A stretch of DNA of 64,000 nucleotides from Mobula hypostoma (taxonomy: Eukaryota), in assembly GCF_963921235.1 (NCBI RefSeq), contig NC_086097.1, positions 23,500,001 through 23,564,000 of the forward strand. The letters run 5' to 3'. Numbering within the stretch: the first letter of the stretch is position 1; every line of letters begins with the position of its first letter. Shown piece after piece: positions 1 through 64,000 of the stretch. The notes below the pieces were generated by a model. The model made no database searches, was not told the origin of the DNA, and saw nothing but the letters and a program-made list of their open reading frames with translations. Both the position numbers and the translations under genes were made by a program.

Positions 1-253
1 TCCGGACATTTCTGCCCCTCCATCTTCACTCCTTTTTCATTCTCCTCTCTGGCTCCCCTCTTACCACTTCTCTTTCCCTCACCTGCCTATCACCTCCCTC
101 TGGTCTAGTCCTCCTTTCCTTTCTCCCATGGTCCACCTTCCTCTCCTATCAGATTTCTTCTTCTTCAACCCTTCACCTTTTCCACCAATCAACTCCCAGT
201 TTCTCACTTTATCCCTCCCTTCCCCCATTAACCCACCTTTCCCCCTCACCTAG
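1..253 (+). mobile_element. Penelope-like element, pyrimidine-rich 3' UTR fragment
   Basis: Shares ccatggtccac..tcctctcctatcagatt..ttcttc with 9670-9720 and resembles the UTR after the GIY-YIG ORF at 61142-61437. Confidence 0.7.
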
Positions 254-499
254 ACATCCAGGTGATAAATGCTTCAATGCATGGTAAGTGTAGCATTCTT
301 ATTGGGACAAGTTGCATTTAAAATCACTTGACCTAGCTATAAGTGATACAAGGTTGTATGTGCTCATTAATAGCTTTAGCATTTTAATGTTGCATGTTTT
401 GTTTTCTTTAAATGCCGATTATTTGCATTTATTAACATTGCTGCCAACTACTTAACTAACCACTGTTATTATTTGCTTTCTGTTCTTTTGCTAACAAAG

Positions 500-526
500 T
501 TGTGTTGTCCAAGGCATATCTGCAAG
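500..526 (+). CDS. nrxn3: Neurexin alpha alternatively spliced microexon (splice site 6, AS6), 27 nt, VVLSKAYLQ
   Basis: ttttgctaacaaAG|TTGTGTTGTCCAAGGCATATCTGCAAG|GTagaa. Phase 1-1, reads (G)TT GTG TTG TCC AAG GCA TAT CTG CAA G = VVLSKAYLQ-G. This matches the 9-aa insert VAL(M/T)KADLQ that precedes GPSTTC in NRXN1/NRXN3, and it joins in frame to 18779. Paralogue assignment is tentative. Confidence 0.88.
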
Positions 527-1216
527 GTAGAAAATTATGTTTCATTCTAGATCTGACTGAACACTGCTGTGTGCAATTATTTGTGCCACTTGCTCAAACT
601 GGTTAATGCTTTTGTTTTCATTTTTATTTCTTCCAGTCCAACGTTAGCTCATTCATCAGTCAAAGATAATTAAGCAACATTAAGAGATAGATTTCTACAA
701 ATTTTGCCCAATGAATAGACCATTCCAATTCCTCTTGTCCACTCAAACTGCCGGAAGTCTGCAAATAACAGGGCTACTAATCCTATACAGGTTCTGCAAA
801 GGTCTGAATGGCAAGATATTGTTGTAACCATTTTTAAAAAAGTTTTATTAACATACAGCACAAAATAGGCCCTTTTGGGAATTTGAGCTAAGCCACCCAG
901 AAATCCCCCGATTTAATCCCAGCCATGGGACCACTTACAATGACTAATTAATCTACTAACGGCTTTGGACTGTGGGAGGAAACCAGAGCACCTGGAGAAA
1001 ACTCAGAAGTGAGAACACACAAAGTCCTTACACTCAACATCAGGAATTGAACCCATGCTGCCTGTACTGTAAAGCATTGTGCTACCCTCTACACAACTGT
1101 GCCATTCCCACAAAACCACTATGGAACATTGGAGTTAATGCCCAGCTTGAATGAACATGTATCCTAATCACACAAAAAAACAGGTTGTTTGTTTCCACCT
1201 CTGTTTCGTTTGAATA

Positions 1217-1460
1217 TCGTTGCACAGCGGTCAGAGCGGGTGTTCGCAACCTGGGGCCTACGGACCCATTGCTGAATGGTATTGGTCCATGGCATAAATA
1301 AAGGTTGGGAACCCCTCGGTTAATGTAAAGCTGTTACAGCGTCATCAGTCTGGGTTCAGTTCCAGCCGCTGTCTGTAAGGAGTTTCTAATGTCCTCTCCA
1401 TGACTGCCTGGGTTTCCTGCAGGTGCTCTGGTTTCCTCCCACATTCCAAAGATGTACATT
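1217..1460 (+). mobile_element. V-SINE, interrupted by a hAT MITE and by CR1s; 3' part continues at about 3421-3510
   Basis: V-domain-like gtaaggagttt...tgggtttcctgcaggtgctctggtttcctcccacattccaaaga. Resumes with ggttaattggtcacatggg at about 3430. Confidence 0.7.
1236..1318. mobile_element. About 80-bp hAT (Buster-type) MITE, decayed copy
   Basis: Ends resemble caggggttcccaacc ... ggttgggaacccct. Same family as 23141 and 29986. Confidence 0.7.
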
Positions 1461-1467
1461 ATGTGTT

Positions 1468-3420
1468 CCATAAGACCATAAGGTATAGGAGCAGAATGAG
1501 GCTATTTTGCCCATCAATTCTGCTCCACCATTTCATCATGGCTGATCCAATTTTCCTCTCACCCCAAATCTCCTGCCTTCTCCCCATATCCCTTCATGCC
1601 CTGACCAATCAAGATTCCATCAGCCTCTGCTTTAAATATACATAAAGACTTGGCCTTCACAGCTGCCTGTGGCAATGAATTCCACAATTTCACCTCTCAC
1701 TGGCTAAAGAAATTCCTCCTTATCTCCATTCTAAAAGGACACCCCTCTATTCCAAGGCTGAGTCCTCTGGTATTATACTTCCCCACCATACAAAACATCC
1801 TCTCTACATCCACTCTATCAAAGCCTTTCACCATTTGATAGATTTCAATGAGGTCACCCCCCATTTTTCTGAATTCTAGTGAATACAGGCCCAGAGCGTG
1901 GAAACCATAGAAAGGGTGCAGAGGAGATTTACAAGGATGTTGCCTGGACTGGAGAGCATGCCTTATGAGAATAGGTTGAGTAAACTTGGCCTTTTCTCCA
2001 TGGAGCAATGGACGATGAGAGGTGACCTGACAGAGGTGTATAAGAGGCATTGATCGTGTGGATAGTCAGAGACTTTTCCCCAGGGCTGAAATGGCTAGCA
2101 CGAGAGGGCATAGTTTTGAGGTGCTTGGAAGTAGGTATAGAGGAGATGTCAGGGGTGAGTTTTTACGCAGAGAGTGGTGAGTGCGTAGAATAGGCTGCCG
2201 GCGGCAGTGGTGGAGGCGGAAACAACAGGGTCTTTTAAGAGACTCCTGGATGGATACATGGAGCTTAGAAAAATAGAGGACTATGGGTAAGCCTAGGTAG
2301 TACTAAGGTAAGGACATGTTCGGCACAGCTTTGTGGGTCGAAGGGCCTGTATTGTGCTGTAGGTTTTCTATGTTTTTATGTTTCTAGAGCCATTAAACAC
2401 TCTTCATATGACAAGCCATTCAATCCTGGAATCGTTTTCATGTACCTCCTTTGAACGTTCTCCTTTCTGTCACATCCTTTCAAAGATAAGGGGCCCAAAA
2501 CTGATCACAACATTCCAAGTGAAGCCTCACCAGAGCTTTATAAAGCCTCAACATTACATCCTTGCTTTTCTATTCTAGTCTTCTTGAAATGAATGCTAAC
2601 ATTGCATTGACAACTCAACCTGCAAATTAACCTTTAGAGAATCCTGCTCAAGGACTCGCAAGTAACTTTGTACCTGTTTTTTGTATTTTCTCTCAATTTA
2701 AAAAATAGTCAATCCTTTCATTTCTTCTGCCAAAGTGCATGACCATACACTTCCCAACACTATATTCCATCTGCCATTTCTTTTCCCATTTTCCTGATCT
2801 ATCCAAGTTCTTCTGCAGTCTCTCTACTTCCTCAAATCTACATGCCTCTCCACCTATCTTCATAATCATCTTCAAACTTTGCAACAAAGCCATCAATTCC
2901 ATCATCCATATCTTTGACATATAACATAAAACAACTGGTCCCAACACAGCCCCCTGTGGAACACCACTAGTCACCGGCAGCCAACCAGAAAAGGCTCCCT
3001 TTATTCCCACCTCTTGCCAATCAGCCATTGCTTTATCCATGCTTGAACCTTTCCTGTAATACCATGGGCTCATAGTTTGTTAAATAGCCTTATGTGTATC
3101 ACCTTGTCAAAGGTGTGTCTATCCTGCTTGTTATTTCTTCAAAGAATTCCAGCAAATTTGTCCGGCAAGATTTTCCCTTGAGGAAATGATACCGACTATG
3201 GTCTATCTTATCATGTGCCTCCAAATACCCTAAGATTTCATTCTTAATTATCGACCATAATATCTTCCCAACCTCTATAGTTTCCTTTTTTCTGCCTACC
3301 CCCCCCCCCTTGAAGAGTGGAGTGATATTCGCAATTTTCCGGTCTTTAGGAAACATTCCAGAATCTAGTGATTCTTGAAAGATCATTACTAATGCCTCTA
3401 TGATCTCCTCAGCCACCTCA
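1468..3420 (-). mobile_element. CR1 LINE 3' part (degenerate RT), interrupted by a + strand CR1
   Basis: Minus-strand ORFs give VTSGVPQGAVLGP, KCMVMHFGRRN, FLKGKSCRTNLLEFFEEIT and RRNFFSQ, all typical of CR1 ORF2. Confidence 0.9.
1897..2384 (+). mobile_element. CR1 LINE 3' fragment nested in the minus-strand CR1
   Basis: Encodes RVQRRFTRMLPGLE, ends in a tttctatg repeat tail, with agagc on both flanks. Confidence 0.85.
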
Positions 3421-3974
3421 TTCCATCATAGGTTAATTGGTCACATGGGTATAATGGGGTGATTCTGGCTGGGGCGAGAAAGGTCTGTTACCATGCTGTA
3501 CCTCTAAATTAAAACTAAATTAAAACGGAATAGATAAATGCACATCTGGTGGTCGCTGTGAAAATACATCTGGGGATATTTCTTCAAAATCTGCAATAAC
3601 TGCATAGAGCTGTTGAAATCATTAACAACAAAAACTGATAACACATACAATTAGCTTTAAGTTCTATTCCCTGTTATTTTAATTGCATCAATTTTAATGT
3701 TAAGTCTGCATAATCAGGTTTAGACTTTAAATAGCAAATTATTTTAACAGGGTAATACATGCATCACCTCTTCACATTGCTACCATCAAAGAGGTGGTGC
3801 AGGAGCCTAAAGACACATACACTCAATACTCTGAGTACAGTTTCTTTCTCTTCACCATCAGATGTCTGAATGGGCAATATGCCCATGAACACTACCTCAC
3901 TATTTTTTATGCTCTCTTTTTTCATTATAATGTATTACACTGTACTGCTGCCACAAAACAACATATTTCATTAC

Positions 3975-4215
3975 AACACACACAAAATGCTGGAGGAACT
4001 CAGCAGGTCAGGGAGCTTCGATGAAAAAGAGTAAGCGGTTGATGTTTCGGACTGAGACCATTTTTCAGGAAGAAGTGTCCTGAAGAAGGGTCTTGGCCTG
4101 AAACATCAAGCGTTCACTCTTTTCCAATGATGCTGCCTGACCCGCTGAGTTCCTCGAATCTTTTTATGTGTGTTGCTTTGGATTTCCAGCATCTGTAGAC
4201 TTTCTTGTGTTTGAA
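3975..4215. mobile_element. Inverted pair of Penelope terminal units, each with a decayed hammerhead
   Basis: About 3975-4070 (minus) is the approximate reverse complement of about 4078-4175 (plus). The plus copy has CTGAAGA AGGG TCTTGG CCT GAAA CATC. Confidence 0.8.
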
Positions 4216-4613
4216 ATTTTACGACATACACAGTGATATTAAACCTGATTCTAATTCTGATCTTTAAATCACATGAAGCTATCTCAATTCTCATTGTCCA
4301 GAGCAAGAAGAACCTTGTTACTTAACCCCATCTCTTAGATTGTTTCTTGCACTGTTTGAGAGAGGACTTTTTCCATATCCATAGGCCCATCCATGTCCCA
4401 GTTTTAATCTTTCTTTGCTGGAGCGCATTTTCATAGATACCAAAGAAATTTTGAAATCCCGTGCAAATGAAGACATCCTTGGTTACTTAAACGGTAGATC
4501 TATTTTCAACTTCGGATCACTTGAAGACTGGTTATAAATGGGAATGCAGTATTACTATTGTAGGATATACTGTAAAGAATTTCTCCAAAGGAAAGACCTG
4601 TGTTTTAGTAATA

Positions 4614-5299
4614 CAGGTTGAGTACCCCTTCTCTGAAATTCAAAAATTCAAAAGTCTCTAAAATCTGAATTTCTTTTGGGCACTGACAAGATGTCACAAT
4701 GGAAATTTCCACAAGGCGCTGGGAAGGTTCCTAGGTAATACCCAGGTCACTGCACCACAGACAATTCTGAGAGAGTGACCTCACATACGTAAGAAACAAG
4801 AGTTCATGAGAAATAGAAATGCACCGCATAAAGCGGAAAATGAAGGTCTCGATCGTGAATTGAAAGAGTGGGTTCGTCAGCATTGGAGTGAACATATGCC
4901 GCATAACGATATGCTGATCATGAAACAAGCAAATATCTATCACAACAAACTGAAAATTGAAGGTAATTGCGAATACTCAGCAAGCTGCTTGCAGAAATTT
5001 AAGAAAAAGCACAGCATTAAACTTTTTAAGATTTGTGGTTGCTGTTCACAAAGCAGAGAAATTGAAATTGTTTGTTGAGTTTGCCAAGATTGTCGCTGAT
5101 GAAAATTTAACACTCTGTTTGTCTACATCAGTACATAGGTGTGACGATGAAGTGTAAGATACAGACTGCTTACTGGTAGGACCTAAATTCAGAGTTGGAA
5201 ATGATGGCGATCCCAAACTATCTCTCGTTATATATTCCAAAATCTGAAATCTGAAGCACTTTCAGCACCAAGCATTTCGGATAAGGGATACTCAATCTG
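4614..5299 (+). mobile_element. pogo/Tigger-type DNA transposon, internally deleted
   Basis: TA|CAGGTTGAGTACCCCTT ... AAGGGATACTCAATCTG|TA TIRs with TA TSD. ORF 4806-5078 resembles a CENP-B-type HTH (LDRELKEWVRQ...LQKFKKKHSI). Confidence 0.85.
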
Positions 5300-5769
5300 T
5301 ATTGATAGGGCAGTGGAGATAACTCCCCCACTCTTTTCTGAAGCTGTTCCTGTGGAACTTCTCGCACGAATGTTTCCTGTTTCAATGTTTCACCTAAAAA
5401 AAACACAATGTCCCGGTGAGCAACGGAAGTTAGGTAAATTCCAGAAATAGAACAAATATGTAACTTCAGGATTTGGAAGTGAAAGTTCAGCTTTTCACCA
5501 GTGAAATCCATCTCAGCTGGACCCTGTTGTTATCTGTCACAAACCCAAGAATAATTTCAAGGGTAGATTACTGATTGCAAACCAAGAGATGGAGATTTGT
5601 TACTGGCTAACAGTGCATAACAAACTGGAACAGTGTTTTTTTAGAGTTGTTTGATCTGCATTCATTTGGACAGGGGCAGAGTATTCCATCACACCCCTGA
5701 CTTGTGCCCTGTAGAGTGTAGTGAAGATGTTAATTTATCTTTCAAGACTTGACTTAGTGATGGTGCCTC

Positions 5770-6030
5770 TGAGTCAGAACGTCTGTCTCCAGAGATGGCA
5801 AGGCATTATCAAGGTTGACACTCTATTATGGAATTGCGGGACTGCTTCACTGTCAGAGCTGACATTTTTCAAATGAGGTGTTGAACCATTAAATTCAGAC
5901 ACTCTTCTCTTGATATCCACTTTCATTGGATAGCCAGTTCTGTAATGCTTGCTTAAACCTGCCAATCAAAGCTGAATTTCTAACCCCAGGACTGTAAATC
6001 CCAGTAGCTGTTTGTTCACATTGTGGTATC
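5770..6030 (+). mobile_element. Ancient Deu-domain SINE, degenerate
   Basis: ggttgacactct...gactgcttcactgtcagagctgacatttttcaaatgaggtgttgaacc resembles the Deu-domain consensus (ggctgacactccagtgcagtactgagggagtgctgcactgtcggagg...gatgagacgttaaacc). Confidence 0.5.
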
Positions 6031-6201
6031 ATTACCACCTTGGCTGTAATCCAGGACAGGTGTTTCTTGCTCCCTTCCCTCTCCCTTCCCTTTTTCCCAA
6101 CCATGATTCTCCCTGCCTGCCCCATTCCCACTATCAGAATCACTCACATATGTCATGAATGTTTTTTTAATGGCAGCAGTGCAGTGCAATGCAAAGGATT
6201 A

Positions 6202-6277
6202 CGACAATACTGTGCAAGAGTCTTGGGCATCCAAATTATATTTGTATATGTTCCGAAGACTTTTGCAAAGTACTGTA
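6202..6277. mobile_element. Short Tc1-family MITE (TIRs only)
   Basis: caatactgtgcaagagtcttggg ... ccgaagacttttgcaaagtactgta inverted termini, the same TIR type as the element at 12815-13237. Confidence 0.6.
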
Positions 6278-7619
6278 TTTTTAACATTGGAGCAATAAAA
6301 TTGCAAGAGTTCATTCCAAATACTATATGATGTAATTGGTGTATTGTTACCACACAAACCACACATATGCGGACTGTGAGGATTATATTATGATAAGAGA
6401 CTGTCCAAAATAGACATTTTTCCCTTGGAAAGAAGTACAGGCAGTGATCTTTAAAATGAGAGGGAGTGATGGGATAGTTAGGAATAAACTTTTTCTTTAG
6501 TGAAGTCTGAAAATAGGACAAACTTACCCAAAAGTAGAAGCCAGGCTATGCAGGGACAAATACTGAAGGAATTTGTTGAAGGTTGGAACTCTTCTGCAAA
6601 TGGCAAATGATCTTGACTGAATAATTGATAGTAAGTCTGAAACTGATAGATTTGTTGTCTGTTGATGTTCACTGTTGGGAAAAAAGGAAGTACATAGAGT
6701 TAGATGACAGGTAACTTGTAATCTCATTAAAAGTCAAGATGGACTGAAGGGTTAAATGCGTTTCTCATGCTCCCATGTCTATATGTTAAAAACAAACAAA
6801 TATCTGCAATCTCCTTTCAGTTCTGAGCTACCTTTGACATTTCTTTCAAAGCCCCTTTCAGCCAGCTCACCAGCAGTAATGTCATAATGGCCAGATAATC
6901 TACTTTCTCATTTATAATTTAATTCTTGCCAGGAGACCAGGGAAAGCTCTTCCTGCCCTCCACTGGAAGAATGACGGCCTTTTGGCACCTAACCGAGAAG
7001 ACAGGTCTTATAGTTCGATATTGATAACTTTGTAGATTGATTCGGCTTGCTGGAGTACCTGAAGGGCTAATTGCTGTTCTTCAACAACACAGAGGCCATT
7101 CAGCCCCTCAAGTTGGTTCCACCATTCCAATGGGTCATGATTGGTTTATATTTTAATTCCCATTTCAGAAGCAAAATCAAGTTTATTATGACTGACATAC
7201 AGTATGTCGTGACATTTGTTTTGTGGCACTCTTGTCCCTGTGTACTGTGACTTTTACCTTTGCCTGACAAAGCGCTATCGACATTTTTAAAGCATTCAAT
7301 GGATTTGGGGAAACCGTCACAGATTTACACTGTCCTTTCCTTATTTCTTCAAAAATTTAGTACTAATTTTATGGTTTTGCGCCTGACTATGAATCAAAGA
7401 CTTCAATAAACCTATTTCTTATGCATTTGGAAAAAGAGATAGATATTCAAAAATTTCAAGCAAAGCTGCAGGTAAATATATCAACAAGCAGACTGTGAAT
7501 TGAGAATTCAGGTGAAAAATTTAAGGAGATATGCAGCTGCTGCCTGTTCTGCTCTCCCAGGGTCAATTGTTGAAGAATGTTAAGGTCGGGGATAAAAAGT
7601 CGAACTTGAAAAGACCCAG

Positions 7620-8200
7620 TAACACTAATAAAATGTGGAGAGACTCAGCATGTCAGACAGCTTCTATGGAGGGGAATAAAGTGCTGATGTTTCAGGCCGA
7701 GATCCTTCATGAGGGCTGGAAACGATGAGGGGAAGAAGCCAAAATAAAAAGGTGGGGGCAGGGGAAGGAGTACAAGCTGCCAGGTGAATGGGTATTGGGG
7801 GGGAATGAAATGAAAAGCTGGGAGGAGGTGGGTGGAAAATGTAAAAGGATGAAGAAGAAGGAATCTGGTAGGAGAGGAGACTGGACAATGTGAGGAAGGG
7901 AAGGAAGAGGGGCACCAGAGGTAGGTGAGAGGCTGTTGAGGAGAAGAGAAAGGGTAAGAGGGGGAGACAGAATGGGATATGGAAAAAGAGATAAGGGGGG
8001 AAAGGGAGAAATTAGCAGAAGATGGAGAAATCTATGTTCTTCCATCAGATTATAGGCTACATAGATGGAATATGAGCTGTTGTTCCTCCAATCTGAGAAT
8101 GGCATCGTAGCAGAAGTGGAGGCCATGGACCGACCTGTTGTAATAGGAATAGGGAGAGGACTTAAAATGGCTGACCACTGGGAAAACCTCCCAGTTGCGG
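7620..8200 (-). mobile_element. Penelope-like 3' fragment (end of GIY-YIG, UTR, decayed hammerhead)
   Basis: Minus strand shows remnants of ...RLEEQQLIFHLCSL.., a pyrimidine-rich UTR and CTCATGAAGGATCTCGGCCTGAAACATC. Confidence 0.8.
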
Positions 8201-8629
8201 ACAGACGAAGAATTACTCATTCAGAGTAAGTGGTGTACATCAATTAGAGACTGTTACTTTGTTCAATAAAGCCAACGAAGATGAAGAGCTCTAGGTTTTC
8301 CATTAAATGCAAGTCAAATCCACATTACTCGATATCACCTTACAGACTTTCACTCGTTCATATACAACAGGACAGCTGCCACATAACTTCTCTGTTTGAA
8401 CACCTTTTTCCACAAAGATTTCTGAAGTACCTTTGACATTCTGTTATTTCCTTTCGCCTTTCCCAATCAGGGCTTAGCATAGCAACTCTATGAAAGACAG
8501 ATCATCAGCTGACAGCTACCAACAACTTTAAATTGGGGCTATTAAAACTAGTGTGCAAAGCTGCATAGGTGCATTTGGTCAGCAGTGAATGAGGAAAATA
8601 AGGAGCGAAAAAAGAAAGCATAAAATTTT

Positions 8630-9160
8630 GTCCTGTGCCAGTGGTGTTCAGGACCAGTGGGCAAAGGTTTATGGTGAGCAGTGAGAGATTTCAAGGGGAT
8701 TTGAGGATGAACGTCTTCACCCATAGAGTGGTTGTAAGCTGGAACGCATTGCCGGAAAAATGGTGGAAGCAGCCACTCACATAACACTTATGAAGTTTCC
8801 CATCAAGTACTTGAATTGCTAAGATAGTGATATATGTGTTCAGTTCTGGTCACCTTATTATAGGAAGGGTTTGGAGAGGATGCAGAAGAGATTTACCACA
8901 AGGCTGGCTGGATTACAGAGCATGACTTATGATGTAAGGTTAAGTGAGCTTGGACTTTTCTCTTTGGCGTGAAGGAGGATGAGAGGTGACTTGACTGAGG
9001 TGGATAAGATTAGGAGAGGTATAGACAGAGTTGGACAACCAAAATATATTCTATATAGTAGGCTGTGGACCAAAAGCTAGTCAATGGGATTTGCGTTGAG
9101 TGGTGGTCATCGTTGGACATGATGGACTGAATGGTCTTTTTCCATACTGTTTGACTGTAA
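8630..9160 (+). mobile_element. CR1 3' fragments
   Basis: gtgttcagttctggtcaccttattataggaag...gatgcagaagagatttacc (CVQFWSPYYRK). Confidence 0.75.
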
Positions 9161-9444
9161 ATGAAACAGAATGTTTTGATTCTTTATGTAATCCCAAGGT
9201 CATCATTAACGATCAGGAATTCAAATCACATTTGATAGATGGAGGAACTAGATTCAATTAATTTGATAGGATTATATTAAGAAAAAGTATGAGTGATTGT
9301 GAAATTGTCAGACTGTTGTGTCAAAATCCATTTTAAAGAAGGAAGCCTCCTTGTCCTGTAACTCCAGACTCTCAGCAATCTGGTTTTAATTGCCCTGTAC
9401 GAAGGTCAAGCAAGCTACTCACTTCAAGGTAGTTAGGTATAGAT

Positions 9445-9975
9445 GTTGTCTTCCCCTCCACCTCCTTTAAATTGATGATGAAACAAAGGCCACTCTCAGG
9501 TTGGAAGAGCAACTCCTCATATTATAACGGCATGAACATTGACTTCTCTAATTTCCAGTAATTTCTTCCCCCTTCCTTTCTTTTCCCAACTCCATTATGG
9601 CTCTCTTCTCATCTCGTCTCTGCTCCTTACTTGCCTGTCTCCTCCCTCTGGTGCCCCTCGTTCTTCCCTTTCTTCCATGGTCCACTCTCCTCTCCTATCA
9701 GATTCCTTCTTACTCAGCCCTTTACCATTTCCACCTAGCACCTCCCAGCTTCTCACTTCATCTCTCCTCCTCCACTCTCCCACCTCATCCTCACTTGGTC
9801 TCACCCATCACCTGCCAGTTTGTGCCCCTCCCCCTCCCCCCCAACTTTTTATTCTGGATTCTTCCGCCTTCCTTTCCAGCCCTGATGGAGGATCTCAGCC
9901 CGACACGTCAACTGATTATTCTTCTTTATCGAAGCTGCCTGATCTGCTGACTTCCTCCAGCATTTTTGTGTGTGT
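9445..9975 (+). mobile_element. Penelope-like 3' fragment
   Basis: aaggccactctcaggttggaagagcaactcctcata...ggcatgaacattgacttctctaatttc aligns with 61048-61141. Decayed hammerhead at about 9878-9913. Confidence 0.8.
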
Positions 9976-11449
9976 TATCAACATTGTTGAAGTATATGTT
10001 TTATTTGCAATACCGTCTGGGTTCATCTTACAAAATATAATGAACCAATGTAGCAGCTCTCCAAAATGGTGACTAATGAGTTGTTTTCTGCAAGAACTAG
10101 TGTTGTGACTTAGTGACCCTTCCTTCCATCATTATGTGAGATGCAGGTTAATTGAGGTTAGCCAAAGAGCTTCTACCCAGCCAGCATTGCTGTGATATCA
10201 ACAGCATTTAGGATAAATTATGCAGTGATTGAAACGATGTCAAACTGGATGTCAACCAATTCCATCGCAGGAGAATAGTAATAGGAAACTTGATAATTAC
10301 ATCTCGTTATTTTTTTAGAATCGATCCTCTGGTATCCCTATCTGAGGTCCTATTAATTGTGGAAGAAGTAGTAACAGTAAATTAGTAACTATTAGCTCTT
10401 AGAATGATATTGATGCCATGGTAACATCTCTTCATTGTAACTACATACATATTGACAGACATTGTCTGGATCCAATGATGGTTTAATTGCATGATTTGCA
10501 TAACTTAGTTTATTTTAATTTAAAGAGTTTCCTCAGTTGTTTGTCAGGTGATGAGTGTTAATTGCCTGAGCTAAAAAGTTCAAGGACTAATTTTACTTTC
10601 ATTCAATTATGGGCTTTGCTGACAAGACCAGCATGTATTGCTAATTCCCTGTTACCCTTGAACTGGAGCCATTTAAGGTCTGAGCCATTGCTGTGGGTCT
10701 GAGCTCTCAGACAAGACAGATTGAGTAAATTCAATACCAATGGCCTCCCTGAATGGACTAACCTCTTCCCTGAAAAGACCAACCTCCTCCTCCAAGTGGC
10801 GATTGAAATATCTGTATGACACTGTTGTCACAAATGGATTAATTTCTGAGTTATGCAGTGTTGGATAATCCTGACCACCCCAATGATGAAGTGAACTAAC
10901 AGACTTTGAGCCAACATTGCTGCAAGGAAACTTTCATTTCCAGTCTCGATCAAAAGGCAATAGTTTGCATATTTGGGAGGGCACATTGAATGATCAACGC
11001 TATCTTCCCTTTGGAACTAGTTACTAACTCCAAGGTCTAGGCCTCAATACCTCCCTGAGCAACCATATATTACATCCAGATCCATTTTCTTGCAGGGATT
11101 CACAGTAGAACAGAGAAATACAAGTCAATGAAAACCTGCACATAAGCAAGGACTAACAAACAGCCAATGTGCAAAAGAAGGCATCTGTGAAAATAAAACA
11201 ATAAAAAAAATACTGAGAACATGAATTGCAGAATCCTTGAAAGTGAGTCCATAGGTTATTACCCTTCAAATATCAGGCTCCTGAACTGATGTGGATAACT
11301 TCACTCAGCTTAGCGTTGAAGTGATTCCACAACCTACAGACTCACATTCAATGATTCTACAATTCATGTTCTCAGTATATTTAATTATTTTATTGTATTT
11401 ACAAAATTTGTCTTTCACTCATTGGTTGTCAGTCTTTATGTAAAATTCT

Positions 11450-12150
11450 TGTGCTCAGTTCTGGCTGTCTGATTATGGGAGAATGCAGAAACTTTAGAGA
11501 GGGTGCAGTGGAGATTTACTAAAATGCTGCCTGGATTTGAAAGCATGTCTTATTGAGGATTGGTTGAGCAAACTAGAGCTCTTCTTTTTGGAAAGGAGGA
11601 TGAAAGGTGACTTGATGAGGTGTACAAGATGATGAGAGGCATAGACGGAGTGGATAGATTGGCTTTTTCCCATAGCAGATATGTCTAAGATGAGGGGCCA
11701 TAATTTTAAGGTGAATGGAGAAAAGTATAGTGGGGATATCAGAGGTAAATTCTTTTCACAGATAGCAATAGTTATGTGAAATGCCCTTCCAAGGGTATGA
11801 TAGAGGTGGATACATTAGGGACATTTAGATGGGTTCATGTATATAAAAATGAAGGGGTATGTACTGTAGGAGGGAAGGGTTAGATTGATCATAGAGTAGG
11901 TGAAAAGGTTGGCACAACATTGTGGGCCGAAGGGCCTGTACTCTGCTGTAATGTTCTATGTTCTTGATAAATTCTAATGTATTTTTTTTTGTGATGAATG
12001 TCTGCAAGAAAACATGGCATCAAAGGTTATAGGGAGAAGGCCGGGAAATGGGGTAGAGGAGGAGATAAAAGAAAAGGATCAGCCATGATTGAATGGCGGA
12101 GCAGACTCGATGGGCCGGATGACCTAATTCTGCTCCGATGTCTTATGGTC
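11450..12150 (+). mobile_element. CR1 3' fragments
   Basis: ttgtgctcagttctgg...gagagggtgcagtggagatttact. A second 3' end ends tcttatggtcta. Confidence 0.75.
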
Positions 12151-12814
12151 TAAAACGAATCTCAGGATAGCATATGGTGACATGTAGTGCGTGCACTTTG
12201 ACAACCATAATTCCTTGATTTTGACTTTGAAATCAAGGCTCTCCTAGGCCGTGATTTTTCAGCAGGCCGAACAATCTATCAATAAACACCAAGTATATTG
12301 CTTTAATGACCATTGAATATGTACTCACCTCTGAAATTATATGAAGATAATCAAATGTAAAATGGACGAGACTGTAAACATGATACATAATTCAATCCAA
12401 AAAATGCAATTTTTGTGATTGAGGGATGTGCTGGGGGAACTTAATGAATCCTATGAGGCACAGTATATGATGTGTTGTCCAAGTGAATTTATCCTTTACA
12501 TATCAGGTGTAAGGAACTCATAAAGATTTTTATTGTGAAAAATATTTTCTAACTTTATTGCAAAGGTTAAAAAAGGAAATCCTGACATTTTAAGTTATTG
12601 AAGCATTGGTAATAATATCAATAATATTACTCTATTGATCATTGGAGGATGGAAGTCGTGACAATCAGGTGGGCTAGTGTAGTAGTCACAACATTGGTTC
12701 AGTAATCTAGAGAGTGGGAACATAAATGATTATTTAAGAAGGGACAGAGAAGAGCATTGTTTAAGAAATAATGGAAATGGTGGATTTCAATGCTTAAGAG
12801 AAATATTTGATCAA

Positions 12815-13237
12815 TACAGCATTACGGCCTTAGGCACCCTAGATTTTTTTATATGGTTTCACATGGTACAGCCTCCACAGAGCCCTGATCTCAGTACCAC
12901 TGAGGCTGTCTGGAATTACCTGGCAAGACAGAAGCAAGCGAGACAGTCACAGTCTGCAGAAGAACTGTGGAAAATGTGCCAAGATGCTGGGAACAGCCTA
13001 TCAGCCAATTTTCTAATAAAACTGCATAACAGTGTACCTAAGAGAATTGATGCAGTTTTAAAGGCAAAGGTGGTCACGCCAAATATTGATTTGATTTAAT
13101 TTTTCACTGTTTTCTGCTCTTTATAAAAAAGTTTTTAAAAAAATTATAGACACTTTTCATTTCATTAGTTTTGAAAGCTTCTTCACATTGCAGATTTTTT
13201 TTTACATGTACCTGAGAATTTTGCACGGTGCTGTACA
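12815..13237 (+). mobile_element. Tc1-like transposon deletion derivative
   Basis: ORF 12863-13099 PPQSPDLSTTEAVW...SVPKRIDAVLKAK matches the Tc1 C-terminus (WPPQSPDLNPIENLW). Decayed TIR-like ends tacagcatt... and ...ttttgcacggtgctgta. Confidence 0.8.
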
Positions 13238-13603
13238 TGTTTGGTAGGGGTAAGGAGGGCTTGGGTAAAGTGCAGGTCAATGGCACTGAGTAGAGCAACA
13301 GTTCAGCGTGGACTAGATGAGCCGAAGGGCCTGATTCGATGCTGTGGTGCTCTATGACTCTTTCACCCTGTTGGGAAGGATATTTGCTATCTTTGCGTGT
13401 CCTGGGTGTGTTTGAGATTCCAGTATCACAGTTATGTGGTTGGTTTCATTTTTAATGAGCTGGGTTGAGCCTGTAGTTGATTGTGTCAAACTGCATCCAA
13501 TAGGAATATAACAAATGAAGAGGGGTTTAACCCTGTCTGAAATGCAACCGGTGATGGACAACGGATTTACAGTTTCGACAATGACTCCCTCATTCAATGT
13601 TGA

Positions 13604-14040
13604 CTAAGACTATAAGACAACGGAGCAGAGTTAGGCCACTCGGCCCGTCACATCTGCTCCACCACTACATCATGGCTGATTTGTTACCCCTCTCAACCCC
13701 ATTCTCCTGCCTTCTCCCCGTTGCCTTTGACACCCTGACTGATCAGGAACCTATCAACCTCTGCTTTAAATATACCAAAGGACTTGACCTTCACAGACGT
13801 CTGTGGCAATGAGTTCCACAGATTCTCTACCCTCTGGCTAAAGAAATTCCGCCATCTCTGTTCTAAATGAATATCCTTCTATTCTGAGGCTGTTCCCTCT
13901 GGTCCTAGACTCCCCCATTATAGGAAACATCCTCTCCACGTCAACTCTATTTAGGCCTTTCAATATTAGATCGGTTTCAATAAGATCCCGCTCCCCATCC
14001 TTTGAAACTCCAGTGAGTTCGGGTCCAGAACCGTCAAAAG
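13604..14040 (-). mobile_element. CR1 3' fragment
   Basis: ERDLIETDLILKGLNRVDVERMFP...SRTRGNSLRIEG. Confidence 0.85.
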
Positions 14041-16001
14041 CAAAGGGAACAAGCTTTGCAAGAGAAATTGGTGCTTTTATTAATGGAGAAGACATGGGTG
14101 AAGCTGATGTTCGAATGGTCAGGTGTCCATTACTCTGTACCGCTAGTTTTGCTTGACTCCACCAAAGCAAATCTGGGATCTGAATCTGACACCAGCTCCC
14201 CCATGTAAAATAAGTTATTTTGTGTATTAAAAGTGTCTTTTCAATAGATGAAGTCGAATGACAGAGATATTCAACTTTGTCAGGGTGTTTTGTCTTGAAA
14301 ACTTGTCAATAAGCCTAACAGCCATTGCTGAGTGTATTACTTTGTAAGTGATGCTATCTTGGGGTTCAAGATTCAAGATCATTTATTATCATTTTTCAGT
14401 ACACAAGTGTAAAGGAGAACAAAATAATTGTCACTTCAGACCCAATGCAATATAAAAAACACAACAAATATACAGAATACAATAAAAACACAATAAATAT
14501 AAATACATAAGCTTAGCTTACATACATCAATTGTATGTACATTAAGTGACTCTAGATACAGGAGTGTCTGTACGTAAGGTGACTCTGACAGGAAATGATA
14601 TAGTAGTGATGGTGGTATGGGTTAATGGGTTTCTTCAGCCTCTTAAAATGTTTGATAAAAAACTTAATTTTTATCAAACATATGATAAGTTCAAGTTGGG
14701 AGGAAAATTTCTCTCTAGTTGCATGTGCTAGTCATGTTATAGTCCTGAGCAGTGTCTGTTGCTTTTGAAATTCTCTTCAAGTAAAATCAAAGAGTTATCT
14801 GAAGTAAAATGTAACCTACCACAGGTAGACAACCAAGGACAGATTCTGACCGCCATTGTCTAATAATTGTTGACTGGCAATGATTGAAGATAGTAGAGCT
14901 GTTGTAGATGAGGCTTGATCTTATTGAATGAGAGATCATGCTGGGGAGGTGGAGAGGCTGCATGGGCCACCATTATTCAAGATCCAGTTTGTTGTCATTC
15001 AATTGTACACATGTATACAGCTAAACAAAACAATGTTCTTCGGGGACCAAGGTGCAAAACACTACACAATATCACACACAGGACATAAAATAATGTTAAT
15101 ATAATACCACTAACAGATAAAAAACAATCTGGACATGTACAAATCGACATAAAGTGCATATACAGCATATAGTTAAATATACAACAGTGCAATGCTACCA
15201 GTACTGACATAAATAATGTGTACTGGGTGTTCAGAAGTCTCACAATCTGGGGGAAGAAGCTGTTACCCAGCCTAATGGACCCTGTTCTTATACAGTGACA
15301 CCTTCTGCCTGATGGTAGGAGGTCAAAGAGATTTTTGGATGAATAGGAAACATCCTTGACAATATTTCTATTGTTCATGTAACAAAGGTCATTAACTTTT
15401 TGGGGAAAGAGTATAAAGAACATAATGAATAAGACATCCTTTGTATGATTGGACTTATACAGAAGTTTTAAAATCCGGGGCATCTGGTAACTGATGCCCT
15501 CCAGAAATCTTGACCAAAATGATGTCTGCTGCAGAGAGTAAGCAACAGCTGTGCATCATGCATTACATAAGAAACAATTTCCATCTCCTTTTGGTTTGGT
15601 TATGGCTTTATGAGTTTATAGAAAAGTGCAGTGCTGTGCTCTCTTGAATCTTTTTCATCCAGTCTTCTGATGGCAATTTGGTTTCACATGTGAGCTGCTT
15701 CAACGCAGGTTCTTTGATGTTATTTAAATCACTGCTCCACACAGCAAATAAACTTTGTATTTTGTATCCTCCGTTTTAACAACTTGCATTCCCTCAAAGG
15801 TACCAGATGTAACTACGGTTGGCTGATGTGATAGTTGCCAGGCAATATCCTGTGTAAATTTGACACCAGGCTGTTCAAAATTGAATACCTGACCAATTAA
15901 GAAGGCTGACCCCATTTTCTGGTGACATTTTAGACTGGTGTCACAGTTATGTTCCAAAATGTTTTGATTATAACAGTAGTATTTTTCTTAACATATTGAT
16001 G

Positions 16002-16535
16002 TACACTCAGCTTTATTAGCTGTACGCTCATTGTCTTCTACTGCTGTAGCTCATCCACTTTAGGGTTCAACATGTTGTGCATCCAGAGATGCTCTTCTGA
16101 GCGTCATTGTTGTAATGCATGGTTATTTGAGTTAGAGTTGCCTTCCTGTCGGCTTGAACCAGCCTGGCCATTTTCCTCTGACCTCTCTCATTAACGAGGC
16201 ACTTTCGCCCACAGAACTGCTGCTCACTGGATGTTCTTTGTTTTTTGCACCATCCTCTGTTAGCTCAAGAGATGGTTGTACGTGGAAATCCCAGGAGACC
16301 GGTGGTTTCTGAGACACACAAACTACCCAACGTGGCATCAACAATTATTCTACGGTCAAGGTCACTAAGATTACGTTTCTTTCCCATTCTGATGTCTGGT
16401 CTGAACAACAAATGAACCGCTTGGCCACGTCTGCATGCTTTTATGCATTAAGTTACTGCCATGTGATTGGATGATAGAAATTTGCATTAAAGAGCAGACG
16501 TACAGGTGTACGTAAGAAAGTGGCCACTCAGTGTA
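16002..16535 (-). mobile_element. Tc1-derived non-autonomous element (CACTCAGTGGCCACTT TIR family)
   Basis: tacactcag... and ...gtggccactcagtgta termini. Interior retains Tc1 DNA-binding-domain remnants. Copies at 35464, 48925, 59683 and 61617. Confidence 0.8.
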
Positions 16536-16654
16536 TTATCTGACAAAATGGAAAGCAATGCTGCTACTTCTGTTTCAGAGCATAGTGACTTTCCTTAGGA
16601 AGAAACAGTCTTTGGTCACTGAGGCAAGTAGGTATCATAGTATAGTAGTCATTT

Positions 16655-17215
16655 TTATACTTTATTGATCCCGGGGGAAATTGATTTTCATTACAGTTGC
16701 ACCATAAATAAATAAATAAATAAATAGTAATAAAACCATAAATAATTAAATAGTAATTTGTAAATTATGCCAGGAAATAAGTCCAGGACCAGCCTATTGA
16801 CTCAGGGTATCTGACCCTTCAAGAGTTGTAAATTTGATGGCCACAGGCAGGAATGACTTCCTATGACACTCTGTGTTGCATCTCAGTGGAATGAGTCTCT
16901 GGCTGAATGTACTCCTGTGCCCAACCAGTCCATTATGTAGTGGATGGGAGACATTGTCCAAGATGGCATGCAACTTGGACAGCATTCTCTTTTCAGATAC
17001 CACCTTCAGAGAGTCCAGTTCCATCCCCACAACATCACTGGCCTTGCGAATGAGTTTGTTGATTCTGTTGGTGTCTTCTACCCTCAGCCTGCTGCCCCAG
17101 CACACAACAGCAAACATCATTGCACTGGCCACCACGGACTCGTAGAACATCCTCAGCATTGTCCGGCAGATGTTAAAGGACCACAGTCTTCTCAGGAAAT
17201 AGAGATGGCATAATG
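16655..17215 (-). mobile_element. Rex1/Babar-type LINE 3' end
   Basis: LYFLRRLWSFNICRTMLRMFYESVVAS...HPLH...RKSFLPVAIK. Confidence 0.85.
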
Positions 17216-17299
17216 TCAACACCCCCTATCCATCTCTTTATCTTTCCAAATTGATATTGGCTTCTCTGGAGAATGATAGCTGACAACAACATGTACTCT

Positions 17300-17855
17300 A
17301 TTCCTTATTGGACATCAGTCAGATCACACTTGGAGTATTGTGCACAGTTTTGGGCCCCTTTTCTAAGAAATGATGTGTTGTAATTGGATAGGGTCAAGGG
17401 GAGGTTCACAAAGATGATGCCAGGAACGGGAAAAATATTTTATGAGGAGCATTTGATGGCTCTGGGCCTGTACTCACTGGTGTTTAGAAGAATGGGGGGG
17501 GGGGCGGGGGGATCTCATTGAAACCTACTCAATATTGAAAGGCCTACGTAGAGTGGATGTGGAGAGGATGTTTCTTATAGTGGGGAATCTAGGATCAGAT
17601 ACACAGCCTCAGATGTGCTTCAGAACCTTTAAAATAGAGATAAGGAACAATTTTTCTTCTGAGAAGGTGGTGAATCTGTGGAATTCATTGCCATGGATGG
17701 CTGTGGAGCCCAAGTCATTGGTTATATTTAAAGCAGAAATGAATAGTTCTTGATTAGTCAGGGCATCAAAGGTTATGGGAAGCAGGAGAATGGAATGGTG
17801 AAGCAGACTCGATGGGCCAAGTGACCTGATTCTCCTGCTATACTTATGGTCTTAC
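17300..17855 (+). mobile_element. CR1 3' fragment
   Basis: Reads HLEYCAQFWAPFLR and KGLRRVDVERMF...VVNLWNSLP. Confidence 0.85.
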
Positions 17856-18778
17856 AAAATACAAAATTACTATGTTAAAGCAGTTTGGTGCTGCTCTGAA
17901 ATTGTTTTATACCCTGTGGGGTTAAACTTTAGCTTTCATTACTGACTCTCATGCATTGATGATTATCTGTATCAGTACCATATCAGTTACACAGTGTTTT
18001 ACATTGCCAGGGATCACTAATCGAGGATCCATTTCTGCTGCTGTCTGTAAGAAGTATGTATATTCTCCCCATGACCATGTGGGTTTCCTCTGTGTTCTCT
18101 GGTTTCCTCCCACATTCCAAAGACACACGGGTTACGGTTAGTGAATTGTTGGGTGCTATGCCATGTTGGGTCAGAAGGTTGGGGTTATTTGCAGGCTGCC
18201 CCTAGTACATCCTTGGACTGTTGGTCATTGACTTAAGCAAGACATTTCACTGTATATTTTGATGTTTGAATGTACATGCGATAAATAAAGCTAATCCTAA
18301 TCTTTTTGCATTTATCGAAGGACAGGTCTGTCACCTCTGAGCATTTGATTCCTTGACAATAACAGAGCTGAATGCCTGTCAGTACACACAGTGGTCAAAT
18401 CTTTGAATGTGATGGTCATAAGGATGAAAAGGATGAAATTTTCTTCCTTTCTGCCCGTATTTCCTGAAACCCCATCTCTAGTTCATAATAATATCTCACT
18501 AAGTTACCCTTTCTCTCGCTATTATAAAACCCAACAGTGAAGACATTTTCTAAAACAGAGGCCTTAATACGAAGACCTTGGAGAGAACGTTGTTCACAAC
18601 CTAATCTAGTTAGGTTTGTAGCCATGTGTGTCCATGATTGCGTCTACTTGGCTGTGTGTGTTGCTTTGAAATATTTAGTGCACTCATGGGTGCAAACTGC
18701 TTGCGTGGAAAGGGGAATGCTGCTGACTTCATCTGTCATTGACAATTTGTCTTTTGCTTGTTCCCCCCACGCCCTAAG

Positions 18779-18898
18779 GTCCTAGCACAACTTGCCAAGA
18801 AGACTCCTGTACCAACTATGGAATCTGCATCCAACAGTGGGAAGGATACACATGTGACTGCTCCATGACTTCATACAGCGGCAGTCAATGCAACGACC
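18779..18898 (+). CDS. nrxn3: Neurexin alpha exon encoding the third EGF-like domain
   Basis: ctaAG|GTCCTAGC...AACGACC|GTgagt, 120 nt, phase 1-1. Translates [40 protein letters not shown](P) with six EGF cysteines. WEG, SYSG and QCND are closer to NRXN3 than to NRXN1 or NRXN2. Confidence 0.95.
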
Positions 18899-19833
18899 GT
18901 GAGTAGCTGGTTTCATTAACTACCCCTGTTGCTGGCTGAGATCAGTGTGACTGTGGTGATTTCTCTCCCAATGCCAAGGGATACGCGTGTTAGAACTAGG
19001 TGTATCACTGGAATATCCAAAGCATGGTTGTACTCGTGGTCAAAGAAAGATAATGATGCATTTGTCTGGTTTTTGTAACAACTGGCATTTTTTCTGCATG
19101 CTGGAGAGCAAAGTAATAACTGATCTGTACAGAACAATTTTTAAACGTGCATCTTAAGTGGTATTCTTTCAGAAGCAATTACTGTTGCAACTTGCCGTGC
19201 ATATTTTGAGATTTTGTAATGAAGTGCTTTACACTAATGTATTAGACGTCCGTGAGGAAACTGAGAAAGGCCTAGCTTGACTGGTGCCTATGCTCATCAT
19301 AGATAGATATATCCATCTGTCTTTCAACCATTGCAAAGAAACTTAGTAAAGAATTGAAGCTCACAGGATAAACCCCACTTTGTTCATCCTTATGGGTTAA
19401 TAGTCATATTAAAGAGAGAAAAAAAAGGAAGCTTTCTTCATTTGGAAGTTCAAAGGATGTCAGAAGTCTAAGCTCAAACTTCTCTGACAGGCTTAGATAC
19501 ACTTAAAGGGATATAAATTACCCTGTGCAAACAGTCACTTCAGTACAAATTAATTCTTGCGTTTATCTAGGTCCATGTGTCCTCCTCCTTGGCATGGACT
19601 AGATGGACTGAATGTCCTGTTTCTGTGCTATGGTGTTCTGTGACTCTGTGACAACTTATGAATATTCATACTTCCTACTAATCACCATCTATTTTCAAAG
19701 GATCAAGGGAATGGGCTATTTAATATCTCAAGCCTCTTCTGCCATTTAATGGGATCAAGCTCATCCATGAACTAACTTTATTTTACCCTACTTCTTCCCT
19801 GATCCCATTATCAAAAAATTAGCAATGTCCAAG

Positions 19834-20532
19834 TGTAGCCCCCTGGTAAGCCTCAGGCTCGCTCAGCTCGCTTCTGTCTAGAGGGAGCAGCCTTCGGCCC
19901 CGCCAGACTAGGTAATCAAGTTTGTGTAGAGGCTGTGTGATGTACCCCACCCCACCAAATAACAGATAGTACACCATATGCAATTTGCAGAATACAATTT
20001 ATAGATCTTACTGGAACTATGTAATTAATAGATACAATATAAAAGGAAAGTAAAAGGCGCCAAACTTATCAAAATTCAACCACCGTGCACAACCATTGGA
20101 GCTCAATTAACGGAGTCTTCTTTCCACCATGCGATCTCCTCTGACCCCCACGACCTGCCGCCTGGGACCAACCACGGTGGTCGACCAGAGCGCGTCCAGC
20201 ACGTCCTTCCTCTTTGGTTCTCCTCTCCTCACCGAAGACCCTGGGCCTCGTACTCCCACTTGGGGTCCGTTCCATTGCCCAGCTTACAGCATTGCGTCTC
20301 CTCTCTCTGTCCCCATCGTGCCTCCTGCCCCAAAGCCCACGAAAACAATAGCTTACAGATGCACAAGAAAAATAACAACTATCCCAGTTGGTTAGCAAAT
20401 GAATACAATTCCCTTTGTCAGTAATTATAACCCAAACAAGCTGCTAGAGAGAACTACTGTCTCAGCAGTTAACATCACCGAGAAGCCATTTTATTTGCCT
20501 TAGCAGTAACATAAAAGAAGAAACCCCTTACA
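19834..20532. mobile_element. Solo LTR (699 bp), 4-bp TSD, Gypsy- or ERV-type
   Basis: caag|TGTAG ... TTACA|caag: TG...CA termini with direct CAAG flanks at 19830-19833 and 20533-20536. More GC/CpG-rich than its flanks. Confidence 0.8.
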
Positions 20533-23140
20533 CAAGTTAAGATTAACAATTGACTGATTGTCAGTTTCCATTAATTGAAGAGAGTTTGTCCTTTCTGCCA
20601 TCCCTGTTTAACCAACTTTAACCACCAATCCTAACCCAGTCAACTGAAATATTTCCATTTGCCCAACATGACTGTCTCCCTTAAGTACTTTGGAAAAACT
20701 TGTGCAATTTGATATATATTCAGGCCACATTCTAGGTCATTGAAAACAATGAAGTTCCTCCACATTCATCAAACCAGTCCCAACATTATACAATCTCAAA
20801 TATATTTCTCATGGGGGAGAAATAAAACCTAAATATATTATAATGCAATTGATGGTAAAAGATAAAACAATGGAAGAAAATAGTATTTTTTACTTTATTG
20901 AGATACAGCATAAAATAGATCCTTCTGGCCTTTTGAACTATGCTGTCCAACAACCCTGATTAACCCTCGCCTAATCACAGGACTATTTACAATGTCCATT
21001 TATCCCACCAACTGGAACAAATCAGATCCTTGGAAAAAATCTTCAACCAGGAATAATGAATCTTTGGAATTTTCATCCATGAGGCCTTGGACGGTCATTC
21101 ACTGAGTGTATTCAAAAGAAAAGTAATTGGTTTGTGTACAGTGATATGAGTTTAGAACATAGAACAATATAGCACCGTACAGGCCATTCAGCCCATGATG
21201 TTGTGCTGAACGTTTTACCTGCTCTACGAACAGCCATCCATTTTTCTATCATCCATCTGCCCATCCAGAGAAGTGCCCCTAATGTATCTGCCTCTACCAC
21301 CACCCCTGGTTGGGCATTCCATGTACCCACCACTCTCTGCATTTAAAAAAAAAACCTGTCTCTGACATATTTCCTCCAATCACCGTAAGGTCATACTTCT
21401 TGGTATTAGCCATTAATACCCTAGGGAAAAATTAGTCTCTGCCTGTCCTCTTTGAAAGGATCAGCCTTGATCTAATTAAATGGATGAGCGGGCAAGAGGG
21501 GGAGGGTGGTGGGGACAAATAGCCTGTGGCTGTTCTTATGTTTTAAGTTGTTATGCACATCCTGTAATATTGAGTTAAAACATCTGGATTCAAATTTTAT
21601 CTATGAGGGATTTCAATGGTTGTTAAAACAGATGGATATCCAGTGCCCTATTGATCCTTATAATTGTCATCTATTGCTTTTATTGAACTGTGTTGGAAGA
21701 TGTATTTTACTTGTCCTTGCGTTTGAAGAGAGGTGGAAACATTAGGTCCACCACAGGTAAGTGCTATTGAGGCATTTTCATTGGAAGAAGTTTAAGACGT
21801 ATTGGGGTCAGACTTGCTGGTTTCAGATGATTGAAACGTTGAATACGATTCTGAAATTGAGTTTAATAAAAAGTTGTCCTGATTGATGCTTACACAGGAG
21901 CTAGCTTGAGGGTTTCATCAGCCCGGATATGTCTTCCCTGTTTCAAACCAGATACTCTGATCATAGTATCGCAGTATGCAAGCAATGGGGAGATGCTATT
22001 GGAAAGGATGATATTCTTTAGATTAATTGTGGAAAAATCTTTTCACCGGAGGTTTGTCACACCAGCCTCGTTGTGTTGATTGTGCAGGAGAATGGATTAG
22101 CATTCTATGTGATACAGACTGCTAGTATATACCTCTTTATGGGATTATGATTGCCTTTGACTTTTCTTTAAAGTATGTCTTTTAAAACCATCTATACACT
22201 GCTTAACCAAGGGACCTCTTAAGATAACAGATATGTTTAATCTAGAAATACTTAACTAGTTCAAATTCAGCTTATTAGCTTTATAATACCCAAACCATGT
22301 GAGAAATTCCTTGCCTCTTGTATGCAGCATGAGTCACAATCGCACTAAGCTGTTCAGTGTGAAGAAAGTTCAGGTGACGTTTTCAGTGTCATGAAATCTT
22401 ACACTGTTGGACATTTATTGATCAATATGAAAAACAGTGACCTATTAATTCAAGTAATAATATTTAAATTACACTTTAGCAAACAGTATGTTCTCTGCAA
22501 TGGTTATCAGGTGGGCTTTTGGGGAAAGAAAATGGGGTTTCGGGCCCAATGCTAAATGCTATTGACAGAGAATGTCGGAAAGGATGCCATTGAGGGAAAA
22601 GAGGCAGTGACTTTGCGCTTTGTCACAGGGCAACGATGAGAGTGAGTGAAGGACAATTGGTAGCAAGATTTGTCACTGTATTGTTAGTTGGTTATTGAGG
22701 AAGGTACGTTGGTGGCAATTAAAAAGCGAGCTGGAAAGGTTTGAGGGGAAAAAGTCAACAAAAGGCTGAGTAAAATTCAATTCTGTTTTGTGTTCCGAAA
22801 GTTCATTCCAAGTGAGAAATATTAGTGAACTGGGGGGCGGGGGGCAGGTAGTTGGAACTGATGAGATTACCCTGTTTGATTGATAAGTGGAATATATGTG
22901 AATGGTCTTCATTTTCTGGAATAAGAAGTGGCTTGGCCTTGTTCTCCTTGTGAGTATTTGTAGTAGATTCAAGAGAGGACCAAAAGGATGGAGTAATATT
23001 TTCAGCCATATCTTTCCTGTGGAGCTTTCCTGGATCACCAGCAAAAGTGGGGAGTAAGAGTTGTCTGATTATGAACAACCCTTCGGTGTCCATAACTGGC
23101 TGTGGAAATTGCAACCATCCTTCTCAAAAAACATCTAAGC

Positions 23141-23221
23141 CAGGGGGTTCCCAATCTTTATTATGCCATGGACCATCACCATTAAGCAGAGGATCCGTGG
23201 ACTCTGGGTTGGGAACCCCTG
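23141..23221. mobile_element. 81-bp hAT (Buster-type) MITE with perfect 8-bp TSD
   Basis: atctaagc|CAGGGGGTTCCCAA ... TTGGGAACCCCTG|atctaagc, a TSD with central TA. Confidence 0.9.
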
Positions 23222-24639
23222 ATCTAAGCTCACTTTGACACCTTAGTATATATAAGAATTGGGATCCCACGTGGGAGGTGAGTTGAATCAAACTTCAATT
23301 ACCAGACCTCTCGCATCCTTGGTCACATCCAATGACCGCACGTATTCATGTACCCCAAGCAATATTTACTGTTATCTCTGCTTGAGGTCAAATCAGCAAA
23401 GCTGCAGCTTATCTGAGGAATTAGATAAGCAGAGTGCTGTTTTACTATTTTTTTCTGCATTAAAATCTTTCTGAGGTTTATGCGTATCTGACAGTGGAAG
23501 GAATAAGCTTGAAAGGTTGTACACCTTATTGAAGCAAGGGTTTATGCCATCTCACGAATAATATAAGGATTTCCATATAATGCAAGATGGGTTTTTAAAA
23601 AAATATGCTGTGAAATGGAAATAGTGTTGATGGCCACCATTATGTTGGCTTTGACTCTGACTTATAATATGGTTTACGGTATAATATCTGATGAATTTTT
23701 AAAATGTCTAGTTAAGGGGAAAATAATGTTGAACCCACCCATACATTGGCTTTGGACACTCTCCCACTCTCTTGCCCCTTTGAAGTTGAAATGAAGGATC
23801 ATTCTGGCAGGAGAACTTTGCAAAATTGAGGCACCAACAGACTCAGAGATCCCATATGCCCTTCAAGACTCTGAATGCATATTTAAATTGAAGTAAGTAG
23901 TGTAACGAGAATGCGGAATACCATATTTTCTACTTTTTTGTTAAATCTTTGTAAAAATGTGTCTTAACCTGCTATGTTTGACATGTTACATAGTCCCTCC
24001 AAGATAAAATGAGGATTGACACTAGGAATGGAATGGGATGTTCCTAGGATAATCTAACAGCCTCTCGTGTGCATCACTCACCAGCTGGGCATTTGTGACA
24101 AGACTCTTCATTCAAAATATCTGTACAATGTCCGCATTAGGAAAATAGATATATTCTTCAAACTTCTTTTTTCATTTTAAATACATTTTCATTATCAAAC
24201 CTAAACACTTGTATGTTCTGTAGTGGCCTTGTTTCTAATGGGGCTCAGATTAAATGGAGTTATCCTGGGAGATGGGTTGCTCCCTTCACTTTTCAGAAAG
24301 AGCTAAAGGAAACATTTATCTTTCTCCTAAATGGATGGCTGTGGCTGGACTTCTTCAGCTTCCTTACCTGCCTTCTGCTCTGAGGTGCTCTGTGCTATCA
24401 AACTATGAGAGGATAGGGATGCGGAAGGTAATTTTAACATTTAGCCAAGGAAGTCCTGAGTTCTCACTGGCATTAGCATCTAAGTACTTGTCTCTCAGAT
24501 TCAGATTCAGTTTTAGTTTTTTTGTCGTATTGATTGGTTGTCCATTGTATCTGTCAGTGACAGTAAGAAATCTGTGTGGGAAGGTTTTTAAAGTGGAAAA
24601 CCTATGACACTGGGATAGTTTTACTCTCTCGAACTCAGA

Positions 24640-25030
24640 AGTGTGGGTCCAATGATATGAGTAGTTGTCACAACTGGGGTCATTCATCAGTTGCAGTGGA
24701 TGACCATGAACATGTGCTTTGTCATGCCCTTTGCTCTCCACAAAGCATTGCAGAACTACCTTCCTGGCTGTGGCTCTCATCTGCCCAGTCTACCTGAGCT
24801 GATCTTGCATGCTAGGGTAGGCATGTCCCTGTCTCACTGGGGTATGAGGCCCACTGGCTACCCTCACCTGGTTTAGCCTGGGTGTGGTCGCTGTCGCATG
24901 CTAACAGCTACTTGGTGAGAGCCAAGTCTCTGCTGGGGAATAAAGGTGATTGAGCTGCCCCAGAATAGACATGAGAAGCCATTTCACCAGCGGTGCTACC
25001 CCTCCCAGGACACTCCATACACCCCTCTTT
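24640..25030 (-). mobile_element. Probable RTE-clade LINE 5' fragment
   Basis: GC-richer block resembling RTE 5' UTRs (ctaccctcacctggtttagcc). Recognised from memory only. Confidence 0.35.
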
Positions 25031-25229
25031 TGGGCATGCATGCCAGAGTGAAATAAAGTTATTTGCTTGTGTGAATCTCACAGAGTAACCAGTATACAAG
25101 GAAATAATAAATACAGCAATGAGTGCAGAATAACAGAGTGGTGCAAAGAATCATAATGCATACTGAAGTTGTATAAAAAGAAACACTGAGGTGATAATAA
25201 AGGAAGGGGGAGAATTAAGTTTTTAAGAA

Positions 25230-26065
25230 CATGACAGCATTGGCAGGATGGAGATGTGAAAGAGGTGACTGGTTCAGAAGTCTGGTATGAGTGGGGAAGA
25301 AACTATCCCTGTGTCTAGCTGACTGGACTTTCAACCGGCTGTATCTTCTCCTAGAAGGTCGAAAGGAATGGCCAGGGTACCAGGCATCCTTTGTGTTCTG
25401 GATGCAACACGTCATGAAAGTAGTCTGAATGGAAGGGCCGAGCAGTTTTACCATGGCTACAGGTTCCAATAGTCCAGAGCTGAGCAGCTGCTGTCCAGGC
25501 TGAGAGGCAACCAGACAAGATGCTTCCTATAGGATATTTGTAGAAGTTCAAGAAATCTCTGTAAACAAGTTAAATTTTATCAGGTGCCTATTGAAATGAA
25601 TTAGCTGATGTGCTTTGTTTATCACTACATCAGTGTGGAGCAACAAGGAGAGGTTGTTAGTGATTTGGGTGTCTAGGAACTTGAAGGGTAGAGTTCTATC
25701 TAACCTCTAGGTCAATCGTCAGCTGTTTGTCATGATGATGTTAAGGATTATGTTGTTGTTCTGACACCATGGCAGAAGTTTTGCCATCTCTTTCTTGTAA
25801 CTCGTCTCAATATTGTAGATGATCCAACCTAGAGTGGTGCCAACAGCAAACTTGAAGATTGGGTTGGCACTGTATTTGGACATACATACATTGATATACA
25901 GTGAGTAGAGCAGGGGATTGAGTACACAACCTCAGGGGCATCTGTGTTCAGGAACAGAGTGAATGGAATGTTATGATCGATTTTAACCAACTGAGGCCTG
26001 CCGGTCAGAAAGTCTAGAAGCCAGTTATTGAGTGGGGCCCCAAGGCCAAAGTTCACAAGCTTCAT
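25230..26065 (-). mobile_element. Degenerate Rex/Babar-type LINE
   Basis: [27 protein letters not shown] and RDSFFPT remnants. Confidence 0.75.
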
Positions 26066-27475
26066 CTGTCTCTTTCTTCTTTGGCATAAAATTTTACTCT
26101 GAGCTCAATTTGCTTAAGTCAAATTTCTCAAATGGTGTGAAGGGAAAGATAAATCTAAGGTTGATTGTATCAACGAGTTTCAAGCCAGCCAGGACTCCTG
26201 TTGCTGTCAATATTGGTGAGCAAATGGAGAGCAACAAATATCTATCAAAAATGGCAAGAAAATAGTCTATAAAATGACACTAAAATAAGAAACATTCTTT
26301 TGGTAATTATATAGTAGTTAAACAGTAAATTTAATTGATGCTGTATTGATACCTTTGCATAGTTTATTCTATTTCTATAAACTATATTGTGGAGCAGACT
26401 CGATGGGCTGAATGGCCTAATACTGCTCCTATGTCTTATAATGGATTCTCCCAGCTGACCTTGAAAACACATATTTCCCGATGATTTGTTGGAGGGTCTA
26501 ATGCTACTATGGCTGATTTAGCAATCTCCATCAATTTTGGCTGAGAAGGTATACCTAAACTAATTTCCAATACTGTCAAAGCAGCCCAAACAGAAAAATT
26601 CTTGAGATTTACTTAAAAAAAAGTTCTAAGAATGAGGATGGACTAGTTATATGGAGAGATTAGATAAAATTGAACTGTTCTCAGAAGATTGGATAGTATA
26701 ACTTAAACACAGAAACTTGGCTTGCAGTTAGATTATGTGAGACTTTTCTTTCAGCACAGTGCATTCAAAATGTAACTAGCAATAATTTGCTTTTGTGATG
26801 ATTTCTGGGTAGAATCACACCAATTACAGAACTGATAAGTCTGCTTCCACTTAGGACCCATGTTACTATTCCCAGTGTTTCCCAATGACAGATGCAAACT
26901 CACTGACAGTAGTCAGTGTGTAATTATCCCTGTAGAAAACAATGGTCATTTGACAGTAGCAAAAAAATTCGGAATATCATCCATTTTAGATGCCACCTAA
27001 AGGGTCACTTGGTTCATAAAAGGTTATGGCTCAAGAAAAATCCTAAACAGGAGTTAATTAACTCTTAAACTCTCAAAAACTGTTATTGTCCCCAAGCAGT
27101 AAGGCTGATCGACACCTCCACCAACTAAGCCACCTCTCTTTATCATTTCCTGACAGGGGCATCCAATATACAGACACTCTTGTGCCTAGTGTCACTTGAT
27201 GTATAGTATATTAGCAATCTTATGTATTTATATTTATTGTGTTTATTATTATTACATGTTTTTTAAAATTATTATTGTATTCTTTATCTTTTGTGCTGCA
27301 TCCAATCGGGAGTAACAATTATTTTGTTCTCCTTTACACTTGTGTACTGGAAATGCCATCAAACAATATTGAATCTTGAAGAAAATGGCAACTGTTTTTT
27401 TTGAGAATGTGCAACTCACTTAATGATCACTCTGAGCTAAAACAGAAGACTGGCTCCAACAATTTAGTAAGGTGC

Positions 27476-27545
27476 TGTGTGTGTGTGTGTGTATATACGT
27501 GTGTGTGTGTGCGTGTGTGTGTATATGTCTGTGTGTGTGTGTGTG
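27476..27545. repeat. Imperfect (TG)n microsatellite
   Basis: Direct reading of the sequence. Confidence 0.95.
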
Positions 27546-27989
27546 TTGCGGGTCAGAGGAGGTTGCCATTAATGAACAGTCAAAGAAATTAACATGGTCT
27601 TGTCCATGATATCAAGATATTTTTCCAGTTCTGAATATCATATGTAGAAGTGGGTTCTCTCTCATTATCTTTGTGCAATTCACCAGTAAGTCAGTACCTC
27701 AGCCCTCCCCAGATGGCAAATCCCTGCTGGTAAACTGATCATTTTTGGCAGATTTCTTTGAACAAAACTACATATTGAACAACACCATTGTAATCAGCAG
27801 GAGCTTGTTGTCTTTCAGAACACTTACCCTTTGTGAATGGGGCAGGCTGGTGGGCATTTTCAGAAGCATATATAGTAGCTGTAAGGAAGTTGACTTGAAG
27901 ACCTTGTTGTCTGAATCCATGTGGCAATAGGTTGATGATGGATATTGCCAGTTGTATCTTGTTAGCATGGTGGTATCTCTTCCACAATA

Positions 27990-28375
27990 AATGGAGCTCT
28001 TATAGAAACATATAAAATTATGAAAGGGATAGACAAAATAGAGGCAGGAAAGTTGCTTCCACTGGAAGTTGAGACTAGAACTAGGGGGACATAGCCTCAA
28101 GATTCGGGGGAGAAGATTTGGGACGGAGATGGGGAGGAACTGCTTTTCCCAGAGAGTGGTGAATCTGTGCAATTCTCTGCCCAATGAAGCAGTGGAGGCT
28201 ACCTCAGTAAGTATACTTAAGACAAGGTTGGATAGGTTTTTGCATAGTTGGGGAATTGAGGTTTATGGGGAAAAGGCAGGTAGGTGGATCAGCCATGATC
28301 TTACTGAATGGCAGAGAAGGCTTGATGGGCCTGATTGCCTACTCCTGCTCCTATTTCTTATACTCTTGTGTTCTT
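27990..28375 (+). mobile_element. CR1 3' fragment
   Basis: GHSLKIRGRRFGTEMGRNCFSQRVVNLCNSLP. Confidence 0.85.
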
Positions 28376-29424
28376 AAATGACAAAACCTAATCTTTCCTT
28401 AGAAAGATGAGTGAATTCCAATGATCTTTTAAGATTGTATGATTTTCTTCGGTCCAAGTTTGTCTCCTAGTCTGTCTGTCTCTGAAATAAAATCAGAAAC
28501 TGTTGGAAGCACTGAGCCCGTCAGGTAGTGCCTGTGGAAAGAACAAGAGAGCTAATATTTCAGGTCAGAGACTGTTAGTCACCTAAGGTCCGTATTGGGG
28601 GTCTGAAGGCAAATGACCTGACTACCGAACAAAGTGACCCGAGTGTAATTAAGGCCTCAGTGCTGGGTTAGTGTTGATCTGTGAGAGTTTGCTTTTCCTA
28701 CCAATGGTCTTGGGGGATTTTGCAGAGATGGTGTTGGTGGTGTCTCTCCTGTAGCTTGAGTGTCCGTGACAGAACAAAACACTGCTGTGTTATTTCTGAC
28801 TGAGTCATTTTGCTCCCGGTGCAATGGCAATTTTACTTTTGCTTTTGGAGAACTTTATTGTTTGATTAGAATTGTAGAACTTTGTAAGCAGGCAAACATT
28901 TAACTAAAATTGCTTCATGTTCAGTACAATTCAGTACAAGTGACACTTCCTTTGTGATGCACAGCTGAGTGTATGAGGTCAGCTCATAAACAGGCCACTT
29001 TGATCATGTTTTCAGTGTTCATTCTGTACACTGTCAGTCACTGATTCACAACACCAAGGAGTTTATTCTCTTTAGGAAACCTTAGTATGAGTAAGTTTTG
29101 GATAAAGAATTACTGTGTGCTGAACAAACCATCTGGATGGAAGAATTAAATGAAAGATAATTCTTTCTGTTTAAAGTCTTTGGAGAGCTCGATCCTGCGA
29201 TGAAATTAAAATGTCTGTTCTTCTATATATCTGTAAGATTTCTCCTGGTTATGGCTAGCATAATTTAATCAAGGTCTGATTGCAGTATTTGATCAAGGAT
29301 TATGTGAAATTATTGGATTTTACATCAATTGAGCAAATATAAGTACAGCCCGAGCAGAATAACAAGAAGCTGCGTTTGGTTTGTCAAACTCAAAGTTGCA
29401 AAGCTTTCACAGCTCAGAGACTCA

Positions 29425-30220
29425 TTTTTTCCGATGCGGCTGGGTGAGACTCGAGCTGGAGGTCATCATTTTATGATGAAAGGTGAAGTATGTAAGGAGA
29501 ATCTGAGGGGAAAATGTAGAGGATTGAGTAGAGATTTGACGGAAGTATACAAAATTATGACGGGTACAAATAGGGTAAATGCAAGCAGGCTTTTTCCACT
29601 GAGGTTGGGTGGGACTACAACCAGAGGTCATGGGTTAAGGGTGAATGGTGAAAAGTTTAAGAGGAACATGAGGGGAAACTTCTTCACTCAGAGGGCTGTG
29701 AGAGAGTGGAATGAGCTGCCAACACAAGTGGTGCTTGCAAGCTCAATTTCAATGTTTAAGAGATGTTTGGATAGGTAAATGGATGGTTGGGGTATGGAGG
29801 TCTAGATCGATGGGAGCAGGCAGCTTAAATGGTTTTGCTTGGACTAGATGGGCTGAAGGGCCTGTTTCTGTGCTGTACTTTTCTATGACTGTATAACTTT
29901 ATAATCATTCACTCAAAAAGTGGTGGGAGTGTGGAACACACTGTTGCAGAAGTGGCTGATGCAGATTCGCCTGCAACATCGAAGACGAGGGTTCCCAACC
30001 TGGGGCCTACGAGCCCCTTGGTTAATGGTGCTGTTCCATGGCATAGAAAAAATGGTTTGGAACCCGCTGATCTAAGAGAGGTTTGGATAGGTATATTGGT
30101 GATATAGGTATGGAGGTCTATGGTTCAGGTGCAGGTAGATTTAACTAGGCAGCAAAACAGGTTAGCATGGATTAGATAGACTGAAGGGCCTGCTTCTATG
30201 TTATAGTGCTCCATGACATG
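29425..30220 (+). mobile_element. Nested CR1 3' fragments containing a hAT MITE
   Basis: DLTEVYKIM...TRGHGLRVNGEKFKRNMRGNFFTQRAVREWNELP. The outer CR1 resumes at about 29905. Confidence 0.8.
29986..30069. mobile_element. hAT MITE, third copy
   Basis: atcgaaga|cgagggttcccaacc...tttggaacccgctg|atctaaga (7/8 matching TSD). Confidence 0.8.
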
Positions 30221-30356
30221 AACTTTACAAAGGACATTGGAATTCAAGATCTCTTCTTCCCCATTAGAATACTTGAAACTGGGAATCTACAGAAAACATT
30301 AAAATAGTGATTGATGGATTCCTGTTAAAGAATCAAAGCATGTAGATGAAGATATG

Positions 30357-31070
30357 TCAAAGTTCAAAGTAAATTTAAGTCCATAAATGTCACCGTAAAC
30401 CACCCTGAGATTCATTTTCTGTTCTTACGGCCATTCACAGTGGAACAAAAATAATAGAACCAATATAAAACTACATACAAGCTCTGACAATTGACCAATG
30501 TACAGAATAAGACAAACTGCGCAAATACAAAGAACAAATAATATTAATAATAAATAAATAATACTGAGAACATGAATTGTAGAGTCATTGAAAGTGAGTC
30601 TATAGTTGGTGGAATCAGTTCAGTGTTGAGATGTGTGAAGTTATCCATGCTGGATGGATGTAAAGTATTAACTGTTCCTGAACCTGGTGACATGTGATCT
30701 AAATCTCCTGTACCTCCTTCATGATGCCAAAGGCAAGAAGAGATCATGGGCTGGATGATGAGGTTCCTTGATGATGGATGCTGCTTTCTTGTAGCAGCAG
30801 TCCTTGTAGATGTGCTCAACGGAGGGGAAGATATCCATCAATCTATGTAGCCTTTTCCATTCTTGGACATGAGTGTTTCCATACCAGCCTGTGATGCAAC
30901 CTGTCAAGATATTCCCTGTTGGGCATCTGTAGAAGTTTGTCAAAGTTTTAGATCATATGCCGAATGAGTCATTGACCTTCTCCACCTCTACTCCCCAAAT
31001 GAGCATTCCTGGTTTCTTCCATCTGTAGTCAATAATCAGCTCTTTAGTTTTACTAACGTTGAGTGAGAGT
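30357..31070 (-). mobile_element. Rex/Babar-like LINE 3' fragment
   Basis: TNFYRCPTGNILTGCITGWYGN...KAASIIKEPHHP, with a tail ending tttactttgaacttt on the minus strand. Related short 3' ends at about 11060-11440, 32025-32640, 43680-44005, 45920-46250, 51660-52040, 52630-53010 and 57500-58370. Confidence 0.75.
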
Positions 31071-32869
31071 CCCCCAATTAAATAGCAAAGCAGGCTTGAT
31101 GGTGTCAGTGGCAACTTTCTGTTGCGTCATACACCTCACCCCTGCTGATCACCATCTATGCTGATTCATTTACTCGCACTTAAACTGTGGCCTTCATGAT
31201 TCAAGTGCTCATCTAGATATTCCTTCAACACTGTGAGACGACCTGCCATCAACCAACCCCTCAAGTAATGTGTTGGAGATGTGAACCATCTGGGTGAAAA
31301 AAAATATCGCCCCAGATGTTCACTCATCTTCTTATCCCCTAACTTAAAAATGAACTCTTGTTTCAGACACCTCTGTTCTGGAGAGGAGTTCCCTACTCTT
31401 TGCCTTCTGTTGCTCTGTGCCAGCTTTCTAAAAGCGTTCTATGAATTGAATTATTCTTTGGGATATCATAATGTCCTTTGAAAAGTAATTAATGAGAAAT
31501 GAAATGGCACTGAGACTCCTGTTTGAATTGATAGTAAATGTATGTATAGGTTGAACATCTCTTATCAAGTTCAGCGAAGCGGACAGCACACAATCTAACT
31601 GCAAATTACCATAAACAATATTAACATTTTAACAAGAGCTTAGAATACAATGATGTGTTGTGATTCAGGCGGTCTTCGTTCATGTTGATCATGAGTAACT
31701 GCTTTCATTAGTATACCTTCCCTTCACTTCATCTGAAGTGTATAACCTTGTGCAAGGAACGTGAGTCACTATGAAGCAAGATTAATAACAGCTGATTTTA
31801 CACTGAAATTCGACCCCACGTATTCCCATTCTCTCAGACTGGCAGGCAGGCAATGTTGGTACATTGAGTGGTTCAGGCCAACATAACCAAAATGAAATGT
31901 ATGGGGAAAATATTCACACAGACAGAAACAAGATAACCCAGCAGAAAAAATATAGAAATGTCTTTTGAAAGAGTATCAGAATTCTTAGAGTACCTATCAT
32001 TTCCTGTGTCTGGAAAAATACGTTTCAAAGTCAAAATAAATTTATGATGAAAGTATGTTTATGTTACCATTAATGACCCTGACATTCATTTTCAGAATCA
32101 GAATCAGGATAATATCACCAACATATATTGTGAAACTTGCTGTTATGTGGCAGCAGTACATTGCAATACATACTAATAAAAACTGTGAATTGTAGTTATA
32201 TAATTAAATTAAATAAGTTGTGAGGTAGTTTCATGACTTCAATGTCTATACACAAGTCTGGTGGCAGAAGGGTGGAAGCGATTCCGGAATTGTTGAGTGT
32301 GCCTTCAGGCTCCTGTACCTCCTACATGATGGTAGCACTGAGAAAAGGGCAGGTTCTGTTTGTAGGGTCCTTGAAAGTGAGTCTATAGGTTGTGGATTCA
32401 TTTCATCATTGTGATGGGTGAATCCTGTTTCAGGTGGCCGATGGTTCTACATGAATAACTGTTCCTGATCCTGGTGGTGTTGGACCTAAGGCTGCTGTAC
32501 CTTCAGCACAATGTTAGTAGTGAGAGGCGACATGGTCTAGATGATAGGGGTCCTTCATGATGGACGCTGCTTTCTTGTGGCAGCACTCTTTGCAAGTATG
32601 CTCATTGATGGGGAGGGCTTTGCCTGTGATAGACTGTGTAATACTTGGACTAAATGAGCCTAAGAATGGAGAGATTTGCAATAAGCGAATTATCTCTCCT
32701 TGTAACTTTCTGTACTTCCGAATAATTCACATATTTTTACAAGATATTAGGAAAACATAGTTTTTATTGAAGACATTTCAAAAGAGACATTAGTTATGTG
32801 ATAGTTACAACAGAATCAGTAGCTTGTGTTGTTATACATGCAAGTATCTTCAAAATGTCTTAAATTATG

Positions 32870-33665
32870 TCCTTTTCTTTTTCCATTCTCCTCTCCTACC
32901 AGTCACCTCCCTTTCTTCCCCCTCCACCTTCCCTTTCTTCCCCCTCCACCTTCCCTTTCTTCCCTCTCCACCTTCCTTCTCCCCTCTCCACCTTCCCTTC
33001 TCCCCCTCCACCTTCCCTTCTCCCCCCTCCACCTTCCCTTTCTTCCCCCTTCACCTTCCTTCTCCCTCTCCACCTTCCCTTTCTTCCCCTCCACCTTCCC
33101 TTTCTCCCCTATCCACCTTCCTTTTCTCCCCTCTCCACCTTCCTTTTCTCCCGCTCCACCTTCCCCTTCTCCCCCTCCACCTTCCTTTTCTCCCCCCTCC
33201 ACCTTCCCTTTCTCCCCCCTCCACCTTCCCTTTCTCCCCCTCCACCTTCCCTTTCCTCCCGCTCCACCTTCCCTTTCTCCCCTCCACCTTCCCTTTCTTC
33301 CCCCTTCACCTTCCCTTTCTCCCCTCCACCTTCCCTTTCTCCCCTCTCCACCTTCCCTTTCTTTCATGGCCCACTGCCTTTCCTATTAGATTCTTTCTTC
33401 TTTAGCCCTTTACCTTCCACTTTTCTATGCTAACTTCTCTCTTCATCCCCCCCCCCACTTTCCCCCACTCACACACCTTCCTCCTCACCTTGTCTCACCT
33501 ATCACCTGCCATCTTGCATTCCTTCGCCATTCTCCATACTTCTCTGGTTTCTGCCCCCTTCCTTCCCTGTCCTGAAGAAGGGTCTCAACCTGAAAAGTTG
33601 ACAGTTTATTCCCCTCCACAGATGCTAAGTGACTTGTAGACTTCCTCCTGAAGTTTGTGTGTGTT
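32870..33665 (+). mobile_element. Penelope-like 3' UTR and terminal unit hosting the minisatellite
   Basis: After the array: catggcccac..tcctattagattc..., then tgtc CTGAAGA AGGG TCTCAA CCT GAAA AGTT gaca. Confidence 0.75.
32905..33365. repeat. Almost pure C/T minisatellite, unit about 20-23 bp (ccaccttccctttctcccct)
   Basis: About 20 imperfect tandem units, embedded in a Penelope 3' UTR. Confidence 0.9.
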
Positions 33666-35463
33666 CCTTTAAGTTACTACTTTGATACTTCAATTCATTT
33701 AAAAAAGTTCCGAATGTCACGTTCCATAGCCTGACTGATAAGGTTCGTAGCAGGTTTGGTCAGTTCTATTTGACCATGATAATTTTGTCAATGGATGTAG
33801 TAGTCCTAGGCAATGAATTCATTCCGTGGATCATCTTTGTTGCTATGTTTTGTTATTCATTTGGAAAAGTGGATCATTGTTAAGGCCAACATTTTTGCTC
33901 ATTTCTGAATTGCCTCAGTGGTGAACTGTATTCTTGACCTGCTATTTTATACCTGAGTTATTGTAAAAGAAATACCCCAACAGAAACTCGATATAGCATC
34001 CTAATATATCAACCAATTTTAAACTCGTGAAAAGCTCGATAAAGACTAAGAATAAATATTAAGATTAGCTTTATTTGTCAGATGTATATCAAAACATTGA
34101 AACATGCAGTGAAATACGTTGTTTATGTCAATGACCTGCACAGTTTGAGGACGTGCTGGGGGAACCCCGCAGTACCACCAGATTTCTGAATGGATAATGA
34201 ACCCATGCACATTACCGCAATTTTTTTTGCTCTCTTCTTGCACTACTTACTGAATTAAATTGAATATATATACGTTACATTCCTACTTCTGTTTGTTATG
34301 ATTTTGTACATTCTCTCTGTGACCTCCAGGTGCTCTAGTTTCCTCCCACATGGGTTGATAAAGGTTGGTAAGTTGTGGGCATGCCATGCAAATACATTAT
34401 GAATTTTTTTTGGTTTTACAGCAGCTGTACACTGCAATAAATACAAAGTTTTAAAAACTAAATTACAGTAAGGAACATATTATGTAATTTATTATGTATT
34501 GCAATGTACTGCTGTTAAAAGGCAGCAAATTTCACAGCATACACCAGTGATATTAAACCTGATTCTGAAATGCACTATGCCCACAGTGCCAATATTGCAT
34601 GCCCACGACATACTAACCCTTATTAACCGGTATATCTTTGGAATGTGGGAAGAAATTGGAGAAAACCCACGAGGTCGCAGTGAGAATGTACAAACTCATA
34701 ACAAACTGCCCAAAGTTGAATTCCAATCTTATAGCTGCCTCAACTAGAAACCATGAATTATGAAGAAAGGTTGAATGAGCTAGAGCTTTTCTCTTTGGAC
34801 CGACGAACAATGAACAGTGATTTGATAGAGGTGTACATGATAATAAGAGGTAAATATATAGTGGATAACCAGAGAATTTTTCCCATGGCAAAAAAGGCTA
34901 ATGTAAAGGGCTATAATTTTTAATTAATTGACGGAAAGCATGTTGTGGGGGGGGGGGCGGCAGTCAGAGGTGAATTTTTTAACTGAGCGTGATGGGTGTC
35001 AGGATTGGTGGTAGGGGCAAATATATTAGAGCCAATTAAGAATCTCTTAGGCATTTGGATGACAGAAAAATGTAAGGCTATGTGAGAGGGAAGGTTTAGA
35101 TTGATCTTTGAGTAGGTTAAAAAGTTGGCACAACATCGTGGGCTGAAGAAACTGTACTTTGCTGTAATGTTCCATCTATGTAAATTCTGTTGGGATAGAC
35201 CCTTTCAATGTATCCTCAGAAGTTTTACTCCATTAAAGGTGCTTTATAAATGTTTCTTCTTACTTTAAACCTCTATTTAATGTATTTTGGTATAAGGCAG
35301 ATAGACTCCTATCAGCTGTGAACGTTATTAGCATGGATAGAATTTTTCATCAAAGACAAACCCTAACCCAAAGTTTAAAAGGCAAACACTTGATTACTCA
35401 CAGCCAAATCCTTTTAAGTCCTTTCAAGAAATTGAAATTATTGATCCCTTTTAAAAAATAAAC

Positions 35464-36018
35464 GCACAGTGGCCACTTTATTAGTTACCTGACAAAGTGG
35501 TCACTGATTGTATGTTTGTGGTCTTCTACAGTTATACCCATCCACTTCAAGGTTCAATGTGTTGTGTATTCAGAGATGCTCTTCTGCAGACCACTGTTGT
35601 AATGTGTGGTTATTTGAGTCACTGTCACCTTCCTGTCAGCTTGAACCAATCTGCCCATGTTCTCTGATTTTTCTGGTTAACAAGGCATTTTCATTCATAG
35701 TACAGCCGTCTGGACTTTTTGTTTTTGTTTTTCACACCGCTCTCTGTAAACTCTAGAGACTGTTGTGTGTGAAAATCCCAGGAGATCAGCAGTTTCTGAG
35801 ATACTCAAATCACCATGACTGGCACCAACAATCATTCCACAGTAAGTCACTTAGATCACATTTCTTCCCCATTCTGACATTTGGTCTGAACAACTGAACC
35901 TCTTGACCAGGTCTGCGTGCTTTTATGTATTGTGTTGCTGCCACATGATTGGCTGACTGGATATTTGTATTACCAAGCAGGTGCACAGGTGTACCTGACA
36001 GAGTGACCACTGAGTGTA
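35464..36018 (-). mobile_element. Tc1-derived non-autonomous element
   Basis: cagtggccactttattag ... gtgaccactgagtgta. Same family as 16002. Confidence 0.85.
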
Positions 36019-36229
36019 TGTATTATTTTAATTACTAGAAGAACTCATGCTACTTCCAGTACTTCATGTAGAACCAAAAAGTTAAAGAAATTAAAACTAC
36101 TGAGCCACATTATTCTCATCAGTTGTATAGATTGAGCCTTCATTGGGATGTCATTTGTTAAACTGCCCTCAAGCACATGTACCACTTCAAATCTCACTTA
36201 GTTCATCTATCATGATCTGCTAACCAGTT

Positions 36230-36297
36230 ATTAAAATTTTACATTAATTGTCCTGGAGGCAGGAAAACCTCCAGGACAATTAATGTAAAATTTTAAT
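36230..36297. repeat. Perfect 30-bp inverted repeat with 8-nt loop
   Basis: attaaaattttacattaattgtcctggagg-caggaaaa-cctccaggacaattaatgtaaaattttaat. Confidence 0.97.
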
Positions 36298-38834
36298 GAT
36301 GCTGATGCTGAACAATACTAGATGCTAACCAATTAATAGCACCAGCCATAGTTGATACCCTGTGCTCTGTGAGCACTGGTATCAAATTTCAATGGCCCTT
36401 GAATCTGTTCTATTACTTTTTATCAATCCTAGTAGTTCAGTTGCTGATAAAAGTTGTGTAAGCAGATTTTTAATTCCTAGTTCATAATAAAACTCTGTAG
36501 TACAGCACCCCCTAATACCCATCAACTAACTCTGTGAACTTGTTAACCCTAACTTTCCAGCCACTCCTCATAGTAGAATGATTCACACCATCTTTCCTGT
36601 AAACTCCCAATGAATTTATTAATCCTAACCTCTTTAATTCCCACAGTAAACCTGTTAACCCAAAGCTCCCAATAAACCCCCAGTGAAACCATTAACCCAA
36701 TGCCTCCGGAAAATAAACACACACTCTTAAAAACATGAACCTGTGCCGGCTGTGTAGGTTTGCTGTGATCTAAAGCACTGTAACTCCTATTGAGAGCCAC
36801 TCACCCTCTCTCTGTGTAAACTCTCACCAATAAACCCAGTAAGCTCTACATGGGGAGAATTTACTGCAACATATAAAATCCTCAGAGGCATGAAAGAGTC
36901 GATGCTGAGATGATTTTCACAAGTGGGATAGTCTTGAACAAGTGGACGTTCAACTGCAGCATGGAAGTGTAGCAGTTAGCATAACACTATTACAGTGCTA
37001 TCGTTTCAAAATTAGGCACGTACGATATTTATCTCACAGAGGGTGGTGAATCACTGGAATTATCTACCCTCTAGGCCCTGAGTCATAGAGACCGAGTCAC
37101 TAGAGGTATTTAAAGAGGAACAAGACACACTTTTGAAAAATCAAGGATTGAAGGCTGTGTGAACATGGCACCGAAGAGATTTGGCCAATGATGAATAAAT
37201 CATGACCATATTGAATGAAGAGGTTACAGCTTTTAGGCTCCTGAACCAGCAGAGATAACTTCATTCCCCACAACTCTGAACTGATTCAGTCAAGGACTCT
37301 TAACAACTCATGTTGTCAGTAGTACTTTCACTTGTGCATTTTTTCTTAATTAGCATGTTGGTCTGTTGTCAGTCATCGTCTGTTTTTCCATAAAATTTTA
37401 TTGTATTTTTTTCTTGTAAAATTCCTGCAAGAAAATAAATCTGAAGGTACTATTAGGTTTTATTGGAGATATATATAGATAATAAATGTTCCTTGAACTT
37501 TGTACATTTGGACTTTGAGGCTTTTTTGAGGCCTACTCCTGCTCCTGTTTTCTTGTGTTCTCTCCTCCCTGTAAGCACTCACCAAAATCCACTGAGCTGA
37601 GTCAACTTTTTTTTTCAAGTGCAATATTACCTCATCTTTTGTAGTAGATTCTAACATTTTTCCTATTACTGCTGTAGGTCTGTCTTGCCCATAGTCATTT
37701 ACACACCCTATTTCATCTCCTTCCAAATTCCATCCATGGGTACACAGAACGCTGTGGAGCCCATTAATGAAATACAGTAGTACACAAGAGACCCAGAGAT
37801 GAAATCCCCAAAGATTGGTGATCCATAGAAAAGATTCAAAGCCACCATTTTGCTCTCTAATTCTCATGGTCTCAAATGATTTCTACACTCTATTCCGAAA
37901 TCCTGGTTTCTGAATTGTCAAACAAAAGAGCAAGAGCAAATCTGCAGATGCTGGAAATCTAAGCAACACACACAAAATGTTGGAGAACACTTTGTCAGGG
38001 TCTTGGTCTAAAGTGTAGACTGTACTCTTTTCCATAGATGCTGCCTAGCCTGTTGAGTTCCTCCAGCATTTTGTGTGTGCTTTCTGAATTGTCACATTGT
38101 CACATCTCATAACTCAGCCTTAAGTTCTGTTGAAATACACTATTCCAAATCACTTTCAGAAGTTTTACTTCGTTAAAGACGTGCTCGAGGGTATAGTTTA
38201 CTAAATGGCATCTTAATCAGTTGTGTTTGTGTAAATAAATGCCATCTGATTATAGGCTTTGCACTGTCGTAATTCTGCATTGAGCGTGACCCTGCAGATC
38301 ACAGAAAATAAGGAAGTAGTTAGAGTTCCGGAAGTAACTAAGATTAGTGAAAAAAAATGGTGTCTGAGGAAATAGTGTGACTGAAAGTGAATAAAACTAA
38401 GGAGAAGGGGAACTTTATCCCAAGATTTAAAAGGTGTGTCATTTGAGATGATGAATGACCGGCTGTCAAGTTCAAATTCACAAAATCATTGAAGGCTACA
38501 GCAAGGAAGAGGGCAATTCGGCCCAGTGGATCTGTGCTGGCTCTGTGCAACTGATATGCAGCTAAGGCCAACTTCAATGCCCTTGTCCCACAGCAGTATA
38601 AATGTTTTTTGTTATCAAGTTACTTGTGATAAGAGTTGTTTTTTTTAATGTACGGTAGCCATTGATACAGCTTCCACTACTTCCACTGGCACTGTGTTTC
38701 AGATCCAAGCAGCTCATTGCATGACAAAGCATTTCCTCATGTTACTTGTGATACTTCTGTTCCTCTTTGCCATTGGAAACAACTTATCTCCATTTACCTT
38801 GCACGGTTTGAAGTACTACTATCAGGGCAACTGT

Positions 38835-39950
38835 CATTGAAACCTATCGAATATTGAAAGGCCTAGATAGAGTGGATGTGGGGAGGATGTTTCCTATAGT
38901 GGGGAGTCTAGGACCAGAGAGCACAACCTAAGAATAGAATCACGTCCCTTTAGAACAGAGATGAGGAAGAATTTCTTTAGCCACAGGGTGGTGAGTATGT
39001 GAAACTCAATGCCGCGGACGACTGCGGAGGCTAAGATATTGGATATATTTAAAGCGGAGTTTGATGGATTCTTGATAAGTAAGGGCACCAAAGGTTATGG
39101 GGAGAATGCAGGAGAATGGACATTCATGTCCTGCTGAATGAAATTTTGGTGTCCAAAACTGTAGTTCACCATAAGCAGCTGTGCAGGTGGTTAAAATGGT
39201 AAAGAAGGCATATGAAATGCTTGCTTTCATTGGTAGGGGTGTCAAGTATAAAAGTAAGCAAGTTATGTGCAGCTCTGTAAAACCTTAATCAGACCGTAGT
39301 GGAGTATTGTCTGTATTTCTGGACGCCCTGATACAGGGAGAGTGTGGAGACTGTGGAAAGGTGAGGAAGAAGGGTCTCAGCCCGAAATATTGACTGTTTA
39401 TTAATTTCTGTAGATGCTGCCTGACCTGCTGAGTTTGTCCAGCATTTTGTTTGTGTTGCTTTGGATTTCTAGTTGCTGCAGAATTTCTTGTGCTTGAGGT
39501 TTACCAGGATGCTGCCTGGATTAGAGAGTATGAGCAAAATGAAAGGTTAGACAAACTTGTGTTAGCCTCCCTACAGTGTCAGAGGCTGAGGGGAGACGTG
39601 ATAATTGTGGGAGGAATAGATAAGGTAGACATTCAGAATCTTTTTCCCATTGAAGAATTGTCAACCACCAAAAGACATGCTTTTAGAGGGAGGAACTATA
39701 AAGGTAATGTGAGGGGCAAGTTTTTTTTACACAGAAAATGGTAGTTGCCTGGAATGGATTACCACGTGTTGAAGTAGAAGCAGATAGTTTGATGGAGATT
39801 AAAAGGCTTTTAAATAGACACAAGAATATGAATAGAGTGGAGAGATGTGGACGATACACAGGAGGTAGAGGACATTTTGTATAAATTAGCATCAAAACTT
39901 GCACAGCATTATGGGTAGTATGGCCTGTCCAGTGCTGGACTGTTTTATCT
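38835..39950 (+). mobile_element. CR1 fragments with a short Penelope terminal unit inserted at about 39363-39495
   Basis: CR1 gtggaaagg|...|gaggtttaccaggatgctgcc is split by gaagaagggtctcagcccgaaa...gcagaatttcttg. Confidence 0.8.
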
Positions 39951-40929
39951 CAGAGAAACATTCCTTGTTATCTCTGTCTTAAATGAGAAACCCTTTATTT
40001 GTGAATCCATATGCCCAATTCAGAATCAGAATCAAAATTAGGTTTATTATCACCGGCGGCATGTGACGTAACAGGGAAATTTTGTCTCATCATCTAACAT
40101 ACGCAATCTCTTTCAGAATCCTATATGTTTCCACAAGATCACCTTTCCTGTTTTTGAACTCACGATTTTATGGACCCAATCTGCTCTATCTTTCATCATT
40201 TGCCAAACTCTCTATTCAAGTTTTCAACTTAGTGAATACCTACACTCTATCTCTCCTGCCTTCTCAGTGTGTGTGTACAAAGCTAGGCAGGGAGTTAAAC
40301 ACCTTCTCAGAAATCACTCAAGCCAGAAGCTTTCTTCAGGGTTTTAATAAGAAAAAAACTTTGTAAAAAGATATTGCTGTTTCAAGGGCAAATAAGGAGT
40401 GGATGGAGATGGATGTTTTTCTACCATGTTTGCTCCAACTCAAAATCTAAATTAACCTGTACAGGAAATTATGTAAAAATCAGCTTAAGAGCAGGAAGTG
40501 ATGTTTGCACAAAATGAACTGTAGAAAAAATGAACAGCACCTCCAGAGGCAGAACACATGCTGCCTGACGCCCATGTTGTCAAACGTAATCACTGAAACT
40601 AAAAGTCAAATAATCTTTTCATTAAGACTTCGGCAAAAGGAGGACAGTCTCAGACTGTTCTTGAAAACATTCTTAGTACACGGTCTTTAACCACTCTCAC
40701 TTCACAAACATCATCCTTGATGATATACTTCCCATGGTATTGCCTGATGGGAAGACTGGTGACACGGTGCTCTTCCAGGATAACGATAGGGTGAGGTGCT
40801 GTACCTTTGAACTGAGTTGTGCCCTCTTAATACAGCCTCCAACTTGTAGTCACCCCACAGAGTCAAAAAAGGGACACAGTTCACGAAGGTAACTTTGGAC
40901 TGGAAGAGGTTTCTATTTTGTGATGAACT

Positions 40930-41310
40930 TCCTCTGCCTACACCTGCCTTTGAACAACAAGAAAGATTCTAATCTTTGCCCGATTCAGTTGCTCTGCACT
41001 GAGAGGTTGTTTGCAAGTGTGCCAACTACTGCAAAGGCTTTGTTTGGCTGCTACTACAACCTTCCCTTTCATACAGATACACCTCTCACAGGGTCTGAAA
41101 TGACTTGGGTGCCCATTCTCCAGGACATTATTCTTAAATGTGCTGACAGTGGGCTGATGAACACCACTGAGGCAGACTTTACCCACTATCACCCAACCAA
41201 GATGAGATCATTGGACATAAGGCGCATCGTGCCAGCCAGTGCACTGTTCCTGTACCTTATGTTCATGGATGGTGCCTCTGCCAAGCAACATTCTATTAAT
41301 TTTGATTAAC
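40930..41310 (-). mobile_element. BEL/Pao LTR retrotransposon pol relic
   Basis: Minus strand reads HDAPYVQ*SHLGWVIVGKVCLSGVHQPTVSTFKNNVLENGHPSHFRPCE, like the fish BEL/Pao motif APYAQRLDLGWVIVG...LENGRPS upstream of RT. Confidence 0.55.
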
Positions 41311-44046
41311 TGCTGCTGTACACAAAACACAGAATATTACAGCACAGGAAAGTCCTGAACATACCAGACTTTAATACTTCTCATATGAGAAGATATTGAT
41401 GAGTTATTGCCTTAAACTACCGTATGAGCACTGTATCTAGATCTGACTGCTGCAGTCACAAGGGACAGGATCAAACCTTACTGAGTTTGCAGAAGTGTTG
41501 CAAGATGCTCCTAAATGTGAAAATTAATTTCCAGAATAGAACATAGAATATTACAGCACGGTGCAGGTCTTTCGGTATATGATACCGTGTTGACCTTTGA
41601 ATCTATTCTAAGATCAATCTAACATTTCCTTCCCACATAGGTCTCCATTTTTCTATCACCCATGTGTCTAAGAGTCTCTTAAATTACCCTAAATATTAGC
41701 CTCTACTGCTACCCTGGCAATGTGTTCCATGTACTTACCACTCTCTGTATAAAAAACCTACCTCTGACGATTATTTCCCCTGGTGCTGATCATTTCCACC
41801 CTAGGAAAAAGTCTCTGGCTATCCACTCAATCTCTGCCTCTTATCATCTTGTACACCTATAACTAGTTGCCTCTCATCTTCCTTCACTCCAAAGAGAGAA
41901 GCCCTAGCTTGATCGACTTATGCTAAATTTTGGTGTTTCACATACGAGGGAGTACTGTGACATGCTGTATTTTGAACCTATTTAAATGATAATGACATTT
42001 TCATTCTCCCTTCCAAAGTGAATAATATCACTTTTCCACGTAATCCTCCATCTGTCATCTTTTCACCCATTCGTCTTTTCCACCTATAATCCAAGTTTCT
42101 TTGTAACCTCCTCATCTATCTTGCTAACCTTCCTGCCTTTGTCTTTCCATTGTACTGAAACATAAGTGGCCAATACAATTGGAGGACGATTGTGCTGTTG
42201 TATTTGGCATCTGACCTCACAGACCACAGTCTTCTGTACAGGTATCACAACAGTACATTAGATATGGTTAGAAATGCTGATGTGGTTTTAGCAGATCTCT
42301 TGCATCACCCATCGTTGATCCGGCTGAGTGCCTTAGAGCATATTTTATATCACGAAGCATCTTGACTAAAATTATATGAGTTTCTTAATGCAGTTTTTCA
42401 AATAAAATGATTCCACAATTGGCTCTGAGCCATGTAATTTGTTTTTATCAAGCTTTGTGGGTTAAATGAATTCCTCTTAAGAAGGAATAAATTTTAGAAC
42501 CAGATGTGTGAATGGATTTTTATGTCTAAGCCAGCAAACAAACTTTGTGAAAAAGGTCAGGTGAGAGTCCATTAACTCTCACATCCGTGAAGTCCTGGTA
42601 AACCTCAATTCTCAAGGTAGTATATAGTGACATAAACATAATTTGATAATAAATTTACTTTGAACTTTAAACCTATTAACTCTGTCCTCTCTGTAAATCT
42701 TCACTGTGATTGCCAAGAGATCAATGGTGGAGCTGGCGGAAGCTGACGGCACATCACTTTCTGAAGGTAGGGGACGGTTGCCAAGGTGAAGGGTCCCCAG
42801 TCGTCTTGCATTCCATGCCTCTGGACCCCGATCCCCATCTGTCAAGGACAGTGTGGTGGCTGCCCCGTGCATCAGTGTTCCCAGGTTATACAAAGTCACG
42901 TATTGGTGTTCTCCATTCAGGGGAACCCCCCCTTGAGAGAACATTATAGTTGACTCGAGTGATCGCAGTACTACTGTGATTCCATTAACCCCCAATTAAC
43001 ACATTTTAACCCTTATCACCCTGTAAATATTTCCAGTGATTTCATTGACTATAACTCATAAATGGCCAGTGAACCAATTAACATCCCTGAAACTCACTAA
43101 TGTTAGACTCTTCTAAGTTTGCAATATAACTGATTTTCTAGAAAAAATGCTCACAGCAAACCCTTTAGCCATTATCTTCTGACAACTGGAACTCTAAATC
43201 CATGAAACTTCCTTCTGTACTAGTCCCTAACTATGACTCATGATTCTATCATTGAATCAAATGTTAAGGAGAGGCAGAGTTTGTGTCGGAATGAACTGCA
43301 ATGGAACAATTGTCTTTTTTCTGATCCATACCTTCTCAAATCACTTAGATCAAGGGATATGGAGTTGAGGTAGATCAGGAATGACTATTGTGGCAAAGCA
43401 AGATAAAGGCGCACTATGAACTACCCCTAGAATGTAGGACATGGATCAGTACAGTATAGGACCTTTGGCCTGTGATGTTGTGCCGACATTTTGACCTGTT
43501 CCACGAACAATCTAACCCTTCCTCCTCCACAGCCCATAGCCCTCCGTTTTTCTCTCATCCATGAACCTATCTAGCAGTCTCTTAAACGTCCGTATTGTAC
43601 CCATGATCCATTATCTTTGGTTTCTATTGAGCAGGTTTTGCAAAGCCATCAAACCCCCTGAAGGAAATGGTATTACAAAACCAGGTTTATTATCACTGAT
43701 ATATGACTTGAAATTTGTAGTTTGTGCAGCAGTACAGTGAAATAAATAAAAAGTCTATACAAAATTAAACAAGTTAAAGAAGAGAGCAAAATTATGAGGT
43801 AGTGTTCAAAGATTCATGGACTATTCAGAAATCTGATGGCAGAGGAGGAGAAGGTGTTCCTAAAATGTTGACTTTGACTATGATTCTTCAGGTTCCTGTA
43901 TCTCTTCCTTGATGGTATGTGAAGTGGGCATGTGAGGGTCCTTCTTGATGGATGCCATCTTCCAGAGGCATTGCCTTTTGAAGATGTCCTCAATGGTGGG
44001 GGCAAATATTTTGTACCTTTTTATTAGAAGTGGGGTCCTTTGTGTT

Positions 44047-44851
44047 CTTGTTTTTTTTATTTTTATTTATTAAAAACAAACAAAAAAAAACACAAAAAAC
44101 AGCACATCCTGAAAAACCACAACCATTACAAAATCAAATTTAATATTGAGCAGCAAAAGTGAGAAAAATATAAAGGCAAAAGTAAACATACACAGCAGAG
44201 GTGCACCGCACCAAAAAAACTCAGTCCTCACCTCGTAAGGAAGTCCAATACGGGGCTCCATATCCTTTCAAAGATGTCCCCTCCATCCTCATCACATAGT
44301 TTCAGTCTCTCCAAATGTAAAGTTTTTGCAGTTCTCTCAGCCACAGATTGTACGTAGGCACAGTCCATTTTCCACATTTGCAGGATTAACTTGTTAGCAA
44401 TCACCATTCCAAATAACACAGCCAGTTTTTCATACATATTGGCTGAAGATAGGGAGTTTGTTGCTCCAAGGATGGCTATGAGTGGGTCTGGTTCCCACCG
44501 CTTCCCAAAAGCCTCAGAGAAACTGTGAAAAATACTTTTCCAGTATGCATAAAGCTTGCAAAATGACCAGAATGAATGTGACAAGTTACTGTTCACAGAT
44601 TTACATCTCTTACAAACTGGTGAAACATCAGGGTAGAAACTGTGCAACTTTTCTTTGGAATAATGGAGTCTATCTATCGTTTTAAACTGTGTAGGTCTGT
44701 GTCTGATGTTGACCGAACAATCATGTATACTCTTTAAACACTTATCCCAGACCTCCTCTGTCAGTTCTATACCCAATCCATCTGCCCATGCCTGTTTAAA
44801 ACCTGCAGTAGTCCTTTGTGTTCTTGATCCTGGTTTCACCAAATGTTCCAA
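44047..44851 (-). mobile_element. L1-clade LINE 3' end (ORF2 C-terminus and A-rich tail)
   Basis: EEVWDKCLKSIH...QFKTIDRLHYSKEKLH...CKRCK...SHSFWSFC (zinc-knuckle remnant). T-rich tract at about 44047-44071. Confidence 0.85.
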
Positions 44852-46849
44852 GTACTTGACAGTTCATGTTATTAGTTACTGGCAATATGAGCCCTTACTA
44901 ATTATTTCTTTGTTCAGTACACACTAGTTCATTTATAGCACTTCAAATCCTTATCTATCTCCTGAATATTAAAGAGGAACTTTGATTTATATATAGCATC
45001 TTTAATGACCTCAGCACTGTCCCAAAGCACCCCACAGCCAGTGATTTGCTTTTGGGCTGAAGTCAACCGTTAGAAATTAGGGAAAAACAGTAGTCAATTA
45101 GTGTCCAGTAGACTCCCTCCGAGGGCATTGGTAGAATGATGAAATCATTTTTTTTTTATCACTTTATTCTGATGGATGTTTGCGAATATGCTGTGGATAG
45201 CTCCTTTTTTTTTTCAAAACTCCATCTTGGACTCTTGTATCCATCTGAGCAGGTGTAATATCTTATTTGTCTCCCGTAACTCACACAATTCAGAGGTATT
45301 TCTGCCCCCAAAACAGTTCACTGAGTTTTATTGCTCTCATCAGTTGGTGAATCAGGTTCTTTTATCAGGAATTTTTTCTGACCAGCTCTATGCTATCAGT
45401 GAGCCCCATTCATTTGAGTAGCAGGATCTTTATTTTCTATTAATATCAAATGCATTTAATGACAGATAAAACTCCTCAGTCTTACAATCATGAAATCATA
45501 TCACACAATTAGATTGATCCGAACAGTGCGTCCTTTTTATCCAGTGGAAGATATCACCACTCGAGGATGCCTTAATGTAATAAGATCGGTGTCAAAAGGA
45601 AGCAGTGGATATTTTCCAAATAGGCAGCTGCAAGCATGGTTTAAAGACAGAAGGAAATTTGTCTCTTGGTCTGATTTGTTCCATTCCATATTGAGCATTA
45701 TTCTGCAAATGTGATTATATTTGAATGAGAATAGAATAGAATCAACATTGCTTCTATGAAAAAAAACAGCAGGATACATTTAAGCAGATCTTCTTCAAGG
45801 AATTTAAAGTTTCTGACCATCCATACCTCCAGTCTCCTATTGAGGACTAGCCAATGGACCTCTGGTTTCTTCCTCCTGTCATCAATGATCAATTGCTGAT
45901 AGTGAGTGAGAGGTGGTTGCGGATAACTTCATTCACTTCAAATCTGAACTGATCTCACAACCAGTGGATTCACTTTCAAGAACTCCTGTTCTCAGTATTT
46001 TATATTCATCCATCTATCTAGTTATTTATCTATATATTCATTCATTCATTTGTTTATTTGATTATATATTATTTTTTGTATTTGCACACGTTGTCTTCTG
46101 TTGCACATTGGTTGTTTGTCAGTTTTTGTGTGGAGTTTTTTCATTGATTCCATTGTATTTATTTGATTTATGAATGCCTGCAAGAAAATTAATCTCAAGG
46201 TAGTATATGGTGACATATACGTACTTTGATAATACAGTTTTTGAACTTTGTTAATGAAAATGTAAGTCATATCCCATTTACTGGTGATTTTCCCAATGAC
46301 TTTATTCAGCAAGGTCACATCCTGTGGTGAAAATTCTACCTTACCTTCAGCAAGATTAAACCACCCATTCTGGAGGTGTTAAGCATACCTTTAGCTGCAA
46401 AAGGAACAATCTCTTTCATTCACTTCCACACCTCCCCACAGTGAGCCTCCATCATCGTATGTTCTTAAAGGTCTTCCCCTAATGTGAAAAGATGACCGTG
46501 ACCATGAGCTCTTTCTTCCAGTGAACTTGTGTCAACAGAATTGTTTGACATTCCATGAACACTACATCTAACTGTTCTTGGAGGAACAGGAGACAGCACA
46601 TGCTGGAACATGCTTGAGGAACTCAACAGATCAAGTAGCATCTGTGGGGAGGTGGAAAGGAGAAGGAATTATTGACAATTCAGATCAAAACCCTCATCAG
46701 GGCCACATATTCTGAATTGAAGGGAGGTTCTAACTGTAACCAGGGCACTTGAAAGTTATCAAAGAAAATGCCCACAGTTGCTTTTCACACCCCAAAACCC
46801 AATGTTGCTTGACCTACTGACTTCATCCAGCAGTTTGATTTGTTTTAAG

Positions 46850-47070
46850 GGTGACACAATAGCATAGTTGTTAGTGTAATGCTATTACAGCGCTAGTGAC
46901 CTGGGTTCAAATCCACTGCTGTCTGTAAGGAATTTTTACGCTCCCACCATGACCGCATGGATTTCCATTTCCTCCCTTATTACAAGGACATACGGGTCAG
47001 TAGGTTAATTGGTCACATGGGTGGTATGGGCTTGTTGAGCCAGAAGGATCTGTTACTGCACTATATCTCT
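46850..47070 (+). mobile_element. V-SINE (tRNA-like head plus V domain)
   Basis: atagcatagttgttag...ctgggttcaaatcc (A/B-box-like), then gtctgtaaggaattt...ggttaattggtcacatggg. Confidence 0.7.
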
Positions 47071-47144
47071 GGAAAGCAAAATAGTTACTTTTCACCAGTA
47101 AATGAAAGTCAAAGAAATGAAATAGAAATCTGAGATGTAGAGGA

Positions 47145-48124
47145 TCTCACTTCTGTACGTCCTCTCGTCATCACCTGAGATTCTACCAACAATGGTTGTA
47201 TCGTCAGCAAATTTATGGATGGTAATTGAACTATGCCTAGCCACACCGTCATCTGTATATAGAGAGTAGAGCAGTGGGCTAAGCACACACCCCTGATGTG
47301 CGCCAGTGTTGATTGTCAGCGAGGAGGACATGTTACCACCAATCCTCACAGACTGTGGTCTTCCGGTTAGGAAGTCGAGGATCCAATTGCAGAGGGAGGT
47401 ACAGAGGCCCAGGTTCTGCAACTTCTCAATCAGGATTGTGGGAATGATGGTATTAAATGCTGAGCTATAGTCGATGAACAGCATCCTGACATAGGTGTTC
47501 GTATTGTCTAGATGGTCTAAAGCCGTGTGGAGAGCCATTGAGATTGCATCTGCCATTAACCTATTGTAGTGATAGTCAAACTGCAGTGGGTCCAGGTCCT
47601 TGCTGAGGCAGGAGTTCAGTCTAGTCATGACCTACCTCTCAAAGCATTTCATCACTGTCGATGTGAGTGCTACCGGGCAATAGTCATTAAGACAGCTCAC
47701 ATTATTCTTTTTAGGCACTGGTATAATTGTTACCTTTTTGAAGCAAGTGGGAACTTCTGCCCATAGCAGTGAGAGGTTGAATATGTCCTTGAATACTCCC
47801 GCTAGTTGGTTGTCACAGGTTTTCAGAGCCTTAACTGGTACTCCATCGGGACCTTCCACCTTGCGAGGGCTCACTCTCTTTAAAGACAGCCTCACACCAG
47901 CCTCTGAGACAGAGATCACAGGGTCATCAGGTGCAGCAGGGATCTTCACAGCTGTAGTTGTGTTCTCCCTTTCAAAGCGGGGATAGAAGGCAATGAGTTA
48001 ATCTGGTAGTGAAGCATCACTGCCATTCATGCTATTGGGTTTCACTTTGTAGGAAGTAACATCTTGCAGACCCTACTAGAATTGCTGTGCATCTGATGTC
48101 ACCTCCAACCTCATTCGAAATTGT
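47145..48124 (-). mobile_element. Rex1/Babar LINE reverse transcriptase fragment
   Basis: [56 protein letters not shown] and KFADDTT motifs, with an in-frame stop. Confidence 0.92.
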
Positions 48125-48924
48125 GGGTTCGATTTCAACATTTAAGAGAAATTTGGATAAGACCATAAGGCATTATGATAGGGCACAAAAAGATCAAGGA
48201 ATACAGGTCCATAATTCATTGAAAGTGCATCACAGGTTGATAAGGTCATAAAGAAAGCTTTTGGCACATTACCTTTATAAATCAATGTATTGAGTACAGG
48301 AGATGGAATGTTACATTGATGATTTATAAGACATTAGTGAGGCCTAATTTGGAGTATTGTGTGCAACTTTGGTCACCTACCTACAGGAAAGATGTAAATA
48401 AAGTTGAAAGATTTAAAATCTGGGCCAGCTTGGAAAGGTCAGGTAAGGGCCAAATTGAGGCATCAGGGCATGGGCCAAAGAGTGTATCAAAGAAGCAGGA
48501 CCTGTGTTCAGCAGTGAGGAACGAGCTGATGTTTGAACAATTTTAGCGCCGAGCCAGATTGAAAAGGTCAGGGTGTCCGGGCAGTAGGTGAGGGACAGGT
48601 TAACATTCAGCTCTCTGCTTGACAAGATTTGCTCGTCCCTGAACTGAACCAAGGCTACGGCCTGCAACTACTGGGCACCTGGACTGGCTGCAGTGATAAC
48701 TGGCTTTGTGGCTTTGAACTCACTTTTGTGAAACTTCAGTTCTGAGTGTTATTTACTTACTTTTTACTTGTTCCTATTTGTTTATTTTCTTTTGCATATT
48801 GACGGTCTTCTTTTTGATGGGTTCTTTTGGGTTTCTTTGTTTTGTGACTGCCTGTAAGGAGACAGATCTGTAGGTTGTACTTTGATAATAAATGTACTTT
48901 GAGCATGCTTTTATTTTTTGTGCC

Positions 48925-49149
48925 ATTCCCTGTAAACTCTGGAGACTGGTATGTGAAAATCCCAGGAGAACAGTAGGTTCTCAAACCATCCTATCTGGCA
49001 CCAAAAATTACTCCAACATTCTGATGTTTGGTCTGAACAACAGCTGAACCTCGTGACCATGTCTGCGTGCTTTTATGCTGCCACATGATTGGCTGATTAG
49101 ATATTTGCATTAACGAGCCGGCGTATCTCACAAAGTGGCGACTGAGTGT
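48925..49149 (-). mobile_element. Tc1-derived element, partial
   Basis: gtgaaaatcccaggaga...aaagtggcgactgagtgta. Confidence 0.75.
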
Positions 49150-50379
49150 ATGTCATTTTCTCCTAGCCAGCAGGGGCCTGTTTTAATTGAAGGCATTATG
49201 AAACGTGATGTGCACAAAGCTGACAATTGCAGGTTTGCAAGATGACATTTATTAGTACAGAAGCAACATCTGTGGAGGAATGTTCTGTGGATTACTTTTG
49301 CTGCCTGCACAAAACAAAATAGCGGATCTTTTCCAGCCCGTTCCCAGAGATGCCTTCACTGTTACATTACCTCTCCTTCGGAAGTAGAGATTCTAATCTG
49401 CTGTGTGTGCCTGTGGATCTTGATAGGAGCAGGCACCAAGCAGAAGGCCAGCGAAGAATTTCTGCTGGATGGATTCTCCAGCCTTATCTCGAAAAAACAG
49501 AGAGGGGGCTATTTACCCAGAGGTCTCTCTGCAAATTGCAGTGCTCGTAAACCCTGCCCGTTTCCTCGGGCAGAGGGAGTTAGAGTTAATTTGCAATCAG
49601 CACTGCCACGAGGATTTGAGTGAAGTGCAGCTGCGGGTGTGTGTGAAATTTTTAATGCATTGTTCTCTCGGGCTGTCAGTCACCGGATTATGCCAGCCAA
49701 GTTGTGCCATGTCAGTAACAGGGCGGCAATTGCAGCCGGAGACAAGGCAGTCCAAAATTACAGCACGCTTTCATTCCTTGGGGAACAGAGTCAGTGTAAC
49801 ATCTGCACTACAGCAAACAGTTTATAGAATTTACTTAAACAGAGTGTAGTGGAGGAGTCTCTAAGCACAAGAACAAACAGAATTCATGATCGATACTACA
49901 GCAATGTCTCCTAATAGATACTGAATGATTTTACCAAGACAATATAGTAAGGAGAGGAGTGTGCCCTTGAATGACTAATTCACCTGGCATTCGACCAGTT
50001 ATCTCCAGTAGGTATTTCTATATGCAGCCCTCGGTTAGCAGCCTGTTCAATTATAGATTTGGAAAGCTATAAAACACCGGGATGAACTGGTGACGGGGGT
50101 GGGGGGGAAGTGAAGTTAAAACAACAGTAGTGATGGCTTGCATTTCAATGGAACTCTTCAGGCAATAACCCAGAGCCCTATAAAAAAATATGAAAGTAAG
50201 TTGCAAAGGTAGACGATAGCCAGGTGGCCAGATGCTGAGTTAAAGAGGTAGAATGTTTCTAGAAGGGAGAGAAGAAGAGGAGGATTCCTTGGTAACTTAG
50301 AAGTAAGACAGGTGCAGGGAGAGTGGCTAATGGAGTGAAGATCAAAGATAGACAAGGAATCTGAGTTACTTCTTTTGAG

Positions 50380-50600
50380 ATATAGCACGGTAACAGACCC
50401 CTCAGGCCCAATGAGCCCACGCCACCCTATTACACCCATGTGACCACTTAACCTACTGACTGGTACGCCTTTGGAATGTGGGAGGAAATCAGAGCACCCG
50501 GAGGAAATCCACGCAGACATGGGGAGAACGTACAAACTCCTTACAGACTGGAGTGGGGATTGAACCTGGGTGCTTTATGAACCGCTGCGCTATCATGCCG
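50380..50600 (-). mobile_element. V-SINE
   Basis: Reverse complement of the V domain (tttggaatgtgggaggaaatcagagcacccggaggaaatccacgcagacatggggagaacgtacaaactcc). Confidence 0.8.
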
Positions 50601-53184
50601 CTCAATAATTTGAATTGATTAATGAAGGGTAGCCTTTGTGGCTCGTGGAACAACTGTGCTTTTAAACCAAAAATGCAATTTCTAATTAGCGCATGCAAAA
50701 TGCTGGAGGAACTCAGCAGTCAGGCAGCATCTATGGAGAGGAATAAACAGTTGATGCTTTGGCTGAGACACTGATGAAAACTCTGATCTCAAACCTCCAC
50801 TGCCTCGTGGATCTATACCCTCATGGGGAAGGCTCCCAGGGGAAAATCTGGAGCTGGCATCCCTCAGGCAGTCCTACCTTGAGTTCAACGTTGATGCTAC
50901 TGATGCTGCTGCTGGTGCGAAACTGCATTGGTCTCTGCTGTTCCTTTGGGTTCATCAGATGCATGAAGAGGGAGAGCTTGCTACATGGGTGACAGGTTAC
51001 TCCCCATATTGTATTGCCCTGGCTTGCGTATCTGGACTGCTAGGATGCAACATCCAGGATGGACCCTGACCAGTGGAGGCTTCAGATGCCGTCTAACCTG
51101 TTGAGTTCCTTCAGCATTTTGTGTGTCACTCTGGATTTCCAGCATCTGCAGAATCTCTTGTATTTATACTTTCTGATTCATACATTTATTGTTTATAATT
51201 ATTACAAATTAAGCAATATATTTTCCTTCCAAGTTCCCACTTTTTTTTTCCCTCATTGCCTGCTCTCCTGAAAGTGGTTTTGCCTGGACAAAGGTAGTGA
51301 GAATAACATCCTCCTTCCCTCTCTGCTGCTTGTACTTTCTCCCCAAGAATTTGTCCTAGAACATGGAGAATAAATGCCTGGAAGAGGACTCCTTTGCTAA
51401 TCAATACTTCATTACTGAAGCAAAGCTCCGAGATCATTTCTTTAATGAAGCAGGGAAGTTGAGCGGAAAATCTTCTGGCTTGCCCAAGGGAGGTACAGCA
51501 TGTGCAGGCTGCCATTTGTTAAAACATGTAGGCTTAATGATTTTTCAAACAGTACATTGATACCAACTTAAAAAGAGCCAGCATTTATATCATGTGCTTC
51601 ACCACCTCAGGACAAGCCTATGGGTTTTACAACAGGCACAGTAATTCTAAGTACAGCCAATAAAGTTCAAAGGAAATTTATTAATGTATGTATATGTCAC
51701 CACATACTACAGTGAGATTCATTTCTCGAGGACGTTCTCAGCAGAACACAGAAATATAATAGAGTCAATGAAGAACTGCACACAGACAAAGATTGACAAA
51801 CAACCAATGTGGAAAAAACAAACAATCTGTGCAAAATTAATAAATAAATAACACTGAGAACATGAATTGTAGAGTCCTTGAAAGTGAGTCCATTGCTTGT
51901 GGAGTCAGTTCAGAGAGGTGGTGAGAGAAGTTATCCATGCTGGTACAGGAGCCTGGTGGTTGGAGGGTAATAGCTGTTCCTGAACATGATGGTGTGGGTA
52001 CTAAGGTACCTCCTTCCCATTGGCAGCACTGAGAGAAGCAACTATTGAGTGCACACAGAGATCCTACAAATGGCGATGAGGTATCTGCCTCAACTCATCT
52101 GCTGCTTAAGTATTAAACTGTGGACGTTCCTGCTAACTTCCATCTCCAAGCCTCCCTAACATGAGATGATCTGCTGAAGGAACTCTGTGGATCAAGCAGG
52201 ATCTGTGGGAGGAAAATAATTGTAGTGTTTTGGGTAGAAACTCTGCATGAACTGGTTGACAAACTTCATGCGTAGTTACCTATCTTTACCATCAGTTCAG
52301 ATCAGTTTCTGGGCAGCCATAACCACCAGGATATTGATACTCAAAACTTCATAAAGATAACATGGATGAAGAGAATGGTTAGACTGCCTCTTATTCAAGA
52401 TAATCATCACTTTGCTTTTGTGTGTGTTGCTAATATGATTGAAATGTTGCCAGCAATGGCACGTACCAGCTTATGTTGGCAAAGTAGCATCATGGTTGTG
52501 TCATTAGACCAGAAATTCAAACAATTTGTTTGAAGAATTGGAGGAATGAATTCTAAACCCAAATGGAAGATGGTAACTTAAATTTCATTTAATTAATTAA
52601 ATCTTAAACACTGATAGTTTTAAAGTGACTACCATCCAGGCTGTGCTCTCCTCTTGCTGTTACCATCAGGCATGATGTACAAGAGCCTTACGATCCACAC
52701 TACCAGGCTCCGGAACCCTTCTACAATCATGCTCCTGAAATGGCGTGGATAACTTCTGAACTGATTCCACAACCTATGAGTCTATTTTCAAGAACTGTAC
52801 AATCATATTCACAGTAACATTTATTTATTTATTTGTTCGTTTGTTTGCACAGTTTGTCTTCTTTTGCATATTAGTTTGTCAGTCTTCGTGTGCAGCTTTT
52901 CATTGATTTTGCTGTATTTCTTTGTTCTACTGTGAATGCCTGTAAGCAAATTAATCTCAGAGTAGTATATGGTGACATACAGGTGCTTTGATAATAAATT
53001 TACTTTGAACTACCAAGGAAGAACACAGTATTTACTTGTCTAATATAAAATTATTTACATAAGAAATAGTACCAGCAGTGGGCCATAGGCTCCTTCTGTT
53101 TGCTGCATCATTAGATAAAATCAATTGCCTCTGTGCTTTTTGTACAATAACTCCACATCACTCAGTTTCTTCAATTTATAAAAG

Positions 53185-54030
53185 CAGTGTGGAATAACAG
53201 AGAGATTTTGGTGTCCAGAGTACAGATCCCTCAAAGCTGCCGTGCAAATTGATAAGGTGGTTAAGAAAGCGTGACGTGAGGAAGGGTCTCGGCCCAAAAC
53301 CTTGACGTTTACGCTTTTCCATAGATGCTGCCTGGCCTGCTGAGTTCCTCCAGCATTTTGTATGTGTCGCTTTGGATTTCCAGCATTTGCAGATTTTCTC
53401 ATTTGGTATGTTGACCTTCATTAGTCAGGATATTGAATTCAGGAGCTGTAAGGTATAAAACTCTAGTTAGCTCCATAAAACTCCAGTTCGACCATACTTG
53501 GACTATTGTGTTCAGTTTAAGACTGTTCATTATAGGAAGGATGTGGAAGCTTTAGAGAGGGTGCAGAGATTTACCAGGATGCCAGCTGGATTAGAGATCA
53601 TGCCTTATGTGGAAATATTGAGCGAGCTAGGGCTTTCCTCTGGAGCAAGGGAGGATGAGGGGGTGACTTGACTGGTGTGTTTAAATAATAAGAGCCACTA
53701 ATAGAGTCAGCACCTTTGTCCCAGGGGAGGAACGGTTAACAGGGGGTATCTTTTTAAGGCGATTGGAAGAAAGTATAGGGGAGATGCCAGATTTAGGTTT
53801 TTTACAAAGAGAGAGGTGTGTGTGTGAAAAATGCTACCAGGAGAGCTGGTGGAGGCAGATACATTAGGGAGTTCAAGAGGCTCTTAGATATACACATGGA
53901 TGAAAGGAAAATGGAACATTATGAGCAATGTAAGAGGAGAAGGTTAGATTGATCGAGGAGTATGTTAAACGTTTGGCACAACAATGTGGGCTGAAGGTCA
54001 TGTACTGTGCTGCATCATTCGATGTTCTGT
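53185..54030 (+). mobile_element. CR1 3' part with a short Penelope terminal unit inserted at about 53275-53402
   Basis: CR1 gtggttaagaaagcgt|...|ttggtatgttgaccttcatt is split by gaagggtctcggcccaaaac...gcagattttctc. Confidence 0.8.
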
Positions 54031-54049
54031 GTTTATTGATCTCTACCTT

Positions 54050-54665
54050 ACACAGATACATTATTGATCCCAAAGGAAACTACAGTGTCACTGTAGCATT
54101 ATAAGGGTACAGATATATAAATATATAATTATCAGAAAAGTAAGAAAGAATAAAAGATAAGTGACCTCAAAGTCTAAAAGGAGGAGGTCATCACTTTCCT
54201 GGCTATAGGTTGATTCCTTATAGAGCCTAATGGTCAAGGGTAAGAATTACATCATATATTGCTCTTTGGAGCAGAGCAGTTGTCTCAGTCCTATAACTAA
54301 AACTGCTCCTCTGTTCAGCCAAGGTGGCATGCAGAGGGTAAGAAACATTGTTCAGAATTTCCAGGGTTTTCCATAGGGTTCTTTGTTCTACCACAGCCTC
54401 CGGTGTGTCCAGTTTGACTCCTATAACAGAGCCAGCCTTTCTAATCAATTTATTGAGTCTGTTGGAATCACCCGCGTTGATGCCATTGTCCCAGCACACC
54501 ACCACACAGAAGACTGTACTGGTGACATCAGACTGGTAGAACATGTGAAGGAGAGGCCTGCATACTTCAAAGGACCTCAGTTTCCTCAGGAAGTAGAGGT
54601 GACTCTGGCCCTTCTTGTACACAGCCTCTGTGTTGGTGTTCCACTCAAGTCTGTCTGTAAAGATA
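54050..54665 (-). mobile_element. Rex1/Babar LINE 3' end
   Basis: DRLEWNTNTEAVYKKGQSHLYFLRKLRSF...NRLNKLIRKAGSV. Confidence 0.85.
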
Positions 54666-55250
54666 CTCATTACTTATTGACTTACTGCCTGTTTTGCCGC
54701 TGTACCTTAGGGCAGCAATGAACGTCCTCCATCTCTGAAGGTGTTTAGAGCTTCCATCATCATGTCAATAGCTCACTCTCAGTTTTCACTACTGTCAGTC
54801 ATGCAAATCCCGGGTGGAGACTCAGGAATACTTTTGCACTCAGATGTAGAAGGATTCTTCGATGCTGTTCCTGTAACAAATTTGTTTTTATCAGTCAGGG
54901 TTGTTAGCCCTGAGCTGAACCCCGAATCTGGAGGACTGGTGGACCACTCCTAGTCTGGCCTCTACCCTTTGACACTCATTAACTGAACCTTTATGCCTCG
55001 TGGATGTTGAATTCCAAAGATTAGCTGCCTTCCAGATTGCAGGAAGTTTTTTTCTCATCTGTAGCCTGAAAAGCCAGACCTCCTCATTTTGAAACTGTGG
55101 CCTCTGGTTCTTGGTTCGTTAGATAAATGTCTCCCCTGCATCCACACTGTCAACTTGATGAGAATGGATTGTTATAAAACTTTACAGAGAAAGGAAATCA
55201 GTTACCTTTTCCTCATCTGGCATAATTGTGATCATTCTTGACTCTACTAT

Positions 55251-55462
55251 CAGGGCACTGTCTACGCCACCCCGAGCTATCTGCCAGCATAGTCATCATA
55301 TGGGAGCCCAAGCATGGGAGGATGAACCCTGGGCGCCCTCTCAAGACTATGGTCAACACGCTCCTAGAAGACAGCGGTGCAGCTAATGTAGATGAACTGA
55401 ACACACTGATGAGGGAGAGGGAGAAGTGGAGAGGCCTGATTCGACGTAGTAGTAGTAGTAGT
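55251..55462 (+). mobile_element. RTE-clade LINE 3' end with (TAG)n tail
   Basis: GHCLRHPEL...WEPKHGRMNPGRPLKT...MREREKWR, tail gtagtagtagtag, with ttgactc on both flanks. Confidence 0.8.
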
Positions 55463-56074
55463 TGACTCCACCTACACATGACTATGGTTGACTATTCTGG
55501 ACAGCAAAATGACCAAGCAAGATATTTAGATAAATGGACTTTCTTGGTTGTTGATGCAAAACAGTACATTTCACTACATGTTTCAAAGTTTTGATGGGCA
55601 CGTAATAAATAAAACTAATCTCTAATCTCTCTCACTCTATACATAAATTTGAGATGATCACGCAAACCCATCATTTGTACAGCTGGGAACTTATACTACA
55701 AAGCAATATGTAATTTAGTTACTATACTCAAAAGACATCATTGATGACTGTGAGCAGGCAGCCTGTAACTCATTTTTGGATTGGGTTTTGTACACACGTC
55801 TTTGACTGACAAATGCGGCTTTTGAATGTTCAGGAGAGCACACTGTGGAATTCAGACTCCAGTGATAGATACTTATCTTTTTAATTGTTTCTTTTACAGA
55901 CTGGGATGGGAGGGAAAACAAGTCGTTGATCTACCTTGCTGCCCTCTTGCGCTTCGTGTGATCAGTGACGTCATCTCAGAGTTTATACTGTTACCTCATT
56001 GAGATCAATACAGAAAGCTACATTAAGCTGTCAGTAAATAGCACCTTTCAGAAAAGAAAACAGAAAGTTGTAGA

Positions 56075-56390
56075 CAACACATAAAAAATGCTGGAGGGAC
56101 TCAGGCAACCTTTATGGAAAGAAATGAGCAGTTAATGTTTTGGGTCGAGACTTTTCATCAGCACTGGAAAGGAAAGTGTTAGAAGCCAGAATAAGAGGGG
56201 AAGGGGAAGGGAAGGGGTACAAGCTGAAAGGTAATAGGTGAAGTCACATGGGTGGGGGAGTGGGAATGAAGTAAGAAGCTGGGAGGCGATAGGTGGAAAA
56301 GACAAAGGGCTACAGGATAAAGGAATCTGATAGGAGAGGAGACTGGACCATGGAAGAAAAGGAAGGAGGAGGGGAACCGAGGGAAATGTT
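56075..56390 (-). mobile_element. Penelope-like 3' UTR and terminal unit, decayed hammerhead
   Basis: Minus strand CTGATGA AAAG TCTCGA CCC AAAA CATT after a pyrimidine-rich UTR. Confidence 0.75.
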
Positions 56391-59300
56391 GTGGACTGCT
56401 GGATACTGTGTGAAAACTGCAACACTTTAATGGTTTCCTATTTGGTTCTTTAGGGAATGCACAGTCCTGCTAAGATCTTTACTGAAATGTCCAGTGGAAC
56501 CTTGTTTTACGCATTATTATGCTGATTGAACGAGGTATCTGGTTTAATGGCACGTGTGATGATTCCCGAGTTCAGCCCTCAAGTGCAGTTGTGTTTCCAG
56601 CTCTCCGTCTGAAGCTTACAAACACCTTGCTTCTCATTCCAGGAGGTTTCGTTCTGTAAATTGCAGCAGTTGATTTGTGCCAATGGTTTGATTGATGGCG
56701 TATTTCAAAACGTGGGCATTCATCTGTGTCTTGGTTATGGGCACTGTCTATTTTATTAAGCTCCAGGATATCTGTTGCAAGAGGGAGGGCGTATTATTGT
56801 TTCCACAATGTCCAAAATACACTGAATGCGTAAACGTTTGAATTCACGGAGTTAATGCTCAGGAATAGACGAATGCTGGTGTTTATGCCTCTAGTCAGTC
56901 TCACCCCACACCTTTGTATACTTGACTATCAGAAATCCTGGAATTTTCCTCTCAAGCTTATTCACTTTCTCCTCGAGTGCCTTTATAATTTGCCTGAACT
57001 ACTGCATTGCGGTGGCGACTCGCTTCTCAGTCTCTGTCCTCTATTCCACTGTATGACCTTCTTTCAGGGCCCCATGACTAAGTTTCCCCCGATTCCCCCT
57101 GCAGGCTGAAGCGCCTTCTCTACATTCTCAGATCAAACCCTTTCCTAATTTTAAAGACAGCATGATGGTGTAGAATTGGAGTTGGTTTAATATCACATTT
57201 ACCAAAGTTAATTTATTATCAAAGTACCATATACTACCTTGATATTCAATTTCTTGCAGGGATTTACAGGAATGTTAAAAAAAATAACTTACCAAGATAC
57301 AGTGAAAATCTTGTCTTGCACAGCCAGGTCATGTTCTCCCGACTCTCCCAGGTTCTCCCACATCATGAGTGCTGAAGAAGGGTCTCAGCTTGAAACGCCG
57401 ACCATCTATTCATTTCCACAGATACCGCCAGAAATGCCGAGCTTCTGCAGCATTTTGTCTGTGTTGCTTGGATTTTCAGCATCTGCAGAATTTCTCATGA
57501 TCGTGCTCTCTTCTCGCTGCTGCCATCAGGAAGAAGGTATAGGAGCATCAGGACTCACACCTCCAGGTTCAGGAACAGTTATTACCCCTCAACATCAGGT
57601 TCTGAAACCAAAGGGGATAAGCACTCAGCTTCACTTGCCCCATCATTTAAATGTTCCCACAACTATGGACTCACTTTCACTGTCATATTCTTGATATTTA
57701 TTGATTCTTTATTATTAATATTTCTTTCTTCTTGTATTTGCACAGTCTGTTGTCATTTGCTGACTGGTTGAACACCCATGTTGGTGTGGTCTCCCACTGA
57801 TTCTATTATGGTTATTATTCTACTATGGATTTATTAAGTATGTCCACAAGAAAATAAGTCTCAAGTTGTATATGGTGTCATATATGTACTCAGTTGATAA
57901 ACTTACTTTAAACTTTGACACAGATCAAATTATTACACAGTGCACAGGTAGAACAAGGTAAAACAATAACAATGCAGAATACAATGTAAAAGCTACACAG
58001 AAGTTGCAGTGCGGGTAAGCAATAGAGAGCAAGATCTTACCAAGGTGGATTGTGACACCAAGAGTCCATCTTATCAGACAAGTGGTCCATTCAAGGGTCC
58101 GACAACTGCAGAAAAAGAACTGCTCTTGAACCTGGTTGTATGTGCTTTAAGGCTTTTGTATCCTCTGCCCCATGGGAAAGGGAAGAAGACAATGTTTGGG
58201 GGTGGGGGGAGAGGTGCCTTTGAGTATACGGGCTGATTTACTGAGGCAATATAGACAGAGTCCATAGAGGGGAGGCTGGTTTCCATGATGTGCTGAGCTG
58301 CGTCCACAACTCTCTGCATTGCAGAGTAGTTGATATGCCAAACCATGATGCATCCAGATGGTGCTGCTCCCTCATAGCTCCTGTGACATGTGTTTTCTTC
58401 TGACCTCCAATGCTGTCTGTGCACTTTCTGCCTGTGACTAAATCAGTTTTCCCCTGGCTGTTTTATTTTCCCCTATCACACCAAAGAAGCTGTGGATTAC
58501 TGTGAATAGAATGGGTAAATGACAGAGGAATCAGAGAGGTGTGATGATAATGAGTTGCAGAGTTACAGGGAAATAAGGAAAGAGAGGTGGCCTGATGGGA
58601 TTTTTCTGTTTGGAGCAAGGTGGAAATGACAGGATGACTGGCCCCATCTTACTTATTGTCTAAAGTCAATGAAAATCAAACTGCAGATACTGTCATCTGA
58701 AATAACAATAGAGAATGCAAGGAATGCTCAGTAAGGCAGCGACAAAGGAAAAGACAATTTGAAGACCCTTCATCAGAAATGAGCATGAGAGAAAACAAGT
58801 TAAAACTAACAGCAGAGAAGGTAGTGGAGGAAAGGATAGGGTAAAGAGAATAGCTTTGATAGGATGAGGCCAGGATTGCTTTACGAATGTGTTATACCGG
58901 TTATCCAGCCAACAGGGAGAGAGGGACAGAGTGAGGGAGCTATGAATTGAGGGTAGTTCGAGAGTGGGAATACAGTCAGTATTGGCTTATTGTCACTGAC
59001 GTAATTATGCATCACTATCTCCGGCATGGAGGGGTCAATGCACAGGATTGAACAAGAAATTTCTTGCTTTACGGCAGCAGTAACATCCAAAAATGATAAG
59101 GTATTGTAAAAACATTAAATAATGCAACAGAGAAATAGTTAGGTAGTGGTCATGGAGCCTTCAAAAACCAGTTGGTGGAGGGAAGAAATCATTCCTAAAG
59201 ATTTGACTGCATCTCTTGTACCTCCTCCCTGATTTGGTAGTGAGAAGAGGGCATGTGCCGGCTGGTGAAGGTCCTCAGTGATGGGTACTGCCTTTGAGTG

Positions 59301-59682
59301 ATGTCCTTGAGGGTGGGAGGCTTATGCCTGTGCTGAATCTGCAAACTTCAGCAGCTTCTTTTGATCCTTGCATTGGTGCCTCCATACCAGATGATGCCAG
59401 AATATTCCCCATGGCACATCTGTAGAAATTTTCAAGAGTCTTTGGTCACATTGCCAGACAAACAAAGGAACATAAAACTTGTGCTGTGAGATAACCCCAG
59501 CAGGACAGACTTTGTTACTGGAGCAGGAACATTGACAAGGTTGCAGTGTGCCTAGATAGAAGATGAGGTGCTCTCGTTCAGACTTACACTGAGCCCCTTG
59601 AAAATAGTGCAGAGTATCTTGAAAGAAGAAAGGTGTGGCTTCATAATAAGATATTTAAACTACAAGAATATCAAGGGGCATA

Positions 59683-60235
59683 CGTTCAGTGGTCAGTTTA
59701 TTAGGTACACTTGTACTCACTATTGCCAATATCTAATTGGCTAATCATGTGGCAGTAGCGCAATACATGCAGATATGGTCATGACGTTCAGTTGTTCTTT
59801 GGACCAAACAACACACTGGAGAAGAAATGCAATCTAAATAACTTTAACCGTGGAATGATAGTTGGTGTCACACAGGGTGGTTTGAGTATCTCAGAATTTG
59901 CTGATCTTCTGTGATTTTCATGCACAGTCCTCTCCAGAGATGGGAATGATGCAAAAAAAACAAACAAACAAAAAAAAAATTCAGTGAGTGGCAGTTCCGT
60001 GGGCAAAAATGCCTTGTTAATGAGAGAGGTCAGAGGAGGATGGCCAGGCTGTTTCAAGCTGCCAGGAAGATGGTTGTAATTCAAATAACCACGTGTTAAA
60101 ACAGTGGTGTGCAGAAGGGCATCTCTGAATGCACGACACGTCGAAACTTAAAGTGGATGGGCCACAGCAGCAAAGGGCAAGAGCCACAAAACATATGTAC
60201 ACTCAGTGGAAATACCGAATAAAGTGGCCACAGAA
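59683..60235 (+). mobile_element. Tc1-derived non-autonomous element
   Basis: cagtggtcagtttattaggtacac...aataaagtggccac. Encodes SEWQFRGQKCLVNERGQRRMARL (Tc1 DNA-binding-domain remnant). Confidence 0.8.
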
Positions 60236-60701
60236 TGTAAGTAAGCAGCGTCGAGGGCAAGATCAGATCACCTTTTGAATGTAGAACAGACTCAGAGGGC
60301 CAGCTGAACTACACTTGCTTCTTGTGTTTATTCTAACTTGCAGAACATGTCAGCTTCTTTATTCATTTTTTCCTTAAATGACATGTCTGCCATTCCCAGA
60401 ATCAATCTTATGAACCTCATTTGCATTTGTTCTCAGTCAAGCATAAACTAACCTGAAGGAGATCAAAACTACCCTCAGTTTTTCAGTGGTGCTTTCAGCA
60501 ACACTGCATGCAATTACAGAGGGACTTCTTATTCCAAACTTCTGCTATAAAGGCCAACATACCATTTATGTCTATCATTGTCTTCTGTTAGCTCCTGTAA
60601 TTTGTGTTTCAAGTTACCAAAATACTTTTATCCTTTTAATACTTTTTTTTCCACTACAGAATCAGAATCAGGTTTATTATCACTGAGATATATGTTGAAA
60701 T

Positions 60702-61537
60702 CTCTCCCCACTGATCTCCCTCCCGGCACTTATCCGTGTAAGCGGAACAAGTGCTACACATGCCCTTACACTTCCTCCCTCACCACCATTCAGGGCCCCA
60801 AACAGTCCTTCCAGGTGAGGCATCACTTCACCTGTGTGTCGACTGGGGTGATATACTGCGTCCGGTGCTCCCGATGTGGCCTTTTATATATTGGTGAGAC
60901 CCGACACAGACTGGGAGACCGCTTTGCTGAACATCTACGCTCTGTCCGCCAGAGAAAGCAGGATCTCCCAGTGGCCACACATTTTAATTCCACATCCCAT
61001 TCCCATTCTGACATGTCTATCCACGGCCTCCTCTACTGTAAAGATGAAGCCACACTCAGGTTGGAGGAACAACACCTTATATTCCGTCTGGGTAGCCTCC
61101 AACCTGATGGCATGAACATCGATTTCTCTAACTTCCGCTAATGCCCCACCTCCCCCTCGTACCCCATCTGTTACTCATTTTTATGCACACATTCTTTCTC
61201 TCACTCTCCTTTTTCTCCCTCTGTCCCTCTAAATATACCTCTTGCCCATCCTCTGGGTCACCGCCCCCCACTGTCTTTCTTCCTGGACCTCTTGTCCCAT
61301 GATCCTCTCGTATCCCCTTTTGCCTATCACCTCTCCAGCTCTCGGCTCTATCCCTCCCCCTCCTGTCTTCTCCTATCATTTTGCATCTCCCCCTCCCCCT
61401 CCAACCTTCAAATCCCTTACTCACTCTTCCTTCAGTTAGTCCTGACGAAGGGTCTCGGCCTGAAACGTCGACTGCACCTCTTCCTACAGATGCTGCTTGG
61501 CCTGCTGCGTTCACCAGCAACTTTGATGTATGTTGTT
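60702..61537 (+). mobile_element. 5'-truncated Penelope-like (Neptune-type) retroelement with 13-bp TSD
   Basis: Direct repeat tatatgttgaaat at 60689-60701 and 61538-61550. Uninterrupted ORF to TAA at 61141 with Cys-rich linker CKRNKCYTC and GIY-YIG motifs (VIYC...LYIGET.HRL.DRF.EH...EEQHLI...GMN), then a pyrimidine-rich UTR and hammerhead. Confidence 0.93.
61438..61473 (+). ncRNA. Minimal type-I hammerhead ribozyme in the Penelope terminal unit
   Basis: AGTC (stem I) CTGACGA AGG-gtctcgg-CCT (stem II) GAAA CG TC / GACT (stem I'). Catalytic core intact, GUC cleavage triplet at 61467-61469, stem III is the palindrome ACGT (dimer-dependent form). Confidence 0.8.
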
Positions 61538-61616
61538 TATATGTTGAAATATGTAGTTTTGTGACACCAGCACAGTACCATCCATAAAACTTTACTATAA
61601 GTTGCAATAAATAATA

Positions 61617-62060
61617 TACACTCAGTGGCCACTTTATTTGGTACAGGGGATACCTAATAAAGTGGCCACTGAGTGTATTTCTGTATGGTCATTGTCTTCT
61701 GTTACTGCAGCCCATCCTCATCAGGGTTTGATGTGCTGTGTGATCCGAGATGCTCTTTTGCATATCACTGTCATAATGCATGGCTATTTGAGTTACTGTC
61801 ACCTTGAACCAGTCTGACCATTCTCCTCTGACACGAGGAAATCTGCAGATGCTGGAATTTCAAGCAACACACATAAAAGTTGCTGGTGAACGCAGCAGAC
61901 CAGGCAGCATCTATAGGAAGAGGTACAGTCAACGTTTCGGGTCGAGACTGTACCTCTTCCTATAGATGCTACCTGGCCTGCTGCATTCACCAGCAACTTT
62001 TATGTGTGATTTTCCTCTGACCTGGTGTTTCCGTCCAAAAAACTGCCATTTACTAGATTT
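61617..62060 (-). mobile_element. Tc1-derived element (partial) interrupted by a Penelope foldback
   Basis: Local palindrome tacactcagtggccacttta...taaagtggccactgagtgta. Insertion at about 61831-62008. Confidence 0.75.
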
Positions 62061-62067
62061 TTTTTTG

Positions 62068-62621
62068 TTTATAAGACCTTGATCAGACCCCACTTGGAGT
62101 ATTGTGCTCAGTTCTGGTCACCTCACTACAGGAAGGATGTGGATACTGTAGAGAGAGTGCAGAGGAGATTTACAAGGATGTTACCTGGACTGGAGAGTAG
62201 ATTCAGTGTACTTGGCCTTTTCTTCTTTGAGCAACAGAAGGATGAGAGATGACCTGATAGAGGTGTATAAGATGATGAGGGGCATTGATCGTCTGGATAG
62301 CCAGAGGCTTTTTCCCAGGGCTGAAATGACTAACACAAGGGGGCATAGTTTTAAGGTGCCTGGAAATAGGTACTGAGGGGATGTCAGGGGTAAGTTCTTC
62401 AAACAGAGAGTGGTGGTGCATGGAATGCACAGCCGGTGACGGTGGTGGAAGCGGATACAATAGGATCTTGTAAGAGCCTCTTAGATAGGTACATGGAGCT
62501 TCTAAAAATAGAGGGCTATGCATAAGGCAATCATAGGCAGTCTCATGAGTAGGTTACGTGGTCAGCACGACCTTGTGGGCTGAGGGACCTGTAATGTGCT
62601 GTAAGTTTCTATGTTCTATGT
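62068..62621 (+). mobile_element. CR1 3' fragment
   Basis: YKTLIRPHLEYCAQFWSPHYRKDVDTVERVQRRFTRMLPGLE, tail ttctatg. Confidence 0.9.
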
Positions 62622-64000
62622 CAGGGGTCCCCAACCATTTTTGCGCCGCGGACCATTTTAATATTGACAATATTCTTGTGGACCAGCCGACCGGTGTTGG
62701 GGGGGGGACGTGTTTTGTTAATCACAACCGGAATATAGGTGATAAGTCAACTATAAGTCACTTATCAGTGGCTAATACCTTCAAGTTTGTTCTAAAATGG
62801 TTTGTCTAACAAATTTAATATTAAACACACAGCGCATATTTTCCTCGCATGAATATAGTGATATGTCAAATATAAGTCACAAGGGAATTCCTTATGTCCA
62901 GTCTATCCTACAATTTAGTTTTCGTTGCATTTATTGCAGAAAACTCCAGTTCGCAGAGGTACGATGTTGGAAATGGAAGCAATGTTTTCAGTGCTTTTGT
63001 GGCTATCTCATGATATTCAGCCTTGGTTTTGATCCAGAATGCCAGCAGAGATGTTATGTCAAACATACTTTTCAGCTCACTGTCATTTGCAAGCTTGAGG
63101 AGTTGATCTTCTTCCCGCGCTGACATGGATGATTCAGCGGGGACATTCACAAATAGGTCACGGACCCATTCCTTTGCACGTCTTGGGTCATGTGCGGTTG
63201 GGAAGTAACGCTCCAATTCTGTTGACAGCGAAGATAGGTGATCGCGCACCAGCTGTGAGCCTCAGTCTTTCCCAAATTCCCAGCTAATGTTGGGAACATG
63301 TCAAATATGCCCCTGTCCACTTGCCGTCCCCACAGTTCCAGTTTGGCTGTGAAAGCAGGCACTTCATCTGCCAACTTGAAGACGGTTGTCATTCTCCCCT
63401 GAAGTGACAAATTGAGTTCATTGAGCAGGTTGAAGATGTCACACAGATAAGCGAGTTTTGCTATCCACTCCTCGTCACTGAAGTGTGCTGCCAGTGGTGA
63501 CTTTTTTCCTGAAAGAAATCTCTGTAGCTGCTCTCTTAACTCAAAAACCCTGGCCAGGGCTCTCCCCTTTGACAGCCACCTGACTTCAGTGTGTAAAAGA
63601 AGGCGTTTGTGCTCTGCATCCATTTCCTCGCACAGCTGCTCAAACAGACGTGAGTTCAGGGCTTTTGCTTTGATGTGATTGATAACTTCAACAACGTCAC
63701 TCAATACGCTGTCAAGATCAGATGACATTTTTCGGCTAGCCAGCATTTCCCTGTGTGTGACACAGTGTGTAGACTGGCATTCAGGAGCAACCTCTTTGAC
63801 TCGGGGAGTGAAACCAAACTCGTCAAGCCGTTCCAACAGCTGTGCTTCGATGTCCTCCGCTATGTCATCAATTCTCCTTCAGACTGTGGTAGCTGAAAGA
63901 GAAACCTGTGCCATCTTGTTAGCTGCAACTTCTCCCAACAGTTCACAGCACATGTCCTTGGCAGTAGGCAGAATCAATTCTTCACCAACAGTGAAAGGCT
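62622..64000 (-). mobile_element. hAT Buster/Charlie-type transposon (ZBED5/SCAND3-like transposase pseudogene), runs off the window end
   Basis: TIR CAGGGGTCCCCAACC at 62622 preceded by ttcTAtgt. Motifs HCVTHREMLA, LLLHTEVRWLSKG, LAYLCDIF and LLPFPTSYLCE..FS. Frameshift near 63250 and an in-frame stop near 63880. Confidence 0.93.

Follow-up and report, generated by a model that had tools for sequence, protein, structure and literature searches.

The closest systems described so far are the minimal hammerhead ribozymes (min-HHRs) of metazoan Penelope-like elements, a class described in 2014. Such variants reportedly cleave as dimers, to judge by the title of a 2017 study by Lunse et al. The metazoan min-HHR consensus is a type I motif with CUGANGA, one unpaired base, a helix II that is opened by G and closes on C, and then GAAA; positions 15.2-16.2 are palindromic, loop III is missing and stem I is short (PMC4209133). 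They occupy the pseudo-LTR, chiefly as solitary motifs in copies that are truncated. The monomer did not cleave; dimers and trimers cleaved at a low level (PMC4209133).

Several related systems bear on the comparison. Elements of the Neptune clade combine a C-terminal GIY-YIG endonuclease, with a CxxC from the CCHH cysteines that lies between GIY and YIG, a CX2-5CxxC linker upstream, between reverse transcriptase and endonuclease, and a hammerhead in the pseudo-LTR (PMC8557442). The clade, delimited by phylogeny, also has a telomerase-like reverse transcriptase further upstream in a single ORF. The vertebrate Poseidon element PAc of Anolis carolinensis carries stems I and II near the end of its pseudo-LTR, followed by a tail, and uses an AT-rich target; its motif showed no cleavage without the element protein, and RNA-seq reads that end at the site were not observed (PMC11167929). 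Type I hammerheads are also found in sense orientation in vertebrate introns, namely those of RECK, CTCL/C10orf118 and DTNB in amniotes (PMC6155905, PMC3088659). Non-LTR retrozymes, which are non-coding tandem repeats, contain type I motifs from Penelope pseudo-LTRs, with one chondrichthyan genome reported (bioRxiv 10.64898/2026.07.22.740005). Among the literature matches listed, none dealt with hammerheads of rays or of neurexin introns.

The hammerhead motif

The window, the whole stretch of 64 kb of Mobula hypostoma DNA that was analysed, contains one such motif with the following parts.

61438..61473, + strand: minimal type I hammerhead, recognized by the consensus of PMC4209133, the copy alignment and a descriptor scan
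61438-61441 with 61470-61473, + strand: stem I, AGUC/GACU, four Watson-Crick pairs
61442-61448, + strand: core positions C3 to A9
61450-61453 with 61458-61461, + strand: stem II, GGGU/GCCU around CUCG, opened by a G·U pair
61462-61465, + strand: core positions G12 to A15.1
61465-61468, + strand: palindrome ACGU, with no loop III
61468 and 61469, + strand: U16.1 and C17

The predicted scissile bond is 61469/61470, and stem I could be extended by a fifth pair, U·G. The preliminary description had presented this motif as an intact hammerhead with a complete core, a 4-bp stem I and a loop-less palindromic ACGU. All three components are confirmed: the core has no deviation at any of the 12 scored positions of the copy alignment, and stem I and the palindrome are read from the sequence. 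The word intact fits the core and does not extend to the consensus G10.1-C11.1 pair.

Apart from the C that closes helix II, the ray motif shares the features of the metazoan min-HHRs listed above, including its place in a pseudo-LTR, and matches five of six Penelope min-HHR sequence features, missing the consensus C11.1. It differs from the published consensus by U for C at 11.1, where G10.1-C11.1 is a consensus of more than 80% and not invariant. Its stem II, with 4 bp, is close to the lower limit of the lengths published, and its host is a ray, whereas cartilaginous fish appear in none of the 44 alignment rows examined (PMC4209133). The motif is an ordinary added member of the class.

A generic descriptor, independent of the family and requiring the core, a stem II of at least 3 bp and a stem I of at least 4 bp, finds three loci in the window (23688, 33572 and 61442), where 100 dinucleotide shuffles gave 0.01 on average and never more than 1; the motif is therefore not a product of chance. 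The locus at 23688 was rejected as a family member, being AT-rich, outside the family and probably fortuitous. A pattern composed from the copies gives six matches with at most three mismatches versus 0.00 expected, a result that is circular for the 61438 copy itself and yet demonstrates a repeat family. The hammerhead scan suggested in the preliminary description recovers the motif with a generic descriptor and not with Rfam. The latter gave no match over the window at the gathering threshold, and up to E 10 its 26 matches in 60400-62200 included no hammerhead family, being mostly miRNA-type models on inverted repeats. Positions 61438-61473 are a real, nearly complete minimal hammerhead of the Penelope type.

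A pyrimidine tract with CAG/TAG (61420-61440) runs up to stem I's 5' strand, an arrangement reminiscent of the intron of D. virilis Penelope, whose 3' end is at helix I (PMC4209133). Outside the window, a pattern scan of viral contigs gave 0 matches, and metagenome contigs yielded two near-identical loci of a different family, with no blastn similarity to the window. The hammerhead-like motifs on the metagenome contigs L001 (1045-1090) and L002 (about 100-150, - strand) have the same stem II start, with G10.1-C11.1 and one additional A behind GAAA; none of the six ORFs of L001 is evidently a Penelope ORF.

The host element and its family

The motif sits in a truncated mobile element, whose parts and borders are as follows.

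60657..60701, + strand: left half of an older short repeat, split by the element
60689..60701, + strand: left 13-bp target site duplication
60702..61537, + strand: 5'-truncated Penelope-like element, recognized by its endonuclease ORF, pseudo-LTR and target site duplication
60702..61141, + strand: truncated ORF with a CX4CxxC linker and a GIY-YIG endonuclease (PF01541, E 7.4e-05), stop at 61139-61141
61142..61437, + strand: pyrimidine-rich pseudo-LTR / 3' UTR, from the sequence and from depth at family level in sequencing run X1
61474..61537, + strand: element tail 3' of the ribozyme
61538..61550, + strand: right 13-bp target site duplication, from which the host repeat continues

The hammerhead lies in the pseudo-LTR, about 300 nt past the GIY-YIG stop and within the target site duplication. 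This confirms the earlier placement of the motif at the 3' end of a duplication-flanked Penelope copy, as both the truncated endonuclease ORF and the duplication are directly observed. The left and right flanks are contiguous on an uninterrupted repeat copy at 43676-43751, so the 13 bp genuinely arose by duplication of the target. One X1 contig crosses the right junction (61513-61638) with 0 differences and at about single-copy depth. An empty-site joint was not found among the 15 of 1181 joints listed, and neither a filled nor an empty insertion site was seen in a second organism (B) among the matches listed.

The translated ORF has a CxxC that lies between GIY and YIG. Together with the C-terminal position of the endonuclease, the linker and the hammerhead in the pseudo-LTR, this resembles the Neptune clade, although the copy has no reverse transcriptase (PMC8557442). 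The element fits the Neptune type, as an assignment by linker motif and domain order rather than by a tree. Its best protein relatives are P0001 of Mobula hypostoma (137 of 146 amino acids identical) and proteins of Hypanus sabinus, and the relatives P0001-P0007 reach upstream into sequence resembling reverse transcriptase. The endonuclease region also occurs in ray gene models (P0003, P0004, P0009, P0027 and P0032) that bear the names mucin-2, divergent protein kinase domain 1C, receptor-transporting protein 3-like, chitinase domain-containing protein 1 and NYAP1-like, either by annotation capture or by exonisation. In other copies of the family, a GT-like site lies where the ORF stops. A joint from 61128 to 61438 (side 28) was considered as a spliced form and discarded, being too weak and present in DNA runs too.

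Like PAc, the ray element carries a vertebrate Penelope motif with both stems near the pseudo-LTR end, a following tail and an AT-rich target. It belongs to another clade, and the PAc assays included that element's own protein; the truncated ray copy cannot supply one (PMC11167929). Unlike the tandem units of non-LTR retrozymes, it has a single pseudo-LTR together with an endonuclease ORF (bioRxiv 10.64898/2026.07.22.740005). Retrozyme identity was consequently rejected, given a single motif after an ORF and no tandem unit.

Two rounds of nhmmer give 19 pseudo-LTR matches in the 64 kb, a locally high copy number, with 11 on the + strand and 8 on the - strand and hence no visible purge of sense copies. 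Sixteen of the window copies were aligned with one outside motif (L001); the matches at 46801, 51083 and 61934, which are tail or mirror arm only, were left out. The whole core is kept in three of the 16 aligned window copies (4076, 33568 and 61438), and the 61438 copy is the only one of them to combine it with both stems and ACGU. The sense copy at 33568-33603 has a complete core and both stems, with AAGU instead of the palindrome. Across the 17 sequences, 82% of the stem II cells are paired, and every slid control does worse than the structure. In this small and decayed set, the paired fraction was reached by 163 of 500 shuffles and the covariation score by 273 of 500, so that neither rises above shuffles; the covariation across copies that the preliminary description asked for is not seen in this set.

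In run X1, 248,280 contigs fall on a stretch of 1351 bases, and the summed depth is 9.4 million over the motif versus 20-78 on the unique flank, a figure that is not a copy number. The element family is very abundant. The preliminary description had called this copy young. It is the best-preserved one in the window, which agrees with that reading, but it differs from the X1 family majority at 19 of the 27 element positions listed (at least 2% of the element), making it fairly, not very, young. Over 87 nt, its nearest sister matches it at 89%.

Two independent insertions of Penelope origin (3930-4260 and 60657-61590) split copies of one short host repeat at almost the same AT-rich place, which hints, from two cases only, at a target preference. 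MITE-like insertions that consist of short, inverted pseudo-LTR tail pairs lie at about 61833-62008, with an antisense sister of the motif copy inside, and at about 3971-4213. The former has its own 13-bp duplication (61820-61832 / 62009-62021), and its host repeat is uninterrupted near 59971-60068.

Stem II register and probable CpG decay

The earlier statement that stem II starts with an A-U pair does not hold. A61449 is the unpaired extra base of the family, in accordance with the single unpaired base of the metazoan consensus, and the first pair, 10.1-11.1, is G·U. All 15 aligned window copies that cover this position have A. The G·U register, GGGU/GCCU, is preferred to the A-U register in folding energy (-2.3 versus -1.1 kcal/mol) and in pair probability (0.67 versus 0.12), and the rejected A-U register is also weaker in the family, with 68% of stem II cells paired versus the 82% given above.

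The dinucleotides at 11.1/12 in the 16 aligned window copies are CG in four, TG in seven, CA in four and TA in one, with no others, and position 11.1 is C in eight copies and T in eight. Such a pattern is expected if a CpG of the ancestor was deaminated; what the family has at 11.1 is judged here from the window copies. The G·U at 10.1-11.1 is thus likely to derive from a G-C pair by CpG decay, with C11.1 changing to U. Two further CpGs, at 15.2/16.2 and 17/1.1, are both kept in the 61438 copy and have decayed likewise in other copies; the antisense sister at 61862..61948 keeps CG at 11.1/12.

A G·U pair at 10.1-11.1 is found in six of 44 published representative motifs (PMC4209133 supplement), so it is a sign of decay and neither a proof of inactivity nor a reason to exclude the motif from the class. 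This pair is the most conserved one after 15.1-16.1, and U-U at the same place can still support cleavage (PMC3088659). No published rate for cleavage with G10.1·U11.1 was found in the literature searched.

Folding, cleavage and the neurexin-3 transcript

The host gene is identified by one exon of the window.

18779..18898, + strand: neurexin-3 alpha exon, third EGF repeat, bounded by AG...GT (neurexin-1 alpha 1015-1054, E 5.7e-24)

The exon is 100% identical to neurexin 3a of Mobula, Hemitrygon and Pristis, and 75-80% identical to neurexin-1. It fixes the sense strand as +, and the hammerhead, 42.5 kb downstream, is sense to neurexin-3. A tblastn search with 13 of the 120 neurexin 3a proteins listed revealed no second neurexin exon in the window. 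The next exon is then outside, and the motif is placed in an intron by inference. Of the earlier claim of a motif sense to a neurexin intron, the orientation stands on direct observation, while the intron is deduced from a single exon. The same intron would also hold the beta promoter, as in vertebrate neurexins.

Folding predictions for the transcript involve two further features.

61423..61453, + strand: predicted competing hairpin that would cover the ribozyme's 5' half by pairing CUGA..GAAGGGU with pyrimidines upstream
61862..61948, - strand: antisense sister copy, from stem II onward plus tail, 323 nt downstream and 89% complementary to 61452-61538

The isolated 36-mer is predicted to fold into an inactive rod, with G5-G8 paired to 15.2-17 at a probability of 0.96-0.98. 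Once the model includes at least 18 upstream bases, stems I and II have probabilities of no more than 0.04, since the pyrimidines at 61423-61433 pair with the 5' half. This hairpin was rejected as a designed switch, since 37 of 100 shuffled upstream flanks mask the motif equally and the masking is therefore largely compositional. The lowest-energy structure of 61400-62020 has the motif's 3' half, from 61452 onward, paired with the antisense copy; at -266.2 kcal/mol this is 13.6 kcal/mol better than the -252.6 kcal/mol obtained when the antisense copy's own hairpin is forced.

A homodimer of the motif can form all 20 double-hammerhead pairs, at -9.5 kcal/mol versus -20.0 kcal/mol for two monomers and -28.3 kcal/mol for the best misfolded dimer. 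Heterodimers with six sense copies of the window reach -2.6 to +3.5 kcal/mol, and none of them is a sound partner; the set does not include the sense copy at 37986, which deviates at six core positions. Nearest-neighbour folding ignores tertiary contacts of the core, proteins and co-transcriptional kinetics, and the dimer energies have no active hammerhead as a positive control. The energies accordingly count against activity and do not exclude it. The preliminary description had proposed that the pre-mRNA could self-cleave through pairing with another copy. The lack of a sound partner among the six, and the predicted masking of the core in its context, speak against this as a likely event, and cleavage of neurexin-3 pre-mRNA by the motif appears unlikely, both on these models and from the weak or protein-dependent activity published for such motifs. 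Moreover, introns cut by a hammerhead were still spliced, while a fast HDV ribozyme blocked splicing (PMC2995048), so that even a cut need not matter.

The motif is very probably a Penelope min-HHR in a 3' pseudo-LTR that now rides as a silent passenger in the presumed neurexin-3 intron. Target-primed reverse transcription would have placed the element at an AT-rich point of the older repeat. The motif would serve the element itself, probably when tandem transcripts of the element are processed with the aid of protein or of dimer formation, and may then have decayed neutrally, including the change of C11.1 to U at a CpG. Once transcribed within the intron, it would lack a stem III, a sound partner and any element protein encoded by its own copy; folding predicts that the flanks mask it, and it would leave with the spliced-out intron and be degraded uncut. 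The complete core, in the best-preserved copy of the window, counts against this account and suits occasional cutting in vivo, in which the motif acts as the substrate half with an intact copy in trans, or is aided by the protein of an active element. Such cutting would be harmless, with the exons still spliced. It is also favoured by the ACGU palindrome, by the homodimer that accommodates all its pairs and by the protein-assisted cleavage of the Anolis motif (PMC11167929). The family is very abundant, so that intact partners in trans probably exist, and it is present in two runs guessed to be RNA, one of them flagged as probably DNA; these are contigs, with none on the unique left flank, and are silent on ends, strand and level. 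The dimer energies, the masking flanks predicted by folding and the missing cleavage ends in Anolis RNA-seq (PMC11167929) weigh against such cutting, which is judged improbable. In its boldest form, the protein or intact transcripts of the element would complete a double hammerhead in trans and cut neurexin-3 alpha pre-mRNA at 61469/61470, within the long intron that follows the third EGF exon, which is highly improbable. Were it true, intronic copies would amount to a transposon-triggered, genome-wide system of pre-mRNA cutting in rays, and host cleavage triggered in trans or by protein would open a new route from transposon activity to altered neuronal gene processing.

Two readings would give the host a larger part. 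Co-option, with regulated self-cleavage that shortens the neurexin-3 alpha pre-mRNA and shifts isoform output, could draw on the sense orientation of the motif 3' of a neurexin-3 exon and on the precedent of the RECK, CTCL and DTNB introns (PMC6155905). Those precedents, however, show conservation among amniotes and look like canonical type I hammerheads (PMC6155905), and the human C10orf118 hammerhead cleaves robustly in vitro (PMC3088659). The ray motif, in contrast, is minimal, has no helix III, is predicted not to be a self-sufficient fold as a monomer and is still inside a transposon, a lineage-specific repeat with decaying siblings on both strands, and it has lost C11.1; co-option is thus exceedingly unlikely. 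Just as little credence is given to a host effect without catalysis, either through an 87-bp duplex with the antisense copy, as a possible editing substrate, or through a cryptic, frameshifting exon at about 61436/61440-61527. The predicted pairing of the 3' half of the motif with the antisense copy is consistent with the duplex, although similar inverted pairs exist elsewhere in the window. The pyrimidine tract with CAG/TAG 5' of the motif and a GT site at 61528 would suit the exon, but 53 pseudo-exons satisfy the same crude rule in 18950-63900, the rule fails on the true acceptor at 18779, and the 13 neurexin 3a protein models examined contribute no second exon from the window.

As a silent passenger, the motif matters little, being one more copy of a class described in 2014, in a genome rich in such copies. 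It has a modest value as a test substrate, a near-complete vertebrate motif of Neptune type with a natural G·U variant, and it could help to address the in vivo role of Penelope hammerheads.

Other repeats were observed in the window. A small inverted-repeat element with 28-bp arms at 61614-61680 is high-copy in sequencing runs and scores 60 bits with Rfam mir-9256, below the cut-off of 80. An open frame of 243 amino acids at 63147-63878 (- strand), with no Pfam match at E 0.01, resembles, on inspection by eye, a remnant of a hAT-type transposase. Finally, a LINE-type reverse transcriptase remnant lies at 47092-47997 on the - strand (RVT_1, E 1.2e-18).
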